The notes: generated by a model from the sequence alone, not told the origin. A DNA stretch of 59,173 bases, filler included, from Circinaria calcarea (GCA_051942165.1; 11 parts of 11 records of this genome joined end to end with filler, not necessarily neighbours in it); one strand, 5' to 3'. Positions 1 to 59,173 are shown, counted from the whole stretch's first letter. Made by a program: numbers and translations.

Positions 1-2
1 GG

Positions 3-480
3 GTGGAAGAGGAAGGGGGGGACGCTGGCTTGAGCGCAGAGACTCCCTCCGAATTGTATTTGCAATACAATACAATTCGGGGTTATGTCTCTGCGACTCT
101 GGAGCTATACAATCGCCAGGTTTCGACCAGGGTGAATTGCGCTCCTTGCCCGACTGGAGTTGCCTTAAAGGTCTCGCGCAGCGAGTTTCGTCGCCGTAGG
201 TCTGAGTACGTGAACCGCGGCGTCGACAACATGAAAGACGGGTATACTGCTGCGCAGGTACCCGACGTCGCTGCCGCTGCCTTCGGCTGGAAAAAGGAGA
301 AGTCGGTCGAGGCCGCGTTGCGCACCTGGGTCGACTTCTTGCTGGGGCATTCGATGCTGATGCGATTGGGCAACCGGCTTATGCTGGAGTTGCCCGATCT
401 GTTTATGACGCCCTTGCCTCGCGAAGGTCCACCCAGCAGTAGCTGCGAAGCCTGGTGCCTCGTTGCTCAAATGGATCACG
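3..480 (+). mobile_element. Truncated Crypton-like (CryptonF / Ndc10-domain-II type) tyrosine-recombinase transposon fragment
   Basis: The translation YNTIRGYVSA...RRRRSEYVNRG..DGY...DFLLGHSMLMRLGNRLMLELPDLF..PLPREGP...CLVAQMDH follows the motif order of fungal Crypton/Ndc10-II proteins. It stops just before the expected GKTN motif. The 5' end is cut by the contig edge. Confidence 0.75.
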
Positions 481-959
481 AAAACGGTTCATCAAATGTA
501 GTGTCAACAGATTTACAAACCTTGTGGCAGCCATCTCCGGAGACCGTCGGAAGCCCAACTATTGCACAGGAAGTAGAAGAAAGCATGGAGTCATCGACGC
601 TTCCAGGTACGACAACGCCTGTTCAGGATAAGTGAATCGACCCTACAATCTCTAAGTCCACCGAGGTCTCCCCTATCCCGACCAGCATGGTCAGCACCGA
701 TCTCCAAGCAGACGTTCATGATCCTATCGAGTCTAAAGAGTTTTGGTCCAAACTCTTCTCTAAACCTGTCGTGCCTCGTCGTGAAGGTCACCAGGAACCT
801 TGTGTCAGCATGCTTACGAAGAAAAGCGGGATGAATTGCGGTAGATCCTTTTGGATGTGTGCCCGACCCTTGGGCCCGACTGGGGCGAAGGAGAGAAATA
901 CACAGTGGAGGTGTCAGACGTTTATATGGTGTAGCGATTGGAATCCTGGGTTCACGTAG
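481..959 (+). pseudogene. APN2: APN2 (AP endonuclease 2 / DNA lyase) 3' fragment, degenerate
   Basis: The C-terminal HDPIESKEFWSKLFSKP..PRREGHQEPC..LTKKSGMNCGRSFWMCARPLGPTGAKERNTQWRCQTFIW is the APN2 GRF zinc-finger end. There is an in-frame TGA at 633-635, the first Zn-ligand Cys appears as Arg (PRREGH vs the usual PxCEGH), and no catalytic domain lies upstream. Confidence 0.85.
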
Positions 960-2088
960 ACAATCTCGTAGAAGAATCTGGAGATATTTGTGGAAGACGA
1001 AGATCTCTATGGGGCGAAAGGGGAGTTGGGCCACGGGAAGGGATATGGTGGTAAATAGTGTGCACGTTGTACATTTCCCAGCTAGCTTAGACTACGAGCG
1101 ACCAATCCAGAGGCAACATCTATTGCTGCATAGTCTCGCGCGGACCCCCAATTCCTTTGTGCATCCTCTAACCCCACGTGATCTTGGTACATCTCCCCTG
1201 AACCACTCATCCTCCAGTCAAACCTGCGCACATGGAGATAAGGAGAAAGTCTCACGCAAAGAAGAGGCTGGTAAAACTTCCCATCCCATCTTAGCGTACC
1301 TGTCTCAGAGGGTCATACAGTCCGAGGTTACGTTTCGGTGTTCATCGCGGTTCCGGATGGGAAAAAAAGGGGGAGGTTAGGGTGAAGGCCCGATCTGGCG
1401 CTAGCGTGGTGTTGGTGATTCGGATGCGGTGAGTCGTACGAGACGAGGGTTCAGCAGTGGGAGTCTAAAAAATGGCTGGGAGGACCAGCCACCTCTTTTT
1501 CTTTGTTTGGGTTCGATGCGCTAGTTGGCTCGGAGATGTGGGGAATTCGGAATTGGGAAGTTGGGAGGAATGTGTCTGTGTTTTTCTTTGTTTACATGGC
1601 TGGATCTGAGACAAGGGATATTGGATTTGAGATCTATCAGCCACGTAGACGTAAAGGCAGTATGAGACTTGACGTTCAATCAGTTGCATTTTCTATTTTG
1701 CAATCTAGATTGCCGTGTGTTCCTATCCTGACCGCCAAGGGGGTTCCTCAATAATCTGTCCATCAACTCTGTTCTATATGCGGGCGCAAAACAAGTATGT
1801 GCTTGATTAGGAAGTTGGTGCTGTATGTGACAGTGCGAATGGAATCATGTAACAATCTGTTTAGGCAATTTGTGCAGTGAAGGGGCGATAACCAAAAAAC
1901 AGCACTCAGTGATCATCCAACACCTTTCCTCCGTCCCTCAAAACCTCCAGTTCAATCTCCTCCGAGTGAAGGGCATCGTTCAATCCCTTCCATCCAATCC
2001 ACCATAAGTCAGAGCAAAAGCCGCGATTGGCCGCAAGGAAGCGGACGGCCAAATGGTATATGTCTCAATTGGTATATGCTCTTTCTGG

Positions 2089-3365
2089 CTATGGCCACGC
2101 CCCATTATTGCGAATCAGCTCCGCAGTATCGACGTAGGCAAACTGTTCATCGAACTGGGAGGTTAGATTGCTGAAGCCGAAATCGTCAGGCCCATCGAGT
2201 GTTCCATTCCAACCAGCTGCGAACTCCGCTTCAAACTGGGACTCGAGGTTGCTCGTTGTCTGCGCGAGTTCATCAAAATCAATCATTGATTCGTAGAACG
2301 CTGCATCATTGGCTGCTTCCTCGCTTCGCCCAGTGAATAGGACAGGAGAATATTGGCTAGCCTGTACCATAGCCTGCGTGGGAGGGGATGGCAAGGATGT
2401 GTTGTTGTAATCCTCTAGCATGAACAGAAGCTTCTCATCTGGAAGATTCTCATCACCTAGATAGACCACAGGATTCCCGGCATCTGTCTTCTCGAGTTCT
2501 GGAAGCTCGCCGATATAGTTCTCGTAAGTGTAGGGTGTAATTAGCTCAGAAGCAAATGTTGAGGCTTGGGAGAGTGCAGAGTCGATGCTGCTCGTTGTAG
2601 CCGTTGTTGGCGGATCGGAGACAGGTGTAACGGAGGTGGGTGTGAAAAGCGTGGTCGACATGCTGGAAAGGACAGCAGCCTTCTTCCGAGTCATACGACG
2701 CTTTCTATCAGTAGGCTTTCGCGGCTGGTAGGAGTACTCAGGATGATCGACGAAGTGCTTCTGCTTAATTTCTTCGGCCATTTCTTTCCAATGCAACTTT
2801 GTTGCTTGATCCTCGTTGCGCCATTGATTTCCCAGGATGATGGCTGTTAAAAAGTTGGCCTGAGTATTTAAAGAAGGTAAATTGAGGACTTACAGATTTG
2901 GGTGTTGAGCATCCCCGGATTCTCAGCGGCAATCAAAGGATGGTGATGCTGACGATACAGAATGAAAGCATTTGGTGGTCGAGGTACCTTAGTTTTCTTC
3001 GGAGCAGCAGCCTTAGGTACCTGTGGACCGTACAACACCGGATTACCCACAGCGCTACGAACCGCAATGATGTGGATGGCATCTAGTGAGGCATCCTCAA
3101 CCACAGTCACTGGCGACTGAATCAGATATCTAAAAAGTCAGCTTTGAAATGTAGGGAAGATTTGGAAGGTCAAATACCTGAAACGTGTGGCAATGATGTC
3201 CAATCCTTGCTGCCCAATGATGGTCTTGAAAGCCATCGGAAGCAGTACATCATTGACGGCACCAGAGCTCACCTGGCTTGACACATACTGCCAAACCTGG
3301 TCAATGACTTGAGGGACAGTGATGGTAGCACCCTGCGGTGGATCTGCAGTCATTGTGCTAGCCAT
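2089..3365 (-). CDS. MAT1-2-1: Mating-type HMG-box transcription factor MAT1-2-1 (3 exons: 3365-3178, 3129-2894, 2843-2089; about 392 aa)
   Basis: KVPRPPNAFILYRQHHHP...NTQI/SIILGNQW...KHFVDHPEYSYQPRKP is a MATA-HMG box with the conserved intron in the Ser codon. GT-AG introns of 48 and 50 nt restore one open frame. The gene is adjacent to and convergent with the APN2 3' end. Confidence 0.95.
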
Positions 3366-3593
3366 TATTACAGTTCTTGGAATCCTGACCAATGTAATGA
3401 ATTAGAGATGATTTATCTCTTTGAAGATTTGATCTGGTTGCTGTAAAAGATCGCAGCTTGCTACAAGTTCTGCAAGTTGCTTTGGGTGGTTGTAGATGCG
3501 GAGAGGTTTGTAGAAAGCAGCTCGAAGATTAAAACTCTTATCCCTAGGTACTAGACTAGCGTAGGTTTTCCGGAAAAGAGGAGGCTGGTTATT

Positions 3594-3602
3594 TTCTTTG
3601 TT
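3594..3602. promoter_or_regulatory. Candidate HMG-box (Ste11/TR-box type) site TTCTTTGTT in the divergent MAT promoter
   Basis: Exact TTCTTTGTT in the 345-bp intergenic region between the MAT1-2-1 ATG (3365) and the auxiliary gene ATG (3711). Confidence 0.4.
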
Positions 3603-3710
3603 GACACGCTAAATCGGAGTGAACGATTAGCGATTACAACACCGAGAATCCAAGAAATTTCTACGTCTTGTTCCGATAGTAAGCTCTTTAATCAGTTCCA
3701 CGGTCTGAAT

Positions 3711-4448
3711 ATGGCCACCACTCGTAAAAAATCTAAGCATTTTCGACGAACCCTTCACCCTGTATGGAAGAAGCTCCGTAAGGCAACGCGGAAATATCAC
3801 AGCCTAGAATTCGGTGAAAAAACCTACTTGGGTGAATTTTTATGCCTTACCCAGCGTGCCATCCTTCGCGCCCAGGTAGAAATCCCAATCGAAACCATCA
3901 TACAGCTCCACAGGCTATACAAACACCATCAGAAAAAAGGGAACAAGATCCTTGCTGCTATTGGTACGAATGCACATCTCGGTAACACGACAGAGGACGA
4001 CGAAGATATTATGTCTCGTTGTATAATCCGAACTTTATTAGAAGAGTGTGTATATGTTGCGGTTTACCAATTATCCATGAATTCGCTAACTATGTGGATA
4101 AGGCGTCTCAAGTCAAAGAGCCAGCTCTTAGGCATCGTCCAATGCGATCCTAATGTCACGAAGAGGTCCCAGGAGTTGTTTGAGCAGGTCTTCCAAGCAC
4201 AAGGAATGCCGAATGAGGCAGAAACGGAATTCCTGGCTACTGTTGCTCAGATCGGCGCTGGAGAGGTTGATGAGTGGTGTTAGTAGCATTCTTATTTGAC
4301 AAAAATGGCTTGCTAACCTTTTTCTTCAGTTACTGCAACGCAGGGCAGGCTGCGAGTTCTTGGTCCATCCCTCGTTACCCAGTGGGCTATGGAGAAAATA
4401 CGTCTCAGGGAAGTTGAGAGGCATAAGAAGGTTCCTACACGGCATTAA
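3711..4448 (+). CDS. Putative auxiliary MAT1-2 idiomorph gene of unknown function (positional analogue of MAT1-2-4 / MAT1-2-14-type genes)
   Basis: 190-codon ORF head-to-head with MAT1-2-1. Probable introns are 4046-4102 (GCTAAC branch, frame-preserving) and 4279-4329 (GTTAGT..GCTAAC..CAG), giving a last exon ending at TAA 4448. The N-terminus is very basic. Confidence 0.65.
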
Positions 4449-4610
4449 AGCTCGCCACGACGTTACCGAATAGCGCTGAATACCAACAAGGGGCTTACAG
4501 ACTGCACGCAAGATGGTTGTATATGAGATTTTTGTTTGCGTTTTCGAATCAGAACTTATATAAAATAAACTACCTTTTGGGGTTTTTAAAGAAGGTTAAA
4601 ACAAACGCAT

Positions 4611-4924
4611 TGTAAGGGTGCTAGGATAGGCTAGACTTGTATAAGAGATAGAGTCACTCCAGGTGCACGATTACTTGAAGCGTAGACGATCTGTTACTTC
4701 AATTGGTAATGGCTATAAGCATGCTATTCTAGAAAGTGGGAATAGCCTGCCTATATACTGGCTCCGCTCCCTATGATCCCTATGCTCCCCTGGGATCACC
4801 CGGATCACCCACGTGACGTGCTCCCGGTGTTCCCCGCCAAGTCCTGGGATCACCAGGAGCACCCGGCTCCTCGTTAACCCCTCCCGGACCGTGGTAGCAC
4901 ATGCTATGGCGTGGCGCCATAACA
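4611..4924 (-). mobile_element. Solo LTR-like element (314 bp)
   Basis: On the minus strand it reads TGTTATGGCGCCAC...GTATATAG...TAGCACCCTTACA: TG..CA termini, a TATA-like box, and several shared blocks with the element at 4999. No matching target-site duplication. Confidence 0.65.
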
Positions 4925-4998
4925 CTATGTTCTAAATTAATAATTGTGAAGAAATGCAGGCACCGGCAGCAGTAAATAGCCATAGCAATGGCCCTATG

Positions 4999-5298
4999 TG
5001 TAATGGCGCCACCAGCCATGACCAGTACTACGCGTACCAAGGGTATTCAGGAGGATGATCCGAGTGATCCCTTGTGTAACGTATGGGATCAATGGGAGCA
5101 CTGGTGATCCAAGTGATCCGGTTGATCTGGCTATGGAGCAGTGGGATCATAGGGATCACTACTATGACCCCTGTCATGAAAAGGGTATATAGTCACAGTC
5201 CTTTCCGTAGCATTTGACCTGTGTGGTCAAGACCTTACAAGTGTAGCAATATACTTCTATTGTCACTTATTACTTGCCAAGTGATTGGTATAGAACCC
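4999..5298 (+). mobile_element. LTR-like element related to 4611-4924, opposite orientation, cut by the contig end
   Basis: Begins TGTAATGGCGCCAC and shares GGGAGCAC, GGTGATCC, GGGATCATAGGGA and GTATATAG blocks with the first copy. It ends TAGAACCC, versus TAGCACCC-TTACA in the first copy. Confidence 0.6.
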
Positions 5299-5398
5299 NN
5301 NNNNNNNNNNNNNNNNNNNNNNNNNNNNNNNNNNNNNNNNNNTTAATTAATTAANNNNNNNNNNNNNNNNNNNNNNNNNNNNNNNNNNNNNNNNNNNN
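5299..5398. other. Artificial contig spacer 1 (N44-TTAATTAATTAA-N44)
   Basis: 100-bp linker with a palindromic stop-codon core, identical at all ten junctions. Confidence 0.99.
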
Positions 5399-5399
5399 A

Positions 5400-5940
5400 T
5401 ACAATCGTTTCCACAGCATCTTCTACTCTAAAAACCCCCAATTCAACCCCAACCTAAAGACAACTTCTCCACCCTCTTCCCCTTCTTTCCCTTCTTTGAA
5501 TACAGAAATCTCATCCGTCCACCCTCGAAAAAAACCCCCTCCTCTCAAGATTTCCCCAAAATCCGCAACATCCCTCTCCTCCCCTCCACCCCCATCTAGA
5601 CTCCGCTAGACTCCGCTAGAAAATCTATAGTTAGGCGGCGGTATTTCCTACTCCCTACTCCCTCCTCCCTACTCGGGTCGAGCCCGGGTCGAGCCCGGTT
5701 TGAAAGAAAAGAAAAGGGAGGAAAGAATGGAAAGGGAGGGAAAACGGGAGGGATAGGATAGGGAAGGGGAGGAAGACGGGTCTAGAAGAGGAAAAAGAGA
5801 AGAGAAGAGAAGAGAAGAGGAAAAAGGAGAGAAGAGCAAGAAATGACGGAGGAGAGGAGAGGAGGAGGGAGATGGAAGGAATAGAAGGGAAGGAATGGAG
5901 GGCAAGGAGTGGAGAGGAGAGGAGAGTGGAAAAGCCGAGC
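5400..5940. repeat. Low-complexity region: pyrimidine-rich tract, short tandem duplications (CTAGACTCCG x2, CGGGTCGAGCC x2), then purine-rich GA tract
   Basis: Read directly from the sequence. Confidence 0.8.
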
Positions 5941-6333
5941 AGATTCGAAAGCGAAAACGTACTGTCATAATGGTAAATTTCAGTCAACGAGTAGAGTATG
6001 CAAAGGTATGCCATTACTAAATGTTTCCAAAGTACTATCGGAGCGGCAAGAAAAGACGCCAAATATGTAAAAGATGTCAAAATGCCCCAAGGCTGGCTAC
6101 CATTGCTGACCGCTGAAGATTCACAAACCGGAAATTGAAGAAAAAAAGCATAGGCAAAAAGTCTAGATCCGCACTTGATGATACATTTTTCAGCAGCCCG
6201 TCTATCTCCTCTCCGAATTCCAAATCTAAACTCCGACGCACGCGCAGACCGATACCAGCTCAATCTTCATTGTCTGACCTTTTTGTTGAAAAAGACTGTG
6301 TTGTGTGGCGAATGCATGATGGAGGGAAGGCTT

Positions 6334-7062
6334 CTATCTCCTCTGGATACCGCAGGCTTCGAGGCACGAGTCGACACCGAGAGCGACATTTCTTGGGATC
6401 ATGGTGCGGAAGGCGTCAATGTCTTGGCCGTTGACGGTTCCATCACCGCCGAGGGCAGCCCGGACAATGTCAGATTGGAAGCCGAAGAAAGTCGGCGTGG
6501 TGGCCTGGACACCGGGGTCTTCGTCGGCGAAGCCAGCAACGAAGACGCTCGGTTCGCAAAGGGGGTTGAACTCGGTGTGCATTGCGCCCATGGGAAAGAC
6601 AGTCATCTGCCACTGTGTGAGTGGGTTGACGACAGTAGGCAGACCGTTCTCAAGGGTGAACTCGGCCACCAGGGCACCCTGGGCGACGATGTTGATCTCC
6701 GAGCTACGGGGATGGATGTGAGGGGTATTGAAGCCGCAGGGCCCGAGGAATCCGACAGTCATTGATACACCGCTCCCAATCAGAGCCGGGAACGAGGTGC
6801 GGTCAGCATTGACAGTTCGACCTCCTAGTCCGATGGTGTTGGTGCTGTTGCCGGTCGCCCGGAGAAAGTCGAAGATGAAATCTTCGGGCTGGAGAAGACT
6901 TAGACGCTCGACGGCTGTGGGAGCGAGAATAAGGGCCTCGATCAAAGCTGCGTCGTCCTGCCTTGGGTTGGTCCCATTGGCGCCGATTTGCCTTTTTTCA
7001 ATGGGAGAGGCGATGGCAACGGTGGCCAGAAGGGCGGTTGCGAGAACACTGAAGCTATGCAT
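6334..7062 (-). CDS. Secreted cupin, spherulin-1 / germin-like protein (242 aa, intronless)
   Basis: Signal peptide plus a KR processing site. Germin-type motifs GFNTPHIHPRSSEINIV and GAMHTEFNP. Confidence 0.9.
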   Translation of the reverse strand: MHSFSVLATALLATVAIASPIEKRQIGANGTNPRQDDAALIEALILAPTAVERLSLLQPEDFIFDFLRATGNSTNTIGLGGRTVNADRTSFPALIGSGVSMTVGFLGPCGFNTPHIHPRSSEINIVAQGALVAEFTLENGLPTVVNPLTQWQMTVFPMGAMHTEFNPLCEPSVFVAGFADEDPGVQATTPTFFGFQSDIVRAALGGDGTVNGQDIDAFRTMIPRNVALGVDSCLEACGIQRR

Positions 7063-9231
7063 TCTGATGGTTGGCGAAGAATAGACCTGCTATTGATTGA
7101 TTGATTGTAGTGATTGTGGGTGGAGAAAGATTGAAGATGGGAGATATTAGAGAGAAGAGGCGGTGATTGCTGCTTGTATTGAATGCTGGAGAGAGATGCT
7201 GATGAGATGGAGTTTGAATCAACGAAGCAGCAGACTCGTTATATACCAAAGAGATCTCGTAGATGCCCGGGATGACGAGGCTCCATGGAACTCGGAGGAT
7301 GGATGGCAATTCCAGTACTCTGTGAGATGTGACTCCGTATCCAGGTAGTTCTTGGCGAAAGGGAACTCGTCCAGCTTAGCATCATCATCATCACAGGGTC
7401 CATGGTGGTATGCTACACGCAGGAAGCGGTCAACTATCCCTCATAGGGACCGGCTTCTGCCTTGGCCACGTTTTCCGCTGGTCGGAACGTGATAGGAGGC
7501 TGAGGGCCAGGGTGACATTGGGGGGCAAAATCGGAATAAGAAAGGCTAGACGGTAAGGCTACGTACCGGTGTACCTGACCAGTCCGAGGAAGCTGAAACG
7601 TGAGGATGACGATCAGGATCCCGATCGGAGAGACGGTGAAGAAGAAGAAGAAGACGGCGGCGGCGGCGGTGTGGTACGATGGTACCTGACTCAGCTCATC
7701 TCTGCCGACAGCAACGGTGTGGATGTCACCTCCATCCCGGCCCTGTTCCCAAATAGCATAACCAAACGAATGTGACGGTATCACAACGCCAAACTATTGC
7801 TGGTTCTCCTCGGACATTACAAGGTCACAGCCAAAGTGAGTCGGTCACCAGCAGCAGAGATCGACCCCAACTGTTTCACTCTGTCAAATGGCAATGTTAC
7901 AGAAGTGAGCCCGAGTCGTAGTGACAGCACGTGGCTGACCCGTTAGCTCCTCCAGGAATAGTAAGGCCAGTCCCATTGTGGATTTCTTAGCGAAGACACT
8001 GCTCCCTCAGCCAAAAACAAGCGGAGGCCATTCTATGGTTCTGTCGTTCAGATCGGATTACGTTGACTATACGAGGAATAGCACAGACTACCGATAGAAT
8101 GCCCCACAGCTGACTAGATGCTGTGCAGTAAACTTCATACTTTCTTTGGTATGGATGACTACCGTCAGCACCGACGCTGGTTCGATAAGCACCGTGCATC
8201 TTCTCGCAGAATTAGGACTGCTCTCACTCCAAGAGGTGAGCGCCGAGTGCAGGAGAGCTTCGTTTGCAGCATCGAGACCGTCTCTCGAATTGCTCCACAT
8301 CGTGACGAATCGGCGGGGTCCCATGGGGCTGTGGCCTCTGAGATTGGCATTTCGCTTGGATTCGAACCGTATCATCCCAGATGTCCATTCGTTGATCCTT
8401 CCCGCCCTCCAACATCGGTAAACATAACGAGGTATGTGTCCAAGTAGGCGGGGTTGCAGCTCAGGGCCGCGGTGCCAAGTCTTATTGGCTGGACCCGTAT
8501 CATCATTGTTGAAAGGTCGCAACCCGCTGCTTATGGCATAACGCGAGGATGCCTTTCTATTGGCCGCAAAGGATCGACAAATCTGCTGAGTTGAAGCCAT
8601 CCCCACGAGCTCTCCTTGCATGTGCATGTTTAGGATTGATCGAATCTGGGGAATGAAGTTCAACCTCAGATCGTGCGCGTGTGTGTGGACTCGGGTGTAC
8701 AGAGATGCATACTGAGGGCATATCGATGCACTTCATGCAGACTCTGTACTGTGGACTACTCGCACGCTTAATGGATCATCTTTGTGAGGACTTGCATATC
8801 TCTTGAAAGAGATGCTCATAAAGCCTCGTCCACCCAAGAGGACGAAAATCCGAAGAGAAGAAATCTTAGGATAAGCAGCCAAAACCTGTTCAAGCCTTCG
8901 ATACGAGATCTATACTGTACGGAGAACAGATTAGATATATATCTTTCGACTTGGACTTGATACTGAGAATACCTCATACCACATTCACTCGACCGAGCAC
9001 GATACTCTGAACTCAATTGCACTTATCGGACTGTCACTCAAGAGAAGATCGAGACCAAGAGCCATAGAACGCTTCGGTCCGATACTGACCTCACGTCACA
9101 ATGCTTTGTCTCGAATGCCTTTACACGGCCCTTGGAATTGCCGAGCTTCGCCATGACGTCGTCCCGTGGAAGCTCTCTGCGTTTTGTCCCCGTCTTCTGG
9201 GACTCTACGAGTATTCGATCAACTATTCACC

Positions 9232-9745
9232 ATGCCTGTCCTCCACATATTGCATACGCTGCAAGCCTGTTGGGGCGCCTACAGTCTCTACCTCTCCTAC
9301 GTCTCGGTCACCAAGCTCCACAAATACGAAGAAAAGTCTGAAAAAGCTGCCGAATACTCAAACACTGCTGAGCATCAGCTACACAAGACAAGGACAACTC
9401 AAGCGAGCGGTGCGATAGCGGTATGGTGGACGACTCTTTTCTCCATGTACCTACTTGCTAACGTCCCAACGCTTCCAGATACTCGTATCCTTCTTGTCGT
9501 CTCTGACCCTTATACTTGTCTCCCCCTCTCTTTGGAATGAACTCGTGTTTGGTTTAGTTAATGTGGCCGCAACTCTATCCGCACGAGTTCATATAGCGAA
9601 TTTCTGGAGCAGGAAGGCCAAGGTTCCCTTTGTCAAGAACTTCAACGACGCCATCACCATAACGGCCGAAATAAGGAAGCAGCTTGCCTACCTTGCAACA
9701 AGTTGGATCGTCACAAGTCTTTTCGGACTATGGTCATTTCAGTAG
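9232..9745 (+). CDS. Small fungal membrane protein of unknown function (2 exons, intron 9421-9478, about 151 aa)
   Basis: A GTATGG..GCTAAC..CAG intron joins two ORFs in frame. Hydrophobic segments are present, with KYEEKSEKAAEYSNTAEHQLHKTRTTQASG and FWSRKAKVPFV motifs. Confidence 0.75.
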
Positions 9746-10064
9746 CTCTATCATGGAGAGGAAAAACTTAATGGAGACTAGGATCGATAGCTAATAGAAA
9801 AGAGTATGAAGGAAGGGTCAAAGATCAGTATCGAGCGGGAATGGACCGATTTCAAAGAAAACTTCAAGATTCCTCCAAGTGCAGTATTGCTGAGTGATGA
9901 ACAGATGATAACTCCTTTATCAATTCTATATTCCGCCCACCATCATTTCCCAACATCCTCGTCCGCCTTCCATCATCTCATTCCTAAATCTTCCCATCCC
10001 ACCATCAAGCTTACATCTAGAAAAAAAATTCTACCTCCGCGTTCCACGTTCCTACTCTCTACAC

Positions 10065-10560
10065 TCAAGTATACTGCCATGCCACCACGCCAGCCTCGAA
10101 TGTGACCGGGTCAAACCCAACACAAGCACTTGCATTTCCTCCCGGCACATCCGCACCCCTCAACCCCGCAATCTTTGCAAATACCTGATGGACATCCGTC
10201 CCGACGTTGCCCGTCACACCGGTCGAACAGGTCACCAACTTTCCATTCGCTCCTAACCCAAAGAAGCCAAATACATTATCCGCAGTGCGCTTGAATTCCC
10301 TCCTAGACAGCGCCGTCTGGAACCGCGGCTGAATGTACGTACCTAAGTAAACCCCAGCGCCCCATTCGACCGCCCATTACACCTGCTGACCTCCCCGGAA
10401 CCACGACGTCGAGGGATGCGAAGCCGTCGTGGACGAACTACGGAAGTGCCCGGTGACCGTGGGGGACATTGGTCGGCCGGTAGGGGACAAAAGGTTGCAG
10501 GGCTCTCGGCCAATGTAGAAAGCTCAATCAGCTAGCGGCATTGACGAATCCGGTGCTGGA
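10065..10560 (-). pseudogene. Degenerate secreted 'IgE-binding protein' / PhiA-like cell-wall protein
   Basis: Fragments in shifting frames: VNAA..FYIG..PATFCP...DVVVPG/GQQV*..NGALGFT*...ACVGF...AWQYT*. Several stops and 1-nt indels. Confidence 0.6.
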
Positions 10561-10695
10561 TACTTCCGCCGTTGCCGTCCTGTTTGAGGACCTAGATGTT
10601 GAAAGGGGTGGTGGGATCGGGGGCTTGTAGGCGCCGTGGCGGTGGCGCTGGAGGTGGAGGTGGAGGTGGAGCTGGCCTCGAGGGCGGGGGAAGGA

Positions 10696-10795
10696 NNNNN
10701 NNNNNNNNNNNNNNNNNNNNNNNNNNNNNNNNNNNNNNNTTAATTAATTAANNNNNNNNNNNNNNNNNNNNNNNNNNNNNNNNNNNNNNNNNNNN
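10696..10795. other. Artificial contig spacer 2
   Basis: N44-TTAATTAATTAA-N44. Confidence 0.99.
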
Positions 10796-10831
10796 CCCCC
10801 ACACCCCAAGTCCCAAGTCTGTCGCACAACC

Positions 10832-11767
10832 CTCTACCACCTTCAAACCCTTTTAGCTCTTTACCCGCAGCGACCTCAAAACAATCGTATACCCCGGAAA
10901 CCGCCTTCGGGATTCTCTCCGCCATCGCCGGCCCCAGCCTCACCGCCAACTCCCTCCCAAGGTGTCTCCCCATCCTGCTGCGTAACCCCCCAAGGTTCTC
11001 CTCTGAAACTGGGCTCAACCTCCTCATTTTCGACATCGCCCAAGCAACGCCTCCCCGGCCTCCGTGGTCGAAAGACCGCCTCAACAAACCCTGGCGTGCC
11101 ATCCCTTCGGGCTGTATCTCCGAGCCCCAGGCGAAACGCGTACTGTTCCGGGTCCTGCCGCTCGTGTTGACGGCTACGCTGTTCTTGGGGAGTTCGGAGG
11201 AGGCGGTGCTGATTGATGATGGTGCTGGATTGGATGTACAACAATCTCGGGGGCGCGGATGAGCACTACGTGGTGAAGAACATCATGAACGCGATCGAGT
11301 TCGCGTACTATAGTTCAGGTTCCCTGCGCATCGCGAGTGGATACCCAGAAATCAAACTGAACGGGTTGGCATATAGCTGGCTGGCGATGGTGTTCTTGAT
11401 TGTGGCGTCGACCTTGCAGATCCAGGATCTCCCTGACCAGGTAGGTGACCGAGCGAGGCATCAGAACACCGCTCCGCTGGTACTGGGCCATGCGTGGGCT
11501 CGATGGACGGTTGCGGTTGCTGCGCTTGCCTGGTCGTTTCTCTGCCCTTTGTTCTGGAGTATTAATATCTATGCATATATTCTGCCTGTCGTGGTCGGGG
11601 GGTATCTTGCCGGGAGGGTTTTATACCCACGAAGCGTGGCGGTGGATGAGACATCATGGAAAACATGGTGTGTGTGGACGGGAACACTTTACCTTCTGCC
11701 GTTGGCGAAGGAGTATGGCGTCTTCTTTCGGCCTGAGAATATGGCTCAACACAGAGTAGAAAGTTGA
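10832..11767 (+). pseudogene. UbiA-family membrane prenyltransferase / UbiA-type terpene cyclase-like gene, 5' half disrupted
   Basis: Motifs LFTRSDLKTIV, FDIA.QRLP..E/DRLNKPWRAIPSG, WMYNNLGGADEH and QIQDLPDQVGDRAR. The 5' half has at least five single-base insertions and TAG/TGA at expected Trp positions; the 3' about 184 codons are open. Confidence 0.8.
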
Positions 11768-11869
11768 TCTCGTAGCGATACATTTTAGAGGATTTTCGTG
11801 CGTACCTTTGGTACGAGTATATTGTGTTTAGAAGGATCAATTTAAGGCCTTAAATAAAAGATCCAAGTT

Positions 11870-13049
11870 CTACCTTCTGAATCCAGACTTCTCTAGAAAT
11901 CTTGCCGCCAGCTTTGCACATTTAGAAGCCTCCGCATCAAACCCACTTCGTCCTCCAAGCAAGAAGATATCGTGGTTTGCATATGGTTCAACGTGAATTT
12001 CTGCCACATTCCCCTTCACTGATCCCATGCTCTGCGCAAAGATGGCGCTTTGACTGTGCAATACCTCAACCCCTCCAACTTGAATCCATATGGGTGTCCT
12101 CGAAGAGAACGGATGGTCCATGGGCGAGATGTAGGGATCCGAGATCTTCATCGATTTTGGTAGATAGGCTTGGATCCCCCAGTTGATAAAAGCATTGCTT
12201 AGGTAATCAGTCTTGCTGAATGGGTGGCGATCAATATCTTGCGCTCTTAGGCTCGTGTCCAGGTTAAGCCAGGGGCTCCAAAGCAAAGCAGCTCCCGGAG
12301 AAGGCAAGTACTGCTCAGGCTGCGAAATGTACCTTAGCAGCGCGACTACAATGTTCGCCCCTGCGGAGTCACCCGAGATAGCGATCCGGGAGGAAGGAAG
12401 TCCGCAACGGAGTACATATCCATATGCCGTGATAGCGTCTTGCAGCGCGGCGGGGAATTGACCACCTGGATTGGAACTGAGACGGTAGTCGACGGCAAGA
12501 ACTTTTGCGGCGGTATTAGAAGTGAGCAGGCTGGCACCGTAAGCGCAGCTCGCGTCTCGCCCTTCACAGATAACAAACTAAGAGGCATCTGACTAAGTCA
12601 AGATTCCAACGAAGGTGGGGACATGTGCTTACAGCTCCACCATGGAAATGCAGTACCACCGGGACCTGTGCATCTACATCTTCTCGTGTCAAAGGCGAGG
12701 GATACCATGTTGCTCCCACCGTCTCCGGCTTAATTGCGCTGTTCACTGCGACCCCTTGGTAAATAGGGTCTATGGCGGGTTGAATGGCGACGAATCGGTC
12801 CTTCTCCGCCCCTGGCTCCAACGTCCGGGGAGTTTTGACGCGCAGCAGAGAAGAGTAGTAAAAAAAGGATCTGAACAACTCGTTCATCAAAGCCTGTCGG
12901 AAAGTCCATGCTGGGTGCTGGCGGAGTTTTCGAGGCACCGAGCGAATTAGCCAGAAGGGCAAGTGGACGAGAGTAGCTACTACGGCATATGTAGCATAGA
13001 GAGATTTCATCGGCTGTCGGGAGCGTAGAGGGGGGGAAGCTGAAGCCAT
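11870..13049 (-). CDS. Alpha/beta hydrolase-3 (HSL-like esterase/lipase), 2 exons (intron 12632-12578), about 374 aa
   Basis: HFHGGA oxyanion motif, DYRLS, GDSAGAN nucleophile elbow, and a C-terminal H (ANHDIF). The spliced frame is open. Confidence 0.9.
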
Positions 13050-13625
13050 TGATGGCGCGAGTGACAGATGGAGGGACGGATGGGGGATAGGAAAGCAGTG
13101 AAGGTCTTCGACTTACTCGGGGGGAGCGAGCTTGTACCCTGTTTTCTGGAACTCTATTCAGCCGCACTCAGCCGGGGAAGGGTGAAGTAGGAAGGGCCAT
13201 GCGTTCAAGAGCTCTCCGAGTCACCTATATGGTAATAGATACTTGGTATACTATGTATGCAATCATAATGTACGTACTCGATGCGTGCCTTAGTCCCGTC
13301 CATAGCCACCCGGCCGCTAACTGCTTCCCGGCCACACCACACCGTCTCTAGCCCTGCCTGTTGCCGCGCCGTCGCCCGTTGACAATCCATTTGGGCAACA
13401 ACAACACCGAACACAAACACACCACTAATGCGCGTCAAAGGCAGCATTAGGACGCTATGGTTTCATTGTATTCTACCTCAGCTATTGCATTGCTCGTCAT
13501 TCCCACGCTGCTTCGTACCTATGGACTTTTCCATGGACCAGTATCCTCTGGCGTTTGTGTTCGCAGCATTTATTCTTTTGCTTCTTCGGATTGATTTCTT
13601 GCCCTGATCAGTTACTCCTACTCAA

Positions 13626-14883
13626 ATGCCGCTTCCACCCAGCAAAATTGCCCGTCAGCAAGCAAACGTTCAGGATGACAAAAGAGGTGACATTATCGCA
13701 GCATCTGCCATCTGTTTGACCTTTGCCACTGGAGCTGTGATTCTACGTTTCGTTGCCCAGCACATCTCACGCTCATCCATTCGGAGTGATGATTTTATGA
13801 TCGTTGCCGGACTGGTATGAGCAAAACTCTCCATCCTCCATCCTCCGACCAGACTTCGTGGCCTACAGTTTAGGCTGATGAGTAAGAACAGGTCTTCACC
13901 GCTGCTTTTGTAGCCGGCGTTGACATTGGTGTTCATTTTGGAACAGGCCGACATGCCATTTTGATCTCGAAGGAGCGTGATAGCCTGTTGTCGACGCCGA
14001 AAGCTTCCCGGCTAACATGATGCCTTGAGAATAACATTGCCAACGAAGTCCTCTATAACCCAGCAATCTACGGCATCAAATTCAGCATTCTTCTTTTGTA
14101 TCGTCGCCTCTTCCCCGGAAGGAAATACAATCATGTTTTGATCACTGTGGGGGGTTTTTTGTACTGTGCTATCCGATCACGGCTATCTTCGTAAATATCT
14201 GTCAATGTGTCCCCGTCGGGGCGAATTGGGACCCGACTGTGACACCTCATTGCGTCAATCTAGCCGCCGAATTAATTGCAATTGGTTTGATCAATGTCGT
14301 TACAGATATCATCTTCTCTTCTTACCGATACCGTTTATATGGCGGCTACAAATTGCGAAAAGCAAGAAGATTCAACTGACCCTATTGTTCTTAACAGGGA
14401 GTTTGTGAGTAAACCCATGTACGACCCTTTAAGCAGAACAAATATCACTGACTAGTGATGCCTTAATATAGTATCTGTATAACGAGTATAGTCCGCGCAG
14501 CGTATCTGCCCCAGATTTCTCTCCTTGACAGTAGCTGTAAGTGACTTTAGTTAAACCCTTTATACTTTTCCAATAATGATCAATCATCACGAAGCTTACT
14601 TTTTGTTTAGGGGGTAATGTTGACGGAGCTATATGATCCATCGTCGAACTCTGCTCTGCAATCGTTTGCGCCTGCTTACCAACCATCAAAACCCGTCTTC
14701 GACGTTTTCTTCCACGGCGCCCCCCAATCCACTCAACCGGCAAACCACGCCAAACCTGGAAGTGGGACGACAGGAGACGAAATGAAAAACAAGTTGTGGC
14801 AGAAGGGGAAGTCAGATAGGGAAAGCAATGACAGTAGGAGTTTTGCAGCTCTAGATGACATGGAAATGGGGAGGCTTCGGTGA
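13626..14883 (+). pseudogene. PTH11-like (fungal rhodopsin-domain) integral membrane protein, disrupted
   Basis: Motifs VILRF..DDFMI, IKFSILLLYRRLF, QCVP..NWD, NVVTD..LP.P.IW.LQ and *SIVE..AIVCACLPT. Frameshifts near 14155 and 14313, and TGA at 14634-14636 in place of the conserved Trp. Confidence 0.8.
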
Positions 14884-16091
14884 CCCAGTAGCTTGTCTCA
14901 GCCATGCCTGACTTCTCTATCTGAGTTATTCCCCTCTTTGCGATGCACCTTCTGTTCGCCGCTGGCCTCGCCACTCGCCAACTCAGCCTATTCCAATTCG
15001 CCGCCGTCCAGCTCTAGCAGTTGGTTACAGGACCAGGCGCAGGCCTTGGAGCTGCGCTTCCCGCGTCTCGTGACATACAAGCATTATCGATCCCCCTAAA
15101 TTCAACATAAGAAACGACGAGTAGACTCCGTTTCAAAGCGCGAAAGCAGGCATGGGGACACAACCGGTCAGGGTCTCCTAGATTTGGAATAAAGGTTGCT
15201 ACACCTTTCAAGCCTAGGGTTAGACTGGGGTGGCTAGTAAGTAGGTTACGGTAGTCAGTTTACTATAAAGTTATTTCGTTTGGAAGAATCAAGTATTTAT
15301 TCCATGTACCTTCACTATTCCGTTTGTAGATCAATGAGGGATCGAGCGAAATAATAAGGACGAACTCGACCTCGTACCCTTGCCGGTTTGTCTCACTCCA
15401 AAAACGCACCGACTCACTCAGTCCTAATTCTGCTGTCGAATATCCAGAATTCAGGAACCAGAAAAAATAAAAATAAAATATAAAATACAAAGGCCCTCAG
15501 GAAGCTGTAGCTGTAGCTCTAGCTCTAGCTTAGGCAAGTTGAGCGGACGGCAAAGCGCTGCACATGTATCCAAACTGGGTTCGAAATTGGACATCTTCTC
15601 CAACTGCCAGAAAAACGACAGGAGAAACCAGACCCGCCTACACTAAAGGAAGGGGGAAAAAGAAAAAGAATACACACAAACCCAAGTTTTTCCGATAGTT
15701 ACGTCCATTGTGAGTTTAGGCTTTCCCGTCTCTCCCAGGCGAGAGCACGAAACAGGAGGAACTTTTACGTGCGTAGATAAATAGGAAGAGAACCGGAGTG
15801 ATTCCTTATTGATTTATTTTTAGGGTTAGTTTGTCTTTGATTATAGATGTAGTTGTAATCCCCGGTTTCGAAATAAATGACAAAAATCCGGAAAAGGAAG
15901 GGCAGGCGAATAGTGCAAAACAAACAGCATTGTGGATAGAGAAGACGGCAAGAAAGCTATTTTTTCCCTGCCACCAACCATGTCAAAATCAAGCCAAACG
16001 GCTGTCCGGGCCCCGACACGAACGAGTCCCATCTCGGTATACTGTGATAAATGACGGTTTATGCTAGTAAGAATCTAATAACGGAATGAGA

Positions 16092-16191
16092 NNNNNNNNN
16101 NNNNNNNNNNNNNNNNNNNNNNNNNNNNNNNNNNNTTAATTAATTAANNNNNNNNNNNNNNNNNNNNNNNNNNNNNNNNNNNNNNNNNNNN
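16092..16191. other. Artificial contig spacer 3
   Basis: N44-TTAATTAATTAA-N44. Confidence 0.99.
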
Positions 16192-16192
16192 C

Positions 16193-16510
16193 TTTACTAA
16201 AGCAACCTTTCTCAAGGGTAAGTCCAGAACCAAGGCCAAATCAGATAGAACCGTCCAAGATTATCTCGCGGATCTCGATGCGGCCGGAATGACTGGCAAA
16301 TGGAGCCCCGAGAAAACCTGGCATCGCATCCATGGCGACGGCAAATCGACCACGGCTGGCAAATAGCACATGGAGACGATGCTTGATAGTGCCGGGAAAT
16401 ACAAGGTCAAACTCGTCGAAGGCAAAACTATCTATATTTCGAAAGTTTACGACATTGAACCCTCTTTCGAAGCCGTTGTAAGCGACATGAAGGAACACTA
16501 TGGGGTTTGA
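16193..16510 (+). pseudogene. Small (about 105 aa) fungal hypothetical protein with an internal stop, 5'-truncated
   Basis: The frame FTKATFLKGK...TVQDYLADL...GKWSPEKTWHRIHGDGKSTTAGK*HMET...EPSFEAVV..* stays protein-like on both sides of TAG 16364-16366. Confidence 0.5.
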
Positions 16511-17141
16511 TGGGCCGCTGTAAACTTTGTTTCTTCAAACTCTGCTTTCTTTACAAACTGTGGATCTACAGAACCAGTGTTTAGCAGGGCTTGTTAGATT
16601 TAGGTAGTCAGTGCTTGAGACGTCATGCTTTGGACAATTGTCAACTTACACCTCCCAATTCCCCAAATGCTCCACGCCGAAGTTGATACCGGGAAAAATG
16701 TTATCGCCTAAATTTCTCTACACATAACACTATTATGCGTTCTTGTTTAACATTTCCGAGAATATCAGCATAACCGTTCAGGGTGACCTACTATCCATTT
16801 CTAACTTAAGATGATCTGCCCAAGGCCCTCGTCCTAATCCTGGTAGGGAAAGAGCCTCCGCTACGCCGCTGCTATGCCAGCAATGAATTCGGCCGAATAC
16901 CTTTTAAGTGGAGTCAATTGAGAATTGAATTCGGTAATCATCTCAAGGATTATGCAAAATAGCAGAGGTTCAAATAATCCAAAACGCTGCGCAAACCATG
17001 AGTAGACACATGTCTCCCATATAGCAAGTCAAGCCCATAGCTACTTATAAGCTTGCTGTCATAAATAGAGATACAGAACCTTTCCTACTTCCTTTTTCTC
17101 CCTCGATAAGAGTAAGTGACGTTAGCCTCCCGTGATGTGAA

Positions 17142-18522
17142 TCACATATACTGCACCGACATTCTTGTCGTATGACTGTTGACCATTTTTTCCTTCGAAC
17201 TATTTTGATCCAGCCTTTCACTACCTTCTCTCTCCCAACCCCTCTCCTGGGCCTCGCTACCCACCGTCGCTGTCGCCAAATAATTATCTTCTCGAACTCT
17301 GAACTGCTTAGTGGAGCCCGCGATTGTTTTATCTGCCAAGCGGCCCATTTTCCCTAGGTACCCCATCGCATGATGATGCGACATCCGTCTCGGACCCAGG
17401 ATGCGGAGATCAGAGGCCAGGAGGCCGGTTTGCAGGCTGTCGATGACTGTTTTGAGGAAGGGAAGACAGGTGATTACGACGGAGAGGTTGATATGGATAG
17501 AGGTGATGACGGTCGTGGAGAAGTCATCGTACGGGTGGTCGGTGGAGGAGGAGAGGGAAAGAAAGATGAGGCGGACGATGATGAGGGGGATGATTCTGGT
17601 GAGTGCGGGAGAGGGAGTCAGTGTGATTTTGGAGAATGATAATCTGGATCTAATTGGGAAGGGAAATGGGGCGGAGGATCGTACAGAGCTCGCAAAGCGA
17701 ATGCAACCATTGCAGGAAGCTTTTGTGCCCATGCTATACGCAGATCGTGGAGTAGGAAGAAGGGGAGGACGACTGTAGCAAGATCGATTATGATGTCCAT
17801 TGCGCCAAAGGCATCCCAAAAGACTTTCTATTTCATTAGTCAGCACGAATTCGCTCGTCTGTGGTTGTAGCTACTAGCCTGATCAAAGCACCGATCCGAA
17901 AGAGTCAACCAGGGCTGTGGTAAAGGGCATTGGAAGGCAAGGGCAATAACCGTGACAATGAGAGAGAGCATGTTGAATATCATAATGATCTTCACAACTA
18001 AGCGCCTGTTGTTCTTCCGGGCGAGCGAGAAGAGGAAATGCAGGATGGCCATTTTGGCGAGGCAGATAGAGAGGACGTAGAGGTAGTGGGAGGAGTAGGC
18101 TGCCTATATTGGTTGGGGAGGATAGTTTAGTGAGGGAGTTAAAGAGAAAGTAAGATACGTATTTCATATATTTGACTAACCTGCTGAAAGCGCACGATTT
18201 GATGGGAGGTCAGAGTTGACCTCTGCCGGCCTAACCCAGCAGCTATCTGAATGGATATGGTGAGGACCCAGCCGGCGGCAGTAATCTATATCCAGAGATA
18301 TAAGCTGACTTCTGGAAGGAGGATAACGCGGTTAGACAGGCACAGACATACCATTGCAGCAGCCAGATAATAATCATCAGCTTGCAGTGTCCGCATGATG
18401 CTCCATTTGCTGTATACTTTTACCAAAGTTGCTAAACACATGGTGACCATCAGGATCCATGAAAGGATATTGATGATTGGGCCACGGTTTTGGGGCGTGA
18501 TGGTTATCCCGTTAGAAGGCAT
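17142..18522 (-). CDS. PTH11-like integral membrane protein (5 exons)
   Basis: Motifs NRGPIINI..DDYYL, GLGR, AKMAILHFL, AFQCPLPQPW and INLSVVITCLPFLK. The spliced model is open if intron 17878-17828 uses a GC donor. Confidence 0.8.
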
Positions 18523-21025
18523 TTTATGCAGAATTGAAGATTGGAACCTGACAGACTCGCGGCCGTGTGTTAAGGTGAGGCTTGGGAGATAGTTTTACGG
18601 AGGTAAAGGAAAAGCTGAGGAGAGAGCAAAAGTAGAGATACGGAGTCAACATGGGATATCTCTTTGAATTTCGAGGCAAGGCTGCTGCGTCCGAGTCAAG
18701 AGACACCCTGTGCCACGCTGGGTCGCCAACCCAGGCCCTACAGCCATGATTATAAGGGGTGTGAAAGCGGTGCAGCCCCAGGTACTTGCACCTAAGGCAG
18801 AAGGGATGATACGGTTAGATTGATGGTATGACCATGATTGGTCAGGCAAAGGATGACAGAGACGAAGCGGACCACGCAACGTCACTGCTCGTACACTCAG
18901 CATTCATGAGATCAAGCCTTGTATCAGCCAGCGGGATGCAGTAGGAAGGCTACAGGCAGAGTTGAAGAGAGAGCTAGAGAGCTGAAATGCAAATATCGAC
19001 ACATGCGATGGAAAGAGGTTGGAAACTACGGCAGGTCGGGGGGGTCAATATGTGCATCGGCGGCACATATGGCTTGCTGAGAGGTGACCACGGTGACTTG
19101 CATCCACGGCCAAAGCTCACGCTAGTGCGGCCCCGAGGTCCGGCCCGAAGCGCGGATCTTTGATTAAACAACAAGGAACAAGTACCTCCCTCATTAGTGA
19201 CACCTTATCTGCTCCCATAGCAGATGGACGCGTTCTCATAGGAAGGCTGCAACCAGTATGTACCTCCGTGTCACCTTCATTCTCACCTCCCAATATCGCT
19301 GCTGCCATTGGAAAATCGGACTGGTGGGTTACATCACGGGCACCATCCCCTTCTTCAAGCCTCCTTCACATAATGCGAGAGTTGCCGCCATGAGAAATGG
19401 ACTGTTCAGATACAGCACATATTGCATATGCAGGTCACTACTTGGTATCGTGCCGAGTGTAAGTGGACCGCAACTATCTCTACTGAAAAAGGGGCTGTTG
19501 TCTTTGGAATCTGTGGAAGCGGTTGTACATAGGTTGGACCTTCCCGTGTCTCGTGCAACTCGACACCGCAATGGATCCACCAGAGGGAGTACGAATTCGC
19601 TTTATATAAATCATGGGTGTCATATGATGCGAGTATTTCCAGTGAGTCGCACGGGGCACACTGATCAGGCGGTTTTTTACGCTGCCTCTCGCCGACCGTA
19701 TCTGAGCTTAAGCTCCCGGCCTCCCACCTCGCCACTGTCTGCACGGTATACCGGTCAACGCGAAATCTCTATGATGGCTACAAGCGCGTAGATATAGCTC
19801 AGGACTATGGGAAATGCTTATCATGCTATGCTAAGCATGCCAAGATCTAATGCAAGAAGCCGCCTTGGACAGGGAGTGATTGATGGCGCCTTGGACGATT
19901 GAACGTGCGCTTCCAACTGCAACGATAAGAATCAAAGTGGTTAAGCTCTACTTGACGCTTCTACTTGACTATCACATCCTTGTCCCAAAAGTCCGGACTG
20001 ACCTGGAGCTCATTGGTTGCATAGGACCTGAATTGGTTACATTCACCACCTGCTGCAGCGTGGCGTACACAACAGAAGAATGCGTGACTTGCATCGGAAG
20101 CGTTTTTGGCGAATGTCCGCGTCCACATTTCAACGGCAATCCACAAGTCCAGATTTTACGCAAAATGCGTGAGGGAAAGGTACGAGCCAGTAACCGGCCA
20201 GTACTACGCGAAGGTGCTTCGTGCTAGGCGACTCTGCATGGCTGAGGGAGCCAATCAGATCTAGAACCCCAACCAGATACCGAGAGCGTAGACATAAACA
20301 TAAGGAGGGTGGGACGGGGTTACATCAGTCTAACTATAGAGTGGATTGACAAACCGCCACTCACGAAATCCTTGATTCAGCTCGCGCAACTTGCATAGCA
20401 TCAACATCAATCCCATGTTGAACGATGCAGACATTGATTCCTCCCACGAATGGCCCCGAGAGGGATTCTCGGCCAATCAGCAGTGGAACGACTTCCAGCC
20501 GTCCTCGGTCTACCCTGTATAAACGAGGAATTTCCACTTCCGCTATACTGTCATCCGTCTCAGATGGCGCCGCTACTGTTTGATTAAGGCATCCCCGAAA
20601 GAGCCCTGAGCTAGATCGACCTTCCGCTCTGAAATCACAAGAGGCGTCACTTCCAATCTTATCCATTGCACTGCTACCCCCACGATATGTGAGAGTTATG
20701 GCTTTGCGCTTAGACGGTATAAAAGCTGTCTCATACTACGAAAGCCTTCAGCTGTGCCTACATAGCTCGAGGCAGAAGTATGCACGAGCATTTCTTCCAC
20801 ATTGTTATGGTCGTGTGGCACCCTAATCCGTGGCTGCCGTTCAGCTTGCAGTCGTGCAACAATCAAAGCACCCTAGTGTCTTTTTTTTCTTCAAATCTCT
20901 TTCTACTCCCCTGTTTCCTGTCTAATTCTCGAATACCTATTCCCCTGGACGTTAACCATGTGTTAACAACCGTCTCCCAGTCTCCCTACGTTTGATAAGT
21001 CTAAAATATCCTTCACAGGTCCATC

Positions 21026-21486
21026 ATGGCGAACATGGAAGATGGGCACCCTATGAAGAGTATTGTGGCTACCACTGTCGCTTCCGCCGATAGTCCCAGC
21101 AAACCATACAATCCGGGTAAATTCACACGAGATGAGGCCGAACTAGCACGCTTTGGAAAGAAGCAGCAGTTGAGGGTCTGTGATCCTTTCTTTATAGATT
21201 TTCATCCCTGGACCATTCATCTAACCATGTATTTCAGCGACGCTTTGGCATGGTATCTGTTGTTGGACTCACTTGCACCTTGATGATCACGTGGGAAGCA
21301 ATCCTAAGGTCAGTACACAGTACATTAGAATGCGAGGTCCACCACGTCCATTAACTTGGCCTGGCAGTTCCTTCCAGACCGGACTTGCCAATGGCGGTCC
21401 TGCAGGACTCATTTACGGGTTTCTCTTCGCCTGGCTAGGGACCGGCCTCCAAGCCTTAGTCATGGGAGAAATGGGTAGTATGATTC
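21026..21486 (+). CDS. Amino-acid permease (GABA/choline, APC family), 5' part only
   Basis: DEAELARFGKKQQL/RRFG.VSVVGLTCTLMITWE/GLANGGPAGLIYGFLFAW..QALVMGEMGSMI, with two introns. Cut by the contig end. Confidence 0.88.
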
Positions 21487-21586
21487 NNNNNNNNNNNNNN
21501 NNNNNNNNNNNNNNNNNNNNNNNNNNNNNNTTAATTAATTAANNNNNNNNNNNNNNNNNNNNNNNNNNNNNNNNNNNNNNNNNNNN
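21487..21586. other. Artificial contig spacer 4
   Basis: N44-TTAATTAATTAA-N44. Confidence 0.99.
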
Positions 21587-22507
21587 CAGTAGTGTCGGAC
21601 TTGTCCAAGGGAAACTCGGTTGTGTTCCCTTCATGTTCATTTCTCCCCTGGATATTCTAGATGGAATGAGGTTGGAACAAGAAACACACGGGGGCTGTCG
21701 CGTTTGTGATACAAAACTTCTACATCCTGAGTAGGGAGAGTTGTATCATACTTGTCGAGGGAATATTTGGTCGCGTTTATTTCATATATCTCTCTTTCCC
21801 CCCGTGGATCGATGAGGTGTGGTTGGAATGAGCGGCAGACGGGATTGACCTTCCTAAAGTGCGCAAGCGCGACTACCTCCCTGTTTTTCTCATGCAAGCA
21901 TGTACCTCTTTTTTCTGGTGAACCACAGCTCGACAGCACCTAAATTGTATCTTAATAACGGCCGATACGATAGGTGTTTAACTTTACAAAATGATTGTCA
22001 CGGAAATCCACTTGTAGGTTCTGCACGTGCGATATGCATGGTAATGTAGTCTTTTAGGATGTCGTAAGGGGTAGCAGGGCGCGCTCTTTGAGGATGGTAA
22101 CCTAGGCGTGCTTCGTGCCTATCTTCCAGCTTCCGATATTTATGGGTGTTTATATTATCGCTAAGGGGTAATTTTCGGTAGCTTCGGGGTGCTCCATACA
22201 CGCACACCGGTCCATTGCTACTTCTTCCACCGTAACTCTAGCCTCTGAAAGCTCACCATCGAGTATCTGCACTTTACGTGCTCCGCACTTTTTACGGATA
22301 TCAGGGGGTTCATGGAAAGATGGCAGGGTAGATGATTACAGACTGGCTTGGCTTCCGGGGCGGGGGAGGTAACGCTGGCTGTTTTACCTTGACTTTACAG
22401 AGGCTTTGCATTACAGCCCCTAGAATGCGTGCCCTACTCGATCTCCCGATTTCCCGATCTAATACCCGGGTGATTCTTTGCAGGTGTCTTGATTGCGTTA
22501 CGAGAAC

Positions 22508-22535
22508 GAGAGATAGAGAGAGAGAGAGAGAGAGA
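22508..22535. repeat. (GA)n microsatellite
   Basis: Read directly from the sequence. Confidence 0.9.
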
Positions 22536-23485
22536 AGACTACGGAGCTAGTTGGATGGAGAAACAGCTGGAGGTACTGTAGGGATCGATAGCTGGGACTT
22601 GGGTACGAGATTCAGGAGTTTTGCATGATGGATCGAGCAATAGGTAAATGTATGGGTCTTGATGCTCTTGAGGCTATTGGGGCAGATGATGCAATCTAGC
22701 AGTCTATATGTAGCTAGCTAGTTACGCCAATGCGGTGTTTCGATTGCCGCGCGACGAGACATTGAACGTCAATGCTTCCTCGAAAGCGTCGGGTAGATCC
22801 GCCCACTTGCTCTGTGCCACAACGCGCTTCCTCCGTCCATGCGCTTCTCCCAGGCGAATTGTATTCTATATTTACCGGCTGAAGGTGTGCAGGTCACCTT
22901 GTCTGTACGATCTCCTAGATGGGGACTACCCAAGCTTTCAGGCGTAACAATTGGACTGGTTTGAGATTATTTTCCCGCTTACTTTCTGCTGCATAAGCCT
23001 TTGCCAAGGCGTGTCAGGAGGAGAAGGAGGACGACACTTCATTCATCTCGTACCTGCTTTAGACATCGTGCTCATCTACCGATGCTGGTGATACTGCGAG
23101 GGGGCCCCCGTTCCTCCAAGAGAACGGCCGAAGCTAACCTTCAACTAGACCAATGAAACTCATCTCTCCAACTGATCATGAACCTGCATCCTGACAACAC
23201 GAGCTATTTTCTAGCTTACAGCTGCTGGAAGACGGTGCAAACCCAGCAGCTATGCTCGCCATTGTCTTGCAAGTCGCTATGCGTACTGAGCCTTATTGTT
23301 CGAGGTTGCGGCGCGAAATTGATCGCATTCCATGTCAACTGAAGCGCGACTCTTTGACATTCCGCACACTATCTCTGCTGCCATCACATCCATGGTGGAC
23401 ATACAGATAAGTACATTATGGCCGCACCGTTGGGGTTCTCGCCCAATTGGTATTCAAAGACCAATTCGTGTTTTCCTTCTCTGCC

Positions 23486-24999
23486 ATGCATTCTACAACA
23501 GTGCCAGAATTACGTGATAGACCAAGCCAGCCCTTGTCACGTCGACCTTCGTCTATACCCACATGTCATGTGCATGAACATCATGGAGTACGAGCTCTTG
23601 ATGATCAGGAGCTGCTAAGATGGGGTGGAAACCGTCGCAGACGCTACATCAACTTAGAGGACGGTGATACCATCCAATCGACCCCTGAGCTGTTACCGGT
23701 AGATCGTGGAGCGGCAGCATGGAACGTACTCTTTGCAGCCTTTATATTCGAAGCCTTACTATGGGGTATGTCCGGTTGCTTAACACGGCTTGGAACGCGG
23801 TGATTCTGATAAACTTTCTATCAACAGGGTTTCCGCTTTCCTACGGCGTTTTCCAAAACTACTACTTCAATCATCCTTTGTTCCGGGGTGACAAAAACCT
23901 CCCACTGGTCGGCACCCTGGCAACCGGTCTCATGTTTCTTGGCGGTCTATTCACTACACCTTTAGTGAAGAGATACCAGCGGTATCAGACATCTATGATC
24001 GCGGTCGGATGGCTGTTGTGTGTTTTGTCCCTGATTGCAGCTAGCTTTGCAACCACTACCGGAGCTCTCGTCCTCACACAAGGCGTTCTCTACGGCCTCG
24101 GGGAACTTATTCTTTACTATCCAGTCATTAGCATTATCAATGAGTGGTTTGTGGAAAGGAGAGGAACCGCTTACGGGATACAAAACTGCGCAACCGGCTT
24201 TAGTGGGATTGTCTTTCCTTTCGTACTTGAGATCCTTCTTAACAAATACGGATTTGCTACGACGTTGCGAGGCGTCTCGGTCTTCCTTGCAATTACAGCA
24301 GGATCATGTCTACCCCTCTTCAAGAGACGACTACCCTCTATCAAAGAACACAGCGAGATAGAGAAGACCAATTTGTCATTTTTCAAGAAGTCTATTTTCT
24401 ACTTCTATGCAGCATCTAATCTCTTCTATGGCGTGGGGTTCTACATTCCGCTCTTGTTCCTCCCATCATACGCTACCTCCATCGGCCTCAGTGGCAAGGC
24501 TGGAGCGCTGCTGCTGGCAGTCCTAAGTTTTGCTCAAGTGGTCGGCCAAGTCACGTTTGGATATCTCTCAGATGACCGGATTAACCTACACCTCTTGCTC
24601 TTCATCTCGCCATTCGTCACTGCCGTTGCTACCTTTACGCTATGGGGCTTCGCACATTCGCTCGCCGTTCTCATCATCTTTTCCATTGTATACGGGTTTT
24701 TCGCAGCAGCTTATGCCGCCCTTTGGGCCAGGATGTGCACAGAAGTAAGCGATAATACTTCTGCGGCCTTGGCTTCATACTCGGTTTTTAGCTTCGAAAA
24801 AGGCATTGGAAATGTGCTGAGTGGGCCAATCAGTGCCGCCTTAATTTCGCAAACCACCATCCTCGGCAGCTATGGGATTTTGAGGTACGAGAATTTGATC
24901 TTATTTACTGGCGGCTGTATGCTCCTTAGTTCTTCAACTATGGTAGCCTGGTACGTTAAACTGCGGCTGGCGAAGGCTCGACCGACTGGCTGTGATTAG
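23486..24999 (+). CDS. MFS transporter, monocarboxylate-porter (MCH-like) family; intron 23766-23827
   Basis: Motifs PVDRGAAAW..EALLWG/FPLSYGVFQNYY, EWFVERRGTAYG and FGYLSD, with about 12 hydrophobic segments. Confidence 0.9.
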
Positions 25000-25390
25000 T
25001 TGGGGAGCAGTACCTTTCGATCTTTGTAAGCTTCAATTGTGGAATAAGAGGGTCTGTTGCTGCATTCAATAGTGTAAGTCGAAAAGATAATACTTCATAA
25101 TGGGAATCAACGCAATGTGTAGCGACTGTGGCTCCTTCTTGAGGTAGTGTGTTGACTACCCTTTCGCTTATTCTTAACGGGCTTAATCTCGTTCACCTTG
25201 AGAAAACATCAGCTTTGGATACAATATCCACTGCCATGTACTTACTGTAGCTTCTGTTATTGCAACTAGAGAATTTGTTGCTGCAATTCACGAGTATTCA
25301 CGATCGTTCCACTGCAAGCTTAGAAACTGTGTACCATGCATCTTACAACCCATTCACCACAAATCATCGAACTGCTACTAGCACTTTAGT

Positions 25391-26879
25391 ATGGCCGATG
25401 CTCCTTGCGCATCGGCTACGGCCAATCTTGCAGCGGATCACGTAATATCCGGTAGAATCGAGGAAGCACGAGAAGAGTATCCCACTCGGCTACCTCCTTT
25501 CATCCAGCGTCAAATCGCCTGCGCACCTGGCCGTCGTCTCGCTGTCTTTCGCGCTACCGAATCTAGCGGTCCTCCCAAAACAGACCGCGTCAAGAAAGTT
25601 GATCTGGTCTGCCGTTCTTGGGACAATAATCATAAGTTCTGGACATATCATAATGGCGACGATCACTGCATTGTCAAGGGCTTCGCTGGAGAATACGAGG
25701 AATGGATCACCTTTCACGTTTGGCACGACAGGGAAGAAGGTTTTGGCAAACGTCGAGTCGCATACTTGAAACGCAACGAGGTGACTGTTCCTTTCATTTT
25801 TGATACAAGTCAAGAGCTCCCAGCTTTCTCCACTTCTGGATACGATGACGGACATGATGACAGCATGCTATGTGCCGATCAGCCCAGGAACTTTTCTGGG
25901 AACACTAGGATCGAAGACCTCGATGGTTCGGAAACAGCGCTCCCATCCTGGCTACGGGGTCAAGATGCAAGAGAGATTTGGGAACACCCTTCGAAGGTCT
26001 CTACTGCTATCGGTTCGGGATGTACCACATGCGTTCACCTTCAACAACAATGTATTATAGCTCCAGGTCACGATAGTTGTGCGTACTGCAGCGCCAAAGG
26101 GGCTGGATATGTCCTTCGTTGTAGTCTCAATCCTAGAAGATTCAGTAATACTCGGTCAAGGATATCTAGAAAGTGTGTCACGCTCTCCCCTTATTCTCTT
26201 TTTATCCTTTATCTGACCTCCGAATCTGATTTAGGAAGGAAACACCAGTCGACAAAATTATCAACAAGCCGCTCAAACGCGGCCGAAACTCTTCAACACC
26301 CGATCTTGTAGCGGAGCCGGTACGCAAGCCTCGTCATCTCCAACGGGGTACCCGGCGTCAATCTTCTTCTTCTTCTTCTTCCTCTTCATCGCCCTCGCCG
26401 TCGCTCTCCTCCACGTCACCACTAATGGATGTATCATTCAATAATCCGTTTCCCAACCTCCGGCGATCCACAAATCCTGAACACCAGTTGTCGGTCCCAG
26501 CCCAAGCACCGGAGCCCTCAGTCCCGCCCCCAACACCCCAGAACGCACCCATGCCACTTCCCACTGCCCCTCCCTCTCCCAATCAAGCCCATTCTCTCGC
26601 CCCCCACATCCTCGCCAACACCACAGTCCACATCTCCCTCAGCACAAACTCCTACGGCGCCGTCCCGCTCCTCCTACGCGACTGCGTCACCCTCGACGCC
26701 TTCTTCGACGTTATCGTGGCCGCGTGGGAGATTTCGGAAAAAGATATCGCGGCTGTGGTGGTGAGTTTCGATTGGTTGGAAGGGGAAGGAGAAGGGGAAG
26801 AAGGCGGAAAGGGGAGGCCGATGGTGCTGAGGAGGAGTGTTCCGGGGTGTTGGGCTGTGTTTTTAAGAGTGGTGGGGGA
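25391..26879 (+). CDS. Hypothetical protein with an internal Zn(II)2Cys6-like motif; intron 26173-26234; 3'-truncated
   Basis: CTTCVHLQQQCIIAPGHDSCAYCSAKGAGYVLRC (Cx2Cx6Cx8Cx2Cx10C). A GT-AG intron joins ORF 25391 to the frame of ORF 26425. Confidence 0.65.
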
Positions 26880-26979
26880 NNNNNNNNNNNNNNNNNNNNN
26901 NNNNNNNNNNNNNNNNNNNNNNNTTAATTAATTAANNNNNNNNNNNNNNNNNNNNNNNNNNNNNNNNNNNNNNNNNNNN
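26880..26979. other. Artificial contig spacer 5
   Basis: N44-TTAATTAATTAA-N44. Confidence 0.99.
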
Positions 26980-27248
26980 CGTGTTCGCCAGTATGAGACG
27001 GACCCTATCCAGCATACCTGACTGATAGAGCGCTTGACAGAACCAGTGACCACAATCTTGGGCATTGTTTGGTTGACTACACCACGCCATTACCATTGAC
27101 CTTGCGCGCTTCACCTACTCCGCGATTGTGACAGCGCAGATGCGCCCCGCGACCAAGGACAGTTGGACTTGGGCGAACGGTGGGTGAAGCAGATACGAGT
27201 TGAAAATTTTCAATGATCAGATGGGTGTGATCGTTGAGGGCACTTGAG

Positions 27249-30200
27249 ATGGAAGGAACAGGCCCCGAGGCAGTGAAGCGCCCCCGTCTGGACTCATACA
27301 GCACTCGAATACAGCAGCAAGCGCCTGAAGCGTCCTCGCACAACTACCCGGGTCCCGCGCTACCGCCGCCTTCTGCGTACAACCAACATCTTCCGCTATC
27401 ACCGTACCACGATCCCGTGAGTGAGCACCGGAGCCTACCAGAGCCACCTCACCACGTCAATTTTACGCAACCTCATTCCGGATATACAACGCCCATCCGG
27501 GACATTCGATCCTTTCCGGCCGAACCGAATTATTCCAGGAACGGAAGCGCCTCAGCTCCTACACGATCTCCCGATGATATCCAACAGCTAGCCCAACTTC
27601 GCCCGTTGAACACCTCGTCAGCAAATGAGGGTTATCACTACCCACCACACTCCCACCCAGAGACAACAAGAGGCCCTTCCGGGTATATCACGCACGATGG
27701 GGTACCTAATGGCACCTTACACAGTCTGGCGATGACAAATCATAACGAACCCGTCTCTGCTCCTCCCTTTCAAGGACCCCCTGGAAGTATCCCGAACACA
27801 CCCATGGGAAACGGCACGTCCATTCATGGCAACGGAGGGCAATTCAATCCCCCGCAGATAACGACCTGGATGCCGCGTCCTGCAAGGAAGCATACACGAG
27901 CCTTTCAGGTACCTGTTCCGTCATCCCGAGTCGAGAAGTCGCTAACATTAGCTTTCGAAGGCATGTGACACGTGCCGTACGAGAAAGGCCAAATGTGATG
28001 AGGGAAAGCCAGTTTGCGGATACTGCCAAGAGAACGGTCTTTCGTGCAATTACAAGGAAGTGGCGCCGGCGAAGTAAGCACATTTCCTTCTTATGGCTTA
28101 TGTGTATTAAGATGACGCAGGGCCGATCGTGCTCAAAAGGAAATCATGGATCGGCTGAAGGCGTCCGAGGAAAAAATCGATAGGCTGCAAGCCACGCTGG
28201 ATAGATTCATCGCTACTGGTCATGGCCTACGGTCCCTCGAGTACGAGCCCAAGGACCGAGAACCTGATCTTATGAGTATCCCACAACATGTTGATTCGAG
28301 AAGCCCCGAGAGAAAGCCCGGCAGGGACTCCGATGGCACGTCTCGTCAGAGTTCTACAGAGTTTGAGCAGGAGCAACACATCGGCCGACAGGTGACTGCA
28401 CTGCCTAGTCCTCCGGTTCGAATCCCTCTAGAATTATCTTTTAGCATCGTCGAAATCGACCATACAACAGCTGCCCATAAGTTGTTACGATGGCCGTCCA
28501 TCAGAAATCTGCTAAGGCAACGTCCCGTCAATGAAGATTATGTGATGCAGTTTGAGGAAAAGAAGGGGTTGCTTCGGATTTATGGCCGAGGTCAAGGAAA
28601 TGAATCACTCGATGAAATCCAGACCCTTCCATCCAGCCCTGCGACAAGTTCATCTAGCGGTAGAAGCGATGAAATCATCCGATATCAAGCTTCATTGCCA
28701 CACGGTCTTTGGGGCACAGGAGTGTTTGCCCCGCCAACTCCGCCGGATGCCAAAACTTGGGGAAAGGAGCATCCCGGTGGCCTTGATGCGAACGGATCCC
28801 TCAAAATGGATAATCAAACCATGTATCGTCTACACCAGAGTTATTTGAACAACATTCATATCATGCACCCTTTTCTTGATAAGAAGATGCTATCGAGGTT
28901 GTTTGAAAGGTTTATGCGGTCGAAGTCATCATCGGCCCCAAGCAATAGGGCGTCCCCTTTCATTTCGCATGGTCACGTTGCGGACACCTTCCGAGATTCG
29001 CCAACCGGCTTGACGTCCGCTAACAAGCGCAAATTCTCCGGCGGGCCCAGTATTGGATCCCCAAGTGACGCTGGCACTGGCGCAAATCAACCATTAGAAC
29101 GCTGCATTTCGACCGCTATTGTCCTACTTGTCATGGCTTTAGGAAAGATCTCTGAGCATACAGAACCGCTGCCAGGACCCGTACCCGACAACCCGAAACA
29201 GACGCCCATGAACGCTCCACGGTCGTACTCCCCTCTCAGTCACGAGTCGCCTCCCTCCGTTAAACCCTCACCTGCCTCCTCATCAACATCTGCATATACC
29301 GCCAGATCGCCTATGAGTGATGTTCGTGGCCATCCTTGGAGCCGTGGACCGTCAGAAGAGCATTCGTCGTCCCAAAATGCCCCAAGGCCTGATAAGAATG
29401 TTGATGTAATTCCGGGCCTCGCCTACTTTGCACACGCCACAGACATTCTGGGGAATCAGCATGGAGGTCATGACCTTTTGCATGTTCAAGCGAATCTACT
29501 CGCAGGCCTTTATATGGGGCAGTTAGCATGCACCTTTGAAAGCTTAAGTTGGATAAGATCAGCATGCCTTATCTGTCATCACATCGTTCGAGAGTGAGTT
29601 CTACCGTCCTCGAGTTCAATCCGTAACTAATTGTAAAAACGAAAGTCCTACACTGAAAGGGGAGCGTGATGAAGCTCGAAAGGACTCGATCCGATTTGCT
29701 TATTATACCTGTCTGCAACTTGAAAGGTTAGTCACATGTGCAATCATTGCAACTGCTCCATAGCTGAACCATGGATAGTGATCTTTTAGCGGAGCTTGAT
29801 CTGCGGAGCACCCGTATTGATAGGGCAGAACATCAGGATTTCGTGGCGTACCCTAAAGGTGTCACGGAGGATGTGACGGATCTTGGGAACTTGAACGATC
29901 CAGGAGCTAAAGTATTGGCCTACTACTCATCTCAGATCTATCTTCGCAGGATGCTGAATAAGATCCAATTGGCTCTCTACCCCACCGGCGGTAGGTCTAG
30001 GATTATACTGCTTGTTACCCTTGTCACCCTCTAGGCGTCGGCTAATTCACATTAGCCAACCATAGCAGGATACCACTGTCCATTCGGGACGAATGTGAAG
30101 AAATGCTCACAAATTGGAGACGGGTATTGCCTCCTGAAATGCGATGGGCCGATGGCGATGACCCGTCAGAAGACATCAACGAAGCACGCCTTCGCGCCAA

Positions 30201-30826
30201 GTATTACGGTGCTCTGTATATCATCCATCGCCCATTTCTTCACTACGCCCTGCACTCACCGGATTTCGTAAACGCCTCTGATATGGCGGAAGGCGCAGCA
30301 GACAGCCTGAAACGAACGGAAAGAGAACAGGGAGCAATGCCCCCACCAGCGCTAACCGCCCACGATCGAGCAGAGATTATGCGATCTGCTGCACTATGTG
30401 TGGAAGCTGCCTCACACAGTACGGTGGCCTTTGACGGCATCTTCTCGAAACGGCGACTGATAGTGACAAACATATTCGGCACCGCACATGCGTACGTTCT
30501 CCTCTGTCATTTTTGCTGTTCCTTAATATCATTTTTACTGGGAGCATATGATACATTTGGGTGATCAGAGATACTGATCTCATATTGCATCTACCAGACA
30601 ATTCGGCAACATGCTAGTCCTCGCTGCCACTCGTCTTTCCCACCTGTCGAAGCTGGTGGAGAAATATAACATCGTCAGCCTGTTAGAGCGTACTATCAAA
30701 TTTCTCCGGCAGCTAAAGTATATCTCGGGTACTTTATGGGAAGATGCCCGGATCCTAGAGTGTGTAGTACAAGTTGTTCGTAATGAGGGCAAGCTATCGT
30801 CATCATTCTCATCGTCCACCGGGTGA
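27249..30826 (+). CDS. Zn(II)2Cys6 fungal transcription factor with middle homology region (multi-exon)
   Basis: RAFQ/ACDTCRTRKAKCDEGKPVCGYCQENGLSCNY zinc cluster; HTTAAHKLLRWPSI, IHIMHPFL, ARLRAKYYGALYIIHRPFL and VTNIFGTAHA motifs. Confidence 0.92.
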
Positions 30827-31759
30827 ATGTCCCGTCGCTTCATATGGGATCACAATCTATGATCTCCATTTGTCGAACTTACAGTCGACGTGGATCTTCA
30901 AAACATATTTCAACAAAAAGACCACCTGCAGTTTCCTTATTCTCGCACAGTTTAGGTAATGGCAGGTCATTATTACCGACATGAGATTCGCGCGAGCCCA
31001 ACTTCCTCAGCACTTGTCAGACACGCCGGGACGTCCTACAACACCGCCTCGTCATATCTTCCACTCGTCGAACATCCCGACCCTCACATCACCCCTTTAG
31101 CTCTATTTTCATATCAATCTAGAGCAGGTAGGTATCCTTCTATGCATTTCGTGCGTTGGGTCGGCTGTCGTCCTTCACATTTGCACTATACCAGTTTTCC
31201 TATTGTCATATGGAGGGTGGGATTCTATTTACTGCGGATCGGGTTTAACCAACTTCACGGCACTTTTTGGTATTTTCGGGGTGGGCATTTGGTTACACTA
31301 TGTACAGTCCTTTCGACAAATGTTTTCTTTGGTACAATGTTTGCTCTTTGCGTCTGATATCGAAGTCAATGTCATCAATCCTTACCTGGACGTCACTTTT
31401 TTCTGAATACGGTTGGGGGTAGTTTTGGTTTCCTGGGGCAAATGCGGGGTGGATCTTTCATCGAGCAAGTGAACTACAATTTGTGGTAAAGGTGTGAATG
31501 GAGAGGGAAGCTGCGGGTGTAAATAGTGTCATGCAGCTGTGTTGGATTAGCCCCTACGAAAAAGAGACATGAACGAGCGAGCGTGAAATGTTTGCATTTG
31601 CAGTGACATTTTCCCCTTTCTCTCCCGGTAGTTGGCGGAATCTCTACTGATCGTCACCAAAATATGGTCAGCCTCGGCTTGGATTTCAATGAATTCAGGC
31701 ACAGGGAGGTACCCTTTGTCGGGGACACGGTAGGATAGCGTTTTCCTTTGTTCTAGTAA

Positions 31760-31908
31760 ATGTTGGTTTGGTTTGGTTTGCTCTGGTCTGGTCTGGCGCA
31801 CACACACGCACACACACACATCTCCAAAGCTAGCAAAACGAACCAAGTGCCTCCCTACCTACCAACCAACCAACCATTACCCTTTTCCTCCCTCCTCTTC
31901 CTTTTTTC

Positions 31909-31943
<35 letters not shown>

Positions 31944-32268
31944 CCAATTTAAGACTTGCGGGTTCAGGGGCACCCCCTCGGACTGGATAGTAATCTCATT
32001 CTCTACCGATCGGCCCGGTCTTTCATTTTTTTCAGAGGTTCACAGTTTTCCTCTCTTTTCTGATTTCTATTTTGGGTCTTTCCCCGTTCCTAAAGGGTTC
32101 GTTCCGGTACGGGCGGGAGTTGGTTGGAGCTGGATGTGGGCATCCTCGATAACTAATGCGTTTAGGCCACCCCCCATCCGAAGGAGCCCTGTCTTCATCA
32201 GAGCCCTTTTGCCATTTTTCCCCCTCGGGATCCCCTTTGTGGGGGGGGGGGGGGGGGGGGGGGTTTGT
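31760..32268. repeat. Simple-repeat cluster: (TTTGG)n, (CA)n, (CCAA)n, (CT)n and a poly-G run at the contig end
   Basis: Read directly from the sequence. Confidence 0.85.
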
Positions 32269-32368
32269 NNNNNNNNNNNNNNNNNNNNNNNNNNNNNNNN
32301 NNNNNNNNNNNNTTAATTAATTAANNNNNNNNNNNNNNNNNNNNNNNNNNNNNNNNNNNNNNNNNNNN
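32269..32368. other. Artificial contig spacer 6
   Basis: N44-TTAATTAATTAA-N44. Confidence 0.99.
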
Positions 32369-33024
32369 TGGGAAGTTGGCAAGGGCGTGGGCAGACGAGA
32401 GGGTTAGGGTTGCAAGGGAAGCTTTACAGGAATGGATTAGGAAAGGAAGGTGAACGCGATAAGGGCTGGATGATGGTAACAGACGGAGGGCCGTGATGGG
32501 GGTTTCTCGCTCGGCTTCATATCCATACGTCCTTCGGAGAAAACCCATCGAAGTCGTCTGCTACCAGTTGTAAGATTGAAAAAGAGACGATTGGAATCCA
32601 ACATAAACGGATGAATTAGGGGGGTCAATATACCCGAGAGTCTGAACTATACACTTCGCAGGCTCCGCAGGCTCTTTCAGTCAGTCCAGCTAACCCAAGT
32701 AAGCCATTAGTACCTATGTTCAATCACCAATACCACTTTGATGGCAGATGTAGCAGGTAACTTCGCGTCCAACTATCGATTCTTAGCAGTTTAGCGCCTC
32801 AGACACTGTGGTTGCTTATTGACTTTCGAAACCGTCCTCTGCTAAACAGCTCTCTGTGATTCACAAGAGTTGAGTATCAAATCCGCTGTATTCCCGAACG
32901 TCTCCATGGAGGATGGCTCCTTTCCTTATGGACGAATCAGTTGAAGTGGTCAATGACCAAAATCAGTTGGAATCAATTAGGTTACTATAGGTGACCGATG
33001 AAGGTCATCCTTTGTATGTAGTTT

Positions 33025-34380
33025 ATTCCCTCGATACCTCGGTACAAGGCTGAGGGCTCCCTTTCTCTCCCAAGCTCGCACGATTGGGGGTTTGCTAACT
33101 GGAACTTTTTTCTTCCTTACAATACCTTCATCGAACCGTTGTTCTCTGACAGTGCCTTCTCATACCTGTCCGGAATTTCACATACTCATCTTTGATAAAG
33201 TAAACCCCACAACCAGCAACGACAAGCGCACATGCTCTCCAAGCTGTGCACTTGATCAATGTAGGGAAGGTCCCGTACCATGCGGCTGCATGCAAGCCAC
33301 CGTAAACCGTGCTTAGCAACCCGACGGCGATTATTGGTTTTGTGCCCAGGAACGTAATCCTGTCCCGTCGTAACTATATCAATTGGGGATGTACTCCGCA
33401 ACAGTGTTCTCTGCCATTGTGTTTCCCTCTTGACTACTGTAAGAGTCTCCTAGATGCGACTCGACAGCTCTGAATGTCAGAAGCTGCCGTGCGGCAGGAT
33501 ATTTGTTTTGAGGGCAATTGGAAATTCCCTTAACAGCACTATTTGAGCATATGAGAGCGCAGAGTGGCCGGAACCAGGTACGAGTCAACAGTAAGAGGTC
33601 ATAGATGTCAAGTGGCTTGTGTCACCAGAGTCCATAAATGGAAACGGCACAAATAACATGACCCAGTGTGTTCACGTCAAGTAATGTTACAGGCAGATGA
33701 CCTGCAACACGCACGGTGCACTGATTCACTAGCCAGCCAGCTTAAATGCATACTAGGTCCTTCGTAAGATTATCCGCCTTGCCCCGATGTTGAAGCGAGT
33801 CGTTGTATATATCAGGGATATACCAAGCCTAGCGAGGAGAAGAATGCCTTCTACTGTCAGTATGACCTGTGGTGAACCAGGGATGTATTCTGCGTCCTCA
33901 GAATCGAAAGTATCCACAAAAACTATGAACCATGGTCCATTGGAATCGTTGAATCGGGTTAATCTTTGTCTGAGCTTTCTATACAAAGAGGTCAGCCATA
34001 CAGGTAACTAAAGATTAAAAGACAGGGCACTTTACAGCACTAAGAATCCTCTCTAATTCTGTTATTAAAGTTTTTGTGGTGTACTACTGCGCCCATGCAA
34101 CGTAGACCACCAATTCCGGGGTAACAATGCCCAATGAACTGATTTCATCTTTTCTCGAATCCTTTGCATTGCTGGTTCGTATGGTCTACGTACATTAAGA
34201 TGGACAGCTTTCCATACGTACAGCGTCAAGATGACAAGACAGCTCAAAATTCAAAGGTCCCTCTTCCATTGGATTCACTCCGCCAATGGACTGTTTCCGT
34301 GCCAGCGGAAAGGGAGATAGATCTAGCCAGACTCACTCTGACCGTGAAGAGCAAAGCTAGAAGGGAACAGAGCAACATTG
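33025..34380 (-). pseudogene. Heavily degenerate member of a widespread fungal multi-pass membrane protein family
   Basis: Relic motifs in broken frames: PNGRGT..SCLVILTLYVWKAVHLNV, LTVEGILLLARLG and VYGGLHAAAWYGTFPT..AWRAC. Boundaries are approximate. Confidence 0.6.
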
Positions 34381-34679
34381 GAATAGACTGGACTCAAATG
34401 GGCTTGATAAACCGTAATCAAAGAAAAGCAAAGGATGCGATCTTGACGGGAAATAAGGAAGTTCGTTCCTGCAGCCTTGTTACTTTATGGAATTACACAA
34501 TAGTAGCAATAGGATACTGAGATTATTACTGTGTGCCATATAGAATGGCTAGAGCTTATCCTTCATAGCATCTATTTTTCACACCTTACCATTTCAGGGA
34601 ATTAAATAAAAGTTACAAAAAAAAACAAAACCCAAAAAAATCCATTGACCTGGAGTTTAACCAGGATAATTTCCAGCCT

Positions 34680-34786
34680 TGGCGGCACCCGGAATCGAAC
34701 CGGGATCGGAACGGACAAGTACGATTAACCATACGACGCATGGCGGGAAACCACAACGTTACGTGCTACCATTACACCATGCCACC
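34680..34786 (-). tRNA. tRNA-His(GTG) with a 36-nt intron
   Basis: Acceptor stem GGTGGCA/TGCCGCC, D arm GTGT-AATGGTA-GCAC, anticodon loop TT-GTG-G followed by the intron, T arm CCCGG-TTCGATT-CCGGG, and a downstream T runs terminator. Confidence 0.92.
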
Positions 34787-35280
34787 TATTGAATGGGAGC
34801 ACATCCCTTATAATTATATATAACAATATAAAACAGACTCAACCCCCTCGACCAGGATAGTACTTATCCCAGACAGTTTACAAGTAATAAGGGACTCCGG
34901 GCCAGAACTAGAGAGCGACATTGATCTGGGCTCCTTGTCCTCGTATTTGAGAGTATAGCCTCTTCCTCTTTCTTCCTTTATTTACGGGCGAGCTGAGGTG
35001 AGGCATTTAATAATCACATGAGCTACTCGAAATGGCGGTTATCTTCATGCTACCTTTTGTTAAAGTCTCACACTTTAGCCCCCTACAAAACCCAATTTGC
35101 GTATATACCCTTATAAATATCGTCTTCAGCTTCCAACGAACCCAATGTTGGAAGTCTCCAAGCACCGTTGCCTAAATGTATGAACAATGCCTCTGTATGG
35201 ATTTCAACTGTTCAACCCCCTGCGGTGAAAACAGGCGGTCATTTACGCAGTTTGCTGAAGATATGAAAATATCCCTTCAA

Positions 35281-36337
35281 TCAAATCCCGGCATCGACGG
35301 CTGGCACGTCAAGGTTCCAATCAATCTCCCCTCCATCACCGTACCTCTTCTTTAACCACACATTGGCTTTCTTGAAATGCCCGCAATCAAACTACATGTC
35401 CTGTCAGTTACTATTCACACGTATAAGATATCGTCAACGTACGAATCCGTTTGCGGCACTGAACGGACTAGGATGCACACTCTGCAGGATGTAATGCTTC
35501 GTACTATTTATCTTCTTGACTCTCTCCTTAGCCGACGCACCCCAAGCAAGAAAGACTATTCCATTCGTCCTGACTTTCGCAGCTGTATCGATGACCTTTT
35601 GCGTGAATTTCTCCCACCCATGCTTCGAGTGACTATTCGGCTCATGTGCCCTCACTGTCAGGCAGGTGTTGAGCATGAGAACACCTCGATCTGCCCAAGG
35701 TGTAAGCAGGCCACTATTGTTGGGCGGAGGTTTGAATTCTGGGTAGTCATTTTTGATGGCGGTGTATATGTTTTTAAGAGATGGAGGGGCAGGTGTGGGC
35801 GGCCGGACGGAAAAGCATAGGCCGTGTGCTTGATTGACGTTATGATATGGATCCTGACCGATGATGACAGCTTTGACGGTATTCAAGGGTGTATGCCGTG
35901 ACCTAGAAGATAATTAGTACGAATACTGTAACATCTGCAGCCTACTGCACAATGCCGCCGCTGCAAGAGCTAACTTACCAGGAGTAGACATCCTCCAGCG
36001 GCGGGAAGATCTTCTTCCCACTCTCCAGCTCTTTCTTCAAGAACCTCTTCAGTTCCAGGAATTCCTTACTCAGTACCTCGTCTTTCAGATGGACCAACCA
36101 ACTTTCATGCAGCGTATCTATCTCCAACTTGAGCAAGTCTTTTTGCTCATCCGTAAGCTTCGCAACCCATTGAGACTTGTCCCATTTGGCTAAAGCGGTT
36201 GGAGCAGCTGACGATGTTGATGATGTAGTTGAGACTGGTTTAGGCGTGCCAAAGAAAGACGTGATACTACCATCAGCTTTTGGTTTCTTGGCGCCACCTG
36301 CTGCGAGGTCGGCAGCTTTACGTTTAAGGGAAGCCAT
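35281..36337 (-). CDS. UNG1: Uracil-DNA glycosylase (3 exons)
   Basis: GQDPYH, AHGLCFSV, PPSLKNIY, GVLMLNTCLTV and HPSPFSA catalytic motifs; last exon FDCGHFKKAN..IDWNL. Confidence 0.96.
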
Positions 36338-37100
36338 TGCTACTCGACGAAGATTCAAATAAAAGATAGCCGTGATAGAATTGAGAGTCGGAGGAAGTCC
36401 TTTCGCAAATTGTAGCCAACTAGGAGTAATCTAAGTGATCCTTCAGCACCTCACGTGTACCATATAGGGGAACGCGACGCGTTTCCATTTACGTCATGTC
36501 GATACCGACAAGCCCTAGGCGCAACCAACCCAATCCAAAACCGAATAGATGCTTAAATTTGATATTGATCAATCGATGAATGTTCTACAATGTTTCTACC
36601 CTAAAACGGTGGCGAGAAGTTCCCAATGCTCAATACATGGTGTTGAAGTAGGGTCAAACTACCCGATTATACGATTGACCAGCGCGGAGGATGCGTCTAC
36701 CTCACGTCAAAGTATTCACCAGTTTTGGATCGAGGAAAAACCACTAAGAATAAGAGTGTAGCTAGATTATACCGTAGTTCTATTACTACTGTAGGTAGAT
36801 CGCTGTTAGATTCCTTTCCCCTATGTCGTTCCTCCCGCAAATTGCTAGGTAGCTCGAACCTATACTGAACCAAATGTCTAATTCCACTCGAGGAAAAGCC
36901 AGAAAGCTTCGAGACCATATCTTGAGGCGTCATCCGAAATCGTTTGTCGATATGGTGGCCAAGACCGCTTGGAGAAACAATGCTAGTAACTGGTCGATAC
37001 CCATGTTGGACCTTCCCTTGATCTTCCAATGCGTGAAGTATCATCACCAAGCCCATAGCGAACCAACTATAGACCAGGGTCCAAATCAACAGAATTGGAT

Positions 37101-37651
37101 CTACTTTTTCGCAGCTTTCTCCTGCAATTCTCTCATGGCTGCACGTGCGCTTCTACTACCCCCAAGCTTCGGTCCCCTTGGTCTATCGTCTACCTTGGCA
37201 CCTTTCGCAGCTTTTGCAGTTGTTGCGTGACCTGTTCGGTGGCGGCGTGATGATATGGCGTCCATGAATTCCTTTCTGAATTGTTCAGCTATACGATCGT
37301 CTGCTGCCTGATCGTCATTCGTTGCATCCGCCTCGGGTTCGTCGTAAATTTCCACTGTAAGATAATTAGGAAACGGTACAGGGGAGGATATCATCTGGAG
37401 ATTTACGTCTGCTTTCCCTCATTACCTCCTCAACTAGCTGATCTCTCTTGACATCCTGGCTATTCCTCCTTCTCCTGCCCCTCCAAGGTTTGCCATCCCT
37501 CCTCAAACGTATCTTCCCTGTCCCCTCTTCAATGTCATCGGGAGCGCCCTCTAACCTCCTTCTCGCTGCCTCGGTCATAGCGACATTCCTTAACTTAGCA
37601 TCTGGACCTAGATCGATCTCATGCAGCTTTCCAAGAGCCGCCGGCTGGCGA
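37101..37651 (-). CDS. Probable Tls1 / C9orf78 (HCA59-like) splicing-associated protein, 3' part
   Basis: RQPAALGKLHEIDLGPDAKLRNVAMTE...RRRRNSQDVKRDQLVEEVMRES/..AADDRIAEQFRKEF..GPKLGGSRSARAAMR, with one intron. Cut by the contig end. Confidence 0.6.
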
Positions 37652-37751
37652 NNNNNNNNNNNNNNNNNNNNNNNNNNNNNNNNNNNNNNNNNNNNTTAAT
37701 TAATTAANNNNNNNNNNNNNNNNNNNNNNNNNNNNNNNNNNNNNNNNNNNN
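37652..37751. other. Artificial contig spacer 7
   Basis: N44-TTAATTAATTAA-N44. Confidence 0.99.
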
Positions 37752-38420
37752 GAAGGGAAGGGTATGCACGGAGGAGGAGGAGGAGGAAGGACTAAAGGAG
37801 TAAGGACTAAGTAAGTTGTGAAATATCTGTCTTTTTGATGTCCGGGGTTAGGTTTTTGTGGTTTTGCTTGGATGGATGGATGGATGGGGCCCGATAGTCC
37901 CCGGGGGGTTATATATCACATTTTTGCTTTTTGCTTTTGCTTTTGCTTTCGCTTTTTCTATATTGGGTATGGCTAAAAAATAAAAATAAAAAAACCAATT
38001 GGCTTTTTTGGGCATAGGATAGGATAGGATAGGATAGGATAGGAGGAAGGAGTGGGGTGGTAAGGTAGCGTATAGATACCCTCTCTCTCTCTTTTTTCCG
38101 GGAGGCCAGCTTTTTGATCGTGAGATCGTGAGATCGTGAGTTTTTTTTCTCTTTTCCTTACATAAATAACACAATGAGGGGCTTCGTTGAGGCTTGAGGT
38201 GGGGGGTGGTCAAATATCAAATAGAAAGAAATGCGGACAATGGCAGAGAGAGAGGGGGGTATAGTATAAATCACGGTTTTGGAAAAAGAAAGAGGAAGAA
38301 GGAGGATTTGATTATTATTATTTTTTTTAAAAAAGAAAGAGAACAATGACATTTCGGGGAAAAATGGAAAAATACCAAATCTAGTACCCCAACCCCCTCC
38401 CCCCCCCCGCGGGGGGCTTG
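37752..38420. repeat. Low-complexity region with (GGAT)n, (TTTTGC)n, (GGATA)n and (GATCGTGA)x3
   Basis: Read directly from the sequence. Confidence 0.8.
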
Positions 38421-38758
38421 TTCGGTGTTTAGGGCGATAAATCTACGACTATGGAACGTCCCGGAAGTTTATGCAAAGGAAGGGAAAGGAGCTGATTATG
38501 ATTAGTTAGCTCACCAAAAGGCTTCTCTGGGCCTTATACAGCCTTCCTTGCCTTTCGGGCAATAAAGTAAGAAGTAAATCAAATTCTATTTACAAATGAT
38601 CAAGATGCGTGCAACCTCCCCCGTGACACCCCGGAAATCAATCCCTCTTGCCTGTATTACACGGGCATGGAGCCGATCTGTGACCCGTAATATCTGAAAT
38701 GCCATTCACCTCCCATCATCAAAAACAGACACCTGGACTTTTTATCTCCTCCCAGAAT

Positions 38759-39750
38759 TTACTTGCCTATAAACTGACTCGGTTCCACCGTACAGACAAC
38801 GACCAAGCTAACCACTATCAAGGCAAGGGCGACCAGGGTGATGAGGATTACACTGCCTCTGCTGGCGGGGAATTTGCCACGGATGATCCAGTACTAAGCG
38901 ACGACAGCCATGTCAGCATCTTTCCTGTCAAAAGAACATGACCTTGATTCCCTTTACCCAAACCAGGGTGGTTCATCTTGAGAATAAATTTCCCCCCCAC
39001 CCCGTTTCATCCGTAGAACACCACAATGGAATCCACTACTAGCCTACCTGACTTTCGAAATACCGTCTTCCCCCAACACCTAGCACCAAGATAGCGATGC
39101 CTAAAAATGTAGCACCCAACGGCTTGCCGATCTGTCTGAGCCTGATAGTTCCCGGTAATTCGGGAGCAGGCGTCAGCCCATCGCGCTCAGAGATGGTGGT
39201 ATTGAGCCGGAACAGCTGCGTCACAGCGATTCCAATCGAGGCAAAGGCAAGGGAGGTACGAAGCCAGGCCAGAAACGTCCGTTCTACCAACCCGGTCAGC
39301 TGGATCCAAACAAAGGAGAGACGCGATCAAGTGGCCAACGGAGGAGGGTGCGTGCTGGACGGAAGAAGTACCCAGAGCGAGATGGTCCCTCGCCACACTG
39401 CCTTTGTTCTCGAGTTCCACACTGCCATATTTGTCTACCAACTTGCTCCACCGGCTCGATTGAGCTTTTCCCTCCCCTTCTACCTCACTAGTCCGCCTCC
39501 TCTTTCCCTTGCTCTCTGATTGCTGCCGCTCTCTTAACCCGGACGGGCTGCGTCTCTGGCTGTCGGTTTCGTCTGCCTCGTCGTCGACCCGATAGCTGAG
39601 CCGGGGACTTTGAGCATGGGGTTCGGTGGTGTGGTAGCTGCGGCCGGTGCCCTGTTCGGCATCGACGATTGGCGTGATCTCGTCTGCCGAGTTGTGCGCT
39701 TCGGGTGGATGGTCTTGGAACGGAGAGGCGGCAAAATGCGAGCTTGACAT
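38759..39750 (-). CDS. DUF202 / YidH-like membrane protein (3 exons)
   Basis: ELENKGSVARDHLAL/ERTFLAWLRTSLAFASIGIAVTQLFRL...RRYFESQ/YWIIRGKFPASRGS. Confidence 0.88.
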
Positions 39751-40965
39751 GGTAGACTCCAGAGACCAGTCGCCAGCAAGATACTCTTAAGTAATCAACA
39801 TGGCCTTTGTCTTGCTCACCCTGGTTGGTGGTATGTTAAAAGGGGAGTACACCTGATCCGTAGATAAGCATAGGCGCATGCGCGATGTTTTAACGCTTGT
39901 GAGGGCAGCTCCGAGCGGAATACCTCGGACGACATTATGACCTGCAGCATCTCTGGGGGGAAATGACCATTATGGTCGGATGTATTCAACCCTTATGTGC
40001 ATGAATGCTGACGTCCCCCAAGCCAAAGCACAAAGGGTGATATCGTTTTCATATGCGGGGTGAGGGCGTGATCACAGGCAGAGATGGTGTGATCTGAACA
40101 TGAAGCCACTTCAAGGGTGCATGGGAGGGACATGATCGGCGTTTCCACGCCATACGCAGACCTTGTCTACATCAAAGGCCTTGGTGAATCTAATATAAGT
40201 CCGAGGTCAAGTCCCCATCATGTCGCACGCCTACGGGAAATCATAGAGTAGATGAAAGAGATTCCACTGTACTCAAGTTATGTACATGAAACATCGGTAC
40301 AGCGTGCCTCTCCAGCCTTCTCGACTAATCTTGGTCAATCCAGCCATACAAGTGTGAGGTGGCCGTTGGAGTCGAAACGAAGATAGAGTATGGGGAATAC
40401 TGGTAGCCAAGCTAAGCCAGGACGTCAAAAGCCACTGACCCTGCCGCACAAGTAGATCCAGAAACCGCGGAGGGCCAGCAGCGCAAGGATATATAGAAGA
40501 TACCATCCAGGGTCACAGACGCTCTCGGAACATACATCCCCCCCCAAAACCCCACGGCTGCCCGACTACCCTTTGACACCCACATTGCAAAGTGCCCTCA
40601 TCAGATGAATCTGGTGCCTGTGTGCCACCGATGGAGCCCAATGTAAGAAATCAACAGTTGCTGACATGGCCGTAAAAAAAGAAAATGGGTGAGGTTAAAT
40701 CACCAACAGGTACACAGAAGGACCAGCTATGCCCGGCGGTAGGCGAGAATGAAAGCCAACGTCACGTCCTACCGCCCGTAGGTCTTGGCAAAGATTGTAC
40801 ATAAAGGGAGCTCGCATTCCTCAATCCGTCCAGTGCTATGTAATCTAGTACCTCTTAGCCGTATAGCTGGTCAACAGGAACCATTGAATCGAATTGAAGC
40901 CGGCCAAACGCAATGCAGGAATCGAAAACCACAGGTCCCAAGCCTCACACGAGAGACCCAGGGCC

Positions 40966-42565
40966 TTATCCTAGTACATAGGTAGCTTGCCCGGACTTTA
41001 ATTGGATCTAAGATTTTATATTAGCACCGACAGAGGTTTTCATCTAGCGCAACCTAGACTTACCGTGCATCCAGGGACGTCCACAACCTTTGCGCCGGGA
41101 ACAGTTGCCGCATGCCCTGATTGACAATTCTTCAAGTCATAGTTATCAGGAGTCCCAGCTCCACAATATGTGCCATTCCCATTGACAGTAGTATAGAAAC
41201 ATGCGACACCAGGGTCGAAATCACCCTGGAGTTCTACAGTGTAGTCCAAGGACTTGTAGGAGCTGGGGAAATTCTGCTCCGTTGACTGTATGGAAAGCCA
41301 GGTGAGACCTGAGGCATCAGTACCAACACCAAAGACAACCGGGGCCCAATTGCCTGCGTAGGAACCATCAGTGCTCCAGGTACAGGCGTCATTTACCGCG
41401 GTGCCTTGCATATTGGCATAGTACTCTGCACTAGTAGCTAAGTTCTCATGCTTGTAGTACGTGGATCCGTCGGGGCAAGTAAGCGGACTTGTTTTGCCAG
41501 GTTGGGTGTTAAGTGGCACTGTCTCGCCTTCGACACCTGTGACGATTTAGAAGCCTATCACATCCAAGATGACACTTAGGATCACTTACCAGGATAATCA
41601 GTACGGCAGATTGCAGCGTTCTTTGAGAGATTGTTTTGTACTTTGACTTTTCCTGTACCCTTGATGCAAAGCGTGTCGGACAGTCCAGGGTTTGTGAGGT
41701 GAAGTTTACCGTCTGAACCGCACATAAGACCACCGATAGATTCTCCTTTTGCTCCTTGCGTTGATGGCCATTGAGACTTTTGATAACCTGGTGGGCATGC
41801 GTATGAGCACATGGCAGTCTTTCCATCTTTTTCCGCGCAAAATGGGTGACTTTGGTCCTTGACCGCAGTGTCAATGTTGATCGCACCATTATCGCCAATG
41901 TTCATGTACTGAATACCGGACCAGCCACCAACACCTTCCCAGTTAATAGGAATTGCACCATACTCAGAAGGGAAGACTGAACAGTCAATTTCCCCGTCGG
42001 GAAACTTTCTATCCACACCCGAATTGCTGGCTATTTGAACATCGTATGATTTTGAGTCCACGGAAGAAGATGAAGAACCTGCCAGAGGATCGAAATTCCC
42101 CACTGCTGGTGTAGACGTTGCTGCAGCTGTAGAGGCCATACTAAACGATGATGGAGTCGATTGCTGCGCGAGCTGTTTCCCAGGAGTACCCGCGACTGAG
42201 GGAGACGAGGGAGTAGGTGCGGGTGTACCGGTGGACGTAGACGCAGAGGCCGACGATGAAGCAGGTCCTGCAGCAGCCTGAGGAACTGGAGCTGCAGCAG
42301 GCGCATCTTTTGCAGTGCATGGGTCCGGGTTGTTAGAATCCTCCACCCAGTGCAGCCTGCCAGCACGAATGCCATTGCACACCTCAGACTGCGAAATGGG
42401 CTGACCATTCAACTCGTACATCACCACGGTGGAAGCGACTACGTTAGTGACCTCGGTAACGACGGGGACTCGCTTGACCACGTGGCGATGGTGATGCTTA
42501 TGGGGATGCGCTGCAACGAGAGAGCCAGCTGTCGCAAGCGTCACGGCCACGTTGGAGAATTTCAT
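40966..42565 (-). CDS. SUN-family secreted beta-1,3-glucanase (GH132, Sun1/Sim1-like), 3 exons
   Basis: Signal peptide, His-rich/KR leader and Ser/Thr linker, followed by FPDGEIDCSVFPSEYGA, CSYACPPGYQKSQWP..QG..GESIGGL, AICRTDYPG and GNWAP. Confidence 0.93.
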
Positions 42566-43034
42566 CGTGTGAAAAGGATACAACGTTTGAGGTTGCGGAT
42601 ATCTGTAAGGATAGGCGCTTGAGTCTATCGAAGACTCGGGTAGTGACTACGTGGATCCTTCGAGGACTTGAGGGTGGTTGAATGAGTGTTGCGTGCTGTG
42701 ATAGCTTGTCTGTTGCTGCGGACAACAAAGTTAGCGTCTTGCGTAGAGGTATATCTTGTAGGGAGATTGCATCTGGGATAGCCAGTATCCTCAAATCAAT
42801 CTTAGACCATGAGGGAGAGGGCTTCATACTTTGCGCGCCGAGCGTGGATGGTAGGAGTGGTAGGATTGGGTGAACGGGCTTTGAACGAAGCACGATCGGA
42901 ACCGACTTGCTGAAGGTTGAGTAAGTTGTTGTTTGAGATAGTCTCCAAAAGAATGTGGTAGGGAGTGCAAGACTTCCAGGTCGTAAGGAGTGCTGCTGAA
43001 GCAGAGGAATGTCTGTGTTACAATGAATGTGGTG

Positions 43035-43134
43035 NNNNNNNNNNNNNNNNNNNNNNNNNNNNNNNNNNNNNNNNNNNNTTAATTAATTAANNNNNNNNNN
43101 NNNNNNNNNNNNNNNNNNNNNNNNNNNNNNNNNN
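43035..43134. other. Artificial contig spacer 8
   Basis: N44-TTAATTAATTAA-N44. Confidence 0.99.
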
Positions 43135-43849
43135 TGGCGGTGCCGAAAAGCTCGGTGGCTTTGTGGCGCTCGACGTCTTTGACTTTTTGATAGTCGAGGA
43201 AGCGGATACTGGGGCAGCGCCAGATGAGCCAGTACCTGTAGTTCTGTATTCCACTTAGGTTATCTCGGAGGTCTAGTTTAAAAGAAGACTGCTTTTGAGA
43301 ATTAGAAAACATATCCTACCTCTCGCCGCGTAACCGGGTTCTCGAGTAGTGACAAGTGCGTGAGCTTGGAAAAGTTACGCAGAGCGTCCAGGTCCGCTAG
43401 CTCGGCGAAGTTGTTGGAAGTAAGAATAAGAGTGGTGAGGTTGGGTATCGAAGTTGCGAGGTTAGGTTGTATGCTATTGACTCGATTGCGCGCGAGTAAG
43501 AGCGTGCGGAGGCGTGGAGAGAGGGGGAAATTCGAGAGGACGGTGATATCGTTGTCAGTGAAGTCGATTGCATCTTGATCCTGTTTCCAAAATCAGTAAG
43601 TTCAGTTGATAGGTCAAATCTTCTTTCTAAATCACAGGGGCAGAAGGACTGACTTTTGCAACGCCCAGGTTTTCAATGGAGGGGATTTTGTGTCCTGCAT
43701 GCCTCGAATTTGATATCAATGGAGCCCATTATCAAAAGTGTAGTATCTGCTCTTTTCAGCTTGTACGCACCTCTGAGATCCAGTTCGCGCTCTTTGAGAG
43801 GATTAAGGTAGGAAAGGGAGTTTTGGATAAGTTCGGCTGTTAATCTCAT
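43135..43849 (-). CDS. LEA1: U2 snRNP A' leucine-rich-repeat protein, 3'-truncated (3 introns)
   Basis: Manual splicing gives MRLTAELIQNSLSYLNPLKERELDLR/GHKIPSIENLGVA/DQDAIDFTDNDI..NFPLSPRLRTLLLARN../YRYWLIWRCPSIRFLDYQKVKDVER. Confidence 0.93.
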
Positions 43850-44189
43850 GTTGGTTCCCTGGGCGCGATCGTGGACTGTAGAAGCCTGTTAAAGAAAGGA
43901 TAGCTGCTGGAGTTTTGATTATCTCATTCGGCCTAGATTCTAAGCGCAAAATTTTTTGTTGTATGGCTGGAGACATCTTAAATGAGGGCATTGATATCTC
44001 GACTATATGGGTCCAAGCTTACGCGCTAAATATAAACGAGAATCCAAAGCTAAAGCTGGGACGCGATGTCTTAACTACCATAGAGTACTGAGCCCAATTC
44101 TCTTTCAATCACTTGTGGCCCCCTCCAATTAGATCACACTCTTCTCAAACATCCACCTCCCTACCTCTGATCTGCAAAGACGCGTCAAA

Positions 44190-44990
44190 ATGGGTAACAA
44201 GCGCCGAAACCAATGCCCGGAGAGCATCGCCGAACACGCGCGAGAGCTCAGATCTGAAACCAGCAGACTCCTACAATACAAAAGCCACTCGGCTGCCTTC
44301 CATGCCACAACCATAGAATGGTCCCAAATCGAAGGATATCTGAAGAGCGTGGGCGATTTGGTCAACAAGGTCATCGCTCAGCCGTCGTTGGAGGATGTCA
44401 TGGCTAAACTGGATGGCATCGCGCAAACCACGGAGGCTGTGAAACTACATGTCACAGCCGCGAGGAAGCATTCAGTTGAGGCGCCAGGGAATCTCGAGTG
44501 CCAGAGGAGGTTGGGGAGTCGGGATTGGCCCCATGGGAGTATAAAGGTGGAAGGCTCTAATAAGAGGATCAAGCTGGAAAATCCCAATGAGGATATGGAT
44601 CCCGATGGTTGTGTTGACGACTTCATAAAATCTGAGGGCAAGGTGGAGGAAGAGGAAGATTGGAGCGGGAAGGTCGAATACATGAGCCCGGCCCCCTCAG
44701 ACCTCTCATCGGATACCCAGGTTATGAAAGACGAATGCGATTGTTACCGGTGCTACCATACGGGATTTGCTGTTCCGACTTTTCCCCCAACCGAAGCGAC
44801 ATGGTGTGCGAGAGAACAGTATTGGTTCGAGATGGTTGAGGCTGGGACAGTTCACGCGTCGGGATGCCATGAGAGTGAAAACAGTGAAATTGAGAACAAC
44901 GAAAGTGAAAACAACGAAAGTGAGGCCGAACAGAGCGGCGACGAGGACAGTGACTATCAGAGCGAGGGTGAGAGCCAGACCAGCGAATAA
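44190..44990 (+). CDS. Hypothetical 266-aa protein; N-terminus resembles fungal non-LTR retrotransposon ORF1, acidic C-terminus
   Basis: Intact intronless ORF. PESIAEHARELR...WSQIEGYLKSVGDLVNKVIAQPSLEDV is recalled as similar to the start of Tad1-type ORF1 proteins (not verified). Confidence 0.55.
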   Translation: MGNKRRNQCPESIAEHARELRSETSRLLQYKSHSAAFHATTIEWSQIEGYLKSVGDLVNKVIAQPSLEDVMAKLDGIAQTTEAVKLHVTAARKHSVEAPGNLECQRRLGSRDWPHGSIKVEGSNKRIKLENPNEDMDPDGCVDDFIKSEGKVEEEEDWSGKVEYMSPAPSDLSSDTQVMKDECDCYRCYHTGFAVPTFPPTEATWCAREQYWFEMVEAGTVHASGCHESENSEIENNESENNESEAEQSGDEDSDYQSEGESQTSE

Positions 44991-45532
44991 ACTACCAGAC
45001 TCCAACTTCGACTGTGAAAGCCGACCACGTTCTCCATGGCGGTTCCAATTATCCGTCATCACCGCCGGTGGACGGACGCTAGACGGTAATGTGGGATAGC
45101 ATCAGCTGAAGGATATTACTTTCATGCTTCGATCTGGTTACGAAATCACCATCTGCGAAACCTACGGATTAGCACTGAGATATTCTGGGCAAACGGCTTG
45201 GGAACTATTGGAGCAGAAACTCGGCGCCGCTTGCTGAGGAGCAGACGGAGATGGGAAAATGGTACATAGGCTCTTCAAGGATTGAGCGGTCCAATGAATA
45301 AGCTATGATGGCATTGGTGTTCCAAGGATGGCTATGGGGAGATCAACCGTGATTTTGTATTTCTCGGGCAATCGTGCAGCCTTAGCAAAAGTTTACACTG
45401 ATGTCATGGGATTGATACAAGAGTAATAGGCTAGATAGACTCTAGAGTTCAAGCCAGCAATTACGCAAAAGCTCCCCTTGCATCAAACTCACTTTCCCCC
45501 CCCCCTAAATCCCACCTTCTCAAGTAGTGTCT

Positions 45533-48415
45533 TCACTGAAAGACATAAATCACCCCCGCCCGATCCACACTGACCGTCATGCCCACCGGATACTCCACAA
45601 ATGCCACATCGAGGATAACATCTAGATGACTCCGCAACAGTTGTTGCTGTTGCTGCGAGATGACCATCGACCGGGGCGGCCGCACATTCGATCTCTTGGC
45701 CGCAGTGTTCGCTTCCGTTTTGGCGGTCGCTGCTCCTGTCGCGGTCGTCTGGACAACTTGTTCGCTGTATACCGTGAGTGACGTGGTCGGATGCGTGGTG
45801 ATGATCTTTACGCGCGGTTCATCGCTCTGGAGGCCATTGACAACCGTAGACGATTCCACGCGGTTCAGGTCCCAGAAGTGGACCTTACGATCCGGGCCGC
45901 CGGTGAGGAGAAATCCATTCTTCGCATCCTTGCCGTCATCGGTATCCAAGCCGACGGCGAGGGCGCGAACATCGACATCGACACCGTTACCTTTGCCACC
46001 ACTGGGCGTTTCCAAGGCGGTGGCGAACCGATTAAGCATCGCTTCCGGTTTCTCATCGTCTAACCGGGAAAGCTCGTAAGATTTCAGATTCTCCTTATCA
46101 GGAGTTAGTGAACTGCCCGCGCGATATACTTCGCGGCATTGCTCTCTCTCCACGTCCCAGATAATGATTTCACCGCGTCCGCTGCCGCCAGCGATACAGA
46201 TCCAGCGACCATGGCCCTTGAAAGGATGTATGTGAAGGCGGTGGATCGAAGAACCCCCCGCTAGTCTAAAGGCCTTGAGATGAAGGCGGAATCGAAGGTC
46301 CCAGAGATCAAGGATCCCATGAGATGTACCAACTAAGAGCCAGTTGCGCTTACGATCCAGGCAAAAGCAAGTAGGTGTTCCATGGTGGACAGGGTTCTCG
46401 AAATCATACAGGACATTCATGGTACGTAGGTCCAATGCTAGAACTCGGGATGTGTTCGTTGCCAGTAATAGGACTGATTTTGCATCCGCTCGGAAATGTT
46501 CAGACCAGACAGCATACTCACCGACCGGAAGCTGATAATCTCGGACCAACTGCAGCTTTCCATATTTTGACGTATCACTTGTGTGCGTACAATCAACCTT
46601 GACGATATGCACACTTCCATCGGTGGCACAACTCACAAAAGCATGTGTATTCTGAATGAATGTAATACTCTTGACCTTCGAGCCTTCTTGGTGTCTATGG
46701 GTGTTGCGCGATCGATGGACTAGGTTGCGCTCCAACCTTAGTGTATCCCAGATCTTCACGCTACCATCGTCTGAAGCTGTGATGAAAAAAAGGTGGTCCG
46801 GAGACGGTAAGACGCGATTAATTGGCCCAGTATGCTCGCCGAAGGTAGCAACCAGAATGCCTTGGGGCCGCCAGGAGGGATCAGGTTCCTGAGCTTCAGG
46901 CTTATTGAGCATCCTCGTGCTACTAATTGGCGTCACCGAAGGACCATAATCAACACTATCACTTGTGTGGTTTTCCGATGCCAGAGTATCGAGCAGCCTT
47001 TGCACGTTAGGATCGTTTCCGTCATAAGTGTGACCACCATTAATTTGGGCCGAAGGGTTAGGCTTCCTCTTGAGCTTGTCGCTGAACACATCTGATGATC
47101 TAATCTGATCTTCATGAGTTAATGGAGCGTCCAATTGCCCAATCACATTAGTGGTAGTTGTGGCTGTTTCAGCAGATGACTTGGAGGTTTCCCTTCGATT
47201 CAACAGGTTGATAGCACTGGATTTGTGCCCAACACCGGGAGATTTCTCACGCGCAGTACTCGTCTTCAGAGAATCGGTTCGTGGCAGCGTACCGTCGCTA
47301 CGGATATTATTTCTTATGTCCCGGTTTAGCAAGCGAGAGGAGCGTCTTGAATCGGAAGTGGATTGAAAGTTTGTGTGATCATGTGACGGATTGCGAGTAC
47401 CGGGTGATGATGACAGAGGTGATGGCACATTTGATGAGGTGCGACTGGGTGCATCGGAGTTAATTGGTAAGGATAATGAGGGTAAATTTCCATTGAGTCG
47501 CTCCTTTCGACTACTTACGTATGATTGCTTCGAGTACTTATGGGAGTCATCAATAGTCGTTGATGCATCCAGCAGGGCATCCGCAATTGTATGTACCTTG
47601 CGGGCATTGCCGGCCTGATAGGTGTGATAAGAGGAACGACGCTGCGTCTGTTTCTGTTTCTTGTGTTCTTCGAAGAAAACTGTCTGCTTGGTTACCTTCA
47701 GCTCCTCTAAGCTGATGATGCCGTTGAACCGAGACGACGGATCGGTAGGTACATCTTTGGGCCTCTTTGGAGCCATGCGACCGATATATTCTTTCAACGT
47801 CAATAGTTTGAATTCATCATCTTGGGCCATGCCTAGATTTCGTAAGCGTGTTAGCCATTGTTCGTCTTCGTCATTCTTCGGAATCTTCCGTAGCGCATGT
47901 GGTCCAAGGTCTTTGGACGATATGGTTTGGATGGCTTGATCAGTGCCTCCGAACGAGAATGCACGCTGCTGTTGCACAGGTTTCCAGAATAACCCACGCT
48001 CAACCTTCAACGCCCAAGTTACCGCCATCTCGAGAACAGGCCTCGGAAGGGGACGCTTTAGCGAATCGAGGATTGCCGTCTCGGATATATTTTGAATAGG
48101 GGTTTTGAGGTAGGGTTGGAGTAGAGGCATCACTATACAGTACGTATCTGCGGTTGAAAGGAATAGCGCAGCAGCCGTAATATAATGAACCGCTGCTTCC
48201 CTAATCCAGATATTTGGATGTACCATAAATCTTGCAACAAGGTCTACCATTTCCCAGATCTTGGATCGCTGGAACAGTCCGAGCTCCGCCATACTTGCAA
48301 ACGACGAAAGGACCCGTTCCACCACGAACTCTTCAGGGTCTGTAAGGGCTTGCACCATGAGGGGGAGTATAAAATCCTCTAGGCTGGATCCACCAACAAA
48401 TGTGGCAACACCAAC
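45533..48415 (-). CDS. VPS15: Vps15 / PIK3R4 phosphoinositide 3-kinase regulatory subunit, C-terminal HEAT and WD40 part (5'-truncated)
   Basis: QALTDPEEFVVERVL, HPNIWIREAA, WRPQGILVATFGEH, SDDGSVKIWDTLRLERN, ENPVHHGTPTCFC and GMTVSVDRAGVIYVFQ. Confidence 0.95.
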   Translation of the reverse strand, partial: VGVATFVGGSSLEDFILPLMVQALTDPEEFVVERVLSSFASMAELGLFQRSKIWEMVDLVARFMVHPNIWIREAAVHYITAAALFLSTADTYCIVMPLLQPYLKTPIQNISETAILDSLKRPLPRPVLEMAVTWALKVERGLFWKPVQQQRAFSFGGTDQAIQTISSKDLGPHALRKIPKNDEDEQWLTRLRNLGMAQDDEFKLLTLKEYIGRMAPKRPKDVPTDPSSRFNGIISLEELKVTKQTVFFEEHKKQKQTQRRSSYHTYQAGNARKVHTIADALLDASTTIDDSHKYSKQSYVSSRKERLNGNLPSLSLPINSDAPSRTSSNVPSPLSSSPGTRNPSHDHTNFQSTSDSRRSSRLLNRDIRNNIRSDGTLPRTDSLKTSTAREKSPGVGHKSSAINLLNRRETSKSSAETATTTTNVIGQLDAPLTHEDQIRSSDVFSDKLKRKPNPSAQINGGHTYDGNDPNVQRLLDTLASENHTSDSVDYGPSVTPISSTRMLNKPEAQEPDPSWRPQGILVATFGEHTGPINRVLPSPDHLFFITASDDGSVKIWDTLRLERNLVHRSRNTHRHQEGSKVKSITFIQNTHAFVSCATDGSVHIVKVDCTHTSDTSKYGKLQLVRDYQLPVGEYAVWSEHFRADAKSVLLLATNTSRVLALDLRTMNVLYDFENPVHHGTPTCFCLDRKRNWLLVGTSHGILDLWDLRFRLHLKAFRLAGGSSIHRLHIHPFKGHGRWICIAGGSGRGEIIIWDVEREQCREVYRAGSSLTPDKENLKSYELSRLDDEKPEAMLNRFATALETPSGGKGNGVDVDVRALAVGLDTDDGKDAKNGFLLTGGPDRKVHFWDLNRVESSTVVNGLQSDEPRVKIITTHPTTSLTVYSEQVVQTTATGAATAKTEANTAAKRSNVRPPRSMVISQQQQQLLRSHLDVILDVAFVEYPVGMTVSVDRAGVIYVFQ

Positions 48416-48515
48416 NNNNNNNNNNNNNNNNNNNNNNNNNNNNNNNNNNNNNNNNNNNNTTAATTAATTAANNNNNNNNNNNNNNNNNNNNNNNNNNNNN
48501 NNNNNNNNNNNNNNN
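48416..48515. other. Artificial contig spacer 9
   Basis: N44-TTAATTAATTAA-N44. Confidence 0.99.
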
Positions 48516-48640
48516 GTGGAGTGGAGTGGAGTGGAGTGGAGTGGAGTGGAGTGGAGTGGAGTGGAGTGGAGTGGAGTGGAGTGGAGTGGAGTGGAGTGGA
48601 GTGGAGTGGAGTGGAGTGGAGTGGAGTGGAGTGGAGTGGA
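48516..48640. repeat. (GTGGA)25 perfect pentanucleotide microsatellite at the contig start
   Basis: Read directly from the sequence. Confidence 0.97.
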
Positions 48641-48980
48641 TTTGGGGCACGGAGCCAAGCGAAGGAAGAAACAATAGGAGAGACGGTTGTCCATTCTTCT
48701 TCGTAGCGAACATGCGATTGTAATCCGGGAGATAAAAGGAAAGAGAAGAGAGGGAAAATTGGGAGGGGTGTTTAAAAATGGCTATGATGCGGGTTTATTT
48801 TATCGAGTACATGGAGAATTGATTTAGGGAAAGGGGAAAAGGGGGATCTCGTTTCGTTATCAAATCTAAATACATGGATTTTCCTCCTTGTATAAACTAT
48901 AAACGCGCTCACCAGCCTTTCACACTTACCCATAAAAACCCCCCTCCCACTCCCATTCCTTTCCCATCCCTATCCATCCA

Positions 48981-50964
48981 TCAAACCTCATTACTCGCAT
49001 AGCTCACCCTCTCGAGGGCGCAAAACTCCTCCTTCACACTCCGCATACTGACAAACCGTCCCAGCAAATTCACACTGCCCGCCTTGTCATTGGTGCCGCT
49101 CGCCCGCGCCCCCCCAAACGGCTGCTGCCCCACCACAGCCCCGGTACTCTTGCAGTTGATGTAAAAGTTACCCGCCGAATCCCGGAGCGCATCCTCGGCG
49201 AAGCGGATGGCCTCGCGGTCTTTGGCGAAGACGGAGCCCGTGAGGGCGTAATCGGATGTGGAGTCGACGAGCCTGCAGACGTCTGCGAAGGCGGTTGGGG
49301 AAGAGTCGTCATAGAGGTAGCAGGTGAGGATTGGGCCAAAGAGTTCGGTGCTGAGGAGGGAGTGAGAAGGAGAGGCGGCCAGGTAAATGGTGGGGTGGAT
49401 GAAGTAGCCCTTGCTGTCGTCGTAAGTGCCTCCGACGAGGAGTTCGAGGTCCTTGTCGTCCTTGGCGTCGTCGATGACTTTTGCGAGTTTTTTGAACGAG
49501 GCGGCGTGAATTACGGGGCCGACGAAGTTTGCAAAGTCTTCGACTGGGCCGACCTTGAGTGCTTTGGTTTCGGCAATCAGAGCTGGTTTGATAGATGGCC
49601 AGAGGGAAGAGGGAATATAGACGCGGGATGTGGCGCTGCATTTTTGACCTTGGTATTCAAAAGCGCCACGGACGGTGTTGATGACGCTGTTTTTGACATC
49701 GGCACTGTTATGAATCAGGTGATAGTTTTTACCACCTGTCTCGCCAACTATACGTGGGTAGCCTCGGTATCTATCCTCAGCGACGCCAGCACCAATTTTT
49801 CCAAAGAGACTGCGGAAAACAGCGGTGCTGCCGGTATAATGAAGGCTGGCAAATTGACGGTGGCTAAGCACGATGCTGGTAACCTCCTCGGCATCGCCCG
49901 GCACAAATTGGATAACGTTAGGAGGCAGACCGGCTTCCATCAGGATGCTATATACTATCCAATTTGAAGCAATTGCTGATGGCGATGGTTTCCAGACAAC
50001 AACATTTCCCATCAGAGCCGGAGCACAGGGAAGGTTTCCCCCAATGGCCGTGAAGTTAAAAGGGCTGACGGCATATACAAAACCTTCGAGGGGTCGATAT
50101 TCAACCCGGCTATGGTATGTTAGCCCAATGACTCAATACAGTCAAGGGGCATTCGAGACTGACTTCCAGACACCAGGCGAGTTATGCACCGGTTGCTGTG
50201 CATACATCTCCTGCGCATACTGTACATTGAATCTGGCGCAATCAGTACGACGATCCGGAGTAAGGGTATTCTTCCTCCAACTAACCGAAAAAAGTCACAG
50301 AGCTCTGCTGCGGCATCAATCTCGGCCTGCCACGCGTTCTTTCCCTGTCCAAGCATCGCTGTAGCCATGACCTCATATCGATACTTGCCAGCAATCAAAT
50401 CTGCGGCCTTGAGGAATATAGCAGCCCTGTCTGCAAAAGGCAGAGTTTCCCATGCTTGTTTGGCAGATAAAGCTGAATCGATTGCTTTGGACACATCGGA
50501 AGCGCTCGCATTCGAGTATTTGGCAATGGGATCTGAATGCGAGGATGGATTGGCTTGTGTAAGGAGGGACTCGCTCTTGATCTGATCCGTTTGTGTCAGG
50601 AGCAATCATCTTCGGTCTCAGCCGCGACTCACTTCTTTCCCTCCGATCACCGCGGGTACTTCGAGAGGAGCCTTCTTCTTCAATTGTTCGAGAGCAGATT
50701 CCAGCGCTTTCCGGTCTAGCGAGCCCTTTGCGTAGTGTTTCTAGCCATTGGAAGTCAGACAACGGATGCAACGTGTCTCGATATGGTGGCTGGCCTTACA
50801 TTGGGCTCGTTGTCCACCTTTGGGACCTTGTATGTAGCTATTGTAGCCATGTTTACCGGAGCCTTATATGCGGATAGCCTGTAGAGCGATGCCAAGCTTC
50901 TTCCGTGAAGTCGAGGTTGATACGAACTGAGGGGAGAGAGATAGCGTAAGCTCTTTGTCGCCAT
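48981..50964 (-). CDS. PUT2: Delta-1-pyrroline-5-carboxylate dehydrogenase, mitochondrial (multi-exon; alternative ATG at 50994)
   Basis: QGKNAWQAEIDAAAELCDF, RPLEGFVYAVSPFNFTAIGGN, GETGGKN, AFEYQGQKCSA and GAVVGQQPFGGARASGTNDKAG. Confidence 0.96.
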
Positions 50965-51408
50965 TGACAGTTGGTGCAACTTACTTAAAGTCATCAGGTG
51001 GAGAACGGAGAAGCTCTCATTGCTTTTAGCTTGGCAGGCATTATACTACGGTAGATATATCTGTAGAGGGGTTTTGGCGGGGTAGTCTCATTTAAAGTTT
51101 GCACTAACCTTGTATGGCTAGCTTGTATGTACCTACCCGGCCAATGGCTCGCCGCCCGCACCCACAATGCAGAAAGGTGTCCCTTGTGACCACTCGGGAG
51201 ACCGCCTTGACAGAACGCTCTACGAGACGAACGAAGGTAGCAAATAAACAGCTTTGCACCCGGTCCAAGACATTCATTAAACCATTTAAGCTTCCGCCAT
51301 CTCAATCTTGGTCATCGTCTATATTGCAAGGGTCGCTTAGCTTCTTTTATGATCTCAGGATTTGAAAGTTCCAGCTTTACCGGAAGATAATCGTGACGCT
51401 AACTAACA

Positions 51409-51995
51409 ATGGATATTCTCCAAGGTAAAGCCTCCTCTCCTCTCTGATGAAGCGCCTTGTTTGAATGCGCTATTTAATCCTTCTAGATTACCTGCCCGCT
51501 GCCTTCTATTTCTACAATCAATATTATACCCCTTACGAACCATATCTCCGCCCTTTCCGCCGTTACTTCTACCTTGCCCAGTACTACTCCTTCCGCTATG
51601 TCTTCCCCTATCTGTGGCCTGCCTATAAGCTTCTCGGCAGACTCATCAGCAAGGCTACCAGCGACGCCCCCGATCTTGCCACCCTAGCCCTCCTGGCCTT
51701 CATCCTGTTCATGAGTCTTAAGCTACTGAACATGCTGCGGAGGCAGATCATGTATTGGATATCTCTAGGACTCCGGCTGGCGCTCTGGACCGGGATCGGT
51801 TTAGTAGGCTTCTATGTCTATCAGCGAGGACTGGACCAGAGTCTGGAGGACCTGGCTGGGTTGTTAAGCTTCTTGGCGCAGCTCGGGGATGAAGGGGAGA
51901 AGATCGGACAAACAAAAGCAAAGAGGAAAGCTGCCGAGGCAAGGAGAGCCGGTTCAGGACCGAGAGGACGGACAAGAGGTGGTGGATGGAGTTAA
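51409..51995 (+). CDS. Apq12-like nuclear envelope / nuclear pore assembly membrane protein (intron 51425-51486)
   Basis: A short MDILQ exon splices to the ORF. APDLATLALLAFILFMSLKLLNMLRRQIMYWISLGLRL resembles the Apq12 domain. Confidence 0.65.
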
Positions 51996-52348
51996 TCCGA
52001 CAGAGGTGATGGGTCCGGCGTTTGGGGCTTACGAGCGAATATAGATTTTCCAGACACCAGAAGAATGTCAGGCCGGCGTGGTTCCTGAGGTGTTCGGTCT
52101 GAGCACTAGACGCGAACAAAGATGTAGCTTTTTATACCATCTCAACCATTATGTTTGTGGGTAAAATAATTTGGTTTTCTCCTTCTATGAGAAGCCCACA
52201 GTTGTATCATTCCAATCGCCGAGCTCAAGCCGCCTCCAACGCCATCGCTATGCCCTTTGCCTATCTGACAACTTTCCAAAGCCAGGATCCGTGCAACCCG
52301 AGGCGTGTACGGATGCGTAGGTGAAATCTTGCTTCGTCCGGCAAGTCG

Positions 52349-53355
52349 TTACGACATTTCAGTATCCTCCCAAACATTTTCAAGTTCATCATTCGGCTCC
52401 CTTGGCTCTTGCGCTTCGTGATATTGAATGGCGTCGTCAATATAACTCAGGATGGCTCCGACGCTATCTTCATCCTGCACATCCAGCTGCAGAAATGATA
52501 CCATACTAAAGTCATCGATCAGTTGCGCAACAGCACGGTTGAGTCTCTTAAAGCTTTCCCCAGCCATAAGTGACTCTGAGGTAGATGGATCTGCGCCGCT
52601 GTCTCGGGATGAGAGGATAGCTGCATCTGTGTCACTCGGGTCATCGTCGAGCAATGAGGTATCAGGATCGATGAAACGTTTCAGCTCCTTCCTAGGGACA
52701 GATCCCTTGACAAGATCCATCTTGCTGAGTACGTTGACATGGGGCACTTCGAGCATGATCATGGCACTCATGGCTGATAGTGTGCCTGCAAAGTACTTTG
52801 CACGATCGATGACAAAGGTAGACTCGAGTAGGTAGGCGGCGCATAAGTTGACATTTAGAGCTCCCGTACGAGTAAGGTGTTTGACTAGGGCGGGCACAAC
52901 AGGTATGTGTGTGTAAAGCTCTATCTGGCCTGGCATATCAATTATTATAAGATACTCTTCCGTGAGGGGATCGATGGCTTCGGTGAGGAAGTCCAGGTTT
53001 TCTAAGAGAAACCTTGCAGATCGCAAATGTTAGATGTAATTCCGAGCTGCTCCAAGAAGGACATACTCAAAGCAATAGATAAGTCCACCGTTCGGACCCA
53101 AGCCCATTTCTTCCATAACATCTTCAAGGGATATCAAGTCTTTGATGTCTAGATCCGGCTCGTACGCAAAGTCTTCCGCAGCAGGATCAAGGTTGACATA
53201 AAAGCATGAGCGTTTGTTATGTCGGAGATGCTGTATCAAGGCGGAGCAGAAGGTTGTCTGATTGTTCGTTAGAGGTATCTCGGCCAAGGGTAGGGGATCG
53301 CGCACACCTTGCCGGCACCAGCCGGGCCCATCACGAGAACGCCAAACTTACTCAT
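52349..53355 (-). CDS. GPN3: GPN-loop GTPase 3 (3 exons)
   Basis: MSKFGVLVMGPAGAGK/TT, VNLDPAAE, GLGPNGGLIYCFE, DMPGQIELYTH and IDDAIQYHEAQEPREP. Confidence 0.94.
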
Positions 53356-53580
53356 GCTGGTGGGTAATCAATGTTTGTCATTCGTCAATCTCTCATCCTA
53401 AAGGAAGACTGCAGGCACACTCAATGGGAGCAGTTCTGCTGGCCCCAAGCGTGCTTGGTTGAGACTCATGCCGTCTTCTAGGGCAGAGAGCGGCAGGAGA
53501 CAGCCGAGCTCCAACCTTCGCGGCTTACCTACCAGATATCCCTTAGCTATGCCGCATCCGGTTAAATGCCGCAGCATATC

Positions 53581-53796
53581 CCCCCCCTCTATTTTTAATA
53601 ATTTATTATTATAAAACAACAGCAATAATTAACGCTATAAAAATTAAATATATATAAATAATAATTTAAATATTTAAGAAATAAATAAAGTTTTTAAATA
53701 TTATAATTTTAATCGTTTTTTTTACCTTTTCTTTTATTATAATATTATTAATTTTATTATTTTATTTATTATATTTTTTCTAGCCTCTAATAACTT
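53581..53796. repeat. Very AT-rich, TpA-rich tract, probably a RIP-degraded repeat edge
   Basis: Abrupt shift to almost pure A/T with abundant TA and TAA at the contig end. Confidence 0.6.
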
Positions 53797-53896
53797 NNNN
53801 NNNNNNNNNNNNNNNNNNNNNNNNNNNNNNNNNNNNNNNNTTAATTAATTAANNNNNNNNNNNNNNNNNNNNNNNNNNNNNNNNNNNNNNNNNNNN
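53797..53896. other. Artificial contig spacer 10
   Basis: N44-TTAATTAATTAA-N44. Confidence 0.99.
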
Positions 53897-55186
53897 ATTG
53901 TTTGCATGATGCCCTTCCCCAAAAGGATGGGCTCATTGTTATTTGTGTTGGCGTGGTCGCTTGTCAAGGCATCGGAACTGGTGGGTTTCTGTTGATGCTG
54001 CACAAGGGTATTACGGGTAGACAAGTGAATGTGATAGTTTCTCTTCTGAGTCGAGTAGGCTTCTGCACCTGGCCGGCGAAAGACGAGGAGGTAAACCGGT
54101 CGTAAAGCTGGGACACAGCCGGCCATGATGACAAGGTTTATCTCAATCCTGTTTTGTAATTGTCAAGTTAGATAATATCCACGTAACTAACCTGTAAAGG
54201 AACAGTCGAGGTCTTACGTATTCCAAATACACAGATCCACCGTATCCCCTGCTGTAGTGAGTTTTTTTATCAATTAACTTGGTCCATATATAGATAACTT
54301 ACATGTGAAGTCTGGTGCATCTCCCCAGGCTGCTGGGAACTTGGACACTTTCACACAAGCGCACACACAAGCACTAAGGGGGAAACTTAGACGGGCGGAG
54401 ATAGGAAGGGGTAGCAGCTCTCACATGACTCCTGTGCTTAAAAGTAAGCTGAGGTTGATCTTTTTCTGCTTTGACAATTGTAGTTTCCATATAATGGAAA
54501 CAGCAATGGCTGGAAGTACGACATCCAGTAATGCAGCGTAGCCTGTGTAGGTTGTTAGCTGCTTACTAGCACAACCATGGAACACATACTTGACAATGCC
54601 ATTGCAGAGATTGTCAAAACTTTGATAGACCAGCATTCGCTAACGACATCGGGTTTCCATAACGCTAGAGGGGGGTTGCACTGCGTGAAGGCGATAATGG
54701 ATTGGACGGCAAACGAGATAGCCAAGCTCAAGGCGGAAAAGTAAAGTAGACCACGCCGCAACTTATCTGGAGGTCCAAGTCGCAAAATCAGAAATGCCAC
54801 GGAAACCTTGCCAAGGGCAGTCGCCATGATACACACTGGTAGAGAGATCCAGTACAGCCTAAGTAAGACTTCCCGCTGAGGGAACGACAAGTAATAGACA
54901 TGACGACAACCTCCCGCTTTGGCATAGACGGTCCAGGTGATTGTAAACGAAAGCGTCAAGGCCTATAGATATGTTATTAGAGTCGTTGAAGACTGTTTTG
55001 CCCGCAATGCTATTATACCATGGTTATCAACATAAACCAGTCATCCCACCAGACATTGTGGGTCAACCTGATTCGACTGTACATCCTCATAATAACGAAC
55101 AAAAGAGCAATGAGGACCAACGGCCACTGAACGCCATTCAGAAGAGAAGCTCGATCTTGATCACCACCTGCAGGAGGGTAATCCAT
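53897..55186 (-). CDS. PTH11-like integral membrane protein (multi-exon, 3'-truncated)
   Basis: GGDQDRA..MRMYSR..WWDDWFM, GKVSVAFLILRL, QCNPPLALW, LDVVLPA..IWKLQL and EINLVIMAGCVPALRP. Confidence 0.85.
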
Positions 55187-56230
55187 TATGATGCTAAAGG
55201 TGAGTTGGGTACAAGTAGCAAGCTGTAGAGGTGAAGTCCGAACAAGGAATAAATTCAAGCCCGCTGGGAACTCTATATAAAAAGTGATCAAGGACAGTAG
55301 ATCTGAGAGAACGGCGTAGTCTACACATTAGAGAGCAAAAGCTTACTATCTGCCGCAAAAAAAAGCTGCGAGGCTGTAATAGCATCTGCTAGGAGCGGAT
55401 CGATTCCGGAGTTGTGCAGCCCCCTTCGTTTCGAATTCGCTCCACTGCTCCTATCCGATGGTCAAAACATACATATATAACTAGTGTGGGGTGCCTGACA
55501 GCTGCGGCGCTGACATCGTGTTGCGCAGGAAAGGGGCGCTGCCAGAAGATAAGGCTTCGGATTTCCTGTGCTATCGTCCTTGCTCGATCCATTGCCTTCT
55601 TAAATGAGACAAACCTTCGAGCTTTGCCGTATGTCGAGCTGCAGCCAACTTATCCAGTGTCACGCAGGAGGGATTGGAAGATTGGGGTCACCATGACTAG
55701 CGCCGAATAAGGAGGCAAGTACTCCTTCTGGTTTCTGTGGGATGGCGGTATCAAGATTTGGTGCCAGGCTGAGGATAAATTTAATCCCCGGCCTGGTGCA
55801 TGACTACCACCTTCCTCAACAAGAATCAAGAATACCTGTATAGATGATGGTGGGCTGTACGGAGTAAACCCATCCAGAACTGTGCCGTCCGAGGATTCTT
55901 CTGCCATAAGCCGCATACTGCAACTGTGCCAAGCGACTCGAGGTATATCCCTCATCGTCTGCTACCTGGTCGATCTCTTCAAGTCAGGGCAGCGCATTCG
56001 GCCCGCGACATGCATAGCAACGTGGACTGGGGTTCATTGGTAAACCTACATACTGGCAACACTATTAAATTCCGGTACTGTTACGGAACCCGACCGTCCG
56101 CCAAATACCTCAGCCTTCGAGAGTTTTCGGAGCCTTCTATTCAGCCATAGCACTCGGTAAGTGGACTGGTGGAGTGAAGTGGTAGAAGTCAAGGCATGAT
56201 AGAAACTGCAATTCATGCGATCGAGGTCCC

Positions 56231-56287
56231 GGTGACTGGCGACTGGCGACTGGCGACTGGTGACTGGTGATTGGTGATTGGTGACTT
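56231..56287. repeat. Heptamer tandem repeat (GGYGAYT) x8
   Basis: ggtgact ggcgact ggcgact ggcgact ggtgact ggtgatt ggtgatt ggtgact. Confidence 0.9.
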
Positions 56288-57033
56288 GAGCACTAGAGAT
56301 GGCTGACCGGGCCCAGATATTTCCTGCAAGTTCGGGGCAAGGCAAGTATCAATCGACGATCTCAAGCTGGTTGCGGCTTACTGGTTGGAGGTATTCTAAC
56401 GACGAATACCTGGCACGCACCCTGTGAAAGCAGTCTAGGCCGAAAGGAGCAGAAAGCGTTGGAAAGCATGTTGTCGGGCGGGAAGCACACTAAAGTCGCT
56501 CCGGCTTGTCCCCAGGCTTTCCCCCGGAAGATGCCTTTTACTACTTGAGCGCACTCCCTTACCTACTCCTACGCAATCCCCCGTTCCCCTTCTACTCCCA
56601 CGCACACCTGTCCCTATATATTTTCACCACCACACGCCTTAGATCTATTTCCGCCCCTGGAAAGTTTGGTTGCCGTGGTCTCCATGATACATTTCATTCA
56701 ACATGGTGAGATTACTAGTGGTTGGTCTCCTTCATCGACGGCTGTATTATTCCGATGCCTCGAGGCTATATAGGAACTGCAATTTAGGCCATTTCAACGG
56801 GCAGTGAGATTGCTCTCAGTGGCAACTTTACCCGGACCACCCGAGACAACCAACCTTGCCCTGCGCACGTTCCATGCCGCTGCCGGTCGTCTTGCTTCTG
56901 TGACTTCTCTGATCTTGAAGACATAAGGTAGTCAAGGCCACAGCCAGTGTTTTCATTCCTGCACTGCACATTCCAGTGCCTAGGTGTCAAAAGTCAGCTC
57001 GTTCGATCGGCTTTGGCCGCACATCTTGTCGCC

Positions 57034-58509
57034 ATGGACACAGCCGTAGCCTCGCTTCTTTCCCAAGTCCATACCTTTGGGAATCAGCTCTCCTCCTCAC
57101 CAGATGCCGAGACACGGTCGAAGTTACGAAAGGCAGTCACGAAGTTGAGTCTGGCACTGGAAAAGCCCGGAGATGTCTTGGAGCGAATCAGCATGCAGGT
57201 GAAGATGGTCTTGCTGACCGGCTTTTCCCGAGAATCATCTAACTCGCTGCGTGGTTTATGGAAGTTGTTGCCATTCGAATCGCTATCAATCTAGGATTGT
57301 TCCAAATCTTGCTGAAGAGTGAAAAGCCCAAGAACCTTGCTGAACTAGCCACGGAGATCGGGGCGGATGCTACCCTCCTCGGTATGTCTGTCGTACCTGT
57401 CTCCCTTTCCATTAAGAGGATTTGCGGCCGATGGAGAGTGCAGGTCGCACTTTACGGACGCTCGCTTCTGTCGGGGCTGTTGAACAAGCTGAGGATGAGT
57501 CGTACGTTCCTACCACAGTCTCATGGACAATGGTCGTACCTAAGCTGGCTGCTAGGGTAATATACACGTATGTAGCAATTCCCAATATGATCAAAACTAA
57601 ACCGCAAATCTCGAATCTTCGACTACGTGATACTAAAGAAAGACGCTTTTCACTCTAGATTCGATTGGCTTTCCCCGATTTGGAACTATCTGCCCAAGTA
57701 CCTAGCCGAGACGAATTATCAAAACCCTACCGATTCCAATCATACTCCCTTCAACCTAATGTACAGGACGGCAGAGAGGTGCATGCTATACACTGATCGG
57801 CATCCGGAATGGAAGGAACCCTTCCAGCTTTATATGTCTGGTTTCAATGAAGGTCGGCTAACTGGATGGACTTCTTCCCCGTCGAAGAGAAGCTTGGTAA
57901 GGGGGCTCGCCGTGATGAAGACGCTATTCTGGTTGTCGACGTCGGCGGTGGGTTCGGACATCAAGCTGTTGCTTTGAGGAAGAGATTCCCTAACCTTCCT
58001 GGCCGTTTTGTGCTCCAAGACCTTCCAAATGCGGTGGCAAGTCTCCAATTAGAAGGCATGGAAGCCACGGTACATGATTTTCTCAGGCTACAACCCTTGA
58101 AGGGTAAGAACAAAGACTTATTCTCGGTCGCTTGATAGCTATTCCAATCCCTTGCGAGCTATACTGACCGTAACCTCCCTTTGCAGGTGCTCGCGCTTAC
58201 TACTTCCGTAACGTTCTCCACGACTGGAGCGACGAAATGTGCCATACAATACTCACCGAGACCCGTCAAGCCATGGTCCCTTTCTACAGCAAACTGCTTA
58301 TCAACCAATGGGTCGTTCCTACACGGCACTCTACTCGTTTCATGAAATTTCAGGATTTGAACATGATGGCTTTACTGGCGGTGATGGAACGGATGGAGAA
58401 GTAATGGGAGGAGTTGTTGGATAAGGCGGGATTTCGAATTGAGTAGATCTGGAAGTTGAATGATGATGTGAGCGAGAGTTTGATCGAGGCTGTGGTCAAA
58501 GACGGATGA
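57034..58509 (+). pseudogene. SAM-dependent O-methyltransferase (secondary-metabolism type), disrupted
   Basis: Motifs LVVDVGGGFGHQ, LQDLP, HDF..QPLK/GARAYYFRNVLHDWSD and MER. A frameshift near 57858 and in-frame TAA 58402-58404 and TAG 58444-58446. Confidence 0.88.
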
Positions 58510-59127
58510 ATGGTGAAAATCTAAAGTGGATCCAGACAGCAACGGGAGCGGAACACAAGGCGTAAGAAGTAGCTCTGGAAAGAATCGACATGGAAGATTC
58601 TACACACTTTGGCTCAACCCAATTACAAAAAGGAGAAAATAGCGTCAGACAACTCATTGGCCTGTTCAGCAACAAGAAACGATAAAAATGAAGGCTAGCT
58701 TCCACCAACGGAATACGTGTTTTATCAGTTTGCTAGTTTGCCAACCGATTCAATGATTTAATGAAGACTTGTGTATACACATACACATCACCGAAAATGA
58801 TGTTTCCCCATTATAGAGCCTCCACCCTTCCCTCCCCCTCTTTCCCTAGTTCAAAGTGCCTCCAATCCTAACACCCGATAGCAACATACACGAGTCCTAA
58901 ACTACACTGCACTGACTGACAGTATACAGTAAGGTGTATTACCAACGGTAACCAAAACCATATATAACACGCGAGAGTGCGGGCGCGCGCGCACGTGAGA
59001 TTTTTCAAATAAAGGACTTTTATTTTACATACACAGCACACACAGCCTCTCCGCCCCGCCCCCCAAAAAACCACGCTTTTTTTTCTTTTCCAAGACTTGC
59101 TCCCGAGAAAAGAAAATAGTTGTAATG

Positions 59128-59170
59128 GGTATCGGTATAGGTATAGGTATAGATATAGGTATAGGTATAG
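59128..59170. repeat. (GGTATA)n hexamer repeat at the contig end
   Basis: Read directly from the sequence. Confidence 0.85.
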
Positions 59171-59173
59171 TAC

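Follow-up and report, generated by a model that had tools for sequence, protein, structure and literature searches.

A MAT1-2 core beside a decaying APN2 remnant, with repeats at both edges, in the lichen-forming fungus Circinaria calcarea

Has the MAT1-2 region at the start of this stretch of DNA been damaged where it has always stood, or has it been copied or moved away from its ancestral site? The window (the whole stretch analysed, 59,173 nt) consists of 11 length-sorted contigs of 5298, 5297, 5296, 5295, 5293, 5289, 5283, 5283, 5281, 5281, and 5277 bp, joined by N44-TTAATTAATTAA-N44 linkers; 10 linkers were counted and 0 are expected by chance. Positions 1-5298 are therefore one complete short contig of a metagenome-assembled genome (MAG) of Circinaria calcarea, a lichen-forming fungus. 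Beyond 5298 lie a 100-bp artificial linker and then unrelated contigs, and reading across linkers in windows joined this way is to be avoided. By itself the contig is too short to reveal whether the MAT region moved. A literature search found no paper naming Circinaria together with MAT1-2-1.

The contig and the linker that follows it comprise these features:

1..480, + strand: fragment of a Crypton-type tyrosine-recombinase ORF, running off the contig's left end; multi-copy in metagenome run X1
481..959, + strand: APN2 pseudogene, of which only the final ~158 codons are left; TGA at 633-635, Arg codon at 780-782, native stop at 957-959
960..2088, no strand: spacer of 1,129 bp separating MAT1-2-1 from APN2, 3' end to 3' end; no gene recognised
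2089..3365, - strand: MAT1-2-1, intact; three exons (3365..3178, 3129..2894, 2843..2089); complete HMG box
3711..4473, + strand: MAT1-2 auxiliary gene, head-to-head with MAT1-2-1; homologues in loci L001-L008
4611..5241, no strand: non-coding repeat, class unassigned; right limit approximate; imperfect inverted repeat within
5299..5398, no strand: artificial linker (44 N, TTAATTAATTAA, 44 N), marking the contig end and lying outside the genome

Gene order thus runs from the 3' end of APN2 through MAT1-2-1, tail-to-tail with APN2, to the auxiliary gene, head-to-head with MAT1-2-1. The first-pass annotation had described an open MAT1-2-1, a divergent auxiliary gene, a damaged APN2 3' end, and a Crypton-like fragment at the left, and each of these descriptions holds.

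The MAT1-2-1 coding sequence, join(3365..3178, 3129..2894, 2843..2089), translates without internal stop into 392 aa identical to P0001. Its two introns (48 and 50 nt) are both GT..AG, and the Pfam HMG_box profile is matched over positions 2-69 of 69 (E 2.1e-20). Identities to its relatives are 88%, 75%, and 76%. The gene's position is also that seen in L001, a related locus: its 3' end faces the APN2 3' end across a spacer, of 1,129 bp here versus about 1.57 kb in L001. A Pfam search of 835-1380 found no family.

The first ORF of the auxiliary gene, 3711-4280, is open for 190 codons; we infer a short intron near 4266-4329, with a second exon continuing to the stop at 4471-4473. A homologue occupies the same place and strand in 8/8 related loci by tblastn (L001-L004, E 6e-19; L005-L008, E ~1.5e-17). 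The protein has one match only in a large protein database (P0129, 86%), no Pfam family above cut-off, and an uninformative best score of 0.75 against Atlas. It is probably the Lecanoromycete MAT1-2-14. This name rests on position only, since MAT1-2-1 and the auxiliary gene are head-to-head here and in L001, whereas a passage on Lepraria places MAT1-2-1 and MAT1-2-14 tail-to-tail.

The APN2 piece is dead, and its decay has begun since it was truncated. Closest to it is the last-exon ORF P0009, at 91% identity (the best among the matches listed; 467 matches at E<=0.001), and three full-length APN2 proteins compared by tblastn find their only match in the whole window at 555-956. Three kinds of damage are evident: all but the final ~158 codons are gone; a TGA at 633-635 interrupts the frame; and there is, at codon 780-782, an Arg in place of the Cys present in 120/120 homologues. 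The remnant agrees with 57/59 of the columns that are at least 90% conserved. The Exo_endo_phos catalytic domain carried by full-length APN2 homologues is absent from the contig by both Pfam and tblastn, and the GRF zinc finger is matched weakly (E 0.025; 15.1 bits versus a cut-off of 25.9), its invariant first Cys having been lost; the APN2 arrangement of Exo_endo_phos followed by a C-terminal GRF zinc finger is accordingly not seen. Neither the TGA nor the Cys-to-Arg change sits at the junction, and both argue for a genuine truncation rather than for a misjoin to a functional APN2.

A rearrangement fused the opening stretch of a Crypton's coding sequence to APN2, at a point about 158 codons ahead of the APN2 stop. 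The ORF at 1-480 corresponds roughly to residues 30-190, an N-terminal stretch of about 160 residues, in proteins of about 650-780 aa; phmmer identifies 280 proteins at E<=0.001, the best at 92% identity. Fourteen of these relatives were scanned with Pfam: NDC10_II is present in 12/14, and GCR1_C as well in 11/14. In the window ORF itself NDC10_II is matched weakly (E 7.6e-4, over positions 27-72 of the 317-position profile); the combination of an NDC10_II-like region with GCR1_C is not found in the window, which has the N-terminal fragment only, and Crypton tblastn found no match in the window outside 6-500. NDC10/GCR1 domains are associated with tyrosine-recombinase elements of the Crypton-F type. 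Positions 1-480 are therefore a fragment of a Crypton member, not an element, and cannot be active because GCR1_C and the remainder of the NDC10_II region are missing.

At the right edge, 137 bp beyond the stop of the auxiliary gene, two LTR-like elements had been proposed. The repeat is real, but LTRs were not found in it: what is present is an imperfect inverted repeat and no direct pair. Its arms, 4768-4925 and 4998-5155, match in 110/147 ungapped columns, with a local score of 88 where 200 shuffles give a mean of 22.7 and a maximum of 33. This one weak inverted match is all that self-comparison of the repeat reveals, and no direct repeats longer than 22 nt occur on the contig. Judged by the ORF list, the repeat's ORFs look non-genic, with no coding capacity and no gag/pol, and no target-site duplication surrounds 4611 and ~5239, where the flanking bases differ. 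A reading as an LTR retrotransposon or solo LTRs would call for a direct LTR pair, a target-site duplication, or gag/pol sequence, and none of these was seen. By blastn, neither this repeat nor the Crypton fragment has a match in the window's other 10 contigs. The first-pass annotation also had the cassette bounded on the right, a claim that falls: position 5298 is the contig end, followed by the linker, and no biological boundary. Because the contig stops there, inside or just past the repeat, the absence of SLA2 from 1-5298 is uninformative; tblastn finds no SLA2, COX6A, or 5' APN2 linked on this contig.

Read depth was drawn from X1, a biocrust metagenome run (Logan contigs, word share 0.06, aligned at 85% likeness). 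X1 holds a relative about 90% identical over 1726-4610, together with the repeats at both contig ends. In this run the contig ends are multi-copy and the middle is single-copy-like: summed depth is 38-58 over 1-480 and 19-84 over 4603-5133 (with loose ends at 4611, 4751, 4983, and 4999), versus about 5-7.5 over the MAT genes. Copies of the Crypton fragment in X1 continue unlike the window after 480, and the relative's contig over 4222-4610 continues with 94 nt unlike the window. No X1 contig bridges 480/481 or 4610/4611; the stretch 532-1593 is uncovered, which proves nothing. Short-read assemblies break at repeats.

Together, these observations make repeat-associated damage in place, at the native MAT locus of a MAT1-2 individual of a heterothallic fungus, the likeliest reading, one that we hold at slightly better than even. 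In this sequence of events, the low-recombination surroundings of MAT would gather mobile-element insertions, and then deletion, at the ancestral locus; and SLA2, with any intact or 5' APN2, would lie on other contigs, beyond the repeats. At least two events, insertion and deletion, are needed, because the Crypton piece ends mid-protein. Six observations speak for damage in place: the contig is whole, P0001 being on a contig of 5,298 bp, and the sequence that follows it is artificial; order, strands, and spacing are those of the canonical loci L001-L004; MAT1-2-1 and the auxiliary gene are intact; both contig ends are multi-copy in X1, as in short-read assembly at repeats; the nonsense codon and the Cys-to-Arg change argue for a genuine truncation; and Pizarro et al. 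2019 give one idiomorph between SLA2 and APN2 for 39/39 Lecanoromycete genomes. The second of these is equally expected of a copied segment. Against damage in place, nothing on the contig ties it to the ancestral locus, and a copied segment would likewise be expected to pair a live MAT1-2-1 with a dead, partial APN2. Moreover, damage in place implies that a widely conserved repair gene was lost on this haplotype, or that a second copy lies unseen; no APN2 from the same MAG is among the best 120 of 467 database matches, which fits either true loss or an incomplete MAG.

Should the segment have been copied, or moved, a MAT1-2 cassette beginning within APN2 and ending shortly beyond the auxiliary gene would now sit in a repeat-rich region, with the APN2-SLA2 site elsewhere, possibly carrying MAT1-1 (homothallism). 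The partial APN2 is decaying, as such a copy might; multi-copy repeats adjoin the unique segment at both 481 and 4610; and at 4610 the X1 relative continues with different sequence. Precedents can be cited as well: a review passage describes localised duplication and then translocation of the MAT region in Aspergillus fischeri, and in another lichen lineage L005-L008 have a stable MAT1-2 core with neither APN2 nor SLA2 within 8-10 kb. Nevertheless, we consider relocation unlikely. The window's 11 contigs show neither a second locus nor MAT1-1-1, an SLA2 remnant, or intact APN2. In the other 10, tblastn with SLA2, COX6A, and the three APN2 proteins gave no match, and of the 79 ORFs that reach 110 aa none has a domain of the ANTH, I_LWEQ, Exo_endo_phos, or mating-type families of Pfam. 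Had the segment been copied together with its two flanks, an SLA2 remnant should also lie at the right edge, where none is found. The prior is unfavourable too, since a passage in Pizarro et al. 2019 gives a single-idiomorph SLA2-MAT-APN2 locus, and thus heterothallism, in 39/39 Lecanoromycete genomes studied; and passages on Letharia indicate that thallus metagenomes may carry both idiomorphs without homothallism.

A local partial duplication would instead have caught a duplicated APN2 3' fragment between the repeat insertion and the idiomorph, leaving APN2 intact at this locus, immediately on the far side of the Crypton. The youth of the remnant, with nearly all of its conserved columns kept, would suit this, as would the related loci L005-L008, where pieces of the flank on that side of MAT1-2-1 are duplicated and inverted. 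The contig bears no direct sign of duplication, however, and among the matches listed there is no near-identical second APN2 3' end: the best, at 91%, comes from ENA, whereas the window's MAT1-2-1 record is from NCBI. Such a duplication is distinctly improbable.

An assembly or binning artefact (a chimeric join at 480/481 or 4610/4611, or a contig from a second genotype or another thallus fungus) is quite doubtful: this is a 5.3-kb contig of a metagenome bin, with both junctions at repeat edges and neither spanned in X1 contigs, but no sequence common to both sides of a junction was found that could have misled an assembler, and the APN2 stop and lost invariant Cys are independent signs of relaxed constraint, unexpected from a chimeric join onto a working gene.

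In the unrelated L005-L008 lineage, as here, the edge towards APN2 holds a Crypton fragment, and for this reason we propose, as a long shot, that the MAT1-2 core left the SLA2-APN2 site as a cassette, helped by recombination involving Crypton tyrosine-recombinase elements, in a genome that could hold a second MAT locus. Such a cassette, if true, would make this the first genetically homothallic, or cassette-bearing, Lecanoromycete. How always-fertile lichen fungi mate is still debated. On either reading, the dead APN2 flank and the repeats at both edges, taken with L005-L008, show that an intact SLA2/APN2-flanked architecture does not hold throughout: the surroundings of MAT decay where they stand, as happens near other loci that do not recombine, or else the locus is able to move. 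MAT typing of lichen MAGs through APN2 and SLA2 will miss or misread such loci.

Three known arrangements allow comparison. The first is the canonical Lecanoromycete MAT1-2 idiomorph, as given in passages of Pizarro et al. 2019 and Ament-Velasquez et al. 2021 and as seen in L001-L004: SLA2 at 3460-6402 (+), the auxiliary gene at 9668-9142 (-), MAT1-2-1 at 10001-11051 (+), APN2 at 14693-12620 (-), and then COX6A. Shared with the contig at 1-5298 are one HMG-box MAT1-2-1; one lineage-restricted auxiliary gene, on the SLA2 side; an APN2 convergent with MAT1-2-1; and the order, orientation, and spacing of the three. Here, though, the place of an intact APN2 flank is taken by a 3' remnant in decay, joined directly to a piece of a Crypton, and a repeat follows the auxiliary gene, with SLA2 not on the contig. 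A MAT1-1-1 last-exon remnant has been reported from other Lecanoromycete MAT1-2 idiomorphs.

The second is homothallic Aspergillus (Neosartorya) fischeri. As here, a live HMG MAT gene adjoins a partial flanking gene, which reportedly marks the flank of that fungus's second MAT locus. There, second and intact loci are both seen in one genome, whereas here one locus is visible; at its edges the APN2 remnant is present, and tblastn finds no SLA2 remnant in 4474-5298, where the contig ends.

The third is the distant Lecanoromycete lineage of the metagenome loci L005-L008, whose MAT1-2-1 is 34% identical. Neither APN2 nor SLA2 lies near its MAT1-2 core (the search took in 10 kb each side for L005 and L008, and a shorter stretch on one side for L006 and L007). 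Unlike the contig at 1-5298, these loci keep no APN2 remnant and have a left flank of 8 kb at 26-32% GC; their Crypton piece represents another region of the protein, has the opposite orientation with respect to MAT1-2-1, and is about 0.9 kb from the breakpoint. As at 1-5298, repeats border an intact auxiliary gene and MAT1-2-1 on both sides, and a Crypton fragment is present on the APN2 side.

Positions 1-5298 are exactly one whole contig of the lichen-fungus metagenome bin. The window as a whole is not a natural sequence but 11 contigs placed end to end in size order (5298, 5297, 5296, 5295, 5293, 5289, 5283, 5283, 5281, 5281, and 5277 bp), separated by linkers of the form N44-TTAATTAATTAA-N44, such as serve in building pseudomolecules. 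The first linker (5299-5398) comprises 44 N, TTAATTAATTAA, and 44 N; the remaining nine cores lie at 10740, 16136, 21531, 26924, 32313, 37696, 43079, 48460, and 53841. This 12-mer, which is its own reverse complement and contains stop codons, occurs in 10 copies in the window versus 0 expected by chance. Features read across one of these artificial linkers are meaningless.

The other ten contigs are unrelated to the first. The 79 ORFs they carry (110 aa or longer) encode ordinary fungal families (including MFS_1, Aldedh, SUN, UDG, a VPS15-like protein, and Cupin_1); ANTH, I_LWEQ, Exo_endo_phos, and all mating-type Pfam families are absent from the 79. A tblastn search of the whole window with SLA2 and COX6A (from the related locus L001) and three full-length APN2 proteins returned a sole match, at 555-956. 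(Three genes on these other contigs looked like ordinary fungal genes, with nothing odd noticed.)

45536-48415, minus strand: VPS15-like WD40 protein
48984-50605, minus strand: aldehyde dehydrogenase, intron-split
41043-42646, minus strand: SUN-family beta-glucosidase

The contig under study carries the following features:

3-482, plus strand: Crypton-type ORF, beginning mid-ORF at the contig start
3365-3178, 3129-2894, and 2843-2089, minus strand: MAT1-2-1 exons, whose joined translation is exactly the database protein P0001
3711 (start), plus strand: auxiliary ORF, 190 codons open, 345 bp upstream of MAT1-2-1 on the opposite strand
4768-4925 versus 4998-5155: imperfect inverted repeat, 110 of 147 columns matching

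The first-pass annotation had described an open MAT1-2-1, a divergent auxiliary gene, a damaged APN2, and a Crypton-like fragment on the left, all of which are borne out. The two MAT1-2-1 introns (48 and 50 nt) are both GT..AG, and the 392-aa product, named 'MAG: hypothetical protein Q9187_006793 [Circinaria calcarea]', contains a complete HMG box (E 2.1e-20); the database places this protein on a 5,298-bp contig. The auxiliary ORF has only one match in a large protein database (P0129, 86% identity), and a search for its protein family found none. However, each of eight related loci has a homologue that is placed and oriented alike (tblastn, E 6e-19 and about 1.5e-17), which identifies the ORF as the auxiliary gene conserved in MAT1-2 idiomorphs of Lecanoromycetes. 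A biocrust metagenome, run X1, holds at low depth a relative about 90% identical over both genes (1726-4610).

These eight loci (L001-L008) came from one scan of metagenome contigs; their MAT1-2-1 proteins are 33-34% identical to that of the window. L001-L004 are canonical MAT1-2 loci:

3460-6402, plus strand: SLA2
9668-9142, minus strand: auxiliary gene
10001-11051, plus strand: MAT1-2-1
14693-12620, minus strand: APN2, followed by COX6A and ANAPC5

Gene order and strands are identical in the window contig. The contig shows a MAT1-2 region in native order. Its APN2 flank was severed by a rearrangement in which a Crypton took part, and a repeat lies just beyond the other edge. The contig stops at or just past repeats, as short-read assemblies do.

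L005-L008 (L005:8581-15591 and the equivalent stretches of L006, L007, and L008) represent a distant Lecanoromycete lineage. They share with L001 a core of about 3.1 kb (93% identity) with intact auxiliary and MAT1-2-1 genes, and collinearity is lost on either side. APN2, SLA2, and COX6A were not found in their available sequence (tblastn, E<=1; chance-level SLA2 matches only, E 0.39-0.96). The SLA2 side of L005 includes 8 kb at 26-32% GC; the APN2 side of all four has duplicated and inverted flank pieces and, about 0.9 kb past the break, a Crypton fragment with a frameshift (L005:15188-15591). Agreement among the four contigs is about 99% over 9-12 kb, so the arrangement is a stable one in this lineage.

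The APN2 remnant retains clear homology: 636-959 matches 467 proteins (best 91% identical), of which the full-length ones are AP endonuclease 2 with Exo_endo_phos. Homology to the closest last-exon ORF, P0009, starts at about base 481. The remnant was aligned to the last 175 residues of 120 listed homologues of the 467. An in-frame TGA lies at 633-635, within a variable linker, and codon 780-782 specifies Arg where 120 of the 120 listed homologues have Cys, which presumably binds zinc in the GRF finger. The remnant matches 57 of the 59 columns conserved at 90% or more; 27 of the 120 listed homologues also deviate in at least two. This copy is therefore truncated and dead, though it became so only recently.

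On the left, the Crypton-type ORF matches 280 proteins at E<=0.001 (best 92% identity). Among 14 scanned matches, 12 contain NDC10_II and 11 also GCR1_C, which we take to be the domain content of Crypton-F tyrosine-recombinase elements; the window keeps only about residues 30-190 of proteins of roughly 650-780 aa. Summed X1 depth over this stretch is 38-58, versus about 5-7.5 across MAT1-2-1 and its auxiliary gene. After matching 341-480, two X1 contigs go over to different sequence, starting GTCAGT, and several database relatives depart at the same residue, a Gly, whereas full-length ones continue straight. Homology to the Crypton therefore appears to break off precisely at a 5' splice site, at the point where an intron seems to begin in the relatives. 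Beyond 480 no stop interrupts the reading frame, which runs on into the APN2 remnant as far as the TGA at 633. It is surprising for a rearrangement to break at a splice donor; one idea is that a spliced transcript would have been the template from which a deletion at 480/481 was copied back.

On the right, X1 depth climbs to 19-84 from 4611, with loose ends accumulating at 4611, 4751, 4983, and 4999. The contig of the X1 relative over 4222-4610 has a further 94 nt that do not resemble the window, so the repeat is absent from the relative at that site. The two LTR-like elements proposed for this end are not supported: self-comparison found no direct repeat pair at this end, and the short ORFs look non-genic in an ORF listing. 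The inverted repeat scored 88 (200 shuffles: mean 22.7, maximum 33). The element is an unclassified repeat, with the inverted repeat inside it.

The simplest history, somewhat more probable than all others combined, has the ancestral MAT locus of a heterothallic fungus damaged where it stands: a mobile element would have inserted in this region of low recombination, and a deletion at the same locus would have followed. Pizarro et al. (2019) report that SLA2 and APN2 enclose one idiomorph only in 39 of 39 Lecanoromycete genomes, a prior that favours such damage. A copied or moved cassette, as a review describes for the Aspergillus fischeri MAT region, is rather unlikely. It predicts the same contig. 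The supports advanced for it, the missing SLA2 and the right-hand boundary, arise only because the contig ends at 5298, where the artificial linker and then unrelated contigs follow. Local partial duplication is less probable still. Least likely is a chimeric or mixed-genotype contig: the TGA and the lost Cys lie off the junction, which argues for a real truncation over an assembly join to a working APN2.

Single thalli of Letharia are reported to carry both idiomorphs at times without homothallism, so MAT1-1 in the metagenome alone would not decide homothallism. Ament-Velasquez et al. (2021) give the name MAT1-2-14 to the auxiliary gene that Lecanoromycete MAT1-2 idiomorphs share; by its position, the window gene is a candidate MAT1-2-14. 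A description of Lepraria gives a tail-to-tail orientation, in contrast to the head-to-head arrangement in the window contig and L001.
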